64,000 nt of DNA, taken from Enterobacteria phage RB18. The notes beneath the pieces are model-generated. The model made no database searches and was not told where the DNA came from. It saw only the letters and a list, made by a program, of their open reading frames with translations. The position numbers and the translations under genes are program-made. The stretch lies in the sequence record NC_054906.1, one strand, 5' to 3'. Shown here piece by piece: positions 1 to 64,000 of the stretch. Position 1 is the stretch's first letter. The number at the start of each line of letters is the position of its first letter.

Positions 1-1634
1 TCACGGTCAAATATGTTTCAGATGATATTGAAACTGAAGGTAAAATTACTGAAGTAGACGCAGATGGAAAAATTAAGAAAATTAATATTCCTACTGCAAA
101 AATTATCGCTAAAGCTAAAGAAGTCGGTGAATACCCAACATTAGGTTCTAACTGGACTGCAGAAATTTCTTCGTCTTCCTCTGGTTTAGCCGCAGTAATA
201 ACTCTTGGAAAAATTATTACTGATTCTGGTATTTTATTAGCTGAAATTGAAAATGCTGAAGCTGCTATGACAGCGGTTGACTTTCAAGCAAATCTCGAAA
301 AATACGGAATTCCAGGAGTAGTAGCTCTTTATCCAGGCGAATTAGGCGATAAAATTGAAATTGAAATCGTATCTAAAGCTGACTATGCAAAAGGAGCTTC
401 TGCATTACTCCCAATTTATCCAGGTGGTGGTACTCGTGCATCTACTGCTAAAGCAGTGTTTGGATATGGACCACAAACTGATTCACAGTACGCTATTATA
501 GTTCGTCGTAATGATGCTATTGTTCAGAGTGTTGTTCTTTCAACTAAGCGTGGTGAAAAAGATATTTACGATAGTAACATCTATATCGATGACTTTTTCG
601 CAAAAGGTGGTTCAGAATATATTTTTGCAACTGCACAAAACTGGCCAGAAGGCTTCTCTGGAATTTTAACTCTGTCTGGTGGATTATCATCAAATGCTGA
701 AGTAACAGCAGGAGATTTGATGGAAGCTTGGGACTTCTTTGCTGACCGCGAATCTGTTGACGTTCAACTGTTTATTGCGGGTTCTTGTGCCGGTGAATCT
801 TTAGAAACAGCATCTACTGTCCAAAAACACGTCGTTTCAATTGGGGATGCTCGTCAAGATTGCTTAGTATTGTGCTCACCACCACGTGAAACTGTAGTTG
901 GAATTCCTGTAACTCGTGCTGTTGATAACTTAGTCAATTGGAGAACTGCAGCAGGTTCATACACTGATAATAACTTTAATATCAGTTCAACCTATGCAGC
1001 AATCGATGGCAACTACAAATATCAGTATGACAAATATAATGATGTGAATCGTTGGGTTCCATTAGCAGCTGATATTGCTGGTTTATGCGCGAGAACCGAT
1101 AACGTTTCTCAGACTTGGATGTCTCCAGCTGGTTATAATCGTGGCCAGATTCTTAACGTTATTAAACTTGCTATTGAAACTCGCCAGGCTCAGCGCGACC
1201 GTTTATACCAAGAAGCTATCAACCCGGTAACTGGTACAGGTGGTGATGGTTACGTATTGTATGGTGATAAAACAGCTACTTCTGTTCCTTCTCCGTTTGA
1301 TCGTATTAACGTTCGTCGTCTGTTTAATATGTTGAAAACGAACATCGGACGTAGTTCAAAATATCGTTTGTTCGAATTAAACAATGCGTTTACTCGTTCA
1401 TCATTCCGCACAGAAACTGCCCAGTACTTGCAGGGAATTAAAGCTCTCGGTGGAATTTATGAATATCGTGTAGTTTGCGATACAACAAATAACACTCCGT
1501 CAGTAATTGATAGAAATGAGTTTGTTGCAACATTCTACATCCAACCTGCTAGAAGCATTAACTACATTACCTTAAACTTCGTAGCAACTGCTACTGGTGC
1601 AGACTTCGATGAGTTAACTGGTCTTGCAGGTTAA
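1..1634 (+). CDS. 18: Tail sheath protein gp18, C-terminal 544 codons (5' end lies outside window; codon phase starts at nt 3)
   Basis: Open frame runs from window edge to TAA at 1632-1634; translation matches remembered T4 gp18; followed by stem-loop and TATAAATA late promoters. Confidence 0.93.
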   Translation, partial: TVKYVSDDIETEGKITEVDADGKIKKINIPTAKIIAKAKEVGEYPTLGSNWTAEISSSSSGLAAVITLGKIITDSGILLAEIENAEAAMTAVDFQANLEKYGIPGVVALYPGELGDKIEIEIVSKADYAKGASALLPIYPGGGTRASTAKAVFGYGPQTDSQYAIIVRRNDAIVQSVVLSTKRGEKDIYDSNIYIDDFFAKGGSEYIFATAQNWPEGFSGILTLSGGLSSNAEVTAGDLMEAWDFFADRESVDVQLFIAGSCAGESLETASTVQKHVVSIGDARQDCLVLCSPPRETVVGIPVTRAVDNLVNWRTAAGSYTDNNFNISSTYAAIDGNYKYQYDKYNDVNRWVPLAADIAGLCARTDNVSQTWMSPAGYNRGQILNVIKLAIETRQAQRDRLYQEAINPVTGTGGDGYVLYGDKTATSVPSPFDRINVRRLFNMLKTNIGRSSKYRLFELNNAFTRSSFRTETAQYLQGIKALGGIYEYRVVCDTTNNTPSVIDRNEFVATFYIQPARSINYITLNFVATATGADFDELTGLAG

Positions 1635-1650
1635 TACGGTGCATTCTAAA

Positions 1651-1668
1651 GGCCTGTTTCGGCAGGCC
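1651..1668 (+). terminator. Stem-loop GGCCTG-TTTCGG-CAGGCC after gene 18 (partial terminator / RNA stabiliser)
   Basis: 6-bp perfect stem, 6-nt loop, 17 nt after stop. Confidence 0.5.
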
Positions 1669-1669
1669 A

Positions 1670-1677
1670 TATAAATA
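1670..1677 (+). promoter_or_regulatory. Late promoter TATAAATA (upstream of gene 19)
   Basis: Exact T4 late consensus. Confidence 0.6.
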
Positions 1678-1728
1678 CACTATATCCTTAATTCTTTAAT
1701 TCTATATGCCCTAGGTTAAACATAGGGA

Positions 1729-1736
1729 TATAAATA
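1729..1736 (+). promoter_or_regulatory. Late promoter TATAAATA (gene 19, proximal)
   Basis: Exact consensus 15 nt upstream of ATG. Confidence 0.7.
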
Positions 1737-1750
1737 CTACAGAGGCTAAT

Positions 1751-2242
1751 ATGTTTGTAGATGATGTAACACGAGCGTTTGAATCTGGTGATTTTGCTCG
1801 ACCTAACTTATTCCAAGTAGAAATTTCTTATCTTGGACAAAATTTTACGTTTCAATGTAAAGCCACTGCTTTACCAGCTGGTATTGTAGAAAAAATTCCA
1901 GTCGGATTTATGAACCGTAAAATTAACGTAGCAGGCGATCGTACATTCGATGACTGGACTGTTACAGTAATGAACGATGAAGCTCATGATGCTCGCCAGA
2001 AGTTCGTTGATTGGCAAAGCATTGCTGCGGGACAAGGAAACGAAATTACTGGTGGAAAACCTGCAGAGTATAAAAAGAGCGCTATCGTTCGTCAATATGC
2101 TCGTGACGCTAAAACAGTAACAAAAGAAATTGAAATTAAAGGTCTGTGGCCTACTAACGTGGGTGAACTTCAATTAGATTGGGATTCAAACAATGAAATC
2201 CAAACATTTGAAGTAACTCTTGCTCTCGATTATTGGGAATAA
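1751..2242 (+). CDS. 19: Tail tube protein gp19 (163 aa)
   Basis: ATG at 1751, 22 nt after TATAAATA; length and sequence match T4 gp19; position after gene 18. Confidence 0.93.
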   Translation: MFVDDVTRAFESGDFARPNLFQVEISYLGQNFTFQCKATALPAGIVEKIPVGFMNRKINVAGDRTFDDWTVTVMNDEAHDARQKFVDWQSIAAGQGNEITGGKPAEYKKSAIVRQYARDAKTVTKEIEIKGLWPTNVGELQLDWDSNNEIQTFEVTLALDYWE

Positions 2243-2249
2243 AATGAAT

Positions 2250-2263
2250 GGGGAGAAATCCCC
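2250..2263 (+). terminator. Hairpin GGGGA-GAAA-TCCCC after gene 19
   Basis: 5-bp stem with GAAA tetraloop. Confidence 0.5.
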
Positions 2264-2274
2264 ATCCTGCTTAA

Positions 2275-3899
<1,625 letters not shown>

Positions 3900-3900
<1 letters not shown>

Positions 3901-4145
3901 TGGAAGGTTTAATTGAAGCTATTAAATCAAACGACCTCGTAGCCGCTCGTAAATTATTTGCTGAAGCCATGGCTGCAAGAACGATTGATTTAATTAAAGA
4001 AGAAAAAATCGCTATCGCTCGTAATTTCTTAATCGAAGGTGAAGAACCTGATGACGAGGATGATGACGAAGACGAAGACGAAGATAGTGATGATAAAGAC
4101 GACAAAAAAGACAAAGACTCTGACGAAGACGAGGATGATGAATAA
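3900..4145 (+). CDS. 67: Prohead core protein gp67 with acidic D/E-rich C-terminal tail
   Basis: TAATG overlap with gene 20 stop; 81 aa; poly-Asp/Glu tail; synteny. Confidence 0.88.
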
Positions 4146-4570
4146 TGCTTCTGATCCCTGAAACTCATGAATTAGTTCTCGAGAATGTCGAAGCACTTAT
4201 TCCTGAAGCACAGGGTCGCTTTGACGAATTGTCTTCTGCTTTAAATAAAGACGATATAAATACAATTGTCGAGAATATGCTTGATGATGAAACTGATTTA
4301 GCGGTTGCATTAGCTTCTATTAATGAAAATATGCCGTTAAATGAATTTATCGTTAAACATGTTTCCGCCCGTGGTGAAATTACTCGCACTAAAGACCGCA
4401 AAACGCGTGAACGTAATGCATTTCAAACCACTGGGCTGTCTAAAGCAAAACGTAGACAAATTGCTCGTAAAGCTACCAAAACGAAGATTGCCAATCCAGC
4501 AGGTCAATCTCGTGCTCAGCGTAAGCGTAAAAAAGCTCTTAAACGCCGTAAAGCATTAGGATTAAGCTAA
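4145..4570 (+). CDS. 68: Prohead core protein gp68 (141 aa, basic C-terminus)
   Basis: TAATG coupling to gene 67; synteny between 67 and 21. Confidence 0.85.
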
Positions 4571-5208
4571 TGAATGAACCCCAATTACTAATTGAAACTT
4601 GGGGTCAACCTGGCGAAATTATTGATGGCGTACCAATGCTTGAATCTCATGATGGAAAAGACTTAGGTTTAAAACCGGGTTTATACATCGAAGGAATATT
4701 CATGCAAGCGGAAGTTGTCAATAGAAATAAACGTCTTTATCCAAAACGTATATTAGAAAAAGCGGTAAAAGACTATATTAATGAGCAAGTTTTAACTAAA
4801 CAAGCTCTCGGAGAATTAAATCATCCTCCACGCGCTAATGTTGACCCGATGCAAGCCGCTATCATTATAGAAGATATGTGGTGGAAAGGAAATGACGTAT
4901 ACGGACGAGCTCGTGTTATTGAAGGTGACCATGGTCCTGGAGATAAATTAGCAGCTAATATTCGTGCCGGATGGATTCCAGGAGTTTCTTCTCGTGGATT
5001 AGGTTCATTGACTGACACAAATAAAGGTTATCGTATCGTAAACGAAGGATTCAAATTAACTGTAGGTGTTGATGCAGTATGGGGTCCAAGTGCTCCAGAT
5101 GCATGGGTAACTCCTAAGGAAATTACCGAATCACAGACGGCGGAAGCCGATACAAGTGCCGATGACGCCTATATGGCTCTCGCAGAGGCCATGAAAAAAG
5201 CGTTATAA
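4570..5208 (+). CDS. 21: Prohead core scaffold / maturation protease gp21 (212 aa)
   Basis: Length and sequence match T4 gp21; TAATG coupling to gene 68. Confidence 0.92.
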   Translation: MNEPQLLIETWGQPGEIIDGVPMLESHDGKDLGLKPGLYIEGIFMQAEVVNRNKRLYPKRILEKAVKDYINEQVLTKQALGELNHPPRANVDPMQAAIIIEDMWWKGNDVYGRARVIEGDHGPGDKLAANIRAGWIPGVSSRGLGSLTDTNKGYRIVNEGFKLTVGVDAVWGPSAPDAWVTPKEITESQTAEADTSADDAYMALAEAMKKAL

Positions 5209-5211
5209 ATA
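5204..5211 (+). promoter_or_regulatory. Late promoter TATAAATA (gene 22), overlapping gene 21 stop
   Basis: Exact consensus. Confidence 0.7.
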
Positions 5212-5238
5212 TTATTATCTAAACAACAGGACTACAAA

Positions 5239-6048
5239 ATGCTTAAAGAACAACTGATTGCCGAAGCGCAGAAAATTGATGCTTCCGTTGCTCTTGATAG
5301 TATTTTCGAATCAGTTAATATTTCTCCGGAAGCAAAAGAAACTTTCGGCACTGTATTCGAAGCTACCGTCAAGCAGCACGCCGTTAAATTAGCTGAATCT
5401 CATATCGCTAAAATTGCTGAAAAAGCAGAAGAAGAAGTAGAAAAAAATAAAGAAGAAGCCGAAGAAAAAGCTGAGAAGAAAATCGCTGAGCAAGCTTCTA
5501 AATTCATTGACCATCTTGCGAAAGAATGGCTCGCTGAAAATAAATTAGCAGTTGATAAAGGCATCAAAGCCGAACTGTTTGAATCCATGCTTGGTGGATT
5601 AAAAGAGCTCTTTGTTGAACACAACGTTGTTGTTCCAGAAGAATCAGTTGATGTTGTAGCTGAAATGGAAGAAGAGCTGCAAGAACATAAAGAAGAATCA
5701 GCTCGTCTGTTCGAAGAACTCAATAAGCGTGACGCATATATCAATTATGTGCAGCGTGAAGTGGCATTGAGCGAAAGTACTAAAGATCTGACTGAGTCTC
5801 AAAAAGAAAAAGTCTCTGCTCTGGTCGAAGGTATGGATTATTCAGATGCATTCTCAAGTAAATTGAGTGCAATCGTAGAAATGGTGAAGAAATCTAATAA
5901 AGATGAAAGCACTATTACTGAGAGTATAAATACTCCTGATACTGAAGCAGCCGGACTGAATTTCGTCACTGAAGCTGTAGAAGATAAAGCTGCACAGGGT
6001 GCAGAAGATATTGTAAGTGTATATGCGAAAGTCGCATCTCGTTTCTAA
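5239..6048 (+). CDS. 22: Prohead core scaffold protein gp22 (269 aa, Glu/Lys-rich coiled coil)
   Basis: Late promoter TATAAATA at 5204-5211; length 269 aa; composition typical of gp22. Confidence 0.9.
   Translation: MLKEQLIAEAQKIDASVALDSIFESVNISPEAKETFGTVFEATVKQHAVKLAESHIAKIAEKAEEEVEKNKEEAEEKAEKKIAEQASKFIDHLAKEWLAENKLAVDKGIKAELFESMLGGLKELFVEHNVVVPEESVDVVAEMEEELQEHKEESARLFEELNKRDAYINYVQREVALSESTKDLTESQKEKVSALVEGMDYSDAFSSKLSAIVEMVKKSNKDESTITESINTPDTEAAGLNFVTEAVEDKAAQGAEDIVSVYAKVASRF
5925..5932 (+). promoter_or_regulatory. Late promoter TATAAATA inside 3' end of gene 22 (candidate gene 23 promoter)
   Basis: Exact consensus about 135 nt upstream of gene 23 ATG. Confidence 0.55.
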
Positions 6049-6066
6049 TTTTAAAGGTTAACACAA

Positions 6067-7632
6067 ATGACTATCAAAACTAAAGCTGAACTTTTGAACA
6101 AATGGAAGCCATTACTGGAAGGTGAAGGTTTACCGGAAATTGCTAATAGCAAACAAGCGATTATCGCTAAAATCTTTGAAAACCAGGAAAAAGATTTCCA
6201 GACAGCTCCGGAATATAAAGACGAAAAAATTGCTCAGGCATTCGGTTCTTTCTTAACAGAAGCTGAAATCGGCGGTGACCACGGTTACAATGCTACTAAC
6301 ATCGCTGCAGGTCAGACTTCTGGCGCAGTAACTCAGATTGGCCCAGCTGTTATGGGTATGGTACGTCGTGCTATTCCTAACCTGATTGCTTTCGATATTT
6401 GTGGTGTTCAGCCGATGAACAGCCCGACTGGCCAGGTATTCGCACTGCGTGCAGTATATGGTAAAGATCCAATCGCTTCCGGTGCTAAAGAAGCATTCCA
6501 CCCAATGTATGGTCCAGATGCAATGTTCTCTGGTCAGGGTGCTGCTAAGAAATTCCCAGCTCTTGCTGCTAGCACACAAACCGTTGTAGGTGATATCTAT
6601 ACTCACTTCTTCCAGGAAACTGGTACTGTGTATCTGCAAGCTTCCGCTGTAGTAACAATCGATGCTGGTGCGACTGATGCTGCTAAATTAGATGCCGAAG
6701 TTAAGAAACAAATGGAAGCTGGTGTACTGGTAGAAATCGCTGAAGGCATGGCTACTTCTATCGCTGAACTTCAGGAAGGTTTCAACGGTTCTACCGATAA
6801 CCCATGGAATGAAATGGGCTTCCGTATCGATAAACAAGTTATCGAAGCTAAATCTCGTCAGCTGAAAGCTGCTTACTCTATCGAATTAGCACAGGACCTC
6901 CGCGCTGTTCACGGTATGGATGCTGATGCTGAACTGTCTGGTATTCTGGCTACAGAAATTATGCTGGAAATCAACCGCGAAGTTGTTGATTGGATTAACT
7001 ACTCAGCTCAGGTTGGTAAATCTGGTATGACCCTGACTCCGGGTTCTAAAGCTGGTGTATTTGACTTCCAGGATCCGATTGATATTCGTGGTGCTCGCTG
7101 GGCAGGTGAATCCTTTAAAGCTCTGTTGTTCCAGATTGACAAAGAAGCAGTTGAAATTGCTCGTCAGACCGGTCGTGGTGAAGGTAACTTCATTATCGCT
7201 TCCCGTAACGTAGTTAACGTTCTGGCTTCAGTTGATACCGGCATTTCTTATGCTGCACAGGGTCTGGCTACCGGCTTTAACACTGATACTACCAAGTCAG
7301 TATTTGCTGGTGTTCTGGGTGGTAAATACCGTGTATATATCGACCAGTATGCTAAACAGGATTATTTCACTGTAGGTTATAAAGGTCCGAACGAAATGGA
7401 TGCTGGTATTTACTATGCTCCATATGTAGCTCTGACTCCGCTGCGTGGTTCCGATCCGAAGAACTTCCAACCGGTAATGGGATTCAAAACTCGTTACGGT
7501 ATCGGTATCAACCCATTTGCAGAATCCGCTGCTCAGGCTCCGGCTTCTCGCATCCAGAGCGGTATGCCTTCTATTCTGAATAGCCTTGGTAAAAACGCTT
7601 ACTTTAGACGTGTATATGTTAAAGGTATCTAA
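6067..7632 (+). CDS. 23: Major capsid protein gp23 (521 aa)
   Basis: 521 aa as in T4; high-expression codon usage; strong terminator hairpin immediately downstream. Confidence 0.95.
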   Translation: MTIKTKAELLNKWKPLLEGEGLPEIANSKQAIIAKIFENQEKDFQTAPEYKDEKIAQAFGSFLTEAEIGGDHGYNATNIAAGQTSGAVTQIGPAVMGMVRRAIPNLIAFDICGVQPMNSPTGQVFALRAVYGKDPIASGAKEAFHPMYGPDAMFSGQGAAKKFPALAASTQTVVGDIYTHFFQETGTVYLQASAVVTIDAGATDAAKLDAEVKKQMEAGVLVEIAEGMATSIAELQEGFNGSTDNPWNEMGFRIDKQVIEAKSRQLKAAYSIELAQDLRAVHGMDADAELSGILATEIMLEINREVVDWINYSAQVGKSGMTLTPGSKAGVFDFQDPIDIRGARWAGESFKALLFQIDKEAVEIARQTGRGEGNFIIASRNVVNVLASVDTGISYAAQGLATGFNTDTTKSVFAGVLGGKYRVYIDQYAKQDYFTVGYKGPNEMDAGIYYAPYVALTPLRGSDPKNFQPVMGFKTRYGIGINPFAESAAQAPASRIQSGMPSILNSLGKNAYFRRVYVKGI

Positions 7633-7658
7633 TCTCTAACGATAGAAACACAATTTTA

Positions 7659-7682
7659 GGGAACCTTCGGGTTCCCTTTTTC
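7659..7682. terminator. Bidirectional terminator GGGAACC-TTCG-GGTTCCC + T6 between convergent genes 23 and segD
   Basis: 7-bp GC stem, UUCG tetraloop, T-run. Confidence 0.85.
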
Positions 7683-8344
7683 TATTTTATACGATAGCAA
7701 TCAGGCATATCATCCGCATTTATCCAATTGCGAATAGTTTTAGGACTAACTTTAAAATGCTCCGCTGCGTAATCAGGATTATCAAATTTAACGCCCTTTA
7801 TACATATTGGAATAAATTTTTTAATACCACCAAGTTTTTCAGAAATAGCTTTACGATGTGAAATCGATATAGGTTTATTTTTTCGTGGATGAACATGTGT
7901 TTTATAATATTCATTGCGCCCTTTAACTCGCTTCGCAATAGTTTCATCAGATTGCTTAACGCCTGTTTTTGCCTTTGATATTTTTCGTTTAGCTTCCACA
8001 GTCATTCCTTCTTTTGTTCGTATTGATAACATATTACGATATGAAGGATCTTGCAAATGAACTATAACTGGATTTCCTCTGCCACCAATAGCAGCATTAT
8101 AGGTATCAGTTCTCATAACGAATTCCTCATTGACTAGTAAAGCTTCCATTTTATACATCTCCTCAGATGAGGAGAAAGAATAAAGAATTTCTTTTTTAAA
8201 GTTATGAATACCATATTTTTTGATGGATTTTTTGATGTTTACGCCAGAACCCATATAACCATCGTTTTCGTCAAGAGTAGCATGAGCTCCGATGTAAATT
8301 TTTCCATTGATGATATTAGTAATTTGATATATTAAATATTTCAT
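7682..8344 (-). CDS. segD: GIY-YIG homing-endonuclease-like protein (seg family), at the T4 segD position between genes 23 and 24
   Basis: MKYLIYQITNIINGKIYIGAH GIY-YIG motif near N-terminus; start taken at third ATG (8344), best spaced from GGAG; track ORF extends to 8383. Confidence 0.75.
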   Translation of the reverse strand: MKYLIYQITNIINGKIYIGAHATLDENDGYMGSGVNIKKSIKKYGIHNFKKEILYSFSSSEEMYKMEALLVNEEFVMRTDTYNAAIGGRGNPVIVHLQDPSYRNMLSIRTKEGMTVEAKRKISKAKTGVKQSDETIAKRVKGRNEYYKTHVHPRKNKPISISHRKAISEKLGGIKKFIPICIKGVKFDNPDYAAEHFKVSPKTIRNWINADDMPDCYRIK

Positions 8345-8408
8345 TTTAAACATCGCTCCGTTTGTATATGAATATAATATCATATTACTTTGGTCTTGTA
8401 AATAACTT

Positions 8409-8416
8409 TATAAATA
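8409..8416 (+). promoter_or_regulatory. Late promoter TATAAATA (gene 24)
   Basis: Exact consensus 28 nt upstream of ATG. Confidence 0.7.
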
Positions 8417-8443
8417 GTATTATATTTCAACAAGGAAAATACA

Positions 8444-9727
8444 ATGGCTAAAATCAACGAACTTCTGCGCGAATCAACCACAACGAATAGCAACTCAATC
8501 GGTCGCCCAAATCTCGTTGCTTTGACTCGCGCTACCACTAAATTAATATATTCTGACATTGTAGCAACGCAAAGAACTAATCAACCTGTTGCTGCTTTTT
8601 ATGGTATCAAATACCTTAACCCAGACAATGAATTTACATTTAAAACTGGTGCTACTTACGCTGGCGAAGCTGGATATGTAGACCGAGAACAAATCACAGA
8701 ATTAACAGAAGAGTCTAAATTAACTCTCAATAAAGGCGATTTATTCAAATATAATAATATCGTTTATAAAGTATTAGAAGATACTCCATTTGCTGATATT
8801 GAAGAAAGCGACTTAGAGTTAGCTCTTCAGATTGCAATTGTTCTTTTAAAGGTTCGTCTATTTTCTGACGCAGCGTCAACAAGCAAATTTGAAAGCTCTG
8901 ATAGTGAAATTGCGGATGCTAGATTCCAGATTAATAAATGGCAAACCGCAGTTAAATCTCGTAAACTTAAAACTGGCATCACAGTTGAATTAGCACAAGA
9001 TTTAGAAGCAAATGGATTCGATGCTCCTAATTTCTTGGAAGATTTGCTTGCAACTGAAATGGCAGATGAAATCAATAAAGATATTCTGCAGTCTTTGATT
9101 ACAGTGTCAAAACGCTATAAAGTTACAGGAATTACTGATAGTGGATTCATCGATTTGAGTTATGCATCTGCTCCTGAAGCTGGTCGTTCATTATACCGAA
9201 TGGTATGTGAAATGGTTTCGCATATCCAAAAAGAATCAACTTATACAGCAACGTTCTGTGTTGCTTCAGCTCGTGCTGCTGCGATTCTTGCTGCATCAGG
9301 TTGGTTAAAACATAAACCAGAAGATGACAAATATCTTTCACAAAATGCCTATGGGTTCTTAGCTAATGGTTTACCGCTTTATTGCGATACTAACAGCCCA
9401 TTAGATTATGTAATCGTTGGCGTAGTAGAAAATATCGGTGAAAAAGAAATTGTTGGATCAATTTTCTATGCTCCGTATACAGAAGGTCTCGACTTAGATG
9501 ACCCTGAACATGTGGGTGCATTTAAAGTTGTTGTTGATCCAGAAAGCTTACAACCGTCTATCGGTTTATTAGTTAGATATGCTTTATCAGCAAATCCTTA
9601 TACCGTAGCAAAAGATGAAAAAGAAGCAAGAATAATTGACGGTGGAGACATGGATAAAATGGCGGGTCGTTCAGATTTGTCTGTTTTATTAGGTGTTAAA
9701 TTACCAAAAATTATTATTGATGAATAA
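8444..9727 (+). CDS. 24: Capsid vertex protein gp24 (427 aa)
   Basis: 427 aa; TATAAATA at 8409-8416; gp23-like fold family member by position. Confidence 0.92.
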   Translation: MAKINELLRESTTTNSNSIGRPNLVALTRATTKLIYSDIVATQRTNQPVAAFYGIKYLNPDNEFTFKTGATYAGEAGYVDREQITELTEESKLTLNKGDLFKYNNIVYKVLEDTPFADIEESDLELALQIAIVLLKVRLFSDAASTSKFESSDSEIADARFQINKWQTAVKSRKLKTGITVELAQDLEANGFDAPNFLEDLLATEMADEINKDILQSLITVSKRYKVTGITDSGFIDLSYASAPEAGRSLYRMVCEMVSHIQKESTYTATFCVASARAAAILAASGWLKHKPEDDKYLSQNAYGFLANGLPLYCDTNSPLDYVIVGVVENIGEKEIVGSIFYAPYTEGLDLDDPEHVGAFKVVVDPESLQPSIGLLVRYALSANPYTVAKDEKEARIIDGGDMDKMAGRSDLSVLLGVKLPKIIIDE

Positions 9728-9733
9728 AGCAAA

Positions 9734-9755
9734 GGGACCTTTCGGTCCCTTTTTA
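9734..9755. terminator. Terminator GGGACC-TTTC-GGTCCC + T-run between genes 24 and rnlB
   Basis: 6-bp stem, tetraloop, T5. Confidence 0.8.
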
Positions 9756-9756
9756 T

Positions 9757-10761
9757 TTAGCTCACCAACTCAATCCAAGCTGGACGAAGTACATCTTGTA
9801 CCATTTTAACTAATTCCTTCTTAATCAAAGAAGGATTATCCGCTTGAGTTAGAGTAATACCTTCACGAGAAGTTTCTTCCAAAATATCTTGAACAGTTAG
9901 CCCCATCACCTTTCCAAAATCCTTTGGACCAATTTCACCAATTTTAGAAATAACGTTATTTACTCGGTTTAGTGTAACGTAACAAGCTAAAATCCCCACC
10001 AATTTGTTATCAGCTTCTGACAGTTCAACTTTAGCTTTAATAGGCTTATCAGACTTTTTCTTTTCACTAAATTTGGAATTCTTGCATTTAATCGCTACAC
10101 GATTGCGATTAGGCAGCCAAGAAGGATAACAAGGTTTCAATACATATCCTTCAGCGGTAAATACTTCGCCTTTTGCTTCGGCATTCCAAACGCATTTATT
10201 TGCATCAACTAATCCAGCATGGTCTACTGTAAAATTATAATCTTGGACAACAGAATCTAAATCATTTGGCAATTTAATAAGCTCTTCAAATTTACCGCGA
10301 CCTAAAAGTGGAGCCATTTTAAATTTAAATGTATTGCAGAATGATTCCATCATATAATCGTCGACATAAGTCACATCGCCACTTTCTGTAGTGACAATAA
10401 TGTCAAATACATAAAAATCTTTATCACCATAATCGACATTCTTCTGAATGCCAGGTCCAGCGAATTCGCCAAAGACTTGATAAGATACAACCGCTGAGGT
10501 TTCCATAATATCTTGTACTGCTTTAATGGAATCAGCGTAATTCTTTAAAATAATTTCATACCCAAAGAAATCTTCAGCAGGAAGAATCGGTCCAGTACGT
10601 TTAGCGCAAGTTACTTTATCACGCTCAATAATCAATGAGAAATTTGTGCCGTGAATCTTTTCACGAGCTACCCATTCGCCGCCAGTCAATCCTAAGCTAT
10701 AAAGTTTTTCAATAAATTTAGAGTTGTAATGATTTTCAAGACTGCTATACTTTTTAAACAT
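9757..10761 (-). CDS. rnlB: RNA ligase 2 (334 aa)
   Basis: KIHGTN nucleotidyltransferase lysine motif; length 334 aa; position after gene 24 on opposite strand as in T4. Confidence 0.92.
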
Positions 10762-10770
10762 AATTAATCC

Positions 10771-11049
10771 TCAAAATGTAATTTCTAACCAATCACCATC
10801 ACGCTGATCACTATTAACTTTAAAGCTGAATCCTTCTTTTCTCAGCCAATCACCAATTTCTTCAGTAATCAATTTATCACGAGCAATACAATAATAATTA
10901 AAATGTGTTTTACCTTGTTCAGCTGCTTTATTAGCAAGTTCCGAAAAATCTTTAATAAAACACTCTAGCTTAAACTGTTTACTTTTAAGTGCTTTTTCGC
11001 GCAATTGATTAGCAAAAGATTCATTTTCATAAAGATCATACTGTTCCAT
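10771..11049 (-). CDS. Hypothetical protein (positional equivalent of T4 24.2)
   Basis: ATG-initiated ORF, overlaps upstream ORF stop; synteny. Confidence 0.6.
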   Translation of the reverse strand: MEQYDLYENESFANQLREKALKSKQFKLECFIKDFSELANKAAEQGKTHFNYYCIARDKLITEEIGDWLRKEGFSFKVNSDQRDGDWLEITF

Positions 11050-11251
11050 TTTTCACCTTTTTATTGATATGTCTTTTTCTATAGACAACTTTTTCTCGAG
11101 TTTCAAATTTATTCTTAGCAGTCATAGCTCGAGCCCATAATACAGCCACTTCTTTTGCCTGTAAGTTTAATTCACGAGCAATTTCAATGAATGGCTTTCC
11201 AGACTCATGAAGAGTAAACACCACAACCTCAGTTCTCATAATCAATCTCAT
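11036..11251 (-). CDS. Small hypothetical protein with helix-turn-helix-like segment (positional equivalent of T4 24.3)
   Basis: ATG start; FIEIARELNLQAKEVAVLWARA resembles a DNA-binding HTH; no clear SD. Confidence 0.55.
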   Translation of the reverse strand: MRLIMRTEVVVFTLHESGKPFIEIARELNLQAKEVAVLWARAMTAKNKFETREKVVYRKRHINKKVKNGTV

Positions 11252-11319
11252 GTTATCGAGTTGGTGCCATTATATACATCATTTTCTGATTGTGTTTTGT
11301 GTGCTTTCAAAATGAAGAA

Positions 11320-11335
11320 AGGGGCCGAAGCCCCT
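11320..11335 (-). terminator. Hairpin AGGGGC-CGAA-GCCCCT after hoc
   Basis: 6-bp stem, CGAA loop, U-rich tract on minus strand. Confidence 0.65.
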
Positions 11336-11339
11336 ATGA

Positions 11340-12470
11340 TTATGGATAGGTATAGATGATACCAGTTTCTAAAGCAGTTTTATGAATGATGTATCCATTA
11401 CGCGATTCTTGGACATCAACTTCTGGATAGTCTTTCATCATCTTCTGAAGAGTGTAACGATGCAAGTAGTACTTACTATCTGGATCGTCAGTTTTCCAAT
11501 CTTTACCTTCTTCGGTCATTTTTTGGATTTCATCCATAACCCACCAACCGCACCAGATGTAAGCTGAAGTACGATGTGGAAGAGGATGAACATAAGGTAA
11601 TTCACCTTCTGGTTCTGGAGCAACTTTATCAGTTACCTGAACTTGACCTTCTGCTGTAATAGTTTTGCTATCATAATCAGTAGCAGTAACAATTGCAGTA
11701 ACTTCAATAGTTTGACTTCCAATAGATGAGGTATCAACGGTATATACATTAGTTGACCCTTCTACAGGAGAAGAATCTTTCTTCCATGAATACTCAATTT
11801 GCGCTTCTTCTGGAGCATCAGTGACATTAGCGGTAAATGTAGCCGAAGCATCTTGCTGAACGTTAATAGAAGGAGGAGTCAATGTAACCTGTGGATTCAT
11901 TGTCTTCTTATTAACTGTTAATGATACTTCATTAGAAGTAACTTCCTTTGCATCATAATCTGCCGCGGTTACTTGAGCCACACACTTAATTCTTTTTACT
12001 CCGCTTTCGGCAGGAGTGTAATTGAACGTAGCGTTAGTTGCTTCGCCCACAGGAGAATCATCTACATACCATTGATAAGTAGCGTTTGCGCCCGCTGGCT
12101 GCGAAGCTAAAGCGGCAGTAAATTCAACAGCTGTTCCGATTACTCCAGCAGCAGGGCTATCAGGAGTTACAGCCAATGTAGTCGTCTGTGTCTTATTTTG
12201 AACTGTGATAGTTGTAGTAGCTTCTGCTGTTTCAGCTTCAGCTTCTGGAACTGTATTTGTTGCAACTACTTTAATAGTCTTTTGTCCAGCAGGTCCTTTT
12301 AATACATAATCAAAAGTTTCTTCAGCTCCATCTTGTGGAACATTATCTACAGTCCAAGCATATGTAATAGGTCCATCTCCAGTTTGACCACTGGGTGTAG
12401 CAGTAAACTGCTTGGTTTCATCAATAACCCCTGTCGGTGTTTTAGGAGTTATATCAACTGTAAAAGCCAT
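11340..12470 (-). CDS. hoc: Highly immunogenic outer capsid protein Hoc (376 aa, Ig-like repeats)
   Basis: 376 aa; Thr/Val-rich Ig-like repeat composition; terminator hairpin downstream. Confidence 0.9.
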   Translation of the reverse strand: MAFTVDITPKTPTGVIDETKQFTATPSGQTGDGPITYAWTVDNVPQDGAEETFDYVLKGPAGQKTIKVVATNTVPEAEAETAEATTTITVQNKTQTTTLAVTPDSPAAGVIGTAVEFTAALASQPAGANATYQWYVDDSPVGEATNATFNYTPAESGVKRIKCVAQVTAADYDAKEVTSNEVSLTVNKKTMNPQVTLTPPSINVQQDASATFTANVTDAPEEAQIEYSWKKDSSPVEGSTNVYTVDTSSIGSQTIEVTAIVTATDYDSKTITAEGQVQVTDKVAPEPEGELPYVHPLPHRTSAYIWCGWWVMDEIQKMTEEGKDWKTDDPDSKYYLHRYTLQKMMKDYPEVDVQESRNGYIIHKTALETGIIYTYP

Positions 12471-12479
12471 AAGTTATCC

Positions 12480-13160
12480 TTATTTTAATGTTACGAAAGA
12501 AGAATTGCGTGTTTCACGAATTAAAACTGATCCGTCACGGTTAATGTAATAAATTAAGCTAAATAAAGTTTGGTGTGCTGACGCATGCTCAAAACTTGTT
12601 GGGTGAGATTTCCAATCCGGAGTTTCAGCAATCCATTGATAAATCCACCAAGGAACAGTACAGAATCCTGGATTTTTTCCAATCAACTGAAGATTCGGGC
12701 TAAAGTTTTCCGGAAGAGTAAATACAGACGGCTTTTCAGATTCAATAATCTCAGCTACAGCCTGTTCAAATTTTTCTTCAACAAAAGGAGTATCTTCAAT
12801 CAAAACATCGGTATTTTCAGGAATTTTATCCGTTTCTACTACTTCAATTTTAATGTCAGATTTAACCGGAGAATCAATCAAAAGTGCTGCTTCTGGATTG
12901 ACTTCTTCATCGTCATATTTTAATCCCTCTGCAGCATCAGCAGCATCAATTAAGTCTTTAATAGATAACCCATCAGTCTCTGGCATAGGTTCACTAGCGA
13001 GCTTCTGGAGGGCTTCTTCAATATCAACAACGATATTATCAAAAGATTTATTCTTTTTGACCTTTATACCAAACTGTTCAGCATATTCAGCTAATTTAGC
13101 TTTAGCTTCTTTGTTATCATCAAGAGCCTTCAGCTCTGCAATATAATCTTTATCTATCAT
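12480..13160 (-). CDS. inh: Inhibitor of prohead protease Inh (226 aa)
   Basis: Length and position between hoc and uvsW; acidic N-terminal half. Confidence 0.85.
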   Translation of the reverse strand: MIDKDYIAELKALDDNKEAKAKLAEYAEQFGIKVKKNKSFDNIVVDIEEALQKLASEPMPETDGLSIKDLIDAADAAEGLKYDDEEVNPEAALLIDSPVKSDIKIEVVETDKIPENTDVLIEDTPFVEEKFEQAVAEIIESEKPSVFTLPENFSPNLQLIGKNPGFCTVPWWIYQWIAETPDWKSHPTSFEHASAHQTLFSLIYYINRDGSVLIRETRNSSFVTLK

Positions 13161-13173
13161 AATATTTCCTCAG

Positions 13174-13181
13174 TATAAATA
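13174..13181 (+). promoter_or_regulatory. Late promoter TATAAATA (uvsW)
   Basis: Exact consensus 30 nt upstream of ATG. Confidence 0.7.
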
Positions 13182-13210
13182 TAGATATATTTATTACATG
13201 GTATTTAGAC

Positions 13211-14722
13211 ATGACTGACATTAAAGTACATTTTTATGATTTTAGTCACGTGAGAATTGATTGTGAAGAAAGTACATTTCATGAACTCCGTGATTTCTTT
13301 AGCTTTGAAGCTGATGGGTATCGTTTTAATCCGAAATACAAATATGGCCACTGGGATGGACGAATCCGTCTTTTAGATTATAATCGTCTTCTTCCATTCG
13401 GCTTAGTCGGGCAAATTAAAAAGTTCTGTGATAACTTTGGCTATAAAGCCTGGATTGACCCACAAATTAACGAAAAAGAAGAATTATCAAGAAAAGATTT
13501 TGATGAATGGCTTTCTAAATTAGAAATCTATTCAGGAAATAAAAGAATTGAACCACACTGGTATCAAAAAGATGCAGTGTTCGAAGGATTAGTTAATCGT
13601 CGTAGAATTCTTAATCTTCCAACATCCGCTGGTAAATCGTTAATTCAAGCTTTGCTTGCGCGATATTATTTGGAAAATTATGAAGGTAAAATTCTTATCA
13701 TTGTTCCAACAACTGCTTTAACAACTCAGATGGCTGATGACTTCGTTGACTATCGTTTATTCAGTCATGCAATGATAAAGAAAATTGGTGGCGGAGCATC
13801 AAAAGATGATAAATATAAAAATGATGCACCAGTTGTTGTTGGTACATGGCAAACTGTAGTAAAACAACCAAAAGAATGGTTCTCACAGTTTGGAATGATG
13901 ATGAATGATGAATGCCATCTTGCTACAGGAAAAAGTATTTCATCTATCATATCAGGTTTAAATAACTGCATGTTCAAATTCGGTTTGTCTGGTTCATTAC
14001 GTGATGGCAAAGCCAATATCATGCAGTATGTTGGAATGTTTGGTGAAATATTTAAGCCAGTAACGACTTCTAAATTAATGGAAGATGGACAAGTAACTGA
14101 GCTAAAAATTAATAGTATTTTTCTTCGCTATCCCGATGAGTTCACTACTAAATTAAAGGGAAAAACTTATCAAGAAGAAATAAAAATTATTACTGGGCTT
14201 AGTAAAAGAAATAAATGGATCGCTAAATTAGCTATTAAGCTTGCGCAAAAAGATGAAAACGCTTTTGTCATGTTTAAACATGTATCACATGGTAAAGCTA
14301 TTTTCGATTTAATTAAAAATGAATACGATAAAGTTTATTACGTATCAGGGGAAGTTGATACCGAAACCCGCAATATAATGAAAACCTTAGCTGAAAATGG
14401 TAAAGGAATAATTATAGTAGCTAGTTATGGTGTATTTTCTACTGGTATTTCAGTTAAAAATCTGCATCACGTTGTTTTAGCGCACGGTGTTAAATCAAAA
14501 ATCATTGTATTACAAACAATCGGTCGTGTATTACGTAAGCATGGTTCTAAGACAATAGCAACCGTCTGGGACCTCATAGATGATTGTGGCGTTAAGCCAA
14601 AATCTGCTAATACGAAAAAGAAATATGTTCATTTGAACTATCTTTTAAAACACGGCATTGATCGTATTCAGCGCTACGCAGATGAAAAATTTAATTACGT
14701 AATGAAAACAGTTAATTTATAA
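13211..14722 (+). CDS. uvsW: UvsW RNA-DNA/DNA-DNA helicase (503 aa)
   Basis: Walker A PTSAGKS and DECH motifs; late promoter TATAAATA 13174-13181. Confidence 0.93.
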   Translation: MTDIKVHFYDFSHVRIDCEESTFHELRDFFSFEADGYRFNPKYKYGHWDGRIRLLDYNRLLPFGLVGQIKKFCDNFGYKAWIDPQINEKEELSRKDFDEWLSKLEIYSGNKRIEPHWYQKDAVFEGLVNRRRILNLPTSAGKSLIQALLARYYLENYEGKILIIVPTTALTTQMADDFVDYRLFSHAMIKKIGGGASKDDKYKNDAPVVVGTWQTVVKQPKEWFSQFGMMMNDECHLATGKSISSIISGLNNCMFKFGLSGSLRDGKANIMQYVGMFGEIFKPVTTSKLMEDGQVTELKINSIFLRYPDEFTTKLKGKTYQEEIKIITGLSKRNKWIAKLAIKLAQKDENAFVMFKHVSHGKAIFDLIKNEYDKVYYVSGEVDTETRNIMKTLAENGKGIIIVASYGVFSTGISVKNLHHVVLAHGVKSKIIVLQTIGRVLRKHGSKTIATVWDLIDDCGVKPKSANTKKKYVHLNYLLKHGIDRIQRYADEKFNYVMKTVNL

Positions 14723-14737
14723 GGGCTTCGGCCCTTT
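14723..14737 (+). terminator. Hairpin GGGC-TTCG-GCCC + TTT after uvsW
   Basis: 4-bp GC stem, UUCG loop. Confidence 0.45.
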
Positions 14738-14747
14738 GGAGAAAAAG

Positions 14748-14978
14748 ATGTTACTAGAATTTAAACAATTTCTTTATGAAGCTTCTATTGATGAATTTAT
14801 GGGTAAAATTGCCTCTTGTCAAACATTAGAAGGTCTAGAAGAACTTGAAGCTTATTATAAGAAAAGAGTCAAAGAAACTGAATTAAAAGATACTGATGAC
14901 ATCTCAGTCAGAGATGCTTTGGCAGGAAAAAGAGCTGAATTAGAAGATTCAGACGATGAAGTAGAAGAAAGCTTTTAA
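14748..14978 (+). CDS. uvsW.1: UvsW.1 small acidic protein (76 aa)
   Basis: Track ORF starts at TTG 14736; first ATG 14748 preceded by GGAGAAAAAG. Confidence 0.8.
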   Translation: MLLEFKQFLYEASIDEFMGKIASCQTLEGLEELEAYYKKRVKETELKDTDDISVRDALAGKRAELEDSDDEVEESF

Positions 14979-14981
14979 ATT

Positions 14982-15010
14982 AAAAAAGGCCCAACCAAAA
15001 AGGAAGGGCC
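14982..15010 (-). terminator. Terminator (GGCCC / GGGCC stem, 13-nt loop, T6 on minus strand) between uvsW.1 and the 55-aa ORF
   Basis: Stem 14988-14992 / 15006-15010; A-run 14982-14987 on plus strand. Confidence 0.55.
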
Positions 15011-15033
15011 AAAACTATAGACTAAAGGTCACA

Positions 15034-15201
15034 CTATAGCAAAAGTTGTGTTTCATTTAATTGTTCTTCCGAACTTTCTGAAACTGGTAGTTCTTTAATG
15101 TAATTATAGCAAGGCCCAGGATGTACAGGACCTTTGTCTGTTTCAACAACCAATGCAGAATCGATTGGAGTTTTACAGACAACACAAATCTTATCTGACA
15201 T
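15034..15201 (-). CDS. Small hypothetical protein (55 aa; MSDKICVVCKTP..., T4 uvsY.-2 position)
   Basis: Not in ORF track (<60 aa); ATG 15199-15201, stop 15034-15036; own TATAAATA 26 nt upstream and terminator hairpin downstream. Confidence 0.55.
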   Translation of the reverse strand: MSDKICVVCKTPIDSALVVETDKGPVHPGPCYNYIKELPVSESSEEQLNETQLLL

Positions 15202-15226
15202 GATTGTCTCCTCTGAATTATATATC

Positions 15227-15234
15227 TATTTATA
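15227..15234 (-). promoter_or_regulatory. Late promoter TATAAATA on minus strand (upstream of 55-aa ORF)
   Basis: Forward TATTTATA; 26 nt upstream of ATG 15201. Confidence 0.55.
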
Positions 15235-15324
15235 ACCCCATCTTAAAGCGCATTTCTTGTACACGCTTTAAACATGCTTCCATTTCTGCTAAAAGTCTAA
15301 ATACTTCTTTATAATTTGTCATAT

Positions 15325-15552
15325 TTACCCCATATCTCTCATATGCATATCAATGCCCATATCTTTAGAATAAAAATATTCATCAAGATATCCGGCAAAT
15401 TTTCCTTTAATATAAAGGACATCTTCACCACACGGGTGGTCGGCCAGAATACGAATATCCTGACGCTTAAGATTATGCTTTTTCATTAAGAATTGAATCT
15501 CAGTTTCAAATTCTTCTTCATAATTAAAAGCATCATCAATGCTATATCTCAT
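15325..15552 (-). CDS. Hypothetical protein (75 aa, T4 uvsY.-1 position)
   Basis: ATG start overlapping uvsY stop; synteny. Confidence 0.65.
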   Translation of the reverse strand: MRYSIDDAFNYEEEFETEIQFLMKKHNLKRQDIRILADHPCGEDVLYIKGKFAGYLDEYFYSKDMGIDMHMRDMG

Positions 15553-15965
15553 TATTTTCCAGCCTCAAATGCTCGCATGTCTTGAATATGCTTAATAGCA
15601 AATCCGCGTGATTTGATAGCATCAAGAGCTCCGCTACAGAAATCTAATAAAATTCCCCAATATTGTAATGAAGTATCAACCTTTAAAACATCCTTATCAG
15701 CTGATAGAACTGTCTTCATTTCTGATTTCTCGTAACGATCCATACTAAATTCATCACCATCTCCTCGTCCCGAGTAGTAGTCTAATTTAGCTTTAAGAGC
15801 AACTTTTTTCTGTGCATCAATTCTAAGCATTTCCTTTTTAATACTTGAATGCTTATTAAGCCATTTACTATATAACATCACATTATTAGCTGCTTCATAC
15901 TGTAATTTAGTCGAATCTATAAACACATCTTTCTTCAATTCTTCTTGAAGATCTTCTAATCTCAT
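15552..15965 (-). CDS. uvsY: Recombination mediator UvsY (137 aa)
   Basis: 137 aa; MotA-box middle promoter upstream; position next to gene 25. Confidence 0.9.
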   Translation of the reverse strand: MRLEDLQEELKKDVFIDSTKLQYEAANNVMLYSKWLNKHSSIKKEMLRIDAQKKVALKAKLDYYSGRGDGDEFSMDRYEKSEMKTVLSADKDVLKVDTSLQYWGILLDFCSGALDAIKSRGFAIKHIQDMRAFEAGK

Positions 15966-16005
15966 ATTGTTCTCTATTCAATTGTTATTGGATGGACTTA
16001 GATTC

Positions 16006-16031
16006 ATTATACCACGTTTATACGTGAAGCA
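16006..16031 (-). promoter_or_regulatory. Middle promoter for uvsY: MotA box TAATGCTTCA + 13 nt + TATAAT
   Basis: Read on minus strand: TGCTTCA (rc of 16025-16031), TATAAT (rc of 16006-16011). Confidence 0.7.
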
Positions 16032-16430
16032 TTATACTCTGTTACTGGAAGCCAGTTGTAGTTTTATCTGCTCAATATCATCAGGGTTATCGATGACCGA
16101 AAAGCGTATTTCTACTATCAGAGTATAATCATCATAAACCGGTATTACATTAACTGCTAATTTATCAATACGTGGCTCATAGTTTCTTACTGCGCTTTCG
16201 ATATTACGCTCAACCGTGTCAGCAGTAAGAGGAGTCATATTCTCAAAAAGTTGGTCAGATAAATCGCATCCAAATTCAGGGTCAAACGGTCTTGAACCTT
16301 TTCTTGTTGTAATAATTCCTAAAAGACTATTTTTAATTGACCTTAATCCAAGTGATCTTGAAACGTCTTTGTTCCAATCCATTTTCATTTCTGGGTCAAT
16401 ATCAGAATAAAGCTTATTAATATTTGCCAT
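16032..16430 (-). CDS. 25: Baseplate wedge protein gp25 (132 aa)
   Basis: Length and sequence match T4 gp25; synteny 25-26. Confidence 0.92.
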   Translation of the reverse strand: MANINKLYSDIDPEMKMDWNKDVSRSLGLRSIKNSLLGIITTRKGSRPFDPEFGCDLSDQLFENMTPLTADTVERNIESAVRNYEPRIDKLAVNVIPVYDDYTLIVEIRFSVIDNPDDIEQIKLQLASSNRV

Positions 16431-17056
16431 TACAATAGCTCAAAGAATTCTTTGAGTCCTCTTATTACGTGAGCATGGGTTTTTCCACACTCTGGACACT
16501 TAATTGGAACAGCCAAATAAACAGTAGGCTTTAAAAGCATATCTTTTATAGCTACAATATCTGACTCTGTGATGATAGAATATAAATCTTCCAGTTCTTT
16601 TTCATTTAAGTCTTCAACTGGAATGCTTTCCCCGTTAGCATGAATCGTTTCTATGCATGATACTATCATGTGGGCTATATTTTTATCATCAAAAATTTTA
16701 GGGTAATGGAATTTAATTTTAATGTCATCCAGTGTATACCAGAGGTCTTCTGGTGCATCTATTTGTGTATGTAATAGATTTATATGGGTTGGTATTTCAG
16801 TTCCACAGGTGCACTTCCAGGAGTTTTCGTGATTAACTTCTCCAAGAGAATGCGCCCATAAATGAATCAGTAATAGTTCTGATTCTTGGCGGTTTAAATC
16901 TTTTGCATTTGTACAGTCTTTGATTAGCTTTTTAACAATCTCTTCTACTGAACCATTCTTTTTAGCAGTAATAAGTTCTAGATATTCTTTAAGAGTAAAT
17001 GCGCGACAGTTGATTATTTTAGAACCAACTCTCACATCAAATTTGTATTCATACAT
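16430..17056 (-). CDS. 26: Baseplate hub protein gp26 (208 aa)
   Basis: 208 aa; minus-strand TATAAATA 22 nt upstream; synteny. Confidence 0.88.
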
Positions 17057-17077
17057 ATTTAGCTCCTTTATTTATCA

Positions 17078-17089
17078 TATTTATAAATA
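17078..17089. promoter_or_regulatory. Palindromic 12-mer TATTTATAAATA giving divergent late promoters for gene 26 (minus) and gene 51 (plus)
   Basis: TATAAATA on plus at 17082-17089 and on minus at 17078-17085. Confidence 0.65.
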
Positions 17090-17106
17090 GAATAAAAGGA
17101 GCATCT

Positions 17107-17859
17107 ATGGCAAACATTATTCGTTGTAAATTACCAGATGGTGTTCATCGTTTTAAACCATTTACGGTAGAAGATTATCGAGATTTTTTGTTAGTTCGAA
17201 ACGATATAGAACATCGGTCACCACAAGAACAAAAAGAAGTAATTGCTGATTTAATTGCTGATTATTTTGGAGATTATCCAAAGACTTGGCAACCATTTAT
17301 ATTTTTGCAGGTATTTGTAGGGTCAATAGGTAAAACTAAAGTACCAGTCACATTTGTATGTCCAAAATGTAAAAAAGAAAAGACAGTTCCATTTGAAATA
17401 TATCAAAAAGAATTAAAGGAACCTGTTTTTGATGTAGCTAATGTTAAAATTAAATTAAAGTTTCCTTCTGAGTTTTATGAAAATAAAGCAAAGATGATTA
17501 CTGAAAATATTCATTCTGTCCAAGTAGATGAAACGTGGTATGATTGGAAGGAAATTAGTGAATCAAGTCAAATAGAACTTGTTGACGCCATCGAGATAGA
17601 AACATTAGAAAAAATTCTCGATGCAATGAATCCTATTAATTTAACATTGCATATGTCATGTTGTAATAAGTATGTAAAAAAATACACTGATATAGTAGAT
17701 GTGTTTAAGCTATTAGTTAACCCAGATGAAATATTTACTTTTTATCAAATCAATCACACGCTTGTAAAAAGTAATTATAGCTTAAATTCAATAATGAAAA
17801 TGATTCCTGCCGAGCGCGGATTCGTATTAAAACTGATTGAGAAGGATAAACATCAATGA
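17107..17859 (+). CDS. 51: Baseplate hub assembly protein gp51
   Basis: Divergent from gene 26; late promoter 17082-17089; Cys-rich motifs. Confidence 0.88.
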
Positions 17860-19031
17860 GTATGTTACAACGCCCTGGATATCCAAATCTCAGCGTTAAA
17901 TTATTTGAGAGTTATGACGCTTGGAGTAATAATAGATTTGTTGAATTAGCTGCTACTATTACCACATTAACTATGCGTGACTCTCTTTATGGTCGAAATG
18001 AAGGAATGCTACAATTTTATGATTCTAAAAACATTCATACAAAAATGGATGGAAATGAAATAATTCAGATTTCTGTAGCTAATGCAAACGATATTAATAA
18101 TGTTAAAACACGAATTTATGGATGCAAGCATTTTTCCGTGTCAGTAGATTCAAAAGGCGATAACATCATTGCTATTGAATTAGGAACTATTCATTCTATA
18201 GAAAATCTTAAATTTGGTAGACCATTTTTCCCTGATGCCGGTGAATCTATAAAGGAAATGCTTGGCGTAATTTATCAAGATCGTACATTATTAACTCCAG
18301 CGATAAATGCTATTAATGCTTATGTTCCTGATATTCCATGGACTAGCACATTTGAAAACTATTTGTCCTATGTAAGAGAAGTTGCTCTAGCTGTAGGAAG
18401 TGACAAATTTGTATTTGTGTGGCAAGACATCATGGGAGTTAACATGATGGACTATGATATGATGATAAATCAAGAACCATATCCAATGATTGTAGGTGAG
18501 CCAACTTTAATAGGTCAATTCGTCCAAGAATTGAAATATCCATTAGCATATGATTTTGTTTGGTTGACTAAATCAAACCCGCATAAACGTGATCCAATGA
18601 AAAATGCTACTATCTATGCTCATTCATTTTTAGATTCTTCATTACCAATGATTACTACAGGAAAGGGTGAAAACTCTATTGTAGTGTCAAGGTCAGGTGC
18701 TTATTCTGAAATGACTTATAGAAATGGATATGAAGAAGCTATTCGTCTTCAGACTATGGCGCAGTATGATGGTTACGCTAAATGTTCTACTGTCGGTAAT
18801 TTTAACTTGACTCCTGGCGTTAAAATTATTTTTAATGATAGTAAAAACCAATTTAAAACAGAATTTTATGTTGATGAAGTTATCCATGAATTATCAAATA
18901 ATAATTCAGTAACTCATCTTTATATGTTCACTAATGCAACGAAACTGGAAACAATAGACCCAGTTAAGGTTAAAAATGAATTTAAATCTGATACTACCAC
19001 TGAAGAAAGTAGTTCTTCCAATAAGCAATAA
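17856..19031 (+). CDS. 27: Baseplate hub protein gp27 (391 aa)
   Basis: ATGA overlap with gene 51; 391 aa. Confidence 0.92.
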
Positions 19032-19509
19032 AGAAGTTTCTATTCCTAAAATGGGTCTTAAACATTATAACATTTTAAAGGATGTTAAAGGTCCTGATGA
19101 AAATTTAAAACTTCTTATTGATTCTATTTGTCCGAATTTATCACCGGCAGAAGTTGATTTCGTTTCTATTCATTTATTGGAATTTAATGGAAAGATTAAA
19201 TCTCGTAAAGAAATAGATGGCTATACTTATGACATTAATGATGTCTATGTATGCCAAAGATTGGAATTTCAATACCAAGGAAATACATTTTATTTTAGAC
19301 CTCCTGGAAAATTTGAACAATTTTTAACGGTGAGCGATATGTTATCTAAATGCTTACTTAAGGTCAATGATGAAGTTAAAGAAATTAATTTTCTTGAGAT
19401 GCCAGCATTCGTTTTAAAATGGGCAAATGATATTTTTACAACTTTAGCAATTCCTGGCCCTAATGGTCCAATAACTGGAATTGGCAATATTATTGGATTA
19501 TTTGAATGA
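18976..19509 (+). CDS. 28: Baseplate hub distal protein gp28 (177 aa)
   Basis: 177 aa; overlaps 3' end of gene 27 in another frame. Confidence 0.85.
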
Positions 19510-21278
19510 AAAAGCCACAAGAAATGCAAACGATGCGTAGAAAAGTTATTTCAGATAATAAACCAACACAGGAAGCGGCTAAATCTGCTTCTAACACTTT
19601 ATCTGGACTTAATGATATATCTACGAAATTGGATGATACTCAAGCTGCTTCTGAATTAATAGCTCAGACTGTTGAAGAAAAATCAAATGAAATAGTTGGA
19701 GCAATTGATAACGTTGAAAGCGCAGTAAGTGATACTACTGCCGGTTCTGAGTTAATTGCTGAAACTGTTGAAATTGGAAACAATATTAATAAAGAAATCG
19801 GTGAATCGCTCGGAAGCAAATTAGATAAATTAACAAGTTTACTGGAACAAAAAATTCAGACAGCTGGAATTCAGCAAACTGGAACGAGTTTAGCAGTAGT
19901 CGAAAATGCTATTCCTGTTAAAGTCGTCGAGGATGATACAGCTGAATCTGTGGGTCCTTTATTACCGGCTCCTGAAGCAGTTAATAATGATCCTGATGCT
20001 GATTTTTTCCCTACTCCTCAGCCAATTGAACCAAAACAAGAGTCTCCAGAAGAGAAGCAAAAAAGAGACGCATTTAACTTAAAATTATCTCAAGCTTTAG
20101 ATAAATTAACAAAGACAGTTGATTTCGGATTTAAGAAATCTATTTCAATTACTGATAAAATATCTAGCATGCTATTTAAGTATACCGTCAGTGCTGCTAT
20201 TGAAGCTGCTAAAATGGTTGCATTGATAATGGCTGTTGTTATTGGAATAGACCTGCTGATGGTTCATTTTAAATACTGGTCAGATAAATTTTCAAAAGCC
20301 TGGGATTTATTTAGCACTGATTTTAAAACTTTCTCAAGCGAAACAGGAACTTGGGGCCCTTTATTACAAAGCATCTTTGAATCTATTGATGAAATTAAAA
20401 AGTTCTGGGAAGCTGGAGATTGGGGCGGATTAACAGTAGCTATTGTTGAAGGGCTTGGAAGTGTTCTTTATAATTTAGGAGAGCTTATTCAATTAGGTAT
20501 GGCTAAATTATCTGCAGCAATTCTTCGAGTTATTCCTGGCATGAAGGATACTGCTGATGAAGTAGAAGGAAGAGCATTAGAAAATTTTCAAAATTCTACT
20601 GGAGCATCTCTTAATAAAGAAGACCAAGAAAAAGTAGCAAATTATCAAGATAAACGAATGAATGATGATCTTGGCCCAATAGCAAAAGGATTAGACAAAA
20701 TTGCGAACTGGAAAACTCGTGCATCTAACTGGATTCGTGGTGTAGATAATAAAGAAGCATTGACTACTGACGAAGAACGTGCAGCAGAAGAAGAAAAATT
20801 AAAACAACTTTCACCGGAAGAAAGAAAAAATGCTTTAATGAAAGCTAATGAAGCTCGTGCTGCGATGATTCGTTTTGAAAAATACGCTGATTCAGCTGAT
20901 ATGAGCAAAGACTCGACAGTTAAATCAATTGAAGCTGCTCATGAAGACCTTAAAAAACGAATGAATGATCCGGATTTAAATAATTCACCAGCAGTTAAAA
21001 AAGAACTTGCTTCTAGATTTGCTAAAATTGATGCCACTTATCAAGAGCTCAAGAAAAATCAACCTGAAGCAAAACCTGAAACTTCTGCTAAATCACCAGA
21101 AGCAAAACAGGTCCAGGTGATTGAAAAGAACAAAGCACAACAAGCTCCTGTTCAACAAGCATCTCCTTCAATCAATAATACTAATAATGTTATTAAGAAA
21201 AATACTGTCGTTCATAATATGACACCTGTCACAAGCACAACTGCTCCTGGTGTATTTGGTGCGACGGGAGTTAATTAA
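19506..21278 (+). CDS. 29: Tail tube tape-measure / baseplate hub protein gp29 (590 aa)
   Basis: 590 aa; ATGA overlap with gene 28. Confidence 0.92.
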   Translation: MKKPQEMQTMRRKVISDNKPTQEAAKSASNTLSGLNDISTKLDDTQAASELIAQTVEEKSNEIVGAIDNVESAVSDTTAGSELIAETVEIGNNINKEIGESLGSKLDKLTSLLEQKIQTAGIQQTGTSLAVVENAIPVKVVEDDTAESVGPLLPAPEAVNNDPDADFFPTPQPIEPKQESPEEKQKRDAFNLKLSQALDKLTKTVDFGFKKSISITDKISSMLFKYTVSAAIEAAKMVALIMAVVIGIDLLMVHFKYWSDKFSKAWDLFSTDFKTFSSETGTWGPLLQSIFESIDEIKKFWEAGDWGGLTVAIVEGLGSVLYNLGELIQLGMAKLSAAILRVIPGMKDTADEVEGRALENFQNSTGASLNKEDQEKVANYQDKRMNDDLGPIAKGLDKIANWKTRASNWIRGVDNKEALTTDEERAAEEEKLKQLSPEERKNALMKANEARAAMIRFEKYADSADMSKDSTVKSIEAAHEDLKKRMNDPDLNNSPAVKKELASRFAKIDATYQELKKNQPEAKPETSAKSPEAKQVQVIEKNKAQQAPVQQASPSINNTNNVIKKNTVVHNMTPVTSTTAPGVFGATGVN

Positions 21279-21286
21279 GGAATAAT

Positions 21287-22381
21287 ATGGCAATTGTTAA
21301 AGAAATAACTGCTGATTTAATTAAAAAGTCCGGTGAAACAATTTCAGCCGGACAGAGTACTAAATCAGAAGTAGGAACTAAAACATACACAGCCCAGTTT
21401 CCAACTGGGCGTGCTAGTGGTAATGACACTACAGGGGACTTCCAGGTAACAGATCTATATAAGAATGGATTATTATTTACTGCATACAATATGTCATCTA
21501 GGGATTCTGGAAGTCTTAGAACGATGAGATCTAACTACTCTTCTTCATCTTCGAGTATTTTACGTACAGCCAGAAACACTATCAGTAATACAGTATCAAA
21601 ACTATCAAATGGACTAATATCAGATAATAATTCAGGAACAATAAGTAAAGTTCCTGTTGCAAATATTCTTTTACCTAGATCTAAATCTGACGTCGATACG
21701 TCATCACATAGATTTAATGATGTTCAAGATAGTCTTATTACAAAAGGCGGAGGAACTGCTACGGGCGTATTAAGTAATATGGCTTCAACTGCAGTATTTG
21801 GCGCGCTTGAAAGTATAACACAAGGAATAATGGCTGATAATAATGAACAGATTTATACGACAGCCAGAAGTATGTATGGAGGTGCTGAAAATAGAACTAA
21901 AGTGTTTACATGGGATTTGACTCCACGTTCAACAGAAGATTTAATGGCTATTATTAATATCTATCAATATTTTAACTATTTTTCTTATGGTGAAACGGGT
22001 AAATCTCAATATGCTGCTGAAATAAAAGGATATTTAGATGAGTGGTATCGTTCTACATTTATTGAACCATTAACGCCAGAAGACGCGATTAAAAACAAGA
22101 CGTTATTTGAAAAAATGACATCGAGTTTAACGAACGTTCTTGTAGTTTCAAACCCGACAATTTGGATGGTGAAAAACTTTGGTGCAACTTCTAAATTTGA
22201 TGGAAAGACTGAAGTATTCGGTCCATGCCAAATACAGAGTATTAGATTTGATAAAACACCAAATGGTAACTTTAATGGATTAGCTATTGCTCCTAACCTT
22301 CCAAGTTCTTTTACACTCGAGATTACTATGAGAGAGATTATTACGTTAAACCGTGCTTCTTTATATACGGGGACTTTCTAA
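21287..22381 (+). CDS. 48: Baseplate tail-tube cap gp48 (364 aa)
   Basis: 364 aa; synteny 29-48-54. Confidence 0.92.
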   Translation: MAIVKEITADLIKKSGETISAGQSTKSEVGTKTYTAQFPTGRASGNDTTGDFQVTDLYKNGLLFTAYNMSSRDSGSLRTMRSNYSSSSSSILRTARNTISNTVSKLSNGLISDNNSGTISKVPVANILLPRSKSDVDTSSHRFNDVQDSLITKGGGTATGVLSNMASTAVFGALESITQGIMADNNEQIYTTARSMYGGAENRTKVFTWDLTPRSTEDLMAIINIYQYFNYFSYGETGKSQYAAEIKGYLDEWYRSTFIEPLTPEDAIKNKTLFEKMTSSLTNVLVVSNPTIWMVKNFGATSKFDGKTEVFGPCQIQSIRFDKTPNGNFNGLAIAPNLPSSFTLEITMREIITLNRASLYTGTF

Positions 22382-23346
22382 TGTATTCTTTAGAGGAATT
22401 TAATAATCAAGCAATAAACGCAGACTTCCAACGTAATAATATGTTCAGCTGTGTTTTTGCTACAACTCCATCAACTAAAAGCTCATCGTTAATAAGCTCA
22501 ATTAGTAACTTTGCTTATAATAACTTGGGTCTAAATTCAGATTGGTTGGGATTAACTCAAGGTGATATTAATCAGGGAATTACCACGCTAATTACCGCTG
22601 GCACACAAAAACTAATAAGAAAATCGGGAGTCAGTAAATATCTTATTGGCGCTATGAGTCAGCGTACTGTCCAGAGTTTATTAGGCTCATTTACAGTTGG
22701 TACATATTTAATTGACTTCTTTAACATGGCATATAATTCATCTGGATTGATGATATATTCTGTAAAAATGCCAGAAAATAGATTATCTTATGAAACTGAC
22801 TGGAACTATAACTCTCCTAATATTCGTATAACTGGAAGAGAATTAGACCCTTTGGTTATTTCATTCAGAATGGATTCAGAAGCTTGTAACTATCGTGCAA
22901 TGCAAGACTGGGTTAACGCTGTTCAAGACCCAGTAACTGGATTGCGTGCTTTACCGCAAGATGTCGAGGCAGATATTCAGGTTAATCTTCATTCTCGCAA
23001 TGGATTACCACATACTGCGGTGATGTTCACTGGCTGTATTCCAATATCTGTGAGTGCTCCTGAGTTATCGTATGATGGAGATAACCAAATAACTACATTT
23101 GATGTTACTTTCGCTTATAGAGTCATGCAGGCTGGAGCAGTTGATAGACAAGCTGCCCTTGAATGGCTTGAATCTGCTACTATAAATGGTATTCAAAGCG
23201 TTCTCGGAAATAGTGGAGGTGTTACTGGACTATCTAATTCGCTTTCACGACTTAGTAGATTAGGAGGAACTGCAGGAAGCATTTCAAATATTAATACTAT
23301 GACAGGAATTATCAATTCGCAAAGTAAAATATTAGGAGCAATATAA
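22381..23346 (+). CDS. 54: Baseplate tail-tube initiator gp54
   Basis: TAATG coupling to gene 48; terminator hairpin downstream. Confidence 0.92.
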   Translation: MYSLEEFNNQAINADFQRNNMFSCVFATTPSTKSSSLISSISNFAYNNLGLNSDWLGLTQGDINQGITTLITAGTQKLIRKSGVSKYLIGAMSQRTVQSLLGSFTVGTYLIDFFNMAYNSSGLMIYSVKMPENRLSYETDWNYNSPNIRITGRELDPLVISFRMDSEACNYRAMQDWVNAVQDPVTGLRALPQDVEADIQVNLHSRNGLPHTAVMFTGCIPISVSAPELSYDGDNQITTFDVTFAYRVMQAGAVDRQAALEWLESATINGIQSVLGNSGGVTGLSNSLSRLSRLGGTAGSISNINTMTGIINSQSKILGAI

Positions 23347-23350
23347 CAAT

Positions 23351-23368
23351 GGGGACCGAAAGGTCCCC
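23351..23368. terminator. Terminator GGGGACC-GAAA-GGTCCCC between gene 54 and alt.-3-like gene
   Basis: 7-bp stem, GAAA loop, flanking T/A runs. Confidence 0.8.
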
Positions 23369-23374
23369 ATATTT

Positions 23375-23665
23375 TTATTTACGGAATGAAATAAAAGCAG
23401 CAACTGAAGCAACAGAGGTTTCTTCAATATAAACTTCAATTTTTACCGGAGCTTCTGACTCAAATTTACCTGTTACTACACCCTGAAAAATACTTTCAGT
23501 CTGTTCTGGCTTTGAAAAATTTTCAGAAGGAAAAATTCCGAACTTTTTATCTGTTCCAAAAATTTTAATAAATTCATCGTAAACTGCTTCATTAAAAGCA
23601 TTATCAGCAGGAATAACGCCTTCAACTACAAGTTCTTGACCTAAAAAGCGCAAAGAAGATTTCAT
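23375..23665 (-). CDS. Hypothetical protein (96 aa, T4 alt.-3 position)
   Basis: ATG start with GAGGA SD; preceded by conserved 54-bp leader element. Confidence 0.7.
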   Translation of the reverse strand: MKSSLRFLGQELVVEGVIPADNAFNEAVYDEFIKIFGTDKKFGIFPSENFSKPEQTESIFQGVVTGKFESEAPVKIEVYIEETSVASVAAFISFRK

Positions 23666-23672
23666 TTTGTGT

Positions 23673-23726
23673 TCCTCATGTTATGTCAGTAAGACTACTA
23701 TAACACAATATGAGGGACTTGTAAAC
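23673..23726 (-). repeat. 54-bp leader element, copy A (early-type promoter GTTTAC-N18-TATAGT plus leader stem-loop) upstream of alt.-3-like gene
   Basis: 51 of 54 identical to 38812-38865; -35 at 23721-23726 overlaps stop of Alt paralog. Confidence 0.7.
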
Positions 23727-25783
23727 TACATTTTGAACTTTTTAGACATTCCGTTGATGTTAACCAAAGAAGCTAAGATTTGAGAAACTTCGTTTTCCTC
23801 TTCTTTTGATTCTTCTACAAGGAATTGATTAAATCCAGCCATTGGACGAACTTCTCCGGTTTCCATTAGATAGTCACCATCATATACTGATTCTTCTAAT
23901 TGTTCAGAAGGAGGAACGATTGTACCTTCGATTAGATACTTGTTATAAGCAGTTTCTTTCATAAAGTAAGTACTTACTTTATTAATCTTCAGTAAAATTC
24001 CACGCGGTAGAATAACTTCAGCTTCTGATGGAAATCCTGTTAAATGACCTGGAACGATAACTTTGATTCGCTCAGCTCCTTTAATTACCATACCCACGCT
24101 AGTTTCAGCATCTTCATTAGCATATGTAGAATGACTACCCATATGCATCAAATCTTCTGCATCAACAGAACCTTCTCCTTCACCAGAAAATACTGCGCCG
24201 GAATCATCTAGAGCCATATAGTTTTTACCATGCTCACCGAAGATATTTGGTTTAAGTGATGTCGATACGAAGTTCTTGAAATAGAACATTTTGTTTTCAA
24301 TGTTATGACGCAAAGTTTTAAAGGTAACTTCTTGTCCACGATAAAGCGTAGTTCCTGGAGGAAGAACTGAACCTTTAGCGAATGCAGAATCCAACGTCTC
24401 GATGTGCTTAATAGCTCGTTCCATATATTCTTCACGGGTAGAATCTGGTTTACCCAAAAGGAACGAGTTCATTTCAACATATGAATCTGCACAATAATCT
24501 TCAATTACATCAGATTCAGCTTGAGTTAATCCTTTTGGAGTTACTTCGGTGCTTGCGTATTCATATGCCTGAGCAGCAGATTCATTAATCAATTTATAAA
24601 TGCCATTCATGACAAATTGAATAATAGCTGTCTTTTCATCTGGCGTAGCTTTAGAACCTTTAACCAAATCATTGATAATTTTCTTAATAACATCAAAGCT
24701 ATTAGAAATATTAATATCAGCAAGATCGCTTAAAATTTTATCAGTTTTATAATCAAAGAATTCTTTATTCTTTAAATATTCTTGAGAACCTTGATATGTT
24801 ATATCGCTCTGCAACTTGATGGATGGATCACGTAAACGTGCATGGGCTAATGCAATATGATTTCGGAAGTTTTCTAGTTCATAATCGCTAGATTTAAAAC
24901 GAGAAGCACTCCTCATACCACCGATAGCTCCTTTGTTGAAGTTTGAACCAATCTGAATAACGCCAGAGTTCATTGGTCCTTCTGCTTTATATACCGGAAC
25001 TTTGGATTCAAACTCTTGATATTTCTTAGCAGCGAAGCTATCACCCTGAAGTGAAGCATCAACAGTAGAATATTGAGCTTGTGCTGCTAATCGACGACTA
25101 ATTTTAGTTTTCTGAATAACAGCTTGGTCAGTGCGCTTATCATTTTCTAAAGCAATAGAAGCAGCAACTGCGACAGCTTTAGGAACAGCATTACCTGTTT
25201 TAACGTCTACATAAACATCACCAACCTTTGATTCAACTTTTGTGAATAACTCAGCTGAAATAGGAGGTACACCTGGAATGTCTTCTAAATTGGCATTTTT
25301 ACGGTAAACCATAATATATGCATATTTCTTATCATAGTCCCAGATTTCCTTTAAAAGAACATATCGGCCTGCTCCTTTAGTACGTACTAAACGGTCAGCA
25401 ATAACTTGCATTTGACGAGCAGCGCCATTTGTTTTACTCTTTAGTACGCGGAATAAGCATGCATCAATTTTATACTGTTTCATTGTTTGAAGAGCAGTAT
25501 CAAAAACAGCATTAATGACGCCAATTGGATTTCCACCCAAGTTTTTAAGCTTAACTAATGATAGTTTCTCATTAACACCTATCATTACGATATGCATCAT
25601 TTTGTCGCCTGGCTTAACGTTTTTATTCGTATCACCGCCAGAGGTGTATGTACAAAATCTAAATCCGGGGAGAACGCTTTCTTCACCGGCTTGAATAGCA
25701 AAAATTTGTGGTATTTTATGCTTAGGATTTAAGTTAACAACCGGCGCCGAAGCGCCGTCAAATAATTCTGTAATAAGTTCCAT
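23726..25783 (-). CDS. Alt-like mono-ADP-ribosyltransferase paralog (685 aa), intact
   Basis: N-terminus MELITELFDG identical in type to Alt; C-terminal R (LYRGQ), STS (FVSTSL) and EAEV motifs; diverged central region. Confidence 0.85.
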   Translation of the reverse strand: MELITELFDGASAPVVNLNPKHKIPQIFAIQAGEESVLPGFRFCTYTSGGDTNKNVKPGDKMMHIVMIGVNEKLSLVKLKNLGGNPIGVINAVFDTALQTMKQYKIDACLFRVLKSKTNGAARQMQVIADRLVRTKGAGRYVLLKEIWDYDKKYAYIMVYRKNANLEDIPGVPPISAELFTKVESKVGDVYVDVKTGNAVPKAVAVAASIALENDKRTDQAVIQKTKISRRLAAQAQYSTVDASLQGDSFAAKKYQEFESKVPVYKAEGPMNSGVIQIGSNFNKGAIGGMRSASRFKSSDYELENFRNHIALAHARLRDPSIKLQSDITYQGSQEYLKNKEFFDYKTDKILSDLADINISNSFDVIKKIINDLVKGSKATPDEKTAIIQFVMNGIYKLINESAAQAYEYASTEVTPKGLTQAESDVIEDYCADSYVEMNSFLLGKPDSTREEYMERAIKHIETLDSAFAKGSVLPPGTTLYRGQEVTFKTLRHNIENKMFYFKNFVSTSLKPNIFGEHGKNYMALDDSGAVFSGEGEGSVDAEDLMHMGSHSTYANEDAETSVGMVIKGAERIKVIVPGHLTGFPSEAEVILPRGILLKINKVSTYFMKETAYNKYLIEGTIVPPSEQLEESVYDGDYLMETGEVRPMAGFNQFLVEESKEEENEVSQILASLVNINGMSKKFKM

Positions 25784-25786
25784 GAT

Positions 25787-27883
25787 TTATCCTTGAACGA
25801 ACTTGTAAGGCATGTTTGTAATATCTATGCAAGACGCAATAATTCCAAGAGATGATTCTACTTTCTGTTTAACATTTGATGAAACAAATGATGCAAAGTC
25901 AACTCTGTCTTCTATTTCAATATCACCTGTCATTGCAACCAATTCACCAGTTTCCATTAAATGGTCTCCGTCATAGATTACCGATTCGGTGAGTTCTTCG
26001 GTGGTCATAACTTCAGCTTGAATGAGTTTTGTATTATTAGACGTGGTTCCGTCATTATTAGAAGCATCAGTTATTTTATTAACTTTGACCATCAATCCGC
26101 GCGGTAGAATAACTTCAGCTTCTGTTGCTATTCCGAGATTTCCTGGATATACAACATTAACTTTATGAGCTCCATCAATTGCCCATCCTATTTGAACTTT
26201 AACGTATTCAGGATTTTCTTTATACGCTCTTATTTCGCTTGGATTAATAGTTATTCCTTCTTCATTTTTATCAACTGTCAATTCATTACGAGCTTCTGGT
26301 TCTAAAAGACCAATACCAGCATGTGTAATTCCAAAACGTCCAAAAATGATAGGAGTTAAAGAAGTAGATACAAAATTTCTGAAATAGAACACTTTATTTT
26401 TAACTAGTGCTTCGTATATAGGAGCAGTCATACTTTGAGCACGATAAACTGTGATGCCTTCCGGTATGCGGTCACCATTTTCAAAAGCTGAATCTAAGTT
26501 ATTTATAGCAGATTCAATTTCTTTTTCACTCATTACATCATATCGTTCTGGATTGTAACGACCTAAAAGAAGATTATTGATGTCAGTATATCCTGAACCG
26601 CAATATTCTCTAATGCCACGCTTTTGTGATGGAGTATATTTAGAACCATCGCGGGCAATAGTAATATCAATCATTGGACCAGCACCAATTCCAGAAAAAC
26701 TGTAAATCATTCGTTTGAGGAATTTAGTTTTTGCTGCGTTCCAGGAATTTTTAGTTATTTCTTCCCAGACTTCATCTGGTTGTCCTTTACGATTTTTATT
26801 ATGATTAGCAAGCCATTTATCTTTATAATCTTCAAAGAATTGATTTACAGCTGCTGCGTATTTCTCTAAACATTTTATTGAAGTAGTTGGTTCATTTTTA
26901 ATTGCATTAAAAATTACTTCTTTAATTTTTTCTGAAACTTCACCGACTTGACTCATTGGAAAGAATTTATAATCATAGTGAAGTTCATCTGCCGTTCCTT
27001 CAGCAATAATTTTTGCTGCCTTTGTTTTAGAAGCTAATGAATTAATTCCAATTTTCATTTCTTCTGCTTCGGGAATTAAAGGTGCAGTAGCTGGTTTATT
27101 AAAATTAGCTGCTGTAGATTCATACTTCTGGAATAATTCACTTTCAAATCTAGAAGATTCCAATGACTGACTTTGTGCAATTGCTCTACGGGAAATTTTA
27201 ACTTTAACGATTACAGCTTGGTCAGAACGTTTATCATTTTCTTGCGCAATAGATGCTGCAATTGCCTCATTTTTAGTTACTTGGGCTCCAGTATCTTTAT
27301 TGATATAAACATCACCGACTTTCGATTCAACTTTAGTAAAGAGCTCGGTACTAATTTCCGGAACTCCTGGAATGTCTTCTAGTGATACATTTTTGCGATG
27401 TATAAGAATATATGCATACTTTTTATCGTAATCCCAGAGTTCCTTAAGAAGGACGTATCTACCACCTGAACGACTACGGATAAGTCTATCAGCAATAACT
27501 TGAATTTGTCGAGCTTGGCCAGCAGTTTTAGACTTAAGAATACGAAGCATACAAGCATCAATTTTATATTGACGCATTGTTTGCATTGCAACAGTAAAAA
27601 CTGAATTGATATAATTAATCGGGCTTGGACCAAGACCTTTTAATTTGGCAATTGAACCTTTAGCAGTTAATGTAAAAGGAACAATATGCATCATTTTATC
27701 GCCCATCTTTAAATCGCGATTAGTATCACCTCCAGATGTATAGGTACATAAACGAAAGCCTGGTTGTTCAATTGCATCATCAACATGAACTGAAAAAATT
27801 TGTGGTATTTTCTTCTTTGGATTTAAGTTTGTAATCGGAAGAGTAGTATCTTCGTCAAATAATTCTGTAATAAGTTCCATCAT
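25787..27883 (-). CDS. alt: Alt ADP-ribosyltransferase, packaged internal head protein (697-698 aa)
   Basis: MELITELFDEDTTLPITNLNPKK N-terminus; VYRAQ / FVSTSL / TEAEV ART motifs; TATAAATA upstream; adjacent to gene 30 as in T4. Confidence 0.92.
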   Translation of the reverse strand: MMELITELFDEDTTLPITNLNPKKKIPQIFSVHVDDAIEQPGFRLCTYTSGGDTNRDLKMGDKMMHIVPFTLTAKGSIAKLKGLGPSPINYINSVFTVAMQTMRQYKIDACMLRILKSKTAGQARQIQVIADRLIRSRSGGRYVLLKELWDYDKKYAYILIHRKNVSLEDIPGVPEISTELFTKVESKVGDVYINKDTGAQVTKNEAIAASIAQENDKRSDQAVIVKVKISRRAIAQSQSLESSRFESELFQKYESTAANFNKPATAPLIPEAEEMKIGINSLASKTKAAKIIAEGTADELHYDYKFFPMSQVGEVSEKIKEVIFNAIKNEPTTSIKCLEKYAAAVNQFFEDYKDKWLANHNKNRKGQPDEVWEEITKNSWNAAKTKFLKRMIYSFSGIGAGPMIDITIARDGSKYTPSQKRGIREYCGSGYTDINNLLLGRYNPERYDVMSEKEIESAINNLDSAFENGDRIPEGITVYRAQSMTAPIYEALVKNKVFYFRNFVSTSLTPIIFGRFGITHAGIGLLEPEARNELTVDKNEEGITINPSEIRAYKENPEYVKVQIGWAIDGAHKVNVVYPGNLGIATEAEVILPRGLMVKVNKITDASNNDGTTSNNTKLIQAEVMTTEELTESVIYDGDHLMETGELVAMTGDIEIEDRVDFASFVSSNVKQKVESSLGIIASCIDITNMPYKFVQG

Positions 27884-27903
27884 AGCCTCTCTAGTGTTTA
27901 TTC

Positions 27904-27911
27904 TATTTATA
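27904..27911 (-). promoter_or_regulatory. Late promoter TATAAATA on minus strand (alt)
   Basis: Forward TATTTATA, about 20 nt upstream of alt ATG. Confidence 0.7.
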
Positions 27912-27917
27912 AAATTA

Positions 27918-27934
27918 AAGGCCCGAAGGCCTTT
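27918..27934 (-). terminator. Hairpin AAGGCC-CGAA-GGCCTT after gene 30 operon
   Basis: GC stem with CGAA loop. Confidence 0.55.
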
Positions 27935-28121
27935 AATAATCTAGTGGTAAGAGAGTACGGTATATTTCAAACTTTGGACCTTTTTCATAGGCATCAAATG
28001 TTTCTGTGAATTTATTATAAGCATATGCATCTACAAATTCGAGAATGACTTGTGATACAGAAGTAGAAACATCTCCACCTTCTTTTTGAGCAATGACAAT
28101 TGTTTCTAAGTAAGCTTTCAT
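27933..28121 (-). CDS. Small hypothetical protein (62 aa)
   Basis: ATG start overlapping gene 30 stop; hairpin downstream. Confidence 0.55.
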   Translation of the reverse strand: MKAYLETIVIAQKEGGDVSTSVSQVILEFVDAYAYNKFTETFDAYEKGPKFEIYRTLLPLDY

Positions 28122-29581
28122 AAACCAGTTACCTCATGAAAATCACCAAATACATCCTCGAATGTATTAGCTTTAGTTTTATCTTCACGTAAACGAATCG
28201 CAATCGGAAGAAATAATTTAACGTAATCAGTGCGGCCATCAGATTTTAACCAACCGTTACATTCGCACTCTAGAATTTTTCCAATATAATAATTTTGGTT
28301 TTCCATAATGCGAGTACGGTCAAGTTCATGTGATTTTACGCCGGCTTTATCTTTTAAGCCTGAACCAGCATTTACCTTAATTTTTCCACACTCTGACTCA
28401 AGAATAAATCCACCCGCTTTAGTAGGGTCTTTACGGTGAGGATAAATTCCTACAATTTTTAAATCAACATCAATTACTTCTTTAAATTTATAGAGATTTT
28501 TTGAACGAGCATTTTCCCATAATCCATCGATATTTTTGAGAATAATACCTTCAAGACCTTGGTCAATATACTTTTTATAAATTACCTTAGCTTCATCTAG
28601 GTTATTTACTACTTGGTTTTCAATTAAAATTACTTTATCATATCCTGATGTCATTTGTTCTAGTTTAGAAAAACGTACATCATATTTTAAACGAAACACC
28701 GGAAGACCATATATTTCTACTAATGGAACATAGTCCCAGACCTGAAACTTCATGCATTGAGCTTCTTTTTCTGAAATAGTTCCCTTTAAAGATTTATTGG
28801 CGATGCCATTAGATGCAGTACGTGATTCAGCTACTTCGGCGAATTCTTTAGCTTTACTAATTTCAGGATAAGCATCAAAAAGAAAATCTAGGCCTTCTGG
28901 CTCCTTTTTAACTTGCTCATGGTATACCAATTCGCCATCAATTAACACACCTTCTGGATGAATCTGGCGGGCTTCAGCGGTCATTTTAATTAACTCTTCC
29001 TTAAGAAGATCTAATCCTAGATATTCATTACCAGCTCGTGATAAAAGACGAACATCATCTAATTCATCACCTCTGACTTCAGCAAAGCACCGAGCTCCAT
29101 CAGCTTTTAACTGGGCAAAAGCTGGAAATTTGATATTCTTATTAATGCCTTTTTCATCATAAGAACTTGCAAGCATTTGAGGTTGTTCAGGAATTAAACC
29201 TGGCCAAACTTTGTTTGCAATAGATACTGAAGCACCGCATTCAAGGTCTCGCATCATCACACGACGCAAAACTTCAACATCATCTTTTTTACCGTCAGTA
29301 ATATATCCAGTTAATTCCTCAATTGCCGCATTTCCAGTCAATTTCCGAGTAGCTAACGTTAATTCAATGAAGTCAAGCATATCGGTAAGAGTCAACATTC
29401 CAAAACTCTGGGTAGCAATACCCGGTTTAGGCCATTTCTTGATATAATACTGTAACCCGCGAGAATAAGTCAGACGATATACTCGTTTAAGCAATTCATT
29501 ATCTTTGTTCTTTTCAAGAATTGCTTGCTTCTGCTTAGTTGAACCAATAGATGCTATTTCGTTCAGAATTTTAAGAATCAT
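28118..29581 (-). CDS. 30: ATP-dependent DNA ligase gp30 (487 aa)
   Basis: 487 aa; adenylation lysine context; synteny. Confidence 0.93.
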   Translation of the reverse strand: MILKILNEIASIGSTKQKQAILEKNKDNELLKRVYRLTYSRGLQYYIKKWPKPGIATQSFGMLTLTDMLDFIELTLATRKLTGNAAIEELTGYITDGKKDDVEVLRRVMMRDLECGASVSIANKVWPGLIPEQPQMLASSYDEKGINKNIKFPAFAQLKADGARCFAEVRGDELDDVRLLSRAGNEYLGLDLLKEELIKMTAEARQIHPEGVLIDGELVYHEQVKKEPEGLDFLFDAYPEISKAKEFAEVAESRTASNGIANKSLKGTISEKEAQCMKFQVWDYVPLVEIYGLPVFRLKYDVRFSKLEQMTSGYDKVILIENQVVNNLDEAKVIYKKYIDQGLEGIILKNIDGLWENARSKNLYKFKEVIDVDLKIVGIYPHRKDPTKAGGFILESECGKIKVNAGSGLKDKAGVKSHELDRTRIMENQNYYIGKILECECNGWLKSDGRTDYVKLFLPIAIRLREDKTKANTFEDVFGDFHEVTGL

Positions 29582-29847
29582 TGTTCATCCTTTAGAGTTT
29601 GGTTTACAGCTCTATTATAAATCAATTCATCATTAAGCTCAGTCAAAGACCTGTGGTACGTGGTTCTAACTTTATTTCCTTGCATCCAGTGCTTGACGTA
29701 AATGAAACCTTGCTCTACACATTTTTTAAAAATTCGTTCGTCTTTTTGAGCTCGGAATTCTGGATTGCATCTAAAAAATTGATTTACGTGACCGTAATCA
29801 CGTGTAGTATTACCTTCATTTTCATAAATAGTGTGAACGACAAACAT
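29578..29847 (-). CDS. Hypothetical protein (89 aa, T4 30.1 position)
   Basis: ATGA coupling; synteny. Confidence 0.65.
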   Translation of the reverse strand: MFVVHTIYENEGNTTRDYGHVNQFFRCNPEFRAQKDERIFKKCVEQGFIYVKHWMQGNKVRTTYHRSLTELNDELIYNRAVNQTLKDEQ

Positions 29848-30683
29848 TAGAATGCTCCTTGGAAAATATTATCACCACTAGTAGGTCTATTATACAAATA
29901 CTCTATGCCACCAGGTTTAATATAGTTCCATGTCTGAAACGGATGTGTCTGATATGGATGATATAGATTATAAGGATTAAATCCAGGAGTTCTCCAGGTA
30001 GTGTTCCAAGGAAAAGAATCATTTTTAATCATCTTTTCAATTACATCTTTTATAACTTTTTCACTATCAAAACTTTCTTTATTTTCCTTCGATGGAAAAA
30101 GCTTATTCTCTACATCATTCCATGTATAAACTCGCTGAGCGGTTTTTGGAATACTGTCACGCTCCCCTCGAGCCATCCAATAAACAGGAACATTTAATAT
30201 TTCACTCGCGTGATCGCAATGGTGAGCGAGATCGTCAATATAACAAATTACGTTATATTTCTCTTTTGCCTTTTTGAACAACTCTTCTTTTGAAGAATCA
30301 TGACCACACATCAATACTTCTGAGAAGGCACCAGGAAAAAGAGCATTCAAATTAAATTGACGATTCAGCAGAGCGTCAATAGAATCACCCAATGCTGTAA
30401 CAGCTACAAAATTATAATCTTCTTTTAATTTGTTAATTACACACAGGGCATCTTTATATGGAGACAAGTAACGAATAAAATCTGAACGATTATACTTTTC
30501 GATTAATTTAACACCGAGTTCTTCATCGCAATTAAAGAGCTTACCAGGAGAAATAAATTTTTCGTCCTGAATCATTTTTAAAATATGTTCCAACGGAAGA
30601 TTATATTTTTGGGCAAAATAAGGAAGGCCCGATTGCCAGCTTAAACATACCCCGTCAATATCAGTCAAAATAGTAGGCTTCAT
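29847..30683 (-). CDS. HAD-superfamily hydrolase-like protein (278 aa, T4 30.2 position)
   Basis: N-terminal DIDGV motif I of HAD phosphatases; downstream DD motif. Confidence 0.7.
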   Translation of the reverse strand: MKPTILTDIDGVCLSWQSGLPYFAQKYNLPLEHILKMIQDEKFISPGKLFNCDEELGVKLIEKYNRSDFIRYLSPYKDALCVINKLKEDYNFVAVTALGDSIDALLNRQFNLNALFPGAFSEVLMCGHDSSKEELFKKAKEKYNVICYIDDLAHHCDHASEILNVPVYWMARGERDSIPKTAQRVYTWNDVENKLFPSKENKESFDSEKVIKDVIEKMIKNDSFPWNTTWRTPGFNPYNLYHPYQTHPFQTWNYIKPGGIEYLYNRPTSGDNIFQGAF

Positions 30684-31138
30684 AGAGAGTCTCTTAATAG
30701 GTTTAACACATCAATAAATTCAGCTTCGGTTAGTATTGTATCATCTTTTGTTAGACCGCTGGCCATGCTGTGCTTCAAAATTTTTCCTTTAGAGGCTTGT
30801 AAGGCATCACGAAACCCCTTGTTTTGAATCGCTGCTTCAAAATATGCATTTGTGTACAACTCTTTCCACGCTGGTGAGTATCTTGAAAACGGAACTCCAA
30901 GCCAGAAGAGGGTCCCACGGTCCTGAGCTCTAGCATAAGACCTTCCAGCTTGTTGGGCGGCAAGCCCGGATAACCCAAATATACGTCTTTGCTGCTCAAC
31001 ATTTTTCACCTTGCATCCTTGGAGGAATCCTTCGAGACCTCCAAATTGAATACCATCCATGACGAAAGGCCATTGGGCGAAATTACTTAATGCGCATGAT
31101 GGCCATCTAAAATTGCTTCTAATCTCTAACTCAGACAT
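30680..31138 (-). CDS. NADAR/YbiA-like (DUF1768-type) protein (T4 30.3 position)
   Basis: SNFAQWP...DG...E...Q..K pattern resembling YbiA core; track ORF begins at TTG 31144, first ATG 31138. Confidence 0.55.
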   Translation of the reverse strand: MSELEIRSNFRWPSCALSNFAQWPFVMDGIQFGGLEGFLQGCKVKNVEQQRRIFGLSGLAAQQAGRSYARAQDRGTLFWLGVPFSRYSPAWKELYTNAYFEAAIQNKGFRDALQASKGKILKHSMASGLTKDDTILTEAEFIDVLNLLRDSL

Positions 31139-31337
31139 TTTCAATACTTATAATTTCAACATCAGCCCAATGACCATAACAAGGAAGACGAAATTCAACT
31201 GGCCAGTTAGGGTCCTTTTCTAATATAATAGACTTAACTTGTGGTTCTTCATGTTCATCAGTATATGGATTTTTATCTGTTACTTTATATGTGACCTTAA
31301 TGTACTGAATTCCAAAAATCTTATTAATTATATTCAT
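31131..31337 (-). CDS. Hypothetical protein (68 aa)
   Basis: ATG start, tightly packed operon. Confidence 0.55.
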   Translation of the reverse strand: MNIINKIFGIQYIKVTYKVTDKNPYTDEHEEPQVKSIILEKDPNWPVEFRLPCYGHWADVEIISIENV

Positions 31338-31531
31338 GCTAATTCCTTTAATCCGTAAATAGGAGATAATTCATCACCCATACGAAGGTCTTCATTTCCA
31401 TCTACCCAGGAAACAATATAAGCCTCTTTTATTTGAACACCACTCCATTTAAATGGAGGTAGAACCTTAGAAATTAATCCAGGTATACCAACTCCCTTTA
31501 ATTCAACAGTTTGACCTAAAAAGAATTTCAT
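31334..31531 (-). CDS. Hypothetical protein (65 aa)
   Basis: ATG start overlapping upstream stop. Confidence 0.55.
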   Translation of the reverse strand: MKFFLGQTVELKGVGIPGLISKVLPPFKWSGVQIKEAYIVSWVDGNEDLRMGDELSPIYGLKELA

Positions 31532-31818
31532 TAGAACCTCATCTGAAAACCGTGCGATTTAACATTACCACCGCCAATATCAGAAATGTTAATTTCACTC
31601 GCAATTGAAGGGTCAATGTCAATTTCACGATTAAGTTTAGTGATAGCTAAAGTATCGCGCCCATTTACAGTACGGAACTCTAAAGGGCAGACTACATTAA
31701 CGTAGTTTTTAATCGATTCACTGGTAGGCTGCAAATGAGCAGGAAGGTCTTTGGGCGCCTTTGAGAAAACAACTTCACAGAAATTTTTGCGGGTGTCAAA
31801 ATAAGTAGTCATAAACAT
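31531..31818 (-). CDS. Hypothetical protein (95 aa)
   Basis: Track start 31854 lies inside a GC hairpin; first ATG with GAGGAAAA SD is at 31816-31818. Confidence 0.55.
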   Translation of the reverse strand: MFMTTYFDTRKNFCEVVFSKAPKDLPAHLQPTSESIKNYVNVVCPLEFRTVNGRDTLAITKLNREIDIDPSIASEINISDIGGGNVKSHGFQMRF

Positions 31819-31835
31819 AATATTTTCCTCAGTAA

Positions 31836-31849
31836 GGGGCCGAAGCCCC
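31836..31849 (-). other. Intergenic hairpin GGGGC-CGAA-GCCCC
   Basis: 5-bp GC stem, CGAA loop; no clear U-tract. Confidence 0.45.
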
Positions 31850-31859
31850 CTCATTCATT

Positions 31860-32225
31860 TTAAATATCAAATTCGTTAAGAACTACATCAAAGATTGCTT
31901 CAAGATGCTCAGGTTTAGCTCTGTTACTCAGAATATGACGAATCCAAGTTTTAACCAAAAGCTTGCGATTAACGCCATTCCAGCAAGGATGAGTCCCTAA
32001 ATCGCGTTCACGGAAATCATCATCCAGAGCGATTTTAAAGTTGGAACCTTCCATCGTGATTGAAACCGTGATACCGTTTTCAAATCGCATATAAACGTAA
32101 TTAGGAGTCATATACTGCTCAATTTCGCATACTGATCCATTTTGATGTTTCCAGAGGCAAATAGTATCAATAGAACCTGCAATACCATTAGAAACATATT
32201 TACGTTCAAAGTTAATGTAGTTCAT
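31860..32225 (-). CDS. Hypothetical protein (121 aa)
   Basis: Track start is TTG 32237; first ATG 32225 preceded by GGAG; early-type promoter upstream. Confidence 0.6.
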   Translation of the reverse strand: MNYINFERKYVSNGIAGSIDTICLWKHQNGSVCEIEQYMTPNYVYMRFENGITVSITMEGSNFKIALDDDFRERDLGTHPCWNGVNRKLLVKTWIRHILSNRAKPEHLEAIFDVVLNEFDI

Positions 32226-32250
32226 TTTATTCTCCAAGATGTTTAATTGC

Positions 32251-32290
32251 GGTACAGGTATATAATATCATATCCTGTACCAAAGTAAAC
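32251..32290 (-). promoter_or_regulatory. Early-type promoter GTTTAC-N17-TATTAT with 8-bp inverted repeat (GGTACAGG / CCTGTACC) centred on the -10
   Basis: -35 = rc of 32285-32290; -10 = rc of 32262-32267; IR arms 32251-32258 and 32274-32281. Confidence 0.6.
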
Positions 32291-32292
32291 AA

Positions 32293-32625
32293 TTATTTTA
32301 CTACTTTCCAATGCTGCATGTCAAGTTTACCAACTTTTTTCATCTTCTCAATTAAGCGTTCGGCACGTTGGCGAGCTGTAACATAATACCATTCACCTAA
32401 TTCATTTTGTTCAATTTTTCCAACGATTACTGTATTCAATTCATAAATCCAACCAGTAAAGAAATTATGAACTTGAATTGTAAAGGTGAAATCTGTTCCC
32501 ATACCTTCTGTTGTTTCTACTTCAATAATATCACCTTCAACTGCCATTAAGAACCACATAGTTTCATCATATTTACCATTGAAGCATTTAGTTTTAACTG
32601 TAGCGTTCAGATTAATCGTTTTCAT
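32293..32625 (-). CDS. Hypothetical protein (110 aa)
   Basis: ATG start; early-type promoter 32653-32682 upstream. Confidence 0.6.
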   Translation of the reverse strand: MKTINLNATVKTKCFNGKYDETMWFLMAVEGDIIEVETTEGMGTDFTFTIQVHNFFTGWIYELNTVIVGKIEQNELGEWYYVTARQRAERLIEKMKKVGKLDMQHWKVVK

Positions 32626-32652
32626 TTTATTCTCCTTTGTTTGTGTAAGATA

Positions 32653-32682
32653 ATACTATCACAAAGGAACCATACTGTAAAC
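32653..32682 (-). promoter_or_regulatory. Early-type promoter GTTTAC-N18-TAGTAT
   Basis: -35 = rc of 32677-32682; -10 = rc of 32653-32658. Confidence 0.55.
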
Positions 32683-32700
32683 AACTTTATGCAATCTTTG

Positions 32701-32731
32701 GAAAATAAAAAAGGACTCCCGAAGGAGTCCT
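32701..32731 (-). terminator. Rho-independent terminator GGACTCC-CGAA-GGAGTCC + T-run (minus strand)
   Basis: 7-bp stem, tetraloop, TTTTTATTTTC on minus strand. Confidence 0.8.
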
Positions 32732-32735
32732 CAAC

Positions 32736-32954
32736 TTATGCTTTCTGCTTACCAAAACGAGAAGCATCATCTCGAAGAACCGCACGTGCTCGGCGCATGA
32801 TCTTCTCAACAGTTTGATTGATACGAGAGTTCGACCCACGCTTGTAGCCAGCGCGTTTAGAATCACCAACTTTCTTTTCAACTGCTTTCTTTGCTTTAGC
32901 TTGTTTTGCCATTATAAATTCTCTTTTAAATGAAAATGCAGGACTTATTGGCAT
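32736..32954 (-). CDS. Small basic hypothetical protein (start uncertain: 32954 or internal ATG 32912)
   Basis: Lys/Arg-rich; strong terminator immediately downstream. Confidence 0.5.
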   Translation of the reverse strand: MPISPAFSFKREFIMAKQAKAKKAVEKKVGDSKRAGYKRGSNSRINQTVEKIMRRARAVLRDDASRFGKQKA

Positions 32955-33035
32955 TGCCTGCGCAAGCCCTCAAAAAAGGGGTACTTAGGTTTTGAATATT
33001 TACCGACAGGATAACCATAAACCTCGTCAACATAA

Positions 33036-33284
33036 TTACTTCAGTGTTACCACAAAGTGACGAACTGCTTTTCGTGCAGCAGAAGCCAAAGGCTTAGCAT
33101 ATTTAAGTTCATCTTTTTCCTGAAGCTCAGCAGCTAATGCAGTTTGAGCAGGATTCAGATGTTTGAAATAACGCAGGATTTCAAGAGCTTCGGCTTCAAC
33201 ATCAATAGATGCGCCATAGTTTTCGTGACCATTATTCCATGCGTTTCGTTGCAGTTCAAGAGCGTGTTGTAATTGTTTAATCAT
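33036..33284 (-). CDS. rIII: rIII lysis-inhibition accessory protein (82 aa)
   Basis: 82 aa; position upstream of gene 31 as in T4. Confidence 0.85.
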   Translation of the reverse strand: MIKQLQHALELQRNAWNNGHENYGASIDVEAEALEILRYFKHLNPAQTALAAELQEKDELKYAKPLASAARKAVRHFVVTLK

Positions 33285-33402
33285 TTAAAAATTCTCGTTA
33301 GAGATTAAAACTCGGTAGTCACGTTCTTCTGAATTTCATCTTCTTTCGACAGATCTCTCAGTTGTAGACTACCACATAGAATTGAAACTCAATTCATATT
33401 AT

Positions 33403-33410
33403 TATTTATA
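33403..33410 (-). promoter_or_regulatory. Late promoter TATAAATA on minus strand between gene 31 and rIII
   Basis: Forward TATTTATA. Confidence 0.5.
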
Positions 33411-33746
33411 TCACTTATAAAGACACGGAATAGCTTTATAGTGACAGGTAACGAATTTTTGTTTAATTTCTTTTGGCTGCTTAAGACCCAGAGCTACAAA
33501 AGGATGTGGAACGTTTCGAATTTGACCAACTGGAAGAGAAGTCAAATCACCAACTTCACAGAAACCTTCAGGAACATCAGGACCAACAGAGTGAATTACA
33601 CACAGTTCAGGAACTTCACCTTGAACACGTTTACCGATAATAAGTCCTGATTCTGTAACTTCTTCATCACCGGCTTGTGCAGGTTCAGAAACTAAAATAA
33701 CATATTCACCGACAGCACGAATTGGTAGCTGTTGTACTTCAGACAT
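33411..33746 (-). CDS. 31: Co-chaperonin gp31 (GroES analogue, 111 aa)
   Basis: 111 aa; MotA-box middle promoter upstream. Confidence 0.92.
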
Positions 33747-33776
33747 CGTTTTTCCTTTTTGTTAACAGATGAATTA

Positions 33777-33804
33777 ATAATAACAAATAATTCTTAAAGC
33801 ATTT
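33777..33804 (-). promoter_or_regulatory. Middle promoter for gene 31: MotA box AAATGCTTTA + 12 nt + TATTAT
   Basis: Box = rc of 33795-33804; -10 = rc of 33777-33782. Confidence 0.65.
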
Positions 33805-34111
33805 ATTTACCAATAAATTGGAGTAAATGCTCAACTTTCATACCATTAACAGAAATCAATTTGTCAATAGAAAAACCTCGCCACTCGCCAAGCTCAACAT
33901 CAAATACTGGAATCATGTCAGTAGATTCTTTCCGAGCAGATTCAGTCAATTTACCAGTTTGCATGGTTGGCATAAAGTCAGCATCGCGAGTACCTTTCAT
34001 AGTACGAATAGTACCATCAGACTTTTCAAAAACTACGTTTGAAATACCCATGGACAATTTAGTTTTCAAAATTTCACGAATTGCCACTTTCTGTTCAGTT
34101 GTCAGTTTCAT
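33803..34111 (-). CDS. Hypothetical protein (102 aa, T4 31.1 position)
   Basis: ATG start; synteny. Confidence 0.65.
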   Translation of the reverse strand: MKLTTEQKVAIREILKTKLSMGISNVVFEKSDGTIRTMKGTRDADFMPTMQTGKLTESARKESTDMIPVFDVELGEWRGFSIDKLISVNGMKVEHLLQFIGK

Positions 34112-34348
34112 TTATTTACCTATTACAGTTTTAATATGAGTTGTTCCACGTTCTTTAAGGGTGGAAAGTAATTTTTGGCATTTTTCTAAATCAGATTTCC
34201 AACTATATGGTCTATCAATACTAGTCCAATCAGTTTTATAATACTGTTTCCATTTAGAGAAAAAATATTTCTTATACTCTACAGCAAACGAGATGTTCTC
34301 GTTAGAATAAGAACTAATTGCTGTGAGTTGTACCAAACGAAATTTCAT
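34112..34348 (-). CDS. Hypothetical protein (78 aa, T4 31.2 position)
   Basis: ATG start; synteny. Confidence 0.6.
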   Translation of the reverse strand: MKFRLVQLTAISSYSNENISFAVEYKKYFFSKWKQYYKTDWTSIDRPYSWKSDLEKCQKLLSTLKERGTTHIKTVIGK

Positions 34349-34929
34349 TATTCACCACAGAATTCGTTGATATTTTCCCAGTTTAACTTATTCAAGTTTT
34401 TCTTAGGAACATTAAACACTTCAATACCTGCATTTCGCAGAATATCATCCCAACCAGGTTTATTTTTATCGTATGTTTCGCAATAAACCAGCTTTTTAAT
34501 ACCAGATTGAGCTATCGCTTTTGCACAATCTGGACAAGGAGAAAGTGTTACATACATAGTAGCACCTTCAATAGAAGAACCATTTCGTGCAGCAAACAAA
34601 ATTGCATTTAGTTCAGCATGAATTTCATTTTTAGACGACCATTCAGAGTGAGCGCTACGGTGTTCTTTCGCCAAGACAAAGCGATCAGTTGAACCAAATG
34701 ATACGCATTCAGGCTTATGGCCTTGGATAATAGTATGTTTAGGTTTATTCAGCAACCAACCTTGCTCGGCGGCATAATCACAACAGTTCACACCACCAGC
34801 AGGTGAACCATTATATCCAGTAGAAATAATACGTCCATTCTTTTCAATTACTGCTCCTACCTTCCAGGAGCAACATTTTGATTCCTGCGATACTAAATAT
34901 GCAATTTGAAGTACTGTACTCGCTTTCAT
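34348..34929 (-). CDS. cd: dCMP deaminase (193 aa)
   Basis: Zinc-binding HAE ... PCxxC deaminase motifs (HSEWSSKNEIHAE, SPCPDC). Confidence 0.93.
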   Translation of the reverse strand: MKASTVLQIAYLVSQESKCCSWKVGAVIEKNGRIISTGYNGSPAGGVNCCDYAAEQGWLLNKPKHTIIQGHKPECVSFGSTDRFVLAKEHRSAHSEWSSKNEIHAELNAILFAARNGSSIEGATMYVTLSPCPDCAKAIAQSGIKKLVYCETYDKNKPGWDDILRNAGIEVFNVPKKNLNKLNWENINEFCGE

Positions 34930-35264
34930 TTCATAATCACCAGATAAGCAGATTTAGCAGTTTCAACACGATAAATTTCGTGACGAAGTTTAGTTATACT
35001 TTTAATAACAGAACTAATTATATTCTGCCCATCTTTAAAGCGGTTTTTCTTATCAATAAAAATTGCGCCAACCATCTTTTTGTGAAGCTCAACTGGATAC
35101 TTCGTCACAATAATAGCATCATATACGGAAGGATGAATACTATTCACCAGAGTGTCATTCATTAAAGTTATTCTAATGAACTGAGCTGTTTCAGAGTCAA
35201 GCGCTCTATGATCGCCAGTATCATTTTCAAGACAATTATCAATTATATCAGTTAAATTCATCAT
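34926..35264 (-). CDS. Hypothetical protein (112 aa)
   Basis: ATGA coupling to cd; synteny with T4 cd.x genes. Confidence 0.6.
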   Translation of the reverse strand: MMNLTDIIDNCLENDTGDHRALDSETAQFIRITLMNDTLVNSIHPSVYDAIIVTKYPVELHKKMVGAIFIDKKNRFKDGQNIISSVIKSITKLRHEIYRVETAKSAYLVIMK

Positions 35265-35500
35265 AGTACGCCATACACCCTTTGTGCTTCAACTAATCCA
35301 TCAAAATCCAATTTGAGATGTGTTATTTGATCACCATCACCTGGATTCACAATTACTAATACTGAACGAGGAGTTTCGGTAATAACACGAACTGATGTTT
35401 CAGGAAATCGTTCAGAAACCTTATTTACCAATTCCTGTGCAAATAGCTTAACTTTTTCTTGGAATTCTTTAACAGTAATCGGTTTTTCACTTAGCAGCAT
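35261..35500 (-). CDS. Hypothetical protein (79 aa)
   Basis: ATG with GAGGAAAA SD; early-type promoter upstream. Confidence 0.6.
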   Translation of the reverse strand: MLLSEKPITVKEFQEKVKLFAQELVNKVSERFPETSVRVITETPRSVLVIVNPGDGDQITHLKLDFDGLVEAQRVYGVL

Positions 35501-35520
35501 TTTGTTTTCCTCATTTGTTT

Positions 35521-35559
35521 GGTAGAGCTATAATATCACAACTCTACCGTAAAGTAAAC
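35521..35559 (-). promoter_or_regulatory. Early-type promoter GTTTAC-N18-TATTAT with 7-bp inverted repeat (GGTAGAG / CTCTACC) centred on the -10
   Basis: -35 = rc of 35554-35559; -10 = rc of 35530-35535; IR arms 35521-35527 and 35542-35548. Confidence 0.6.
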
Positions 35560-35561
35560 TA

Positions 35562-35837
35562 TTAAATTGCTTTGAATTCTGCTGTCTGCGATTCAAAACG
35601 AATATCGCCTTTGATAACTAGCTCAGCATCAAGACCGAATACAACAATGATATGCGCGGAACCTGGATACAACGTAATTGCAATAGAATCCACTTGGTCT
35701 GGAAGCAAAGCGTTCAATACATGAGTCACTTGAGCATGGATTCGAAGCTCAGCTGCATTATCAAGTTTTTCAAACATATTATTAGCGATAATTTGGCTAA
35801 ACACTACTTCTACGATTTTAGAGTAAGTCGGAAACAT
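35562..35837 (-). CDS. Hypothetical protein (91 aa)
   Basis: ATG start. Confidence 0.55.
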   Translation of the reverse strand: MFPTYSKIVEVVFSQIIANNMFEKLDNAAELRIHAQVTHVLNALLPDQVDSIAITLYPGSAHIIVVFGLDAELVIKGDIRFESQTAEFKAI

Positions 35838-35839
35838 AT

Positions 35840-36040
35840 TTACCTCACATAATTTTCTTCAAGCCAATCAATAACATCCAACGCATTATCAAAAGTTGAA
35901 CCATCTACTCTGTCTTCTGTTTCATAATCAAGAACATCTAAGCCTACTCTTCCATCAACAATAGGCCATAAACAAAATAGATATTTCTTTTCTTTTTCAA
36001 TTTTATCACAAAGACGATAAATCTTTTCTAGGTTATTCAT
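35840..36040 (-). CDS. Hypothetical protein (66 aa)
   Basis: ATG start. Confidence 0.55.
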   Translation of the reverse strand: MNNLEKIYRLCDKIEKEKKYLFCLWPIVDGRVGLDVLDYETEDRVDGSTFDNALDVIDWLEENYVR

Positions 36041-36229
36041 AAGTTTTCCACGGTAAAGGCAGTTTAGTTTTCTTTACTGTTAGTTCAACATCGGGATTCT
36101 TTTCTCTTAATTTAAGGCATTCCTCCCAAGCTCTGATTTCACTAGTGAATATACAAAATTGCCCATTACTAGTACCAACTAAACCGCTATTTACAATAAC
36201 AATAGCCCAAGTTTCATGATGCCAAGCCA

Positions 36230-36230
<1 letters not shown>
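36033..36230 (-). CDS. Hypothetical protein (65 aa)
   Basis: Start moved to internal ATG 36228-36230, which overlaps pseT stop; track start 36260 would overlap pseT by 31 nt. Confidence 0.5.
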
Positions 36231-37433
<1,203 letters not shown>

Positions 37434-37437
<4 letters not shown>

Positions 37438-37664
37438 TTATTTTTCTCAACCAATGATTGAATATAATCATGTAGGTCTTTAGATGCTTTACCCCACTTA
37501 TTTTGGTATTCATTTTTAAGATTAGCACGTGATTGAGCTAATAAAACATCATTAGTTGGAGGTAAAGATTCTAACCGCTGAATCTGGCGTCCATAAATCA
37601 TTGCAGCCATCTCGGATTCATAAATCAATCCTTTGAGATGTTCAAATTGATGCCACGAAATCAT
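37434..37664 (-). CDS. Hypothetical protein (76 aa)
   Basis: ATGA coupling. Confidence 0.55.
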
Positions 37665-37960
37665 TTACATTTATCCTCTTTTAACTCTTGACGATAATAA
37701 CATATCATAGTTTTCTGGTCATGTACATATCGTTTTACATCATTAAGCCAAATACGAAATTCCTGGGAATCTTCAAATGGCATACCGACCCAAGCTTTAC
37801 CATCGATAACTTTAACTTGCCAAGATAGTTTAGCTTCGTCATATGACTTTATTTGCACAGGCCAATTGGGATGAACTGTTTCTTTCTTTACTTCTAGAGG
37901 CTTTGTAGAACAACCAACTAGAAGACCAATAGATAATATTACTGCTGATAGTTTAATCAT
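37661..37960 (-). CDS. Outer-membrane spanin lipoprotein (o-spanin, Rz1-like; T4 pseT.2 equivalent)
   Basis: Signal peptide with lipobox LLVGC; small periplasmic protein adjacent to i-spanin. Confidence 0.75.
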   Translation of the reverse strand: MIKLSAVILSIGLLVGCSTKPLEVKKETVHPNWPVQIKSYDEAKLSWQVKVIDGKAWVGMPFEDSQEFRIWLNDVKRYVHDQKTMICYYRQELKEDKCK

Positions 37961-38310
37961 TTAGAAAGGTCCTGGATGTCTTCTGCGAACTTGTTGAAGG
38001 AGTTGTTGATTTGTTTTTCAACCAATCCTGGCTTATGAGCCACCACATCCGCCTTCTTTGCGTCTTTGCGCAGCTTTTCATTTTCACGCTCAATAGCAGC
38101 AATTGCCTCACGATTTTTATTATTCATCGCATCAATATAATTATACTGAATTCGCAAATTATTTAATGCTAAAGCGTTTTCATTGGCCGTTTTTGTAATT
38201 TCTACAACAGACGTTTCTAATCTTTCAATTTTATTTTTTAAAATTAAAGAAGTTCCGCCCAATGCAATTACAATTAATAACAAGCCTGCTGTCGTATTAC
38301 TTAATTGCAT
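37957..38310 (-). CDS. Inner-membrane spanin (i-spanin, Rz-like; T4 pseT.3 equivalent)
   Basis: N-terminal transmembrane helix followed by coiled-coil region. Confidence 0.75.
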   Translation of the reverse strand: MQLSNTTAGLLLIVIALGGTSLILKNKIERLETSVVEITKTANENALALNNLRIQYNYIDAMNNKNREAIAAIERENEKLRKDAKKADVVAHKPGLVEKQINNSFNKFAEDIQDLSK

Positions 38311-38804
38311 AAAGTTTTAATAACCTCTATAATATCGTCTTGAGAAAGACCGTTAATTAAAATATGATGTTCAGCCGGAGATTTAGAAATTTTAAAGCAT
38401 GCCTCAACATCTTCTGCCATATCCGATGCACTACGATTTGGATTACTAATACCAAGGCGGTGTTTTCCCGTCAAAGGATTAACGATGATATAGCATTTGC
38501 AGCTATTGATATGAACATTGGGTTGAGTCTGATTAATGAACACTTCACAATCATACTTAGCGAGTTGATTTTCTAAAAAGACTTTCATCTCTTCAACCGC
38601 ATCAGGAAGCATATCACGGGCTTGCTCAAGACGACGATTTCGATATTCTTTAATGGTCGTTTTCCGCTTGACTTGCTTTGCTAAATCTTTCTTAAGATCG
38701 GTGATATATCCAACTCGACGATTTCCTTTGAATACAGAAATCCCATCTGTAGTATCACCGTATGCTTCAACGACCATTTCAGTAGTAATAAGCTGTAAAT
38801 CCAT
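38301..38804 (-). CDS. alc: Alc, inhibitor of host transcription (167 aa)
   Basis: Two adjacent ATGs; second better spaced from GAGGA; 54-bp leader element upstream. Confidence 0.85.
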   Translation of the reverse strand: MDLQLITTEMVVEAYGDTTDGISVFKGNRRVGYITDLKKDLAKQVKRKTTIKEYRNRRLEQARDMLPDAVEEMKVFLENQLAKYDCEVFINQTQPNVHINSCKCYIIVNPLTGKHRLGISNPNRSASDMAEDVEACFKISKSPAEHHILINGLSQDDIIEVIKTLCN

Positions 38805-38811
38805 CATAAAG

Positions 38812-38865
38812 TCCTCATGTTATGTCAGTAAGACTACTGTAACACAACACGAGGGACTTGTAAAC
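38812..38865 (-). repeat. 54-bp leader element, copy B (GTTTAC-N18-TACAGT plus leader stem-loop) upstream of alc
   Basis: 51 of 54 identical to copy A at 23673-23726. Confidence 0.7.
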
Positions 38866-38868
38866 AGC

Positions 38869-40456
<1,588 letters not shown>

Positions 40457-40464
40457 AATAAAAT

Positions 40465-40478
40465 GGGCCTTGCGGCCC
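40465..40478 (-). other. Hairpin GGGCC-TTGC-GGCCC between nrdB and denA
   Basis: 5-bp GC stem; followed on minus strand by AU-rich tract and denA ATG. Confidence 0.5.
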
Positions 40479-40483
40479 ACTCC

Positions 40484-41662
40484 TTAAAAATATTTTTTAA
40501 AACTCATCATAACTTTATCATCAACATCATTATCAATCTGTGCAACAAGGTAAGATGACAGTTCTACTTCTTGCGGTGCAGATTGAACATTATCAGAATT
40601 AAGATATTCACGAATCCAAGGATATGGATGTTTAACCGGAGCATCGGTAATTGGGCATGGAAGACCGCACTGTTTCATACGAGATACAGTTAAGTAATCA
40701 ATAAAGCTCCACATGCTATTTGTATTTAATCCAGGAACATCGCCATCTTTAAATAAATGAACTGCCCAATCTTTTTCTTGGCGGTTAACTTCCATGAAAA
40801 TATCAACTGCTTCTTGTTCACACTCTTGAGCAATTTTAACCCATTCATCGCCATCAGTACCAGATTGAAGTTGACGAATAATATATTGAGTGCCTTTAAG
40901 GTGAAGCTGTTCATCGCGTGCAATGAACTTCATAATCTTGGCATTACCTTCCATGATTTCCATGTTCTTATGGAAGTTAAAGGTACATGCGAAAGATACA
41001 TAAAAACGAATAGCTTCCAATGCGTTGATTACATGCAAACAGAGGTAAAGAGATTTCATTAGCTCACGCTTCCAATATGTCTCATGCTCAATAGCATCTT
41101 CAATAACGTCTTCGTCTGCATTAATTTCTTTTTGGTATTCGATATCAGCTTTAGCGTTTTCCCAATAACGAGTTTTAATCAGAACATCATCATAATAACG
41201 TCCAATGGATTCAGCACGTTTCATAATAGCTTCATCTAATACAATTTCATCAAATACCTTCGATGGATCAGTATAAAGATTTCGCATGATATGTGTATAT
41301 GAACGGCTGTGAATAGTTTCACTAAAAGTCCACGTAGCAACCCATGTATCAAGGCTTGGGTCTGAAATTAATGACATAAGTACAGCAGACGGCGCACGAC
41401 CCTGAATGCTATCCAAAAGTGATTGATACTTCAAGTTATTAGTAAAAATATCTTGCTGATACTGAGGAAGCTTGTTAAATTGTGCAGCATCCATCATCAA
41501 GTTTACTTCTTCAGGACGCCAGAAAAATGACAATTGCTTTTCGGTTAAATCTTCAAAAACTTTATGACGTTGAATATCATAACGCGCAATACCAAGACCT
41601 GAACCAAAAAACATAGGTTCTTTTAAAACATCAACTGGATTTGTATTAAAAACTGTGCTCAT
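40484..41662 (-). CDS. nrdB: Ribonucleotide reductase beta subunit, uninterrupted (392 aa)
   Basis: Di-iron ligand motifs in one continuous frame; no intron. Confidence 0.93.
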   Translation of the reverse strand: MSTVFNTNPVDVLKEPMFFGSGLGIARYDIQRHKVFEDLTEKQLSFFWRPEEVNLMMDAAQFNKLPQYQQDIFTNNLKYQSLLDSIQGRAPSAVLMSLISDPSLDTWVATWTFSETIHSRSYTHIMRNLYTDPSKVFDEIVLDEAIMKRAESIGRYYDDVLIKTRYWENAKADIEYQKEINADEDVIEDAIEHETYWKRELMKSLYLCLHVINALEAIRFYVSFACTFNFHKNMEIMEGNAKIMKFIARDEQLHLKGTQYIIRQLQSGTDGDEWVKIAQECEQEAVDIFMEVNRQEKDWAVHLFKDGDVPGLNTNSMWSFIDYLTVSRMKQCGLPCPITDAPVKHPYPWIREYLNSDNVQSAPQEVELSSYLVAQIDNDVDDKVMMSFKKYF

Positions 41663-41688
41663 AAATTTTCCGCTTAGTTAATAGTTGG

Positions 41689-41706
41689 TGACTCGTCCGT
41701 GAGTCA
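41689..41706 (-). other. Hairpin TGACTC-GTCCGT-GAGTCA between nrdA and nrdB
   Basis: 6-bp stem, 6-nt loop. Confidence 0.4.
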
Positions 41707-41713
41707 AATTATA

Positions 41714-43978
41714 TCATAATTTACAGGATGAACAATCTTCAGCTTTTGGAGTTTCTATTTCATAATCATCAGTACCAGAACCATCGCGGGTATTGTGATA
41801 ATAGAAATTTTTTCCGCCAAAATACCAAAAATACAAAAGGTCATCAATCATTATTGACATTGGAACCTTGCCTTTAGGGAAGATTTGGGGGTCATAGTAT
41901 GTATTCGCCGAAGCTGATTGACAAACCCATTTCAGCATAATAGCTACCTGCGTAAGATAAGGTTTATTACCTTTCTTAGCTAATTTCCATGTATAGTCGT
42001 AAAGGTCTATGTTATGCTCAATATTGGGCACGACTTGATTAAAGGAGCCCTCTTTTGATTCTTTAACAGAGACTGGTCCACGTGGAGGCTCGATACCGTT
42101 TGTACTGTTAGAAACTTGGGAAGATGACTCACATGGCATAAGTGCTGATAATGTGCTATTACGGATGCCAAAGAGCTTAAGGTCTTCCCGCAACGACGAC
42201 CAGTCACAAACGTATTTTGGAGCTGCGATTTGGTCAATCTTTTTATTGTACCAGTCGATAGGTAATTCGCCTCGAGACCAACGAGTGTCTGAATAATATT
42301 CACAAGGTCCTTTTTCTTTGGCGAGCTTAATGGATGCTTTAATGAGTCCATACTGTAATCTCTCAAATAGTTCATGTGTTAAATCGTTAGCATCTTCATA
42401 AGAAGCAAAGTTACTTGCCAGCCAAGCTGCATAGTTAGTAACACCTACACCGAGGTTACGACGCTTTTTAGCTTTTTCTGCTTCAGGAACTGGATATCCT
42501 TGGTAATCCAAAAGATTATCAAGAGCACGAACTTGGACTTCTGCCAATTCATTAATTTTATCTTGGTCTTGCCAGTCAAAATTATCTAGTACGAATGCAG
42601 AGAGAGTACACAATCCAATTTCAGCATCAGGGCTATTCACATCATTTGTTGGAATAGCAATTTCACAGCACAAGTTACTCTGACGAATAGGTGCCTTTTC
42701 ACGAATAAACGGAGTGTAGTTATTCGTATTATCAATGAACTGTACATAAATCCTTGCTGTTCCTGAGCGTTCAGTCATGAGCAATTCAAATAGTTCACGG
42801 GCTTTAATACGCTTTTTACGAATATTAGGGTCTTTTTCTGCTGCTTCGTATAATTCACGGAAACGGTCTTGGTCTTTAAAATAAGAATAATAAAGCTCGC
42901 CACCCATTTCATGCGGACTGAACAAAGTAATGTAATCGTTCTTTCCGAATCGTTCCATCATCAAATCATTCAGCTGAACACCATAATCCATATGACGAAT
43001 GCGGTTTTCTTCTACGCCTTTGTTATTTTTCAAAACGAGAAGATTTTCAACTTCCAAATGCCAAATAGGATAATAAGCAGTAGCAGCGCCGCCACGAATT
43101 CCACCCTGTGAACATGATTTAACTGCAGTCTGAAAATGTTTCCAAAAAGGAATAACACCGGTATGGCGTACTTCACCCATACCAATCTTAGAACCTTCAG
43201 CACGAATCATACCAACGTTAATACCAATTCCAGCGCGTTTAGAGATATATTCAACAATTGAAGCGGAAGCCTTGTTGATAGACTTTAATGAATCACCTGC
43301 CTCAATAACAACACATGAACTAAACTGTCTAGTCGGAGTACGACAACCAGCCATAATAGGAGTTGGCAATGAAATCTGTCGAGTGGATACTGCTTCATAA
43401 AAATGGATAACATGTTTTAATCTATCAACAGGTTCATCTTGATGCAGTGCCATTCCAATAGTCATAAATGCAAACTGTGGAGTTTCATAAATTTGACCAG
43501 TGGTTTTATCTTTAACTAAATATTTTTCTTTTAATTGCATCGCCCCGGAATAAGTAAATTCCATATCCCGTTCGTGCTTAATTTTTGATTCTAAAAATGT
43601 AATTTCTTCTGCTGAATATTTTGACAATAATTCAGGGTCATATTTACCTGCATTTACACAATAAGAAATATGGTCAATAAATGAACGTGGTTCATACTGC
43701 CCATAAACATGCTTACGAAGAGCGAACATTAAACAACGTGCAGCTACATATTGGTAATCAGGCTCTTCAACCGAAATAGAATTCGCAGCGGCCTTAATGA
43801 CAATAGTCTGAATATCATCAGTTGTCATTCCATCACGGAGATAAGATTTAATATTTTCATATAATTCATAAGGATCTACTGATGTTCCTTCAGCTGCCCA
43901 AGATAAAACTTTAATAATTTTTTGTGGGTCAAAGCTCTGAGAAACACCACTACTTTTGATAACATTAATTAATTGCAT
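41714..43978 (-). CDS. nrdA: Ribonucleotide reductase alpha subunit (754 aa)
   Basis: 754 aa; ATP-cone N-terminus; C-terminal CxxC tail. Confidence 0.95.
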   Translation of the reverse strand: MQLINVIKSSGVSQSFDPQKIIKVLSWAAEGTSVDPYELYENIKSYLRDGMTTDDIQTIVIKAAANSISVEEPDYQYVAARCLMFALRKHVYGQYEPRSFIDHISYCVNAGKYDPELLSKYSAEEITFLESKIKHERDMEFTYSGAMQLKEKYLVKDKTTGQIYETPQFAFMTIGMALHQDEPVDRLKHVIHFYEAVSTRQISLPTPIMAGCRTPTRQFSSCVVIEAGDSLKSINKASASIVEYISKRAGIGINVGMIRAEGSKIGMGEVRHTGVIPFWKHFQTAVKSCSQGGIRGGAATAYYPIWHLEVENLLVLKNNKGVEENRIRHMDYGVQLNDLMMERFGKNDYITLFSPHEMGGELYYSYFKDQDRFRELYEAAEKDPNIRKKRIKARELFELLMTERSGTARIYVQFIDNTNNYTPFIREKAPIRQSNLCCEIAIPTNDVNSPDAEIGLCTLSAFVLDNFDWQDQDKINELAEVQVRALDNLLDYQGYPVPEAEKAKKRRNLGVGVTNYAAWLASNFASYEDANDLTHELFERLQYGLIKASIKLAKEKGPCEYYSDTRWSRGELPIDWYNKKIDQIAAPKYVCDWSSLREDLKLFGIRNSTLSALMPCESSSQVSNSTNGIEPPRGPVSVKESKEGSFNQVVPNIEHNIDLYDYTWKLAKKGNKPYLTQVAIMLKWVCQSASANTYYDPQIFPKGKVPMSIMIDDLLYFWYFGGKNFYYHNTRDGSGTDDYEIETPKAEDCSSCKL

Positions 43979-44295
43979 AAGTCCTCAACTTGAAAATCGT
44001 CTTTAAACAATCGGTTAACTATATGAGCTATTATATCACCATGACACGGCTTTGGTTTACATGTGCATCCTAGCCTCATTCCACGTAAAGGCTCTAAATG
44101 TGCTTTAGTTATTTCTCCGGATTTAATTCGACGTATAAAATCTTTTTTGAATAATTCAATGGCAGCCTCCCGGCTGCCAGCATCTTTACCGACGTAATTT
44201 CCCCAAAATGTACCACGGTGAATATTAACATCAAAGTCGGATTTGTATTTATTCACTACCCGGCATAGACGGCCCACGCTGGAATAATTCGTCAT
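43969..44295 (-). CDS. Hypothetical Cys/His-motif protein (108 aa, T4 nrdA.1 position)
   Basis: [12 protein letters not shown] motif; overlaps nrdA start. Confidence 0.65.
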
Positions 44296-44512
44296 ATTGT
44301 TTTTCCGTTAATACAGTAATATCATAGTAACAATCGGAAGAAGTTTTAACTGTGGAAATTTTATTGTCAAAATACTCACGAGTCATTTTATGAGTATAGT
44401 ATTTTTTACCATAAATGGTAATAGGCTGTTCTGGTCCTGGAACTTCTAACTCGCTTGGGTTAGGAAGTGTAAAAAGAACAACGCCAGAAGTATCTTTAAA
44501 TCGTAAAATCAT
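44249..44512 (-). CDS. Hypothetical protein (87 aa, T4 nrdA.2 position)
   Basis: ATGA coupling to td. Confidence 0.6.
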
Positions 44513-45369
44513 ATTGCCATTTTCCCTTTAATTGCTGGATGCGATTCATAATTTTCAAGGATAAAATCTTTCGGTTTCATGTATTCAGTTAACCAGTAAA
44601 GCTGTGTTTCGGTGTCACAATTTCCAAACTCTATAGGCCAATCAATTTTAAGTTCACACAGTTCTTTAGGCTCACGACGTAAAATTTCTTTACATTGCGC
44701 AGTATGATTCATATAGATGTGAGTATTACCACCAGAAAATATCAAATCTCCTGGGATAAGATTACACATCTTAGCCACAATATGCGTCAAGGCAGCGTAC
44801 GAGGCAATGTTGAATGGCAATCCCAAGAAAACATCTACACTTCTTTGGTACCATTGTAAATCAAGATAACCATTACGCACATTAAACTGATAGAACATAT
44901 GACAGGGCGGTAATGCCATTTGATTGATTTCAGCTGGATTCCATGCTGAAACGATTTGACGTCGATCAGTTGGTAATTTTTTAATACGATCAATAGTTTC
45001 AACTAATTGATCCACACCGCCGAAATCACGCCATTGTTTACCGTATATAGGACCAAGTTCACCACTATGATATCCTAGGTCTTTAGCCTGGTTTTCATAG
45101 TTATCGTCCCAAATAGTTTTACCTTGAATAAGACTGCCATGAGTGCGAAGACGTAAATCATTAACATTGGTAGAACCGGAAATAAACCATAGAAGCTCAG
45201 CAATGCATGCATTCCAGGCGAGCTTTTTAGTTGTTACCGCAGGAAAACCTTTAGTTAAATCCCAGCGTAATTTAGTACCGAACAAAGCAATTGTTCCTGT
45301 GCCTGTTCGGTCATCGGTTTCATAGCCATTTTCAAAAATGTCTTTAATTAAATCTTGGTATTGTTTCAT
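44509..45369 (-). CDS. td: Thymidylate synthase, uninterrupted (286 aa)
   Basis: Active-site PPCH motif ([11 protein letters not shown]) in one continuous 286-codon frame; no intron. Confidence 0.93.
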
Positions 45370-45414
45370 TTAGTACCTTATATAAATTATAATACATTTT
45401 ATGAAGCTAAATAA

Positions 45415-45762
45415 TCAATACGGTTTAGCATCAAATTTTCTCTCAATTTCAGGCGTGAAATATAATTCTTTACCGCGTTTGGAAAAGCGACCAATAATAT
45501 GATAATTATTTTCATCAAATGTGATATTACCAATATCCATAGCTTTCAACCAAATATCGATATTTCTATCCAGCTTTATGTCAAAATTCCAATACGGAGA
45601 ACTATTACCGAAAATACTGCAAGCGGATTCAGTGAAACAACTGCTATAAATCTTGTCTTTAGGAACTACTAATTGATAGACGCCTTTAATAAACTGAGGA
45701 CCTTGCCATTTTGGCTGTTTCACGTCTTTTTCTAATAGAATAGGGTAATAATTAAAATTCAT
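45415..45762 (-). CDS. Hypothetical protein between frd and td (115 aa from first ATG; track ORF starts at GTG 45774)
   Basis: Continuous ORF filling the frd-td junction; no recognisable motif. Confidence 0.6.
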   Translation of the reverse strand: MNFNYYPILLEKDVKQPKWQGPQFIKGVYQLVVPKDKIYSSCFTESACSIFGNSSPYWNFDIKLDRNIDIWLKAMDIGNITFDENNYHIIGRFSKRGKELYFTPEIERKFDAKPY

Positions 45763-45782
45763 ATTTTCCGCCACGCGTTATT

Positions 45783-46609
<827 letters not shown>

Positions 46610-46620
46610 ATTATCTCCTA

Positions 46621-46953
46621 TTAAAAAGGATCAGGAACATATCCGCTAGCTTTAATCATTTTAATTAACGTTAACATTCCTTTGTTAACTGCTCGTGAGA
46701 TTTCATCAAAAACTTCATCACTAAAAAGTTCTAACACGCCCTTCTGAACTTTTAATTTACAGCCAACAATTTCTTCATCGCCTATAGTAAATTCATTACC
46801 ACCAATTCCACCGAAAAACTTAATTACACCAGTTAACTGTCTTCCACGAGAATATGGGTCGTGTGATAAAGTAATATGAGTCACCCCGGGTACAGTTTTA
46901 AATTGGCAGCGAATATTTACTTGTGAAATTCCAGTTACATGAATGTCAGACAT
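46621..46953 (-). CDS. Hypothetical protein (110 aa, T4 frd.2 position)
   Basis: ATG start. Confidence 0.6.
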   Translation of the reverse strand: MSDIHVTGISQVNIRCQFKTVPGVTHITLSHDPYSRGRQLTGVIKFFGGIGGNEFTIGDEEIVGCKLKVQKGVLELFSDEVFDEISRAVNKGMLTLIKMIKASGYVPDPF

Positions 46954-46963
46954 AATATTTTCC

Positions 46964-47206
46964 TCAAATAGACTTTTTCACAATTTTCCAATCAGCTTTA
47001 AACTGATCAACGTCAGAGTGATAAATCCAAAATCCTGCGCTTTCACCGTCTTCATAAAGCGGACACCCATCGCATTCATCTTCCCATCCCATATCACGCA
47101 AAAGATGTTCAGCTTTTTCAACAAGCTCAGAATCTTTACCGATGATATTAAAATACCATTTACCTCTAACTTCTGAATCTTTGATGCTCTGACGTTGTAA
47201 TCTCAT
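46964..47206 (-). CDS. Hypothetical protein (80 aa, T4 frd.3 position)
   Basis: Track ORF starts at TTG 47263 inside the promoter; internal ATG 47204-47206 has AAGGAG SD. Confidence 0.6.
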   Translation of the reverse strand: MRLQRQSIKDSEVRGKWYFNIIGKDSELVEKAEHLLRDMGWEDECDGCPLYEDGESAGFWIYHSDVDQFKADWKIVKKSI

Positions 47207-47226
47207 TTTATTCTCCTTAGTTGATA

Positions 47227-47261
47227 AGGCTATAGTATCACTACCATAGCCTGTTGTAAAC
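47227..47261 (-). promoter_or_regulatory. Early-type promoter GTTTAC-N18-TACTAT with 7-bp inverted repeat (AGGCTAT / ATAGCCT) around the -10
   Basis: -35 = rc of 47256-47261; -10 = rc of 47232-47237; IR arms 47227-47233 and 47246-47252. Confidence 0.55.
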
Positions 47262-47263
47262 AA

Positions 47264-47524
47264 TTATTTTTGAATTTTATCAAGCCACTTACCAAGCTTA
47301 ATCATTTCTTTAGTAGCCTTTTCCATACTTCTGAACTTAACCAATAGAGGATAGGTATCGACACCCATAACTAAGCTAGTTACAAGACTGTGTTCACCCA
47401 CAAGCCATAACGAATACGTTTGAATATCGAGCCCGTAATTTCTGTCTTTATGGACCCGTACACCCATCACTTCAAATTTCTCACTAGCTTTTTCTACCGC
47501 ATCCAGGAAATCATCTTTAGTCAT
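47264..47524 (-). CDS. Hypothetical protein (start uncertain: 47566 or coupled internal ATG 47524)
   Basis: ATG 47522-47524 lies 1 nt after upstream stop. Confidence 0.5.
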   Translation of the reverse strand: MTKDDFLDAVEKASEKFEVMGVRVHKDRNYGLDIQTYSLWLVGEHSLVTSLVMGVDTYPLLVKFRSMEKATKEMIKLGKWLDKIQK

Positions 47525-47525
47525 A

Positions 47526-47906
47526 TTAGGCCTTAAAAGTTTTTCGCAAAAGTTCAATGATTTCATCTACATTGTTTTCGTCAACAATGCAGTGAATTTT
47601 TGTTACGCCAGAAACCTTGTCTTTGACTTCATCTTTTTCAGAAGTCGGTTCTTTATACTCACGAAAACAATGAAATTCGTCTTCGCAAATTTCTAAAAGT
47701 CTATCTTTGAGGTAAAAATGCTTTCCATTTGCGCATTCAATGTGTTTTACTGCTTTATATCCATTAGCGACGGAAACTTCTTTAACTTCAAACCATCCGC
47801 CATTATCTCGAATCGCTTTAACTATTGATGAATTAGAACGTGGGCTATAATTAATAAATGTATCAATAAGTCTTGGAACAAGCTCATACTTTTTACCGGT
47901 ATACAT
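47526..47906 (-). CDS. Hypothetical Cys-containing protein (126 aa)
   Basis: ATG start; several Cys/His residues. Confidence 0.55.
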   Translation of the reverse strand: MYTGKKYELVPRLIDTFINYSPRSNSSIVKAIRDNGGWFEVKEVSVANGYKAVKHIECANGKHFYLKDRLLEICEDEFHCFREYKEPTSEKDEVKDKVSGVTKIHCIVDENNVDEIIELLRKTFKA

Positions 47907-47951
47907 TACGTTTTCCTCATTTTAATAGGGGCTGTAATAGCCCCTCGATAA

Positions 47952-48200
47952 TTATTGTTCAATCAGTCCCATGTAAAATTCTGCGTCTTCAGAATCCATG
48001 CCATCACAGTATTCATTAGCCATAAAGCGGGTGAGGTCTTCAAGAGGACCTTCAATAACAATTTGAATACTCCAAAACTTAGAATCTTGCACGCTTGTGA
48101 TACTAAGTTCAGGATAACGATTACGAATAATTTCTTCGATATATTCAAAATCAACGATGTCAATATCAACTTTAGCCATATTATTTTCCTCTTTAATCAT
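47952..48200 (-). CDS. Small highly acidic hypothetical protein (82 aa)
   Basis: ATG with AAAGAGGAAAA SD; own early-type promoter 48223-48252; about 21 D/E versus 6 K/R. Confidence 0.6.
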
Positions 48201-48222
48201 CAGCAGTATTGCCGATAGTTGT

Positions 48223-48252
48223 ATAGTACCATGGAAGAACAGGGATGTAAAC
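48223..48252 (-). promoter_or_regulatory. Early-type promoter GTTTAC-N18-TACTAT for the acidic 82-aa ORF
   Basis: -35 = rc of 48247-48252; -10 = rc of 48223-48228. Confidence 0.55.
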
Positions 48253-48275
48253 AGTTTTGTGAAAAAATTTTTGAA

Positions 48276-48302
48276 ATAAAAAAGGGGACCCTAGAGGTCC
48301 CC
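48276..48302 (-). terminator. Rho-independent terminator after gene 32: GGGGACC-CTAGA-GGTCCCC + T8 (minus strand)
   Basis: 7-bp stem, A-run 48276-48283 on plus strand. Confidence 0.85.
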
Positions 48303-48324
48303 AATTAATTAGTAATATAATCTA

Positions 48325-49233
48325 TTAAAGGTCATTCAAAAGGTCATCCAGGTCCGTGTCATCAGCACTAGATGAACTGCCAGAGCTTGAGCTCATAAAA
48401 TCATCTTCAGTTTTTGTATTGAAGTCATCAACATTGAATGCATCCAAATCATCAGCAACTTTATCAGCTTTCTTAGCGGCAGTTGCTGCGGCACCGCCCA
48501 TCACAGCAGTTCCCATAACTTGACCGAATTTAGTGCTCAGTTCTTCAAACGATTTGAATTTATCTTTAGAAGTCATTTCAGAAAGGTCAACCATTTGTTC
48601 GAACAGTTCTTTCTGGAAAGATTCATCGTCAATGTTTGGAATCGCAGATTGATTCAGGAATTTAGATTCGTCGTAGTTACTAAATCCAGAAACTTGTTTA
48701 ACTTTCAGTACAAAGTTAGCACCTTCCCACGGACAAGTTACATCAACCGGAGTTTCACCCATTTCAACATCAACTGCAATCATTGCATTGATTTTATCCC
48801 AGATTTTCTTACCGAAACGGTATTTAAATACTTTACCTTCATTTTCTGGAGCAGCTGGGTCTTTTACTACAAGAATGTTAGCCCAGTAAGAAGTTTTACG
48901 TTTAACAAGACTGTACTCTTTATTGTCAGTGTTGTACAGATCATTTTTACTAATGTATTGACATACTGGGCAAGAATCGTAATCACCGTGGGTAGATGAA
49001 CAGTTTTCAATATACCATTTACCATTTTTCTTGAAACCGTGATTTACAAGAATTGCGAATGGTGCTTGTTCATCATTTTTAGACGGAAGAAAACGAATTA
49101 CTGCTTGACCGTTACCCGCATTATCGAGTTTCAGTTTCCACTCGCCTTTATCTTCAGAAGAAAAACCGCCTTTATTTCCAGCCAGTTTAGCCATTTGTGC
49201 AGCGAGTTCAGCAGTAGATTTACGTTTAAACAT
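48325..49233 (-). CDS. 32: Single-stranded DNA-binding protein gp32 (302 aa)
   Basis: Sequence recognised (zinc-binding H/C cluster, acidic Ser/Asp C-terminus); leader pseudoknot upstream; terminator downstream. Confidence 0.95.
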
Positions 49234-49267
49234 TTTTATTTCCTTTTTAATTTAATTAACAGTTGGT

Positions 49268-49299
49268 GCTATGACGATGTATGACCTCATAGCTGGTCA
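49268..49299 (-). promoter_or_regulatory. Gene 32 mRNA leader H-type pseudoknot (autoregulatory translational operator)
   Basis: Minus-strand RNA UGACC-A-GCUAUGA-GGUCA-UACAUCG-UCAUAGC: interleaved stems UGACC/GGUCA and GCUAUGA/UCAUAGC; matches known T4 gene 32 element. Confidence 0.85.
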
Positions 49300-49316
49300 G
49301 TGAGATAATTATAATC

Positions 49317-49324
49317 TATTTATA
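49317..49324 (-). promoter_or_regulatory. Late promoter TATAAATA on minus strand upstream of gene 32 leader
   Basis: Forward TATTTATA. Confidence 0.55.
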
Positions 49325-49332
49325 ATAAGCAA

Positions 49333-49986
49333 TTAATACTTGCAAGATTTCACAGTTTCAATAAAAACACTTTTAGCTTTCTGTGAATCAATATTTAAAA
49401 TTTTTCTATAAGCCTTTAACTTTATAGAATAATTATTCCAGACTAAATTATCAGTCTGTTCATCATGTTTATCAATTATATTTAAAAACGAATCAAGCAA
49501 GATAAACGTCTCAAACGAAATTATATTTGATTGAAGTAGTTTAAAAATATAACTTGATTGAACTTTTGGATTATACTCAAAAATTTCTTTAAAAGCAGAA
49601 ACTTCAACTTTTTTACTAAAATAATAAATGTTGCGAATATCTTCTTCAAACTTAAATTTAATTTGCTTTAAGCGTCCGATATATTCACGATAAAACACAA
49701 GTGCATCAGCGTCAGAGATGTCACCAATCCAAGCATCTTGGTTAGCAACCAAATTACTTATAAAGATTAAAGCAAGTTCCTTTAATTTATATTTTTCTGA
49801 TAACTTCTGGAAAAAATACTTATCCCTTCGCTTTTGATAAGCGGCATCAGACACCCGCATGCACCAATTATACTTAATAACATCATACTTTCCATTCATA
49901 TGTTGTTTTATCATTAAGTATAATTTATAAACTGATTTACCATCAATGTATCTTTCACCACCAGCAGGCATGCGGAGTTTAATCAT
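49333..49986 (-). CDS. 59: Helicase loader gp59 (217 aa)
   Basis: 217 aa; adjacent to gene 32. Confidence 0.9.
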   Translation of the reverse strand: MIKLRMPAGGERYIDGKSVYKLYLMIKQHMNGKYDVIKYNWCMRVSDAAYQKRRDKYFFQKLSEKYKLKELALIFISNLVANQDAWIGDISDADALVFYREYIGRLKQIKFKFEEDIRNIYYFSKKVEVSAFKEIFEYNPKVQSSYIFKLLQSNIISFETFILLDSFLNIIDKHDEQTDNLVWNNYSIKLKAYRKILNIDSQKAKSVFIETVKSCKY

Positions 49987-50321
49987 AGTAGAAAATCTAA
50001 TGTATTAGTTTTTTCACAACGAACAACAGAAGGACGTAAAAGATTTTCGTCAATAGCTTCTGACTGAATTTTTTCAATTATACCCGAAGGAATAAATTTA
50101 GCAAATTGGGTTTCAGGAATAGAGTTTTCTTCCAAGAATGCTGTCGTAGCTTCAAGATAACTCATTCCAAACTCTTCTACCATTTTTTCAATGATAAATC
50201 CATTTTCTTGACGATCAAGAAGCTTTGCAATTTCATCCTTTTCTTTCTTAAGGGAAAGTTCTTTTTCTGAAAGCCCGGCCTCATCGACCGGACGAATATC
50301 ATTTAGAGAAAACTGTGTCAT
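49983..50321 (-). CDS. 33: Late transcription accessory protein gp33 (112 aa)
   Basis: Track start is TTG 50330; ATG 50321 gives MTQFSLNDIRP N-terminus. Confidence 0.88.
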   Translation of the reverse strand: MTQFSLNDIRPVDEAGLSEKELSLKKEKDEIAKLLDRQENGFIIEKMVEEFGMSYLEATTAFLEENSIPETQFAKFIPSGIIEKIQSEAIDENLLRPSVVRCEKTNTLDFLL

Positions 50322-50568
50322 AAAGTTCAACTACCTCTTCAGTTTCAGCTTCAAACACATCACGATTATCTTTATGATACAAAGCTAATAGACGATTAAA
50401 CATCTTACCATCAACGCCAAGTTCATCTTTAGCACGAATTCGAATATCTTTAATCAGTTCATTATAACCGGAAATTTTCAGTTTATGATCAGATGCTTCT
50501 TTAATAAATTTAGCCAAGTCTTCGCCATGGATAGCTTCATCAAATTCAACCATTTCTTTTTTAGCCAT
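50299..50568 (-). CDS. dsbA: dsDNA-binding protein DsbA (89 aa)
   Basis: 89 aa; overlaps gene 33 start. Confidence 0.88.
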   Translation of the reverse strand: MAKKEMVEFDEAIHGEDLAKFIKEASDHKLKISGYNELIKDIRIRAKDELGVDGKMFNRLLALYHKDNRDVFEAETEEVVELYDTVFSK

Positions 50569-50576
50569 TATTCACC

Positions 50577-51494
50577 TCAAAATTCATTAATGCTATTAGT
50601 TAATTTAGAAAGACCCGCTTTTACAAAATATGAATAAATTTTGCCACGCGGTGGTAATTTATATGAATTATAGTAATTCACAATGTTTGAAGCAATATTA
50701 TCAGGAATATAATCAAAATCAATTAGAACTAGATTTTCTTTATAACGATTATATTCAGATTCTGTGAGAAGCACCTTAGCTTGCTCACGGTCATTAGCAA
50801 TAGCTTCAACGATTGAAGTTTTCATTGAAGGAGTTCGTTCACCTTCAACTTTGGTAAACCAAAAGTCAGATCGTACTTTAACTGAAGCAACGTTATCCTT
50901 TTTGTCGCCTTTAAGGATTTTAGTCATACAGTCAATTTCAGCAGAACCGCTTTTAATTTTAACCCATTTCTTGTGCATCGGTGACCATTGCTTAACATTT
51001 GGGTATTTGTGAAGTTGAGTAAAGTCACCATCCGACGAAATGATTAAAATCTTATGTCCTTCTAAAGAGAACTTTTTAACAAGAACAGCAATGTGGTCAT
51101 CTGCTTCATACTTATCAATATCCATAACAATGTATGGCATATAAGCTTTCAATTCATCTATAACTTTATGGCTGGATTCAAAATAACCTTCCCAGTCCCA
51201 AGTAGATTCTTCTCGTGCTTTTCCACGGTTTTTCTTGTAATAGTAAGCAAAATCACGACGCCAGTATCCAGATTTCGCATTATCAATACACAGTACAATT
51301 TTAGTGTATCCAAGCGTTTTTGCTTTTTTGACATTAAACTTAATTGAGTTCAATATCAAATGACGAACCATTGATAAATTAATTTTTTCTTTATCTGGGA
51401 AGTTTACCAGAGCAGTTGAAAGCGCGATTTGACTAAAGTCAATAAAGCAAATTCCCTCTTTGTAATCTTCATCCAGCATCATTTCTAAATCCAT
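50577..51494 (-). CDS. rnh: RNase H / 5'-3' flap exonuclease (305 aa)
   Basis: Start at internal ATG (MDLEMMLDEDYKEG); early promoter GTTTAC-N18-TATAAT upstream. Confidence 0.92.
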   Translation of the reverse strand: MDLEMMLDEDYKEGICFIDFSQIALSTALVNFPDKEKINLSMVRHLILNSIKFNVKKAKTLGYTKIVLCIDNAKSGYWRRDFAYYYKKNRGKAREESTWDWEGYFESSHKVIDELKAYMPYIVMDIDKYEADDHIAVLVKKFSLEGHKILIISSDGDFTQLHKYPNVKQWSPMHKKWVKIKSGSAEIDCMTKILKGDKKDNVASVKVRSDFWFTKVEGERTPSMKTSIVEAIANDREQAKVLLTESEYNRYKENLVLIDFDYIPDNIASNIVNYYNSYKLPPRGKIYSYFVKAGLSKLTNSINEF

Positions 51495-51523
51495 ATGAAC
51501 CTCGTTCAATTAGTGAGATTTCT

Positions 51524-51553
51524 ATTATATACCATCCAAATCTTAAAGTAAAC
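51524..51553 (-). promoter_or_regulatory. Early promoter for rnh: GTTTAC-N18-TATAAT
   Basis: -35 = rc of 51548-51553; -10 = rc of 51524-51529. Confidence 0.7.
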
Positions 51554-51556
51554 AAG

Positions 51557-51564
51557 TATAAATA
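51557..51564 (+). promoter_or_regulatory. Late promoter TATAAATA (gene 34)
   Basis: Exact consensus 35 nt upstream of ATG. Confidence 0.7.
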
Positions 51565-51598
51565 CTTATTATTGAAAACACAATAGGAGCCCGGGAGA

Positions 51599-54500
51599 AT
51601 GGCCGAGATTAAAAGAAAGTTCAGAGCAGAAGATGGTCTGGACGCAGGTGGTGATAAAATAATCAACGTAGCTTTAGCTGATCGTGCCGTAGGAACTGAC
51701 GGTGTTAACGTTGATTACTTAATTCAAGAAAACACAGTTCAACAATATGATCCAACTCGTGGATATTTAAAAGATTTTGTAATCATTTATGATAACCGCT
51801 TTTGGGCTGCTATAAATGATATTCCAAAACCAGCAGGAGCTTTTAATAGCGGACGCTGGAGAGCATTACGTACTGATGCTAACTGGATTACGGTTTCATC
51901 TGGTTCATATCAATTAAAATCTGGTGAAGCAATTTCGGTTAACACCGCAGCTGGAAATGACATCACGTTTACTTTACCATCTTCTCCAATTGATGGTGAT
52001 ACTATCGTTCTCCAAGATATTGGAGGAAAACCTGGAGTTAACCAAGTTTTAATTGTAGCTCCAGTACAAAGTATTGTAAACTTTAGAGGTGAACAGGTAC
52101 GTTCAGTACTAATGACTCATCCAAAGTCACAGCTAGTTTTAATTTTTAGTAATCGTCTGTGGCAAATGTATGTTGCTGATTATAGTAGAGAAGCTATAGT
52201 TGTAACACCAGCGAATACTTATCAAGCGCAATCCAACGATTTTATCGTGCGTAGATTTACTTCTGCCGCACCGATAAATATTAAACTTCCAAGATTTGCT
52301 AATCATGGAGATATTATTAATTTCGTCGATTTAGATAAACTAAATCCACTTTATCATACAATTGTTACTACATACGATGAAACGACTTCAGTACAAGAAG
52401 TTGGAACTCATTCCATTGAAGGCCGTACAACAATTGACGGTTTCTTGATGTTTGATGATAATGAGAAATTGTGGAGATTGTTTGACGGGGATAGTAAAGC
52501 ACGTTTACGCGTTATAACAACTAATTCTAATATTCGTCCAAATGAAGAAGTTATGGTATTTGGTGCGAATAACGGAACAGCTCAGACAATTGAACTTCAG
52601 CTTCCAACTAATATTTCTGTTGGTGATACTGTTAAAATTTCCATGAATTACATGAGAAAAGGACAAACAGTTAAAATCAAAGCTGCCGGTGAAGATAAAA
52701 TTGCTTCTTCGGTTCAATTGTTGCAATTCCCAAAACGCTCAGAATATCCGCCTGAAGCTGAGTGGGTTACAGTTCAAGAATTAGTTTTTAACGGTGAAAC
52801 TAATTATGTTCCAGTTTTACAACTTGCTTATATAGAAGATTCTGATGGAAAATACTGGGTTGTGCAACAAAATGTTCCAACCGTAGAAAGAGTAGACTCT
52901 TTAAATGATTCTACTAGAGCAAGATTAGGCGTAATAGCTTTAGCTACACAAGCTCAAGCTAATGTCGATTTAGAAAATTCTCCACAAAAAGAATTAGCAA
53001 TTACTCCAGAAACATTAGCTAACCGTACTGCTACTGAAACTCGTAGAGGTATTGCAAGAATAGCAACTACTGCTCAAGTGAATCAGAACACCACATTCTC
53101 TTTTGCTGATGACCTTATCATCACTCCTAAAAAGCTGAATGAAAGAACTGCTACAGAAACTCGCAGAGGTGTCGCAGAAATTGCTACACAACAGGAAACT
53201 AATACAGGTACTGATGATACTACAATCATCACTCCTAAAAAGCTTCAAGCTCGTCAAGGTTCTGAATCATTATCTGGTATTGTAACTTTTGTATCTACTG
53301 CAGGTGCTACTCCGGCTTCTAGCCGCGAATTAAATGGTACCAACGTTTATAATAAAAACACTAATAATTTAGTTGTTTCACCTAAAGCTTTGAATCAGTA
53401 TAAAGCTACTCCAACGCAACAAGGTGCAGTAATTTTAGCAGTTGAAAGTGAAGTAATTGCTGGACAAAGTCAGCAAGGATGGGCAAATGCTGTTGTAACG
53501 CCAGAAACGTTACATAAAAAGACATCAACTGATGGAAGAATTGGTTTAATTGAAATTGCTACGCAAAGTGAAGTTAATACAGGAACTGATTATACTCGTG
53601 CAGTCACTCCTAAAACTTTAAATGACCGCAGAGCAACTGAAAGTTTAAGTGGTATAGCTGAAATTGCTACACAAGTTGAATTCGACGCAGGCGTCGACGA
53701 TACTCGTATCTCTACACCATTAAAAATTAAAACCAGATTTAATAGTACTGATCGTACTTCTGTTGTTGCTCTATCTGGATTAGTTGAATCAGGAACTCTC
53801 TGGGACCATTATACCCTTAATATTCTTGAAGCAAATGAGACACAACGTGGTACACTTCGTGTAGCTACACAAGTTGAAGCTGCTGCAGGAACACTAGATA
53901 ATGTTTTAATAACTCCTAAAAAGCTTTTAGGTACTAAATCTACTGAAGCACAGGAAGGTGTTATTAAAGTTGCAACTCAGTCTGAAACTGTGACTGGAAC
54001 GTCGGCAAATACTGCTGTATCTCCAAAAAATTTAAAATGGATTGTGCAGAGTGAACCTACTTGGGCAGCTACTACTGCAATAAGAGGTTTTGTTAAAACT
54101 TCATCTGGTTCAATTACATTCGTTGGTAATGATACAGTCGGTTCTACACAAGATTTAGAACTGTATGAGAAAAATAGCTATGCGGTATCACCATATGAAT
54201 TAAACCGTGTATTAGCAAATTATCTGCCGTTAAAAGCAAAAGCTGCAGATAGTAATTTATTGGATGGTCTAGATTCATCTCAGTTCATTCGTAGGGATAT
54301 TGCACAGACGGTTAATGGTTCACTAACCTTAACCCAGCAAACGAATCTGAGTGCCCCTCTTGTATCATCTAGTACTGCTACGTTTGGTGGATCAGTTTCG
54401 GCAAATAGTACATTAACTATTTCTAACACTGGAACGGCAACTCGTCTGATTTTTGAGAAAGGACCTCAAACTGGAACTAACCCAGCACAGACGATGACTA

Positions 54501-55468
54501 TCAGAGTTTGGGGAAATCAGTTTGGCGGCGGTTCAGATACAACACGTTCTACTGTATTTGAAGTTGGTGATGAAACATCTAATCACTTTTATTCTCAACG
54601 TAATAAAGCTGGGAATATAACGTTTAGTATCAATGGTACTGTGATGCCAATAAATGTTAACGCTTCAGGCACGTTGAATGCGAATGGCGTTGCAACATTC
54701 GGTCGTTCAGTTACAGCCAATGGTGAATTCATTAGCAAGTCTGCAAATGCTTTCAGAGCAATAAACGGTGATTATGGATTCTTTATCAGGAATGATGGTG
54801 GCAGCACATATTTTATGCTTACTGCATCTGGTGATCAGACTGGCGGATTTAATGGATTACGTCCTTTAGCTATTAATAATGTATCTGGTCAAGTAACAAT
54901 TGGTGAAAGCTTAATCATTGCCAAAGGTGCTACTATAAATTCAGGTGGTTTAACTGTTAACTCGAGAATTCGTTCTCAGGGCACTAAAACATCTGATTTA
55001 TATACCCGCGCGCCAACATCTGATACTGTAGGATTCTGGTCAATCGATATTAACGATTCAGCCACTTATAACCAATTCCCGGGTTATTTTAAAATGGTTG
55101 AAAAAACTAATGAAGTGACTGGGCTTCCATACTTAGAACGTGGCGAAGAAGTTAAATCTCCTGGTACATTGACTCAGTTTGGTAACACACTTGATTCGCT
55201 TTACCAAGATTGGATTACTTATCCAACGACGCCAGAAGCGCGTACCACTCGCTGGACACGTACATGGCAGAAAACCAAAAATTCTTGGTCAAGTTTTGTT
55301 CAGGTATTTGACGGAGGTAACCCTCCTCAACCATCTGATATCGGTGCTTTACCATCTGATAATGCCACAATGGGTAATCTTACTATTCGTGATTTCTTGC
55401 GAATTGGTAATGTTCGCATTATTCCTGACCCAGTGAATAAAACTGTTAAATTTGAATGGGTTGAATAA
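51599..55468 (+). CDS. 34: Long tail fiber proximal subunit gp34 (1289 aa)
   Basis: 1289 aa; late promoter 51557-51564; repeat-rich fibre sequence. Confidence 0.95.
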   Translation: MAEIKRKFRAEDGLDAGGDKIINVALADRAVGTDGVNVDYLIQENTVQQYDPTRGYLKDFVIIYDNRFWAAINDIPKPAGAFNSGRWRALRTDANWITVSSGSYQLKSGEAISVNTAAGNDITFTLPSSPIDGDTIVLQDIGGKPGVNQVLIVAPVQSIVNFRGEQVRSVLMTHPKSQLVLIFSNRLWQMYVADYSREAIVVTPANTYQAQSNDFIVRRFTSAAPINIKLPRFANHGDIINFVDLDKLNPLYHTIVTTYDETTSVQEVGTHSIEGRTTIDGFLMFDDNEKLWRLFDGDSKARLRVITTNSNIRPNEEVMVFGANNGTAQTIELQLPTNISVGDTVKISMNYMRKGQTVKIKAAGEDKIASSVQLLQFPKRSEYPPEAEWVTVQELVFNGETNYVPVLQLAYIEDSDGKYWVVQQNVPTVERVDSLNDSTRARLGVIALATQAQANVDLENSPQKELAITPETLANRTATETRRGIARIATTAQVNQNTTFSFADDLIITPKKLNERTATETRRGVAEIATQQETNTGTDDTTIITPKKLQARQGSESLSGIVTFVSTAGATPASSRELNGTNVYNKNTNNLVVSPKALNQYKATPTQQGAVILAVESEVIAGQSQQGWANAVVTPETLHKKTSTDGRIGLIEIATQSEVNTGTDYTRAVTPKTLNDRRATESLSGIAEIATQVEFDAGVDDTRISTPLKIKTRFNSTDRTSVVALSGLVESGTLWDHYTLNILEANETQRGTLRVATQVEAAAGTLDNVLITPKKLLGTKSTEAQEGVIKVATQSETVTGTSANTAVSPKNLKWIVQSEPTWAATTAIRGFVKTSSGSITFVGNDTVGSTQDLELYEKNSYAVSPYELNRVLANYLPLKAKAADSNLLDGLDSSQFIRRDIAQTVNGSLTLTQQTNLSAPLVSSSTATFGGSVSANSTLTISNTGTATRLIFEKGPQTGTNPAQTMTIRVWGNQFGGGSDTTRSTVFEVGDETSNHFYSQRNKAGNITFSINGTVMPINVNASGTLNANGVATFGRSVTANGEFISKSANAFRAINGDYGFFIRNDGGSTYFMLTASGDQTGGFNGLRPLAINNVSGQVTIGESLIIAKGATINSGGLTVNSRIRSQGTKTSDLYTRAPTSDTVGFWSIDINDSATYNQFPGYFKMVEKTNEVTGLPYLERGEEVKSPGTLTQFGNTLDSLYQDWITYPTTPEARTTRWTRTWQKTKNSWSSFVQVFDGGNPPQPSDIGALPSDNATMGNLTIRDFLRIGNVRIIPDPVNKTVKFEWVE

Positions 55469-55476
55469 GAGGTATT

Positions 55477-56592
55477 ATGGAAAAATTTATGGCAGAGTTT
55501 GGACAAGGATATGTCCAAACACCATTTTTATCGGAAAGTAATTCAGTAAGATATAAAATAAGTATAGCGGGTTCTTGTCCGCTTTCTACCGCAGGACCGT
55601 ATGTTAAATTTCAGGATAATCCTGTAGGAAGTCAAACATTTAGCGCAGGTCTTCATTTAAGAGTTTTTGACCCTTCCACCGGAGCATTAGTTGATAGTAA
55701 GTCATATGCTTTTTCGACTTCAAATGATACTACATCAGCTGCTTTTGTTAGTTTCATGAATTCTTTGACGAATAATCGAATTGTTGCTATATTAACTAGT
55801 GGAAAGGTTAATTTTCCTCCTGAAGTAGTATCTTGGTTAAGAACCGCAGGAACGTCTGCCTTTCCATCTGACTCTATATTGTCAAGATTTGACGTATCAT
55901 ATGCTGCTTTTTATACTTCTTCTAAAAGAGCTATTGCATTAGAGCATGTTAAACTGAGTAACAGAAAAAGCACAGATGACTATCAAACTATTTTAGATGT
56001 TGTATTTGACAGTTTAGAAGACGTCGGAGCTACCGGGTTTCCAAGAAGAACGTATGAAAGCGTTGAGCAATTTATGTCAGCGGTTGGTGGAACTAATAAC
56101 GAAATTGCGCGTCTACCAACTTCAGCTGCTATAAGTAAACTCTCTGATTATAATTTAATTCCTGGTGATGTTCTTTATCTTAAAGCACAGTTATATGCTG
56201 ATGCTGATTTACTTGCTCTTGGAACTACAAATATATCTATCCGTTTTTATAATGCATCTAATGGATATATTTCCTCGACACAAGCTGAGTTTACTGGACA
56301 AGCTGGGTCATGGGAATTAAAGGAAGATTATGTAGTTGTTCCAGAAAACGCAGTAGGATTTACGATATATGCACAAAGAACTGCACAAGCTGGTCAAGGC
56401 GGCATGAGAAATTTAAGTTTTTCTGAAGTATCAAGAAACGGCGGCATTTCAAAACCTGCTGAATTTGGCGTCAATGGTATTCGTGTTAATTATATCTGTG
56501 AATCTGCTTCACCTCCGGATATAATGGTACTTCCTACACAAGCATCGTCTAAAACTGGTAAAGTGTTTGGGCAAGAATTTAGAGAAGTATAA
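55477..56592 (+). CDS. 35: Long tail fiber hinge connector gp35
   Basis: 371 aa; synteny 34-35-36-37. Confidence 0.9.
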   Translation: MEKFMAEFGQGYVQTPFLSESNSVRYKISIAGSCPLSTAGPYVKFQDNPVGSQTFSAGLHLRVFDPSTGALVDSKSYAFSTSNDTTSAAFVSFMNSLTNNRIVAILTSGKVNFPPEVVSWLRTAGTSAFPSDSILSRFDVSYAAFYTSSKRAIALEHVKLSNRKSTDDYQTILDVVFDSLEDVGATGFPRRTYESVEQFMSAVGGTNNEIARLPTSAAISKLSDYNLIPGDVLYLKAQLYADADLLALGTTNISIRFYNASNGYISSTQAEFTGQAGSWELKEDYVVVPENAVGFTIYAQRTAQAGQGGMRNLSFSEVSRNGGISKPAEFGVNGIRVNYICESASPPDIMVLPTQASSKTGKVFGQEFREV

Positions 56593-56597
56593 ATTGA

Positions 56598-56620
56598 GGG
56601 AGCCTTCGGGTTCCCTTTTT
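56598..56620 (+). terminator. Terminator GGGAGCC-TTCG-GGTTCCC + T5 after gene 35
   Basis: 7-bp stem (one G-U), UUCG loop, T-run. Confidence 0.8.
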
Positions 56621-56623
56621 CTT

Positions 56624-56631
56624 TATAAATA
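56624..56631 (+). promoter_or_regulatory. Late promoter TATAAATA (gene 36)
   Basis: Exact consensus 24 nt upstream of ATG. Confidence 0.7.
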
Positions 56632-56654
56632 CTATTAAAATAAAGGGGCATACA

Positions 56655-57320
56655 ATGGCTGATTTAAAAGTAGGTTCAACAACCGGAGGCTCTGTCATTT
56701 GGCATCAAGGAAATTTTCCATTGAATCCAGCCGGTGACGATGTACTCTATAAATCATTTAAAATATATTCAGAATATAATAAACCACAAGCTGCTGATAA
56801 CGATTTCGTTTCTAAAGCTAATGGTGGTACTTATGCATCAAAGGTAACATTTAATGCTGGTGTTCAAGTACCATATGCTATAAACAACACAAACCAATGT
56901 GGTATTTATCCAGGTAACGGTGATAATGCTACTTTTGCTGTAGCAAATATTGATATTGTTTCGTGGAATGGTATTGGTTTTAAATCATCACAGGGTTCAG
57001 CAGAACGAACTGTTGTAATTAATGCACGTAATGGTGATATTAGTACAAAAGGCGTTGTGACAGCAGTAGGTCAAATAAGAAGTAATGCAGTTGCTCCTAT
57101 AGCAGCGAATGACCTTACTAGAAAGGACTATGTTGATGGAGCAATAAATACTGTTACGGCAAATGCAAACTCTAGGGTGCTACGGTCTGGTGACATCATG
57201 ACAGGTAATTTAACAGCGCCAAACTTTTTCTCACAGAATCCTGCATCTCAACCTTCACATGTTCCACGATTTGACCAAATCGTAATTAAGGATTCTGTTC
57301 AAGATTTCGGCTATTATTAA
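56655..57320 (+). CDS. 36: Long tail fiber proximal connector gp36 (221 aa)
   Basis: 221 aa; late promoter 56624-56631. Confidence 0.9.
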   Translation: MADLKVGSTTGGSVIWHQGNFPLNPAGDDVLYKSFKIYSEYNKPQAADNDFVSKANGGTYASKVTFNAGVQVPYAINNTNQCGIYPGNGDNATFAVANIDIVSWNGIGFKSSQGSAERTVVINARNGDISTKGVVTAVGQIRSNAVAPIAANDLTRKDYVDGAINTVTANANSRVLRSGDIMTGNLTAPNFFSQNPASQPSHVPRFDQIVIKDSVQDFGYY

Positions 57321-57328
57321 GAGGACTT

Positions 57329-60300
57329 ATGGCTACTTTAAAACAAATACAATTTAAAAGAAGCAAAATCGCAGGTGCACGTCCTGCTGCTTCAGTATTA
57401 GCCGAAGGTGAATTGGCTATAAACTTAAAAGATAGAACAATTTTTACTAAAGATGATTCAGGAAATATCATTGACTTAAGCATTTCTGCTGGTGGTAATA
57501 TCAGTGGAAATATCACTCAAACTGGTGATTATACACAGACTGGAAAATTTAATTTAATTGGTCCGCAAATTGTAGCAAGCGGTGGATATATTGAGTTTAA
57601 TTATCGTACTACTGGAAGTGGGGCTTGGTCCGGTCAACATACTGCGAAAGCTCCAATTTTTGTAGATTTAAGCTCAGCTACTTCCACATCTGAATATAAT
57701 CCTATAATTAAACAGCGCTTTAAAGATGGAACTTTTTCATTAGGTACTTTAGTTTCTGAAGGTTCGTTGAAGATTCATTATATCAATGAATCTGGCGATT
57801 CGAAATATTGGACGTTTCGACGTGACGGCGGATTTACTGTTGACGGTGGAGGTTTAGGAGTATCAGGAGGTAGTATAACTACATCTGGAAATATTGCAGC
57901 TCTCGGAAATATTACTTCGCCTCAGATTAATACTAAAAATATTATTTTAGATACAAAAGCATTTGGACAATACGATTCGCAATCATTAGTTCAATATGTT
58001 TATCCTGGAACAGGTGAAGAAAATGGTATAAACTATCTTCGTAAAGTTCGAGCTAAATCAGGCGGAACCATTTACCATGAAATCGCTTCAGCTCAAACCG
58101 GTAAAAATGATGAAATTTCTTGGTGGACCGGAAATACACTTACTACTAAATTAATGGGTCTTCGTAATGATGGCGCAATGGTATTACGTCGTTCACTTGC
58201 TATTGGCACAATTACCACTGACGAAAATACTAACAACTATGGTTCTCCTACTCCAATGGGAGAAAGATATATTGCTTTGGGCGATGCTGCCACTGGTTTA
58301 AAATACATTAAGCAGGGTGTTTATGATTTAGTAGGTAATTGGAATTCTGTTGCTTCTATTACTCCTGATAGTTTCCGTAGTACTCGTAAAGCGTTATTTG
58401 GACGTTCAGAAGACCAAGGCGGAACCTGGACAATGCCTGGAACGAACGCTGCCTTTTTATCAGTTCAAACACAGGCTGATGAAAACACTGCTGGAGACGG
58501 CCAGACGCATATTGGCTATAACTCAGGCGGAAAAATGAACCACTATTTCCGTGGTAAAGGCAAAACTAATATTAATACTCAGGAAGGTATGGAAGTTAAT
58601 CCGGGTATTTTGAAATTGGTAACTGGCTCTAATAATGTAATGTTTTATGCTGATGGCGGTATTACATCTGTTAAGCAGCTTTCAATATATAATGGCATAT
58701 ATTTAGCAGCTAATAATTCTACTGCTGGGCTAACATTCGCTCCAACTACTACAATTGATGGTACTAAGCAAATTTTGTGGGAAGGCGGTACTCGCGCTGG
58801 GCAGAATAAAAGCTATGTAACTGTTAAAGCATGGGGTAATTCATTTAACGCATCTGGCGATCGTAATCGTGAAACGGTTTTTGAAGTAGCTGATGGACAA
58901 GGATATTATTTTTATTCACAGCGTGTGGCTCCAAGTGGCTCTGAAACTACTGGGCCTGTTGTAACCCAGTTCAATGGACAAGTTAATGCTAGAGGAAGTA
59001 TTATTACTGACGGAAGTTTTAAAGTTAATGGATTAAGCACTTTAGTCGGTAATGTTACTATGTCTAATGGTTTGTTTGTCCAAGGTGGTTCTTCTATTAC
59101 TGGACAGGTAAAAATTGGTGGAACGGCTGATGCATTAAGAATTTGGAATGCTGAATACGGTGCTATTTTCCGTCGCTCAGAAAGTAATCTTTATATTATC
59201 CCGACTCCTAAAGATGCTGGAGAATCGGGCGGTATAAGTAATCTTAGACCATTGATAATAGAACTGAACACTGGCACAGTTAAAATGTCGCATGATGTTC
59301 ATTTAGGAGATTCTGGATCTGGTACAGGACTTTTACAAGTAAGTAATAGTCTTAAAACTATTAAAATGATATGTCCAGTAACTATTAATTCACCTAATGC
59401 AGTGCTTACTCTAGATTCTCCTTCATCTTCTGCTAATTATTTACTGGGTTCTAGAGATGGAACTAGATCGTGGTATGTTGGTCTTGGTGGCGCTGGAAAT
59501 GATTTATCGCTTTATAGTCAATATAATGGACACGGTCTTGTTATAAGCAATAATTTAGTATCAATCACTAAACCTCTTAAAGTCGGAAATGCACAATTAG
59601 GAACTGACGGTAATATTACCAATGGTTCAGGAAACTTTGCCAACTTAAATACCACGTTAAATCGTAAAGTTAATTCTGGATTTATTACTTATGGAGCAAC
59701 CTCTGGATGGTATAAGTTTGCAACAGTAACAATGCCACAATCCACTTCAACAGTCTTCTTTAAAATAGTTGGAGGTTCTGGATTTAATAGCGGATTATTC
59801 ACCCAATGTAATATTGCTGAAATTGTTTTACGTACTGGTAATGAAAGACCTTCTGACTTAAATGCTGTATTATACACAAGAACAACTGGAATGTATAGCG
59901 CAGCATTTAGAAATATTGCAGTTAACAATGTCTCTGGAAATACATATGACATTTATGTTTATGCTGGAACATATTGTAATCAACTAGTTTGTGAATGGTC
60001 ATGTACCGAAAATGCTACTGTTAGCGTTATTGGTATTAACTCATCTACCCAATCACCTGTGGATGCTCTTCCAGATACAGCAGTTGATGGGCAAGTTGCT
60101 AATGTTCTTAATAACTTGGTTGATCGCGGTAAAGTTAAGCGTTATGAAGCCGATTCTGAAATAGCTATTAATAGCCCAACCGGTATTCGTATCAGAAGCA
60201 ATGGCGATAAAACTGGTTCTGTTGCTACAATGCTACGAAATGATGGCGGCAGTTTTTATATTCTGTTTACAGATAAAAATGCCACCGATGGCGCAGCAAC

Positions 60301-61114
60301 TGTTAATGGTGATTGGAATAGTAAACGTCCTTTCGCAATTAACTTAACAACCGGCGAAGTGATGATGAATAATGGCATAGCTGTTCGCAGCGCTGCTTTA
60401 TTCTATAATAGCATAAACGTCAAAGATAATGGTTCTATTAACTTTGATAAATCAGGTGCTAACCCGAGAAATATGAGAATATTTCATGCTGGCGATGCTT
60501 CTCGCGGTAACCGCATTGAAATTGCAGATGAAACTAACTATATTGCTTACTTTGAAAAGGCTCCAGGTGGAGCTAACCGCTTTGTAGTAAATAATGCTAC
60601 TGTAGCTGGTGTTAACCAAATGAATTCATTTGGTATTAATATCAATAACGCACTTGGTGGAAATAGTATAGCATTTGGTGATAGCGATACTGGTATTAAG
60701 CAAAATGGCGATGGATTATTAGACATATATGCGAACAGCGTACAAGTGTTCCGTTTCCAAAACGGTGATTTGTACTCATACAAAAATATAAATGCTCCAA
60801 ACGTTTATATTCGTTCTGATATTCGTTTAAAATCCAACTTTAAGCCTATCGAAAATGCACTTGATAAAGTTGAAAAACTTAACGGTGTCATTTACGATAA
60901 AGCTGAATACATCGGTGGAGAGGCAATTGAAACTGAAGCGGGTATTGTGGCTCAAACGTTACAAGACGTTTTACCAGAAGCTGTCCGCGAAACAGAAGAT
61001 AGCAAGGGTAATAAAATACTCACTGTTTCTTCTCAAGCCCAGATTGCTCTTCTGGTTGAAGCTGTGAAAACACTTTCTTCTCGTGTAAAAGAACTTGAAT
61101 CTAAACTTATGTAA
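57329..61114 (+). CDS. 37: Long tail fiber distal subunit gp37, T2-type (1261 aa) with C-terminal intramolecular-chaperone-like domain
   Basis: Conserved N-terminal region; length differs from T4 (1026 aa from memory); C-terminal coiled segment ending ...KELESKLM. Confidence 0.9.
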   Translation: MATLKQIQFKRSKIAGARPAASVLAEGELAINLKDRTIFTKDDSGNIIDLSISAGGNISGNITQTGDYTQTGKFNLIGPQIVASGGYIEFNYRTTGSGAWSGQHTAKAPIFVDLSSATSTSEYNPIIKQRFKDGTFSLGTLVSEGSLKIHYINESGDSKYWTFRRDGGFTVDGGGLGVSGGSITTSGNIAALGNITSPQINTKNIILDTKAFGQYDSQSLVQYVYPGTGEENGINYLRKVRAKSGGTIYHEIASAQTGKNDEISWWTGNTLTTKLMGLRNDGAMVLRRSLAIGTITTDENTNNYGSPTPMGERYIALGDAATGLKYIKQGVYDLVGNWNSVASITPDSFRSTRKALFGRSEDQGGTWTMPGTNAAFLSVQTQADENTAGDGQTHIGYNSGGKMNHYFRGKGKTNINTQEGMEVNPGILKLVTGSNNVMFYADGGITSVKQLSIYNGIYLAANNSTAGLTFAPTTTIDGTKQILWEGGTRAGQNKSYVTVKAWGNSFNASGDRNRETVFEVADGQGYYFYSQRVAPSGSETTGPVVTQFNGQVNARGSIITDGSFKVNGLSTLVGNVTMSNGLFVQGGSSITGQVKIGGTADALRIWNAEYGAIFRRSESNLYIIPTPKDAGESGGISNLRPLIIELNTGTVKMSHDVHLGDSGSGTGLLQVSNSLKTIKMICPVTINSPNAVLTLDSPSSSANYLLGSRDGTRSWYVGLGGAGNDLSLYSQYNGHGLVISNNLVSITKPLKVGNAQLGTDGNITNGSGNFANLNTTLNRKVNSGFITYGATSGWYKFATVTMPQSTSTVFFKIVGGSGFNSGLFTQCNIAEIVLRTGNERPSDLNAVLYTRTTGMYSAAFRNIAVNNVSGNTYDIYVYAGTYCNQLVCEWSCTENATVSVIGINSSTQSPVDALPDTAVDGQVANVLNNLVDRGKVKRYEADSEIAINSPTGIRIRSNGDKTGSVATMLRNDGGSFYILFTDKNATDGAATVNGDWNSKRPFAINLTTGEVMMNNGIAVRSAALFYNSINVKDNGSINFDKSGANPRNMRIFHAGDASRGNRIEIADETNYIAYFEKAPGGANRFVVNNATVAGVNQMNSFGININNALGGNSIAFGDSDTGIKQNGDGLLDIYANSVQVFRFQNGDLYSYKNINAPNVYIRSDIRLKSNFKPIENALDKVEKLNGVIYDKAEYIGGEAIETEAGIVAQTLQDVLPEAVRETEDSKGNKILTVSSQAQIALLVEAVKTLSSRVKELESKLM

Positions 61115-61116
61115 AA

Positions 61117-61132
61117 GAGGGCTTCGGCCCTC
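61117..61132 (+). other. Hairpin GAGGGC-TTCG-GCCCTC between genes 37 and 38
   Basis: 6-bp stem, UUCG loop; no immediate U-tract. Confidence 0.5.
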
Positions 61133-61144
61133 TAAGGATTTTTA

Positions 61145-61936
61145 ATGGCAATTGTAGGTGTTCCTGGCTGGATTGGCGAATCTGCCGTGAATGAAACTGG
61201 ACAACGTTGGATGGATGCTGCAATGAAAGCAGTTCGTGTTTCAGTTCCTGGTTGGATGAGCTCAATGGCTGGACAATCTAAAGAAGTATATTACAGCATT
61301 GGTGCTAGCAATTCTTATAATAAAGATACACTAATAAATTGGATAAAAGCCCAAGGAAGTACTCCTGTTGTTATTACTATTACAGGAAATATTGTTTCTC
61401 AATCTACTGGTGTTCCATGCTTAGATTTTCCTAGCTCATTAACTAATGCATATGTTACCTTAAATATTAATAGTGGGGTTCATGTATTAGGTCGGGGAGG
61501 AAATGGCGGAAGTAACTCTGCTGGTGGAGCAGGAGGAACTGCAATAAATAACGGAATTGGAACTCGTTTAAGAATAAACAATAATGGTATTATTGGTGGC
61601 GGTGGCGGTGGCGGCGCAGGTGCTAGATACAATCCTTTCCCTCAAATGGATATGAAATTTGGTGGCGGCGGAGGTCGTCCATTTGGCGCAGCTGGCGCAG
61701 CAGGAGGTGGCGCAGCTGCAGCATCTGCTGGTACAATTTCTGCTCCCGGTAAAGGCACTGTTTCTGGGGTTCACCATGGAGGAGATGGTGGAGATTTAGG
61801 AGCTGCTGGCAAATCTTCATATATTCAAGGTGGTACTGGAGGAACTGTTCACTCGGGTGGTGCTGCGGGTAAAGCTGTTACTGGTAATGCTCCAACTTGG
61901 ACTAAAGTTGGCACAATATATGGTTCAAGAGTATAA
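61145..61936 (+). CDS. 38: Tail fiber adhesin gp38, T2-type with glycine-rich motifs (263 aa)
   Basis: Poly-Gly segments (GGGGGGGAGA, FGGGGGRPFG) separating variable segments; conserved N-terminus MAIVGVPGWIGES. Confidence 0.88.
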   Translation: MAIVGVPGWIGESAVNETGQRWMDAAMKAVRVSVPGWMSSMAGQSKEVYYSIGASNSYNKDTLINWIKAQGSTPVVITITGNIVSQSTGVPCLDFPSSLTNAYVTLNINSGVHVLGRGGNGGSNSAGGAGGTAINNGIGTRLRINNNGIIGGGGGGGAGARYNPFPQMDMKFGGGGGRPFGAAGAAGGGAAAASAGTISAPGKGTVSGVHHGGDGGDLGAAGKSSYIQGGTGGTVHSGGAAGKAVTGNAPTWTKVGTIYGSRV

Positions 61937-61968
61937 TTTTTGAATAAATATCCTTAAAAGGAGGGTCT

Positions 61969-62625
61969 ATGGCAGCACCTAGAATATCATTTTCGCCCTC
62001 TGATATTCTATTTGGTGTTCTAGATCGCTTGTTCAAAGATAACGCTACCGGGAAAGTTCTTGCTTCCCGGGTAGCTGTCGTAATTCTTTTATTTATGATG
62101 GCGATTGTTTGGTATAGGGGAGATAGTTTCTTTGAGTACTATAAGCAATCAAAGTATGAAACATACAGTGAAATTATTGAAAAGGAAAGAAATGCACGCT
62201 TTGAATCTGTCGCCCTGGAACAACTCCAGATAGTTCATATATCATCTGAGGCAGACTTTAGTGCGGTGTATTCTTTCCGCCCTAAAAACTTAAACTATTT
62301 TGTTGATATTATAGCATACGAAGGAAAATTACCTTCAACAATAAGTGAAAAATCACTTGGAGGATATCCTGTTGATAAAACTATGGATGAATATACAGTT
62401 CATTTAAATGGACGTCATTATTATTCCAACTCAAAATTTGCTTTTTTACCAACTAAAAAGCCTACTCCCGAAATAAACTACATGTACAGTTGTCCATATT
62501 TTAATTTGGATAATATCTATGCTGGAACGATAACCATGTACTGGTATAGAAATGATCATATAAGTAATGACCGCCTTGAATCAATATGTGCTCAGGCGGC
62601 CAGAATATTAGGAAGGGCTAAATAA
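61969..62625 (+). CDS. t: Holin T (218 aa)
   Basis: 218 aa; single N-terminal TMD and large periplasmic domain; sequence recognised. Confidence 0.93.
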   Translation: MAAPRISFSPSDILFGVLDRLFKDNATGKVLASRVAVVILLFMMAIVWYRGDSFFEYYKQSKYETYSEIIEKERNARFESVALEQLQIVHISSEADFSAVYSFRPKNLNYFVDIIAYEGKLPSTISEKSLGGYPVDKTMDEYTVHLNGRHYYSNSKFAFLPTKKPTPEINYMYSCPYFNLDNIYAGTITMYWYRNDHISNDRLESICAQAARILGRAK

Positions 62626-62898
62626 TTATTTGTTCGTATACATCTCTAGATATCGATATACACCCTCAAAACCCTCGTTGAATTCGTCGATGAGGGTTTT
62701 CTTATCTTCTTGAGTTAATTCAGAAACAATTTTACGGAATGAATTCTGATTTAATTTTCTACCTTCATGCGTTACTCCAATCTCATTCAGAAATGCAATA
62801 AAATTAGCACGATTCTCAACAATATCTTCTCTGGAAAATTTAATCAAAATAGACGCAATAGTAATAATTTCACGAACTGTATCAATATTTTTATTCAT
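62626..62898 (-). CDS. asiA: Anti-sigma70 factor AsiA (90 aa)
   Basis: MNKNIDTVREIIT... sequence recognised; 90 aa. Confidence 0.93.
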   Translation of the reverse strand: MNKNIDTVREIITIASILIKFSREDIVENRANFIAFLNEIGVTHEGRKLNQNSFRKIVSELTQEDKKTLIDEFNEGFEGVYRYLEMYTNK

Positions 62899-62910
62899 TA
62901 ACTATACCAC

Positions 62911-63063
62911 TCAATTAGTTGACTTTGTTATAATATCATCAGACGCTTGATTTGTAAACTGGTCTGTGTTATTTTCTTCAAAAATTTTTTCTACGAATTC
63001 CTTGAACGACTCACGTTCCTGAGCTACATTATGCTCGATTACCATTTCAAGATTATGACTCAT
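62911..63063 (-). CDS. Small hypothetical protein (50 aa, acidic)
   Basis: Not in ORF track; ATG 63061-63063 overlaps arn stop (ATGA); translated by hand to MSHNLEMVIEHNVAQERESFKEF... Confidence 0.45.
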   Translation of the reverse strand: MSHNLEMVIEHNVAQERESFKEFVEKIFEENNTDQFTNQASDDIITKSTN

Positions 63064-63338
63064 TCGAAATAATCTTCAATTTCGTAATCATGGACATAAA
63101 ACATTATAGTTTTTAATACATCATCGATACTTTTTCCTGGAGCTGGAATTACGTAAAAATATCCTGCTTTTGAGAGGTCTTTATAAGTTCCAATCAAGAA
63201 ATCATTATTCTCGAGATGTAGTTCTTCAACTAATTCATTAACAATTGAGTGGTATAAATTTGGTAGAAACTTATATAGCTTTTCTAGAATATCAATTTTG
63301 ATTGTGTATTGAACCACAGACTGAGAATCAATAATCAT
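63060..63338 (-). CDS. arn: Anti-restriction nuclease protein Arn (92 aa)
   Basis: 92 aa acidic protein; sequence and position next to asiA. Confidence 0.88.
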   Translation of the reverse strand: MIIDSQSVVQYTIKIDILEKLYKFLPNLYHSIVNELVEELHLENNDFLIGTYKDLSKAGYFYVIPAPGKSIDDVLKTIMFYVHDYEIEDYFE

Positions 63339-63421
63339 AGACCTTCCCCTTATGTTTCTGTTTGCGATTAGATTCTTTAAACGCTTTCTTCTTATCTTTA
63401 TGAACAGAAGCTTTATTAAAA

Positions 63422-63640
63422 TTATGCTTTGCGACTAAATTGTTCATAGTGCTGAATTACCTCTCTCAAACATTTGCATGTGAATGAAAACTTTTTAGCT
63501 ACACCACATTCAAATATGTGTTCTCTTAAATCACATGTATCGGTATATCCCATCTCAACAATAAAATGCCGTATTAGATTTTTATCTTTATCATTGAGAG
63601 AATTAAAATAATCAGATTTTGAATTAATTTCCCTGGCCAA
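63422..63640 (-). CDS. Hypothetical Cys-containing protein (start uncertain; track start is TTG, first ATG is codon 29)
   Basis: Overlaps upstream ORF by 17 nt; CxxxxC...CxC residues. Confidence 0.4.
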   Translation of the reverse strand: MAREINSKSDYFNSLNDKDKNLIRHFIVEMGYTDTCDLREHIFECGVAKKFSFTCKCLREVIQHYEQFSRKA

Positions 63641-63920
63641 ATTGAATCACCTTCAGTTGACGTTTTAATTCTTTTATCATTTCTTCGTTCATCGCAATAT
63701 AAAGATCGCGTAAAGCAGGTTTTAGCATGTCATTTATTATAGAACTAAATGGACATACATAATCTTTTCCTACGAGCTTTTTGGTGAATTCCATATCACA
63801 GAACTTAAATCCCGGCTCATTGGTATAAATTCCCCAATTAGTTGACATCATTTTATTGGCATATTCTAGTGCCTGGATTTGATTCATAATTCCATCAATT
63901 TGAAACTTTTTAATATTCAT
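63624..63920 (-). CDS. Hypothetical protein (98 aa)
   Basis: ATG start overlapping upstream stop. Confidence 0.55.
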   Translation of the reverse strand: MNIKKFQIDGIMNQIQALEYANKMMSTNWGIYTNEPGFKFCDMEFTKKLVGKDYVCPFSSIINDMLKPALRDLYIAMNEEMIKELKRQLKVIQFGQGN

Positions 63921-64000
63921 TAGTAAAGGTCCTCAGAGTAAAGTTCTTTTTCACTACCACCACGTTCAATACGTACTTGTCCAGCGTAAGTTGCAATAAT
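63920..64000 (-). CDS. 3' end of a CDS whose start lies beyond the window (C-terminus ...GSEKELYSEDLY)
   Basis: Open frame from window edge to TAA at 63920-63922. Confidence 0.5.
   Translation of the reverse strand: MIATYAGQVRIERGGSEKELYSEDLY

Follow-up and report, generated by a model that had tools for sequence, protein, structure and literature searches.

What are the three small open reading frames (ORFs) that lie between gene 32 and the frd-proximal small genes of Enterobacteria phage RB18, and does the most acidic of them encode a DNA mimic? The window analysed here, a 64,000-nucleotide stretch of record NC_054906.1, is phage DNA of a T2/T4-like Tequatrovirus. An earlier examination based on the letters alone (the sequence-only reading) had reported three small ORFs upstream of gene 32, and these were located on the minus strand at 47952–48200 (82 aa), 47526–47906 (126 aa) and 47264–47566 (100 aa). 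That reading could not place the ORFs on the T4 map, which proved wrong for two of the three: the 82-aa ORF is Frd.3 and the 126-aa ORF is Frd.2, each with a Pfam family of its own. By homology, the block can be assigned to the long-annotated T4 early genes frd.3 and frd.2, together with a third, mobile gene of 86 aa (Table 1). The order 32, frd.3, frd.2 is shared with the annotation of T4 and T2, the small genes on the frd side of the block are frd.1 and two ORFs without a T4 counterpart, and the entire 1.1-kb block is present in 73 phage records at 94–99% identity. The genes were already known from T4 annotation, from Pfam and PHROG families and from near-identical copies in dozens to hundreds of phages. 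As frd.3 and frd.2 are known in T4 and the 86-aa gene is found in hundreds of phages, the block is ordinary T-even accessory gene content. Of the ORF sizes given previously, 126 aa stood, while the 82-aa and 100-aa forms begin at long starts that are probably unused, the products probably being 75 and 86 aa. An Rfam scan of positions 45000–50500 returned no credible RNA family, an NCBIfam search gave zero matches, and PDB sequence and profile searches with all three proteins yielded nothing at or below E = 0.09.

Table 1. Features of the gene 32–frd.1 interval, and the arn gene of the same window.
Feature	Position	Strand	Basis
Gene 32 intrinsic terminator hairpin (GGGGACC...GGTCCCC + T-run)	48284..48302	-	Terminator scan; fold -15.2 kcal/mol
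frd.3 T4-type early promoter: -35 GTTTACA, 17-nt spacer, extended -10 TGgTACTAT	48223..48252	-	Pattern match, conservation
frd.3 CDS, 75 aa (MAKVDIDI...); longest form, 82 aa, reaches 48200	47952..48179	-	Pfam, T4 annotation, Shine-Dalgarno
7-bp GC-rich hairpin, frd.3/frd.2 gap	47927..47945	-	Fold -12.7 kcal/mol, z = -2.5
frd.2 CDS, 126 aa	47526..47906	-	Pfam PF03197, protein alignment
86-aa accessory ORF, no Pfam family	47264..47524	-	PHROG 4423, Shine-Dalgarno, genome comparison
frd.1 early promoter GTTTACA-N17-TACTAT (47261-47232) with overlapping 11-bp hairpin (47252-47227)	47227..47261	-	
Arn gene	63060-63338		

The first gene past gene 32 matches Pfam PF05798 (Phage_FRD3; 135.2 bits, cut-off 28.1), with residues 8–82 of the long form covering positions 1–75 of the 75-residue profile. 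Its product is 100% identical to T2 Frd.3 and 98.8% identical to that of T4 (over 82 codons), and it is the ortholog of the T4 protein listed in UniProt as P39508, 'uncharacterized 8.8 kDa protein in frd-Gp32 intergenic region'. The site just after the gene 32 terminator, the promoter hexamers, the Shine-Dalgarno sequence and the start codon are all shared with T4 frd.3. Unlike T4, this phage and T2 have an in-frame upstream ATG that yields a nominal 82-aa ORF. Since this upstream ATG reads ATA in T4, and the second ATG (48179) is preceded by a GAGG Shine-Dalgarno sequence and gives the 75 aa annotated in T4, the true product is almost certainly 75 aa and the long start is probably not used. 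An AlphaFold2 model of Frd.3 predicts a compact alpha/beta fold with the order beta-alpha-beta-beta-alpha-alpha (pLDDT 94.5). When this model was compared with the PDB using Foldseek, no significant match was obtained; the best hits, BMC-H shell proteins at E = 0.04, and the BMC-H/ACT-like likeness in general (TM about 0.5, E ≥ 0.04) were set aside as generic two-layer alpha/beta sandwich similarity. A profile search against PDB sequences gave zero matches, and the viral structure library returned uncharacterised Straboviridae orthologs only. Against 1.8 billion representative proteins, the Frd.3 profile found seven matches, six of which were short proteins or fragments aligned from profile residue 1; the other, a 2044-aa protein with 11 matched stretches, is a Cys-rich repeat protein and was rejected as spurious. 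A RelB-like Pfam match to residues 1–27 of the long form was likewise rejected (17.9 bits versus a cut-off of 27). By these searches, Frd.3 appears to be confined to T4-like phages.

The sequence-only reading had assigned this gene a dedicated GTTTAC-N18-TACTAT promoter, and the promoter is present: the motif is identical to TTTACA-N17-TACTAT at 48252–48223, with a -10 element extended by TG. It fits the T4/PST early consensus TTTACW-N17-TAYWAT (PMC4122927). The pattern GTTTACW-N17-TAYWAT occurs six times in the window, always on the minus strand, where 0.05 matches are expected and none of 100 shuffled sequences reached six; a generic sigma-70 scan of the window showed no enrichment (10 found versus 10.9 expected). 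The spacer of the frd.3 promoter diverges across T4, T2 and TadeuszReichstein, yet both hexamers stay unchanged. No promoter is annotated here in the GenBank records of T4. In T4, frd.3 RNA belongs to the early class, frd.3 and frd.2 are expressed early as RNA and as protein (PMC9697503 supplement), and frd.3 is among the abundant NAD-capped RNAs (bioRxiv 10.1101/2024.04.04.588121). Judged by its sequence the frd.3 early promoter is genuine, and the T4 data suggest that it would be active here; the earlier description of small early genes with a T4-type early promoter of their own thus stood. Upstream, the gene 32 terminator is kept in T4 and T2 with its central stem and loop bases rearranged. 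The hairpin (48302–48284), the AT-rich tract that follows it and the promoter make up a composite of terminator and early promoter, an element of PeSL (promoter-early stem-loop) type in which the hairpin forms the upstream half. A further hairpin, located in the gap between frd.3 and frd.2, has the same stem in T4 with a different loop. Because it lacks a U-run, it is likelier to be an attenuator or RNA-stability element than a full terminator, and it probably acts as one of the two.

The second gene, frd.2, matches Pfam PF03197 (FRD2; 114 bits, cut-off 29) over residues 28–125, and its product aligns end to end with Frd.2 of T4 and T2 (identity: T4 64.8%, T2 80.8%, TadeuszReichstein 100%). 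This similarity is unevenly distributed, and the DNA identity of frd.2 is mosaic: the N-terminal domain is variable, whereas about 27 C-terminal residues are nearly invariant. Compared with T4 Frd.2 (P39507), the gene order is the same, the Pfam match is full-length and the C-terminal 27 aa are identical save the last residue, but in the N-terminal domain identity drops to about 60%; this is a distinct allele, closest to TadeuszReichstein and then to T2. The protein contains four Cys and four His residues, in agreement with the several Cys/His residues seen earlier. A zinc site was considered and found unsupported, as C58, C79, H105 and C106 are conserved only in the T4/T2/S16 group, and C58 and C79 are missing from the subgroup that has diverged most. 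In one published study (PMC12152347), AlphaFold3 predicts an LSm-like/SH3-like N-terminal domain for Frd.2, the protein is grouped on predicted structure with GoF and MotB.1 in a Tevenvirinae LSm-like fold family, and a T4 frd.2 amber mutant is described as plating normally. The hallmark of this fold family is a five-stranded, bent antiparallel beta-sheet at the N terminus. In a CRISPRi-ART knock-down of T4, frd.2 was marginally 'Fit' (0.83, p = 0.027), whereas frd.3 was 'Not fit' (-0.49, p = 0.86; PMC11879866 supplement); genome-wide, frd.2 was the sole T4 gene of unassigned function to be scored 'Fit'. This call and the viability of the amber mutant are hard to reconcile; the role of Frd.2 may be weightier than the word 'accessory' implies, or the frd.2 knock-down may be polar.

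The third ORF has a different history. Residues 15–100 of the long form match positions 1–86 of the 86-residue PHROG 4423 profile (E = 1.4e-49), and the 100-aa form opens with 14 codons of frd.2 sequence read out of frame, which T4 has too although it lacks the gene. Since the family profile begins at residue 15, the product is probably 86 aa and the 100-aa start is probably unused. The ORF lacks a promoter. Its ATG stands 1 nt past the frd.2 stop codon (TAAtATG), and its AAGG Shine-Dalgarno sequence is embedded in the final codons of frd.2. It is missing from T4, T2 and e11/2, and its indel edges are clean, running from the frd.2 stop codon to the -35 element of the frd.1 promoter. Homologs were found in 347 phage records, including Phapecoctavirus, Webervirus and Pectobacterium and Pantoea phages; they are distributed over Straboviridae, Stephanstirmvirinae and Drexlerviridae and always stand inside arrays of small hypothetical early genes. 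The clean edges and this distribution mark the ORF, which is promoter-less, as a mobile cassette shared with unrelated phage families. Its AlphaFold2 model reached a pLDDT of 70, and the best PDB hit of that model in Foldseek, at E = 0.41, was not significant.

The block ends downstream at the frd.1 promoter, which is also where the insertion has its right-hand junction; in T4 and T2 this promoter adjoins the frd.2 stop codon directly (TAG-TTTACA). The hairpin that overlaps it has a fold of -15.6 kcal/mol (z = -3.4), and its stem carries paired changes in T4 and Melville. Recombination at promoter and stem-loop junctions has been modelled for the hyperplastic regions of T4-type phages, in which small variable ORFs are flanked by PeSL cassettes made up of a terminator or stem-loop, AT-rich DNA and a TTTACW-N17-TAYWAT promoter (Arbiol 2010; Comeau 2014; PMC2839356, PMC4122927). 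The same components are found here, with an ORFan-sized indel directly at such an element, the frd.1 promoter. Two differences from PeSL cassettes were observed: the frd.1 hairpin lies across the spacer and the -10 element and not upstream of the promoter, and the other junction of the 86-aa ORF lies within the last, coding codons of frd.2 and has no second PeSL.

Taken together, it is very likely that the block is a conserved T-even early unit, frd.3-frd.2, extended in this lineage by a promoter-less mobile 86-aa ORFan. Host sigma-70 RNA polymerase would start near 48216, from the T4-type early promoter just past the gene 32 terminator, and transcription would proceed through frd.3 and, beyond the small hairpin, through frd.2 and the 86-aa ORF, which is translationally coupled, to the promoter and hairpin of frd.1; the elements of this scheme are present in the sequence, and their activity is extrapolated from T4 data. 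The 86-aa ORF would have been inserted at one of the promoter/stem-loop junctions that are described as recombination points of T4-type hyperplastic regions. From the size, timing, dispensability and distribution of the three proteins, we infer that their likeliest role would be that of non-essential early accessory factors which bind host or phage macromolecules and tune infection according to host.

Small ORFs in a hyperplastic region might instead be chance or decaying frames that yield no functional protein. All three ORFs are small and lie in such a region, the 86-aa model is of modest pLDDT, and knock-down of frd.3 or frd.1 gave no phenotype. However, each ORF belongs to a family that is conserved at the protein level in hundreds of genomes, with identity down to about 32–38%, Shine-Dalgarno sequences are present at the conserved starts, the Frd.3 and Frd.2 proteins are found early in the T4 proteome, and the fold of Frd.3 is predicted with high confidence. 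For frd.3 and frd.2 this reading is effectively refuted, and we consider it extremely improbable that it applies to any of the three.

As the sequence-only reading had put forward the acidic 82-aa product as a candidate anti-restriction or host-takeover factor, with DNA mimics such as Arn in view, Frd.3 was compared with Arn, the T4 anti-restriction DNA mimic (PDB 3WX4), whose gene lies in the same window and which, like Frd.3, is a small, early, acidic T-even protein. A mimic of the Arn or Ocr kind would be made right after infection and would act against the host, blocking either a nucleoid protein or a nuclease of restriction or defence. The acidity is not in doubt: the earlier count of about 21 D/E and 6 K/R came out at 20 and 6 for the 82-aa form, and the 75-aa form has 18 D/E and 5 K/R, a net charge of -13 and a pI of 4.05. 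Its charge per residue is -0.173 versus -0.098 for the genuine Arn, and among 87 greedy ORFs of the window it ranks second in net charge per residue, with gp67 alone above it. All members of the Frd.3 family are net negative (-5 to -14), clearly diverged orthologs included, and seven acidic positions are invariant in the family alignment; the acidic residues were also mapped, in one dimension, along the secondary-structure elements. The predicted fold is rigid, frd.3 is early in T4, and it is dispensable on the laboratory host, as expected of a host-specific counter-defence gene. Acidity is nevertheless a frequent trait of small T4-like proteins whose functions are unrelated, with gp67, UvsW.1 and an 81-aa ORF nearby as examples, and since 9 of 43 small ORFs of the window have a pI below 4.5, including the latter two, it is a weak criterion here. 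The equally acidic 81-aa neighbour showed no homology to Frd.3 when the two were compared. In the JS98/IME08 group, the net charge of Frd.3 is only -5. BLASTP of Frd.3 against Arn gave zero alignment, the predicted order of strands and helices in Frd.3 differs from that of Arn, the Frd.3 profile found nothing in the PDB, and known mimics were absent from the top 50 Foldseek matches, none of which was significant. The anti-restriction phenotype is Arn's, none is reported for Frd.3, and no Frd.3 phenotype of any kind was found in the published literature.

To our knowledge, DNA mimics have no one common fold, and the missing relationship to Arn or another mimic therefore lowers the case for Frd.3 without excluding mimicry. 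Nothing beyond acidity favours DNA mimicry, and neither Arn sequence similarity nor a significant PDB fold match accompanies it. We thus regard Arn/Ocr-like mimicry as quite unlikely; the evidence speaks neither for nor against a DNA-mimic role, and the proposal is speculation. A broader idea is that Frd.3, made in the first minutes of infection from its own early promoter, may be a nucleic-acid mimic or another small acidic protein that inhibits a defence or nucleoid protein of Enterobacterales, and that Frd.2, with a fast-swapping N-terminal domain joined to an invariant C-terminal segment, could be an arms-race module. It draws on charge, timing, dispensability and diversification pattern, and seems to us improbable. 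Another rival reading is a joint action on RNA, in which the LSm-like domain of Frd.2 would bind RNA and Frd.3 would serve as its partner or modulator, influencing the stability or translation of early mRNA. The two genes are adjacent and co-transcribed in Tequatrovirus, and the singular 'Fit' score of frd.2 is consistent with a shared function. In Mosigvirus ST0, however, the Frd.3 homolog is unlinked from both gene 32 and frd.2, which argues that the pairing is not obligatory. In addition, PMC12152347 reports that a reporter assay was unaffected by GoF and MotB.1 in wild-type form, the parts consulted giving no reporter result for Frd.2, and that the nearest structural relatives of the Frd.2 N-terminal domain are SH3 domains of the FeoA type, not Hfq. 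A joint role of this kind is unlikely.

The conserved early unit with its mobile third gene thus remains the preferred reading of the block. The sequence-only reading had set against its own proposal the case that these were conserved, named T4 genes of known and unrelated function; frd.3 and frd.2 are indeed named and conserved, while the part concerning function does not hold. The discovery value of the locus is small, and the useful output is a correction of labels: the three ORFs should be relabelled frd.3, frd.2 and PHROG 4423 cassette, with products of 75 aa for the first and 86 aa for the last. For the biology of these phages the window gives no lead beyond T4's own: Frd.3 and Frd.2 are conserved early proteins of the T-even phages.

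All genes of the region lie on the minus strand, and the three small ORFs that the sequence-only reading could not place on the T4 map are present in the window. Their block, 47264-48252, extends from the third ORF's stop codon to the first base of the frd.3 promoter -35. The acidic "82-aa" ORF was identified as Frd.3 (Pfam PF05798, Phage_FRD3; 135 bits, cut-off 28), with tblastn identities of 100% to T2 and 98.8% to T4 and homologs in 732 phage records, and the 126-aa ORF as Frd.2 (PF03197, FRD2; 114 bits, cut-off 29). The Pfam scan returned no family for the third ORF, hereafter ORF86, which matched PHROG 4423 (E = 1.4e-49) and has no counterpart in T4, T2 or e11/2. The T4 order is 32, frd.3, frd.2, frd.1, frd, and T2 is annotated identically. 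Of the small genes that had been described as frd-proximal, namely frd.1 (DUF5417), the DUF7247 ORF and the PHROG 3183 ORF, the last two do not occur in T4, nor does the DUF7247 ORF in T2. Since two of the supposedly unplaceable ORFs are named T4 genes, and only frd.1 of the frd-proximal ORFs is found in T4, the earlier map was inverted; its unplaced status holds for ORF86 alone.

The source genome is a T2/T4-like Tequatrovirus. The top DNA match to 47200-48330 was Escherichia phage TadeuszReichstein (98.7%, full length), and 596 phage records match this stretch, 73 of them over at least 80% of it. The homing-endonuclease gene segG is absent between genes 32 and 59 (49234-49332), as in T2 and unlike T4 and TadeuszReichstein. 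Directly downstream of frd is a 119-aa ORF (45415-45774), at whose place TadeuszReichstein has an ORF labelled 'putative homing endonuclease'. The PHROG 3183 ORF is also present, unannotated, between frd.1 and frd in T2 record AY310907. The PHROG 1764 profile is chimeric, matching gp32 on columns 1-294 (699 bits) and Frd.3 on columns 310-391, which probably explains the label 'putative single-stranded DNA-binding protein' on Frd.3 in phages JLBYU24 and Killian.

Features of the gene 59-frd region, with genes listed in the direction of transcription
Feature	Position	Strand	Remarks
gene 59	49333-49986	-	
gene 32	48325-49233	-	
gene 32 terminator hairpin	48302-48284	-	
frd.3 early promoter	48252-48223	-	GTTTACA, 17-nt spacer, TACTAT with TG upstream
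frd.3	47952-48200	-	"82-aa" ORF
frd.2	47526-47906	-	126-aa ORF
ORF86	47264-47566	-	"100-aa" ORF
frd.1	46964-47206	-	80-aa ORF, DUF5417
DUF7247 ORF	46621-46953	-	110-aa ORF
PHROG 3183 ORF	46364-46609	-	81-aa ORF
frd	45783-46364	-	

The ORFs, their composition and the promoter proved real, whereas the map placement and the proposed lengths of 82 and up to 100 aa did not hold, the products being 75 and 86 aa by Shine-Dalgarno, profile and annotation. Since a GAGG Shine-Dalgarno lies 8 nt upstream of the second frd.3 ATG (48179, MAKVD...), the T4 equivalent of the first ATG is ATA, and MAKVD is the start of the T4 annotation as well as of the Pfam profile, Frd.3 is almost certainly a 75-aa protein, judging from sequence; no Shine-Dalgarno was found ahead of the first ATG. 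The PHROG 4423 profile spans residues 15-100 of the long form of the third ORF, which is annotated as 86 aa in the closest genome. The 14 upstream codons are out-of-frame frd.2 sequence that T4 carries without ORF86. The ORF86 ATG, at 47524, falls one base past the frd.2 stop (TAAtATG), and its AAGG Shine-Dalgarno is made by the changed final two frd.2 codons.

The promoter proposed for the acidic ORF, GTTTAC-N18-TACTAT, is present. Scanning the region for generic sigma-70 sites proves nothing by itself, yielding 10 sites against 10.9 in shuffled sequence and hence no enrichment. Using the T4/PST early consensus TTTACW-N17-TAYWAT (PMC4122927) extended by a 5' G, we found six sites in the window against 0.05 expected, all on the minus strand, a number reached in none of 100 shuffles. 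Two of the six flank the block, upstream of frd.3 and upstream of frd.1 (47261-47232). When the window, T4, T2 and TadeuszReichstein were aligned, the frd.3 promoter hexamers and Shine-Dalgarno were invariant and the spacer was substituted, a pattern that fits a functional promoter. Published T4 data agree with early expression of frd.3 and frd.2: both are early class at the RNA and protein level (PMC9697503 supplement), and the NAD-capped T4 transcripts of highest abundance include that of frd.3 (bioRxiv 10.1101/2024.04.04.588121). The gene 32 terminator hairpin is followed by an AT-rich tract and then the frd.3 promoter, the composite terminator/promoter layout known as a promoter-early stem-loop, PeSL (PMC2839356, PMC4122927). 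The frd.3-frd.2 gap holds a conserved hairpin of 7 bp that lacks a U-run. The frd.1 early promoter has its spacer and -10 overlapped by an 11-bp hairpin (47227-47252; -15.6 kcal/mol, z = -3.4), the stem of which shows paired substitutions in T4 and in Melville; this hairpin could terminate or attenuate transcription that reads through from the frd.3 promoter.

Early expression and acidity, from which an anti-restriction role had been proposed by analogy with DNA mimics such as Arn, are both borne out; the 75-aa Frd.3 has 18 D/E against 5 K/R and a pI of 4.05. Net charge is negative throughout the family (-5 to -14), with seven invariant acidic positions, and of the window's 87 greedy non-overlapping ORFs only one exceeds Frd.3 in negative net charge per residue. 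Acidity is nevertheless not specific to Frd.3, because the prohead core protein gp67 is the most acidic and UvsW.1 and the adjoining 81-aa ORF are similarly charged. The 81-aa PHROG 3183 ORF also has 18 D/E and 5 K/R, and comparison with Frd.3 found the two unrelated. A genuine Arn is encoded at 63060-63338 on the minus strand (92 aa; PDB 3WX4, E = 4e-55); its charge per residue is less negative than that of Frd.3 (-0.098 versus -0.173), and the two show no similarity by BLASTP. Adjoining arn, at the place of T4 asiA, is a 90-aa ORF (62626-62898, minus strand). The AlphaFold2 model of Frd.3 is compact (beta-alpha-beta-beta-alpha-alpha, pLDDT 94.5), and no hit reached E <= 0.001 in a Foldseek search of the PDB, where the top matches were BMC-H shell proteins (E ~0.04, TM ~0.5), with no known DNA mimic in the top 50. 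Among viral models it matched only uncharacterised Straboviridae orthologs (TM 0.85-0.9), from Erwinia phage Cronus and Serratia phages X20 and Muldoon. Searching 1.8 billion representative proteins with the Frd.3 profile gave seven matches, six of them short proteins or fragments aligned from profile residue one; the other, a repeat protein, was rejected as spurious. Knock-down of T4 frd.3 by CRISPRi-ART had no fitness effect (PMC11879866). That Frd.3 is a DNA mimic, a reading with charge as its sole support, is unlikely, and an anti-restriction role is pure conjecture.

Frd.3 behaves as a free-standing module, and its gene is positionally mobile among Tevenvirinae, since in Mosigvirus ST0 (sequences L006 and L010) a homolog with 59% identity stands apart from gene 32 and frd.2, in another hypothetical-gene array. 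In ST0, gene 32 has frd.2 as its immediate downstream neighbour. Frd.2 itself is mosaic: its N-terminal ~95 aa range from ~36% to 97% identity among homologs, the low values occurring even between phages that are close elsewhere, and its last 27 residues are nearly invariant; by blastn frd.2 has no match to e11/2 over the 5' 290 nt, but its final 83 nt are 96% identical. Such a pattern suggests that N-terminal domains are exchanged between alleles as cassettes. In ST0, 14 of 29 third positions of the tail differ and 23 of 29 residues are kept, so it is the protein sequence of the tail that is constrained, and this holds across genera. As had been noticed, Frd.2 contains several Cys and His residues (four of each); only C58, C79, H105 and C106 are conserved, and this set is not kept in the most divergent subgroup. 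According to PMC12152347, AlphaFold3 gives the N-terminal domain an LSm/SH3-like fold common to GoF and MotB.1, and a frd.2 amber mutant is viable. Among T4 genes of unknown function, frd.2 alone is scored "Fit" by CRISPRi-ART (0.83, p = 0.027; PMC11879866).

In T4, T2 and e11/2 the frd.2 stop is fused to the frd.1 promoter -35 (TAG-TTTACA), and in the window ORF86 occupies exactly this junction, as a clean indel (47275-47532) by blastn against these three genomes. The DUF7247 ORF is a second clean indel (46620-46950), missing from the same genomes. In the T4 frd.2-frd.1 gap (NC_000866; 3741-3809 of our T4 sequence L002) there is a 22-codon hydrophobic mini-ORF, MFAPYIMAAVMLVCLYLLIKAC, with GGAG upstream, unannotated in two T4 records and lying inside an extra ~75 nt missing from T2 and the window. 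The AlphaFold2 model of ORF86 is of moderate confidence (pLDDT 70; helix, two strands, disordered loop, strand, helix) and had no significant PDB match. Homologs occur in 347 phage records, among them those of Phapecoctavirus (~59-61% identity), Klebsiella Webervirus siphophages (~42%) and Pectobacterium and Pantoea phages (32-34%), and lie within arrays of small hypothetical genes in both genomes inspected (one Phapecoctavirus, one Webervirus). ORF86 is a real early ORFan that is horizontally shared, and the block as a whole represents already known T-even gene content together with a common mobile ORFan.

Follow-up and report, generated by a model that had tools for sequence, protein, structure and literature searches.

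Salmonella OmpC is the receptor of phage S16. The tip of the S16 long tail fibre is a gp37(3)–gp38 complex (PDB code 6F45; Dunne et al., 2018), and in tips of this kind three gp38 tryptophans dock into the gp37 trimer (PMC6851490). The gp38 of phage RB18 resembles that of S16 over its full length, including the attachment domain, β-helix and polyglycine sandwich, and the gp37 tip and chaperone domain also align. The docking tryptophans are conserved, with W9, W22 and W37 of RB18 gp38 aligning to the three tryptophans of S16 gp38 (PDB code 6F45, chain D), whereas the hypervariable loops differ and RB18 gp38 is 14 residues longer. T2, which uses FadL/OmpF, has the same architecture and the same SDIRLK chaperone junction as RB18, but its gp37 (1341 aa) has a largely different shaft; the N-terminal halves of the two gp38 proteins are 76% identical. 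The T4 genes 37 and 38 occupy the same genomic position (gene 36 to t) and the N-terminal two thirds of T4 gp37 are homologous to RB18 gp37, but RB18 lacks the His boxes, the T4-type tip and the T4-type gp38.

Architecture of the distal tail-fibre locus

The distal long-tail-fibre locus of RB18 (species Tequatrovirus RB18 in the database record) is, by homology and architecture, a standard T2-type module of a Tequatrovirus. The open reading frames of genes 37 and 38 lie where the first-pass annotation had placed them in the window, the 64,000-nucleotide stretch of DNA that was analysed (Table 1), and the RB18 records for gp37 (AXF42557.1/YP_010067130.1) and gp38 (AXF42558.1/YP_010067131.1) are identical to their products from the first to the last residue. 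The open-reading-frame list and Pfam give the gene order 36-37-38-t, which is also found in T2, T6, FriedrichMiescher, Shfl2 and AV114; gene 38 lies directly 3′ of gene 37 and 5′ of holin t, as is the arrangement in Tequatrovirus and Mosigvirus. The RB18 sequence has already been published and this arrangement is common in the phage group, without exception status for RB18.

The holin gene is 98–100% identical to those of T4, T2, T6, FriedrichMiescher and Shfl2. On the left flank, the location of the motif TATAAATA agrees with that in the T4 region upstream of gene 36, and the motif probably drives a late transcript of genes 36-37-38. The hairpin between genes 37 and 38 is followed on its 3′ side by AAGGA and then the ATG of gene 38; a stem-loop is annotated at the equivalent place in the K3 record.

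Table 1. Features of the RB18 long-tail-fibre region (window coordinates)
Feature	Position	Strand	Basis or remark
gp34/gp35/gp36, left neighbours of genes 37-38	51599-57320		Pfam
T4-type late-promoter motif TATAAATA	56624..56631	+	exact motif match, 5′ of gene 36
Gene 36, gp36 distal hinge connector	56655..57320	+	Pfam Phage_T4_gp36, E=1e-40
Allelic patch in gene 36	~56850-57100		like FriedrichMiescher, unlike T2 and Shfl2 (50-bp mismatch map)
Gene 37, long tail fibre distal subunit, 1261 aa, T2/K3-type	57329..61114	+	ORF and Pfam
Gene 37 conserved 5′ end, left recombination joint with gene 36 end	57329..57480	+	0-4 mismatches/50 nt to T4, T2, FriedrichMiescher
T2-near-identical gene 37 segment	57481..58440	+	0-1 mismatches/50 nt to T2; 6 in one bin
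FriedrichMiescher/teqhal/K3-type shaft segment of gene 37	58450..60650	+	best matches FriedrichMiescher, teqhal 93.5%; K3 85.9%
Block shared by every adhesin-type phage in the comparison	60650..61200	+	0-6 mismatches/50 nt; 0-2 from 60700
gp37 intramolecular chaperone domain, aa 1163-1261	60815..61111	+	PF13884, shared junction and PDB matches
G+C-rich hairpin with TTCG loop (AGAGGGC-TTCG-GCCCTCT) between genes 37 and 38	61116..61133	+	terminator-like scan
Gene 38, tail-fibre tip adhesin, 263 aa	61145..61936	+	Pfam GP38 and Gp38_N; 6F45_D
gp38 N-terminal attachment domain, aa 1-42	61145..61270	+	PF21721
gp38 specificity domain, aa 117-263	61493..61933	+	alignment; predicted Tsx-binding surface
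Holin t, conserved right flank	61969..62625	+	Pfam Phage_holin_T, E=2e-117

The gp37 chaperone domain and the gp38 adhesin

Pfam matches in gp37 comprise Gp34_trimer-like, gp37_trimer and Peptidase_S74. The last of these (PF13884, `chaperone of endosialidase') covers aa 1163–1220 (E=3.5e-15, 56.5 bits against a cutoff of 22 bits), in agreement with the earlier suggestion that the end of gp37 resembles intramolecular chaperone domains. Profile positions 1–58 align to this stretch with position 1 on Ser1163; the domain lies at the extreme C-terminus and its first residue is the conserved serine of the predicted cleavage site. Further matches of the gp37 C-terminus are the S16 gp37 tip, including the chaperone domain (PDB code 6F45, chain A), and the auto-processing domain of MYRF (PDB code 7DC3). 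The junction NVYIR|SDIRLK, followed by a C-terminal fragment of 99 residues, is identical in T2, FriedrichMiescher, Shfl2 and AV114. Autoproteolysis at Ser1163 of SDIRLK is predicted from this domain homology. Processing of T2 gp37 was reportedly shown by Drexler, Riede and Henning in 1986.

RB18 gp38 is a full-length member of the GP38/Gp38_N adhesin family, above the curated Pfam cutoffs (25 bits for each profile): PF05268 (GP38) matches aa 47–263 (E=1.8e-69, 234 bits) and PF21721 (Gp38_N) matches aa 1–42 (E=7e-18, 64.7 bits). S16 gp38 aligns to aa 8–261 (E=1e-47), and the family E-values for gp37 and gp38 are far beyond chance. Glycine makes up 23% of the protein and 35% of aa 117–250. Comparison with T2, T6, FriedrichMiescher, Shfl2, AV114, Bas43 and kaaroe shows that in the C-terminal half invariant glycine motifs alternate with hypervariable segments; the conserved runs GRGGNGG, GGGGGGG (aa 151–157) and GGGGG (aa 173–177) have segments between them that differ from phage to phage. 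The glycine runs at aa 151–157 and 173–177 substantiate the first-pass description of a polyglycine gp38 with variable segments, and its assignment to the T2/K3 type, in which a long gp37 ends in an intramolecular chaperone and gp38 is the tip adhesin, is confirmed by Pfam and by PDB entry 6F45.

Some records of close gp38 homologs carry the labels `tail assembly protein' or `distal long tail fiber assembly catalyst', which would fit a T4-type system, with the adhesin at the C-terminal tip of gp37 and with a gp38 that acts solely as a chaperone in assembly and is missing from the virion. These labels have been carried over from T4 nomenclature, and the probability of such a system in RB18 is close to nil. 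In BLASTP, RB18 gp38 did not resemble the T4 gp38 chaperone (best E=13), the length of which is indeed the 183 aa given in the first-pass annotation, and a Pfam search of gp38 returned adhesin families only, with no T4 gp38/Tfa-type chaperone. RB18 gp37 has no HxH motif and a single histidine in its last 250 residues, compared with 14 histidines and seven HxH motifs (at 883, 915, 929, 966, 980, 989 and 998, i.e. within aa 883–998) in the 1026-residue T4 gp37, which has a His-box needle tip (PDB code 2XGF). Neither of the two observations that the first-pass annotation had named as counting against a T2-type module is therefore borne out. The T4 gp37 tip was not matched in a PDB search with RB18 gp37, and the alignment with T4 gp37 extends only over approximately aa 1–830 (50% identity). 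These results, and the strength with which the adhesin family and the S16 complex structure are matched, refute a T4-type module at the sequence level.

Mosaic origin of the module

The backbone of RB18 is that of a generic Tequatrovirus and not, as had been thought, a specifically T4-like one: positions 1–57328 of the window are 95.4% identical to T2 and 95.2% identical to T4. The origins of the segments were traced using a mismatch map in 50-nt bins against T4, T2, T6, FriedrichMiescher, Shfl2 and AV114. Homology to T4 stops at about position 57474 and resumes at 61944, so that the modular exchange proposed earlier for the tail-fibre locus is real. The beginning of gene 37 (57329–57480) is common to T4, T2, T6 and others. 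Its first 972 nt (57329–58300) are 99.2% identical to all T2 records, but the T2-like part amounts to no more than the initial ∼1.1 kb (57329 to ∼58440) and is specifically T2-like, as opposed to common to all T-evens, from ∼57480 to 58440. Within the shaft segment that follows, short sub-patches at 59850–60100 and 60150–60450 are nearer to Shfl2 and AV114, respectively. The conserved block at 60650–61200, for which T2, FriedrichMiescher, Shfl2 and Mosigvirus AV114 were compared, runs from the gp38-binding tip of gp37 through its chaperone domain and the intergenic hairpin into gene 38, where it takes in the first ∼19 codons, for the start of the attachment domain; it probably works as a recombination linker. 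At about position 61450 the DNA changes to the Shfl2/AV114 type, and the protein encoded by 61450–61936 is identical to that of Shfl2.

The module is thus a recombination patchwork of at least three sources, as is typical of T-even phages. It combines a gene 37 whose 5′ part is T2-like and whose shaft resembles FriedrichMiescher/K3 with a gp38 specificity region of the Shfl2/AV114 kind. The joints lie in conserved sequence, where gene 36 meets gene 37, at the gp37 tip with the chaperone and the N-terminus of gp38, and where gene 38 meets t. The first-pass annotation had instead framed the locus as a T2-type module of different lineage, in effect a T4-lineage genome that had received a single block of T2 lineage. 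The 99.2% identity to T2 over the initial ∼1.1 kb of gene 37 and the absence of T4 DNA homology between 59224 and 61944 are compatible with this framing, which we nevertheless regard as very improbable. The backbone is equally near to T2 and T4, identity to T2 drops to 65–86% or disappears past ∼58440, gp38 is only 63% identical to that of T2 overall (52% in the specificity domain) and the best relative changes from segment to segment; these segment-wise identities contradict import as one T2 block. The adhesin type is, moreover, the majority state, with T4 as the exception (Trojet, 2011, PMC3157838; Dunne & Leiman in PMC6851490): a tblastn search of phage records gave 760 with an adhesin-type gp38 and 297 with a T4-type gp38, the latter including weak λ-Tfa-like matches.

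Predicted receptor of gp38

Over the whole of gp38, RB18 is 99.2% identical to Shfl2, REP4 and UFV13 and 97.7% identical to AV114 and AV115 (Mosigvirus) and TadeuszReichstein/Bas43 (Tequatrovirus), although the gp37 shafts of all of these phages are unlike that of RB18. In the specificity domain (aa 117–263) the identity is 100% to Shfl2, 97.3% to AV114, 96.6% to TadeuszReichstein, 74.5% to FriedrichMiescher, 61% to T6 and 52% to T2. Infection by AV114 requires Tsx (PMC10844046), as does that by TadeuszReichstein/Bas43, both by knockout (PMC8594841 supplement) and by RB-TnSeq (bioRxiv 10.64898/2026.04.02.716166 supplement). The specificity domain of RB18 is thus nearly identical to those of phages whose dependence on Tsx has been shown by experiment, placing it with the AV114/Bas43 group, and on the strength of these close, experimentally studied relatives the receptor of RB18 gp38 is therefore most probably the nucleoside channel Tsx. 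The HVS2 core PFPQM is common to RB18 and to the Tsx binders T6 and FriedrichMiescher. T6, which uses the receptor predicted for RB18, represents a second, distinct Tsx-binding allele group; its gp38 is 55% identical overall, and the DNA for most of its short gp37 (994 aa) is unrelated to that of RB18.

As we envisage it, three gp37 chains would form the distal half-fibre, their folding aided by their own chaperone (aa 1163–1261), which would then cleave itself off before Ser1163 as suggested by relatives. One gp38 monomer would use its N-terminal domain and three tryptophans to attach to the exposed tip of the trimer, with the stoichiometry of related phages, and the hypervariable loops of its polyglycine sandwich would contact a host outer-membrane protein, most probably Tsx. 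By this analogy, each fibre of the virion is predicted to carry a single gp38, which would bind the receptor directly.

A search of the literature found neither an experiment on RB18 itself nor a receptor determination for RB18 or Shfl2. The adhesin could have the architecture described and yet recognize OmpA or OmpF/FadL instead of Tsx, or be of dual or extended specificity, given that four to five substitutions separate RB18/Shfl2 from the Tsx-proven alleles. These differences (N163 for H, K171 for I, H211 for Y, D214 for N and Q228 for K) fall in or next to HVS2–HVS4, and a switch or broadening of receptor use is documented for single or few substitutions: one change in HVS3, Q206L, turns OmpF into OmpW recognition in RB51/RB68, and PST gained added use of OmpA through few changes (PMC3157838). 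Shigella flexneri was the isolation host of Shfl2, which has the same specificity domain, and the Krischvirus AV108 has a related gp38 yet uses OmpA. Against this, Tsx dependence holds for two phages that are independent of each other, belong to different genera and have more than 96% of the specificity domain in common with RB18, gp38 similarity has been found to predict the receptor (PMC12032242), and the hypervariable segments of the OmpA phage RB49 (only 70% identity) and of FadL-type T2 are clearly different. A receptor other than Tsx consequently seems unlikely, although it retains some weight. The reading of the locus as a T2-type module with a gp37 chaperone and a gp38 adhesin, mosaic in origin and most probably directed at Tsx, is as a whole very likely to be correct.

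It is rather doubtful, but conceivable, that the RB18/Shfl2 variant (N163, K171, H211, D214 and Q228) has a shifted or broadened receptor specificity; it may, for example, recognize a Tsx loop variant of Shigella or use a second porin. If this were true, the gp38 of RB18 and Shfl2 would represent a natural case of the fine-tuning of an adhesin by a few hypervariable-loop substitutions.

Type and architecture of the fibre-tip module

An exact look-up identified the two products as gp37 (AXF42557.1) and gp38 (AXF42558.1) of Enterobacteria phage RB18 (species Tequatrovirus RB18), a member of the RB collection that was isolated on Escherichia coli B/5 and has a genome of 166,677 bp (PMC2993671); the feature was known before, and its existing annotation is correct. 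Both ORFs lie exactly where the first-pass annotation had placed them. Pfam gave three matches for gp37, to a Gp34_trimer-like domain, gp37_trimer and Peptidase_S74 (PF13884, 'chaperone of endosialidase', residues 1163-1220, E = 3.5e-15), while gp38 matched GP38 (PF05268, E = 1.8e-69) and Gp38_N (PF21721, E = 7e-18). Among solved structures, the fibre tip of Salmonella phage S16 matched both proteins: its gp38 chain (6F45_D) aligned with residues 8-261 of the window gp38 (E = 1e-47), and its gp37 tip, including the chaperone (6F45_A), with the C-terminus of the window gp37. The MYRF auto-processing domain (7DC3) was a further match to this C-terminus. These Pfam and structural hits confirm the chaperone-like end of gp37 and the glycine-rich gp38 that had been noticed from the sequence alone.

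The Peptidase_S74 profile starts at Ser1163 in the motif NVYIR/SDIRLK, and this junction and the 99-residue C-terminal fragment are identical in phages T2, FriedrichMiescher, Shfl2 and AV114. By homology with the domain family, the fragment would help the gp37 trimer to fold and then cut itself off. In the alignment to 6F45_D, residues W9, W22 and W37 of gp38 are the counterparts of the three S16 tryptophans that anchor a single gp38 on the gp37 trimer (PMC6851490). The N-terminal half of gp38 is conserved; the C-terminal half (residues 117-263, the specificity domain) is 35% glycine and consists of invariant glycine motifs, between which lie segments that differ from phage to phage.

In the T4 arrangement, by contrast, gp37 carries a His-box tip and gp38 is a separate chaperone. 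When the window proteins were compared directly with T4 (NC_000866), gp38 showed no similarity to the 183-residue T4 gp38 (best E = 13), and T4 gp37 (1026 residues) matched only residues 1 to ~830 of the window gp37, with 50% identity. T4 gp37 has HxH motifs at 883, 915, 929, 966, 980, 989 and 998, whereas the window gp37 has none and only one histidine within its last 250 residues. Neither a T4-like gp38 nor His boxes are therefore present, and the T2/K3-type assignment of the module stands; homology to the solved complex and the exact match to a named phage settle the question.

Features of the module, its surroundings and other variable loci (window positions)
Feature	Position	Strand	Remarks
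ORF between genes 23 and 24	7682-8383	-	233 aa
Two large tandem ORFs	23726-27883	-	685 and 698 aa
Thymidylate synthase ORF	44509-45369	-	286 aa, unbroken
T4-type late-promoter motif TATAAATA	51557		5' of gene 34
gp34	51599-55468		Pfam; precedes module
gp35	55477-56592		Pfam; precedes module
G+C-rich TTCG-loop hairpin	56596-56617	+	gap after gene 35; followed by T-run, then gene 36 late-promoter motif
T4-type late-promoter motif TATAAATA	56624		5' of gene 36
gp36	56655-57320		Pfam; precedes module
Allelic patch	56850-57100		middle of gene 36
Gene 37	57329-61114	+	ORF, 1261 aa
Segment	to ~57474		T4 homology stops here
Segment	57480-58440		essentially T2-identical (99.2% across first 972 nt of gene 37)
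Segment	58450-60650		FriedrichMiescher/teqhal 93.5%, K3 85.9%; small patches nearer Shfl2 or AV114
Segment	60650-61200		conserved in every adhesin-type phage in the comparison; holds tip and chaperone of gp37 and start of gp38 attachment domain
G+C-rich TTCG hairpin	61116-61133	+	between genes 37 and 38; followed by ribosome-binding site
Gene 38	61145-61936	+	ORF, 263 aa
Segment	61450-61936		Shfl2/AV114 type; T2, T6 and FriedrichMiescher divergent
Gene 38-t spacer	61937-61968		AATAAATA, one mismatch from late-promoter motif, just 5' of holin ribosome-binding site
Segment	from 61944		98-100% identity regained in all T-even phages
Holin t	61969-62625		Pfam; 3' of module

Recombination joints and mosaic origin

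Over positions 1-57328, upstream of the module, the window shares 95.2% identity with T4 and 95.4% with T2. The closest records in the phage collection (teqsoen, ESh33, Sf22 and FriedrichMiescher) reach ~97%, and many phages match gp34-36 at ~96.5%. Apart from the module, the window is a generic Tequatrovirus. For the whole gene 37-38 block, no full-length match above 89.9% was found in the phage collection. The segments in the table were drawn from a 50-bp mismatch map (a 200-bp version was also made). Since the best match differs from segment to segment, the module is a patchwork to which at least three sources have contributed, with conserved linkers at the joints, and not a single block imported from a 'T2 lineage'. 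The type assignment and the modular exchange proposed in the first-pass annotation are thus retained, but not the notion of a foreign module in a T4-like backbone, as the backbone is equally near T2 and the module is itself composite.

Variation was also observed in neighbouring fibre genes. Within the gene 36 patch, FriedrichMiescher is close and AV114 partly so; per 50 nt, 11-27 mismatches separate the window from T2 and Shfl2, with T4 lying in between. The Mosigvirus AV114, with a backbone identity to the window of only ~70-80%, reaches 85-98% at 54000-55400 in the 3' part of gene 34, and T4 and T2 fall to 68-88% at 54400-54800. This pattern suggests that the proximal fibre gene, too, has been exchanged across genera.

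Elsewhere, the tandem ORFs occupy a region where T4 has one alt gene and alt.-1/-2/-3 remnants; positions 24001-25000 have no T4 match, and T2 is 96-98% identical there, likewise with two large ORFs. T4 covers the ORF that lies between genes 23 and 24 and has its segD homing endonuclease here, and T2 coverage of the surrounding 2 kb is only 56-64%; the phages differ at this place in whether a homing endonuclease is present. Neither the td intron nor I-TevI, both found in T4, interrupts the thymidylate synthase ORF. T4 coverage at 45-48 kb is only 44-68%, so that some small ORFs there are unlike T4.

Predicted receptor

The specificity domain is 100% identical to that of Shfl2 (gp38 99.2% overall in Shfl2, REP4 and UFV13), and no receptor was found for these three phages. 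Close alleles with a receptor established by knockout point to Tsx: the Mosigvirus phages AV114 and AV115 (gp38 97.7% overall, AV114 specificity domain 97.3%; PMC10844046) and TadeuszReichstein/Bas43 (97.7% and 96.6%; PMC8594841 supplement, with RB-TnSeq in a preprint supplement). Specificity domains of T6 (receptor Tsx) and T2 (receptor FadL) are 61 and 52% identical, respectively. Given the near-identity to Tsx-dependent alleles, Tsx is quite probably the receptor of RB18. At gp38 residues 163, 171, 211, 214 and 228, however, RB18 and Shfl2 depart from the alleles with proven Tsx dependence; single substitutions within the hypervariable loops can change the receptor. No receptor for RB18 was found in Trojet et al. 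(2011), the supplements of a 2026 receptor-screen preprint or a full-text literature search, and PMC12032242 does not mention AV109, AV114 or AV115 and lists FL37 and FL38 without a stated receptor.

OmpA was considered through the Krischvirus kaaroe: its specificity domain and that of the window have 95.9% identity, and its species-mate RB49 uses OmpA. The RB49 gp38 is only 70% identical overall and has different hypervariable segments, so the likeness of kaaroe is no pointer to OmpA. In kaaroe, gp38 (2986-3771, locus L010) is encoded ~55 kb away from gene 37, adjoining tk and rI; over the N-terminal attachment half, its identity to the window gp38 drops to only 82.5%. The match places one specificity cassette in three genera, Tequatrovirus, Mosigvirus and Krischvirus.

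Prevalence and significance

The predominant adhesin of T4-type phages has been described as gp38 of the T2/T6 kind rather than the T4 version (Trojet et al. 2011, PMC3157838), and Dunne and Leiman agree (PMC6851490). In the phage collection, a tblastn search with the window gp38 matched 760 records; T4 gp38 matched 297, only 91 of them at 80% identity or more and ~90 being weak, lambda-Tfa-like matches. The adhesin type is the norm among these phages.

The RB18 module is ordinary and matters little beyond correct annotation. The segment map supplies concrete recombination joints for this phage. The Tsx prediction is testable and could be of use where RB18 or Shfl2-like phages enter host-range work or phage cocktails. 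Taking T4 as the archetype can mislead, in that the common state is mistaken for the exception.
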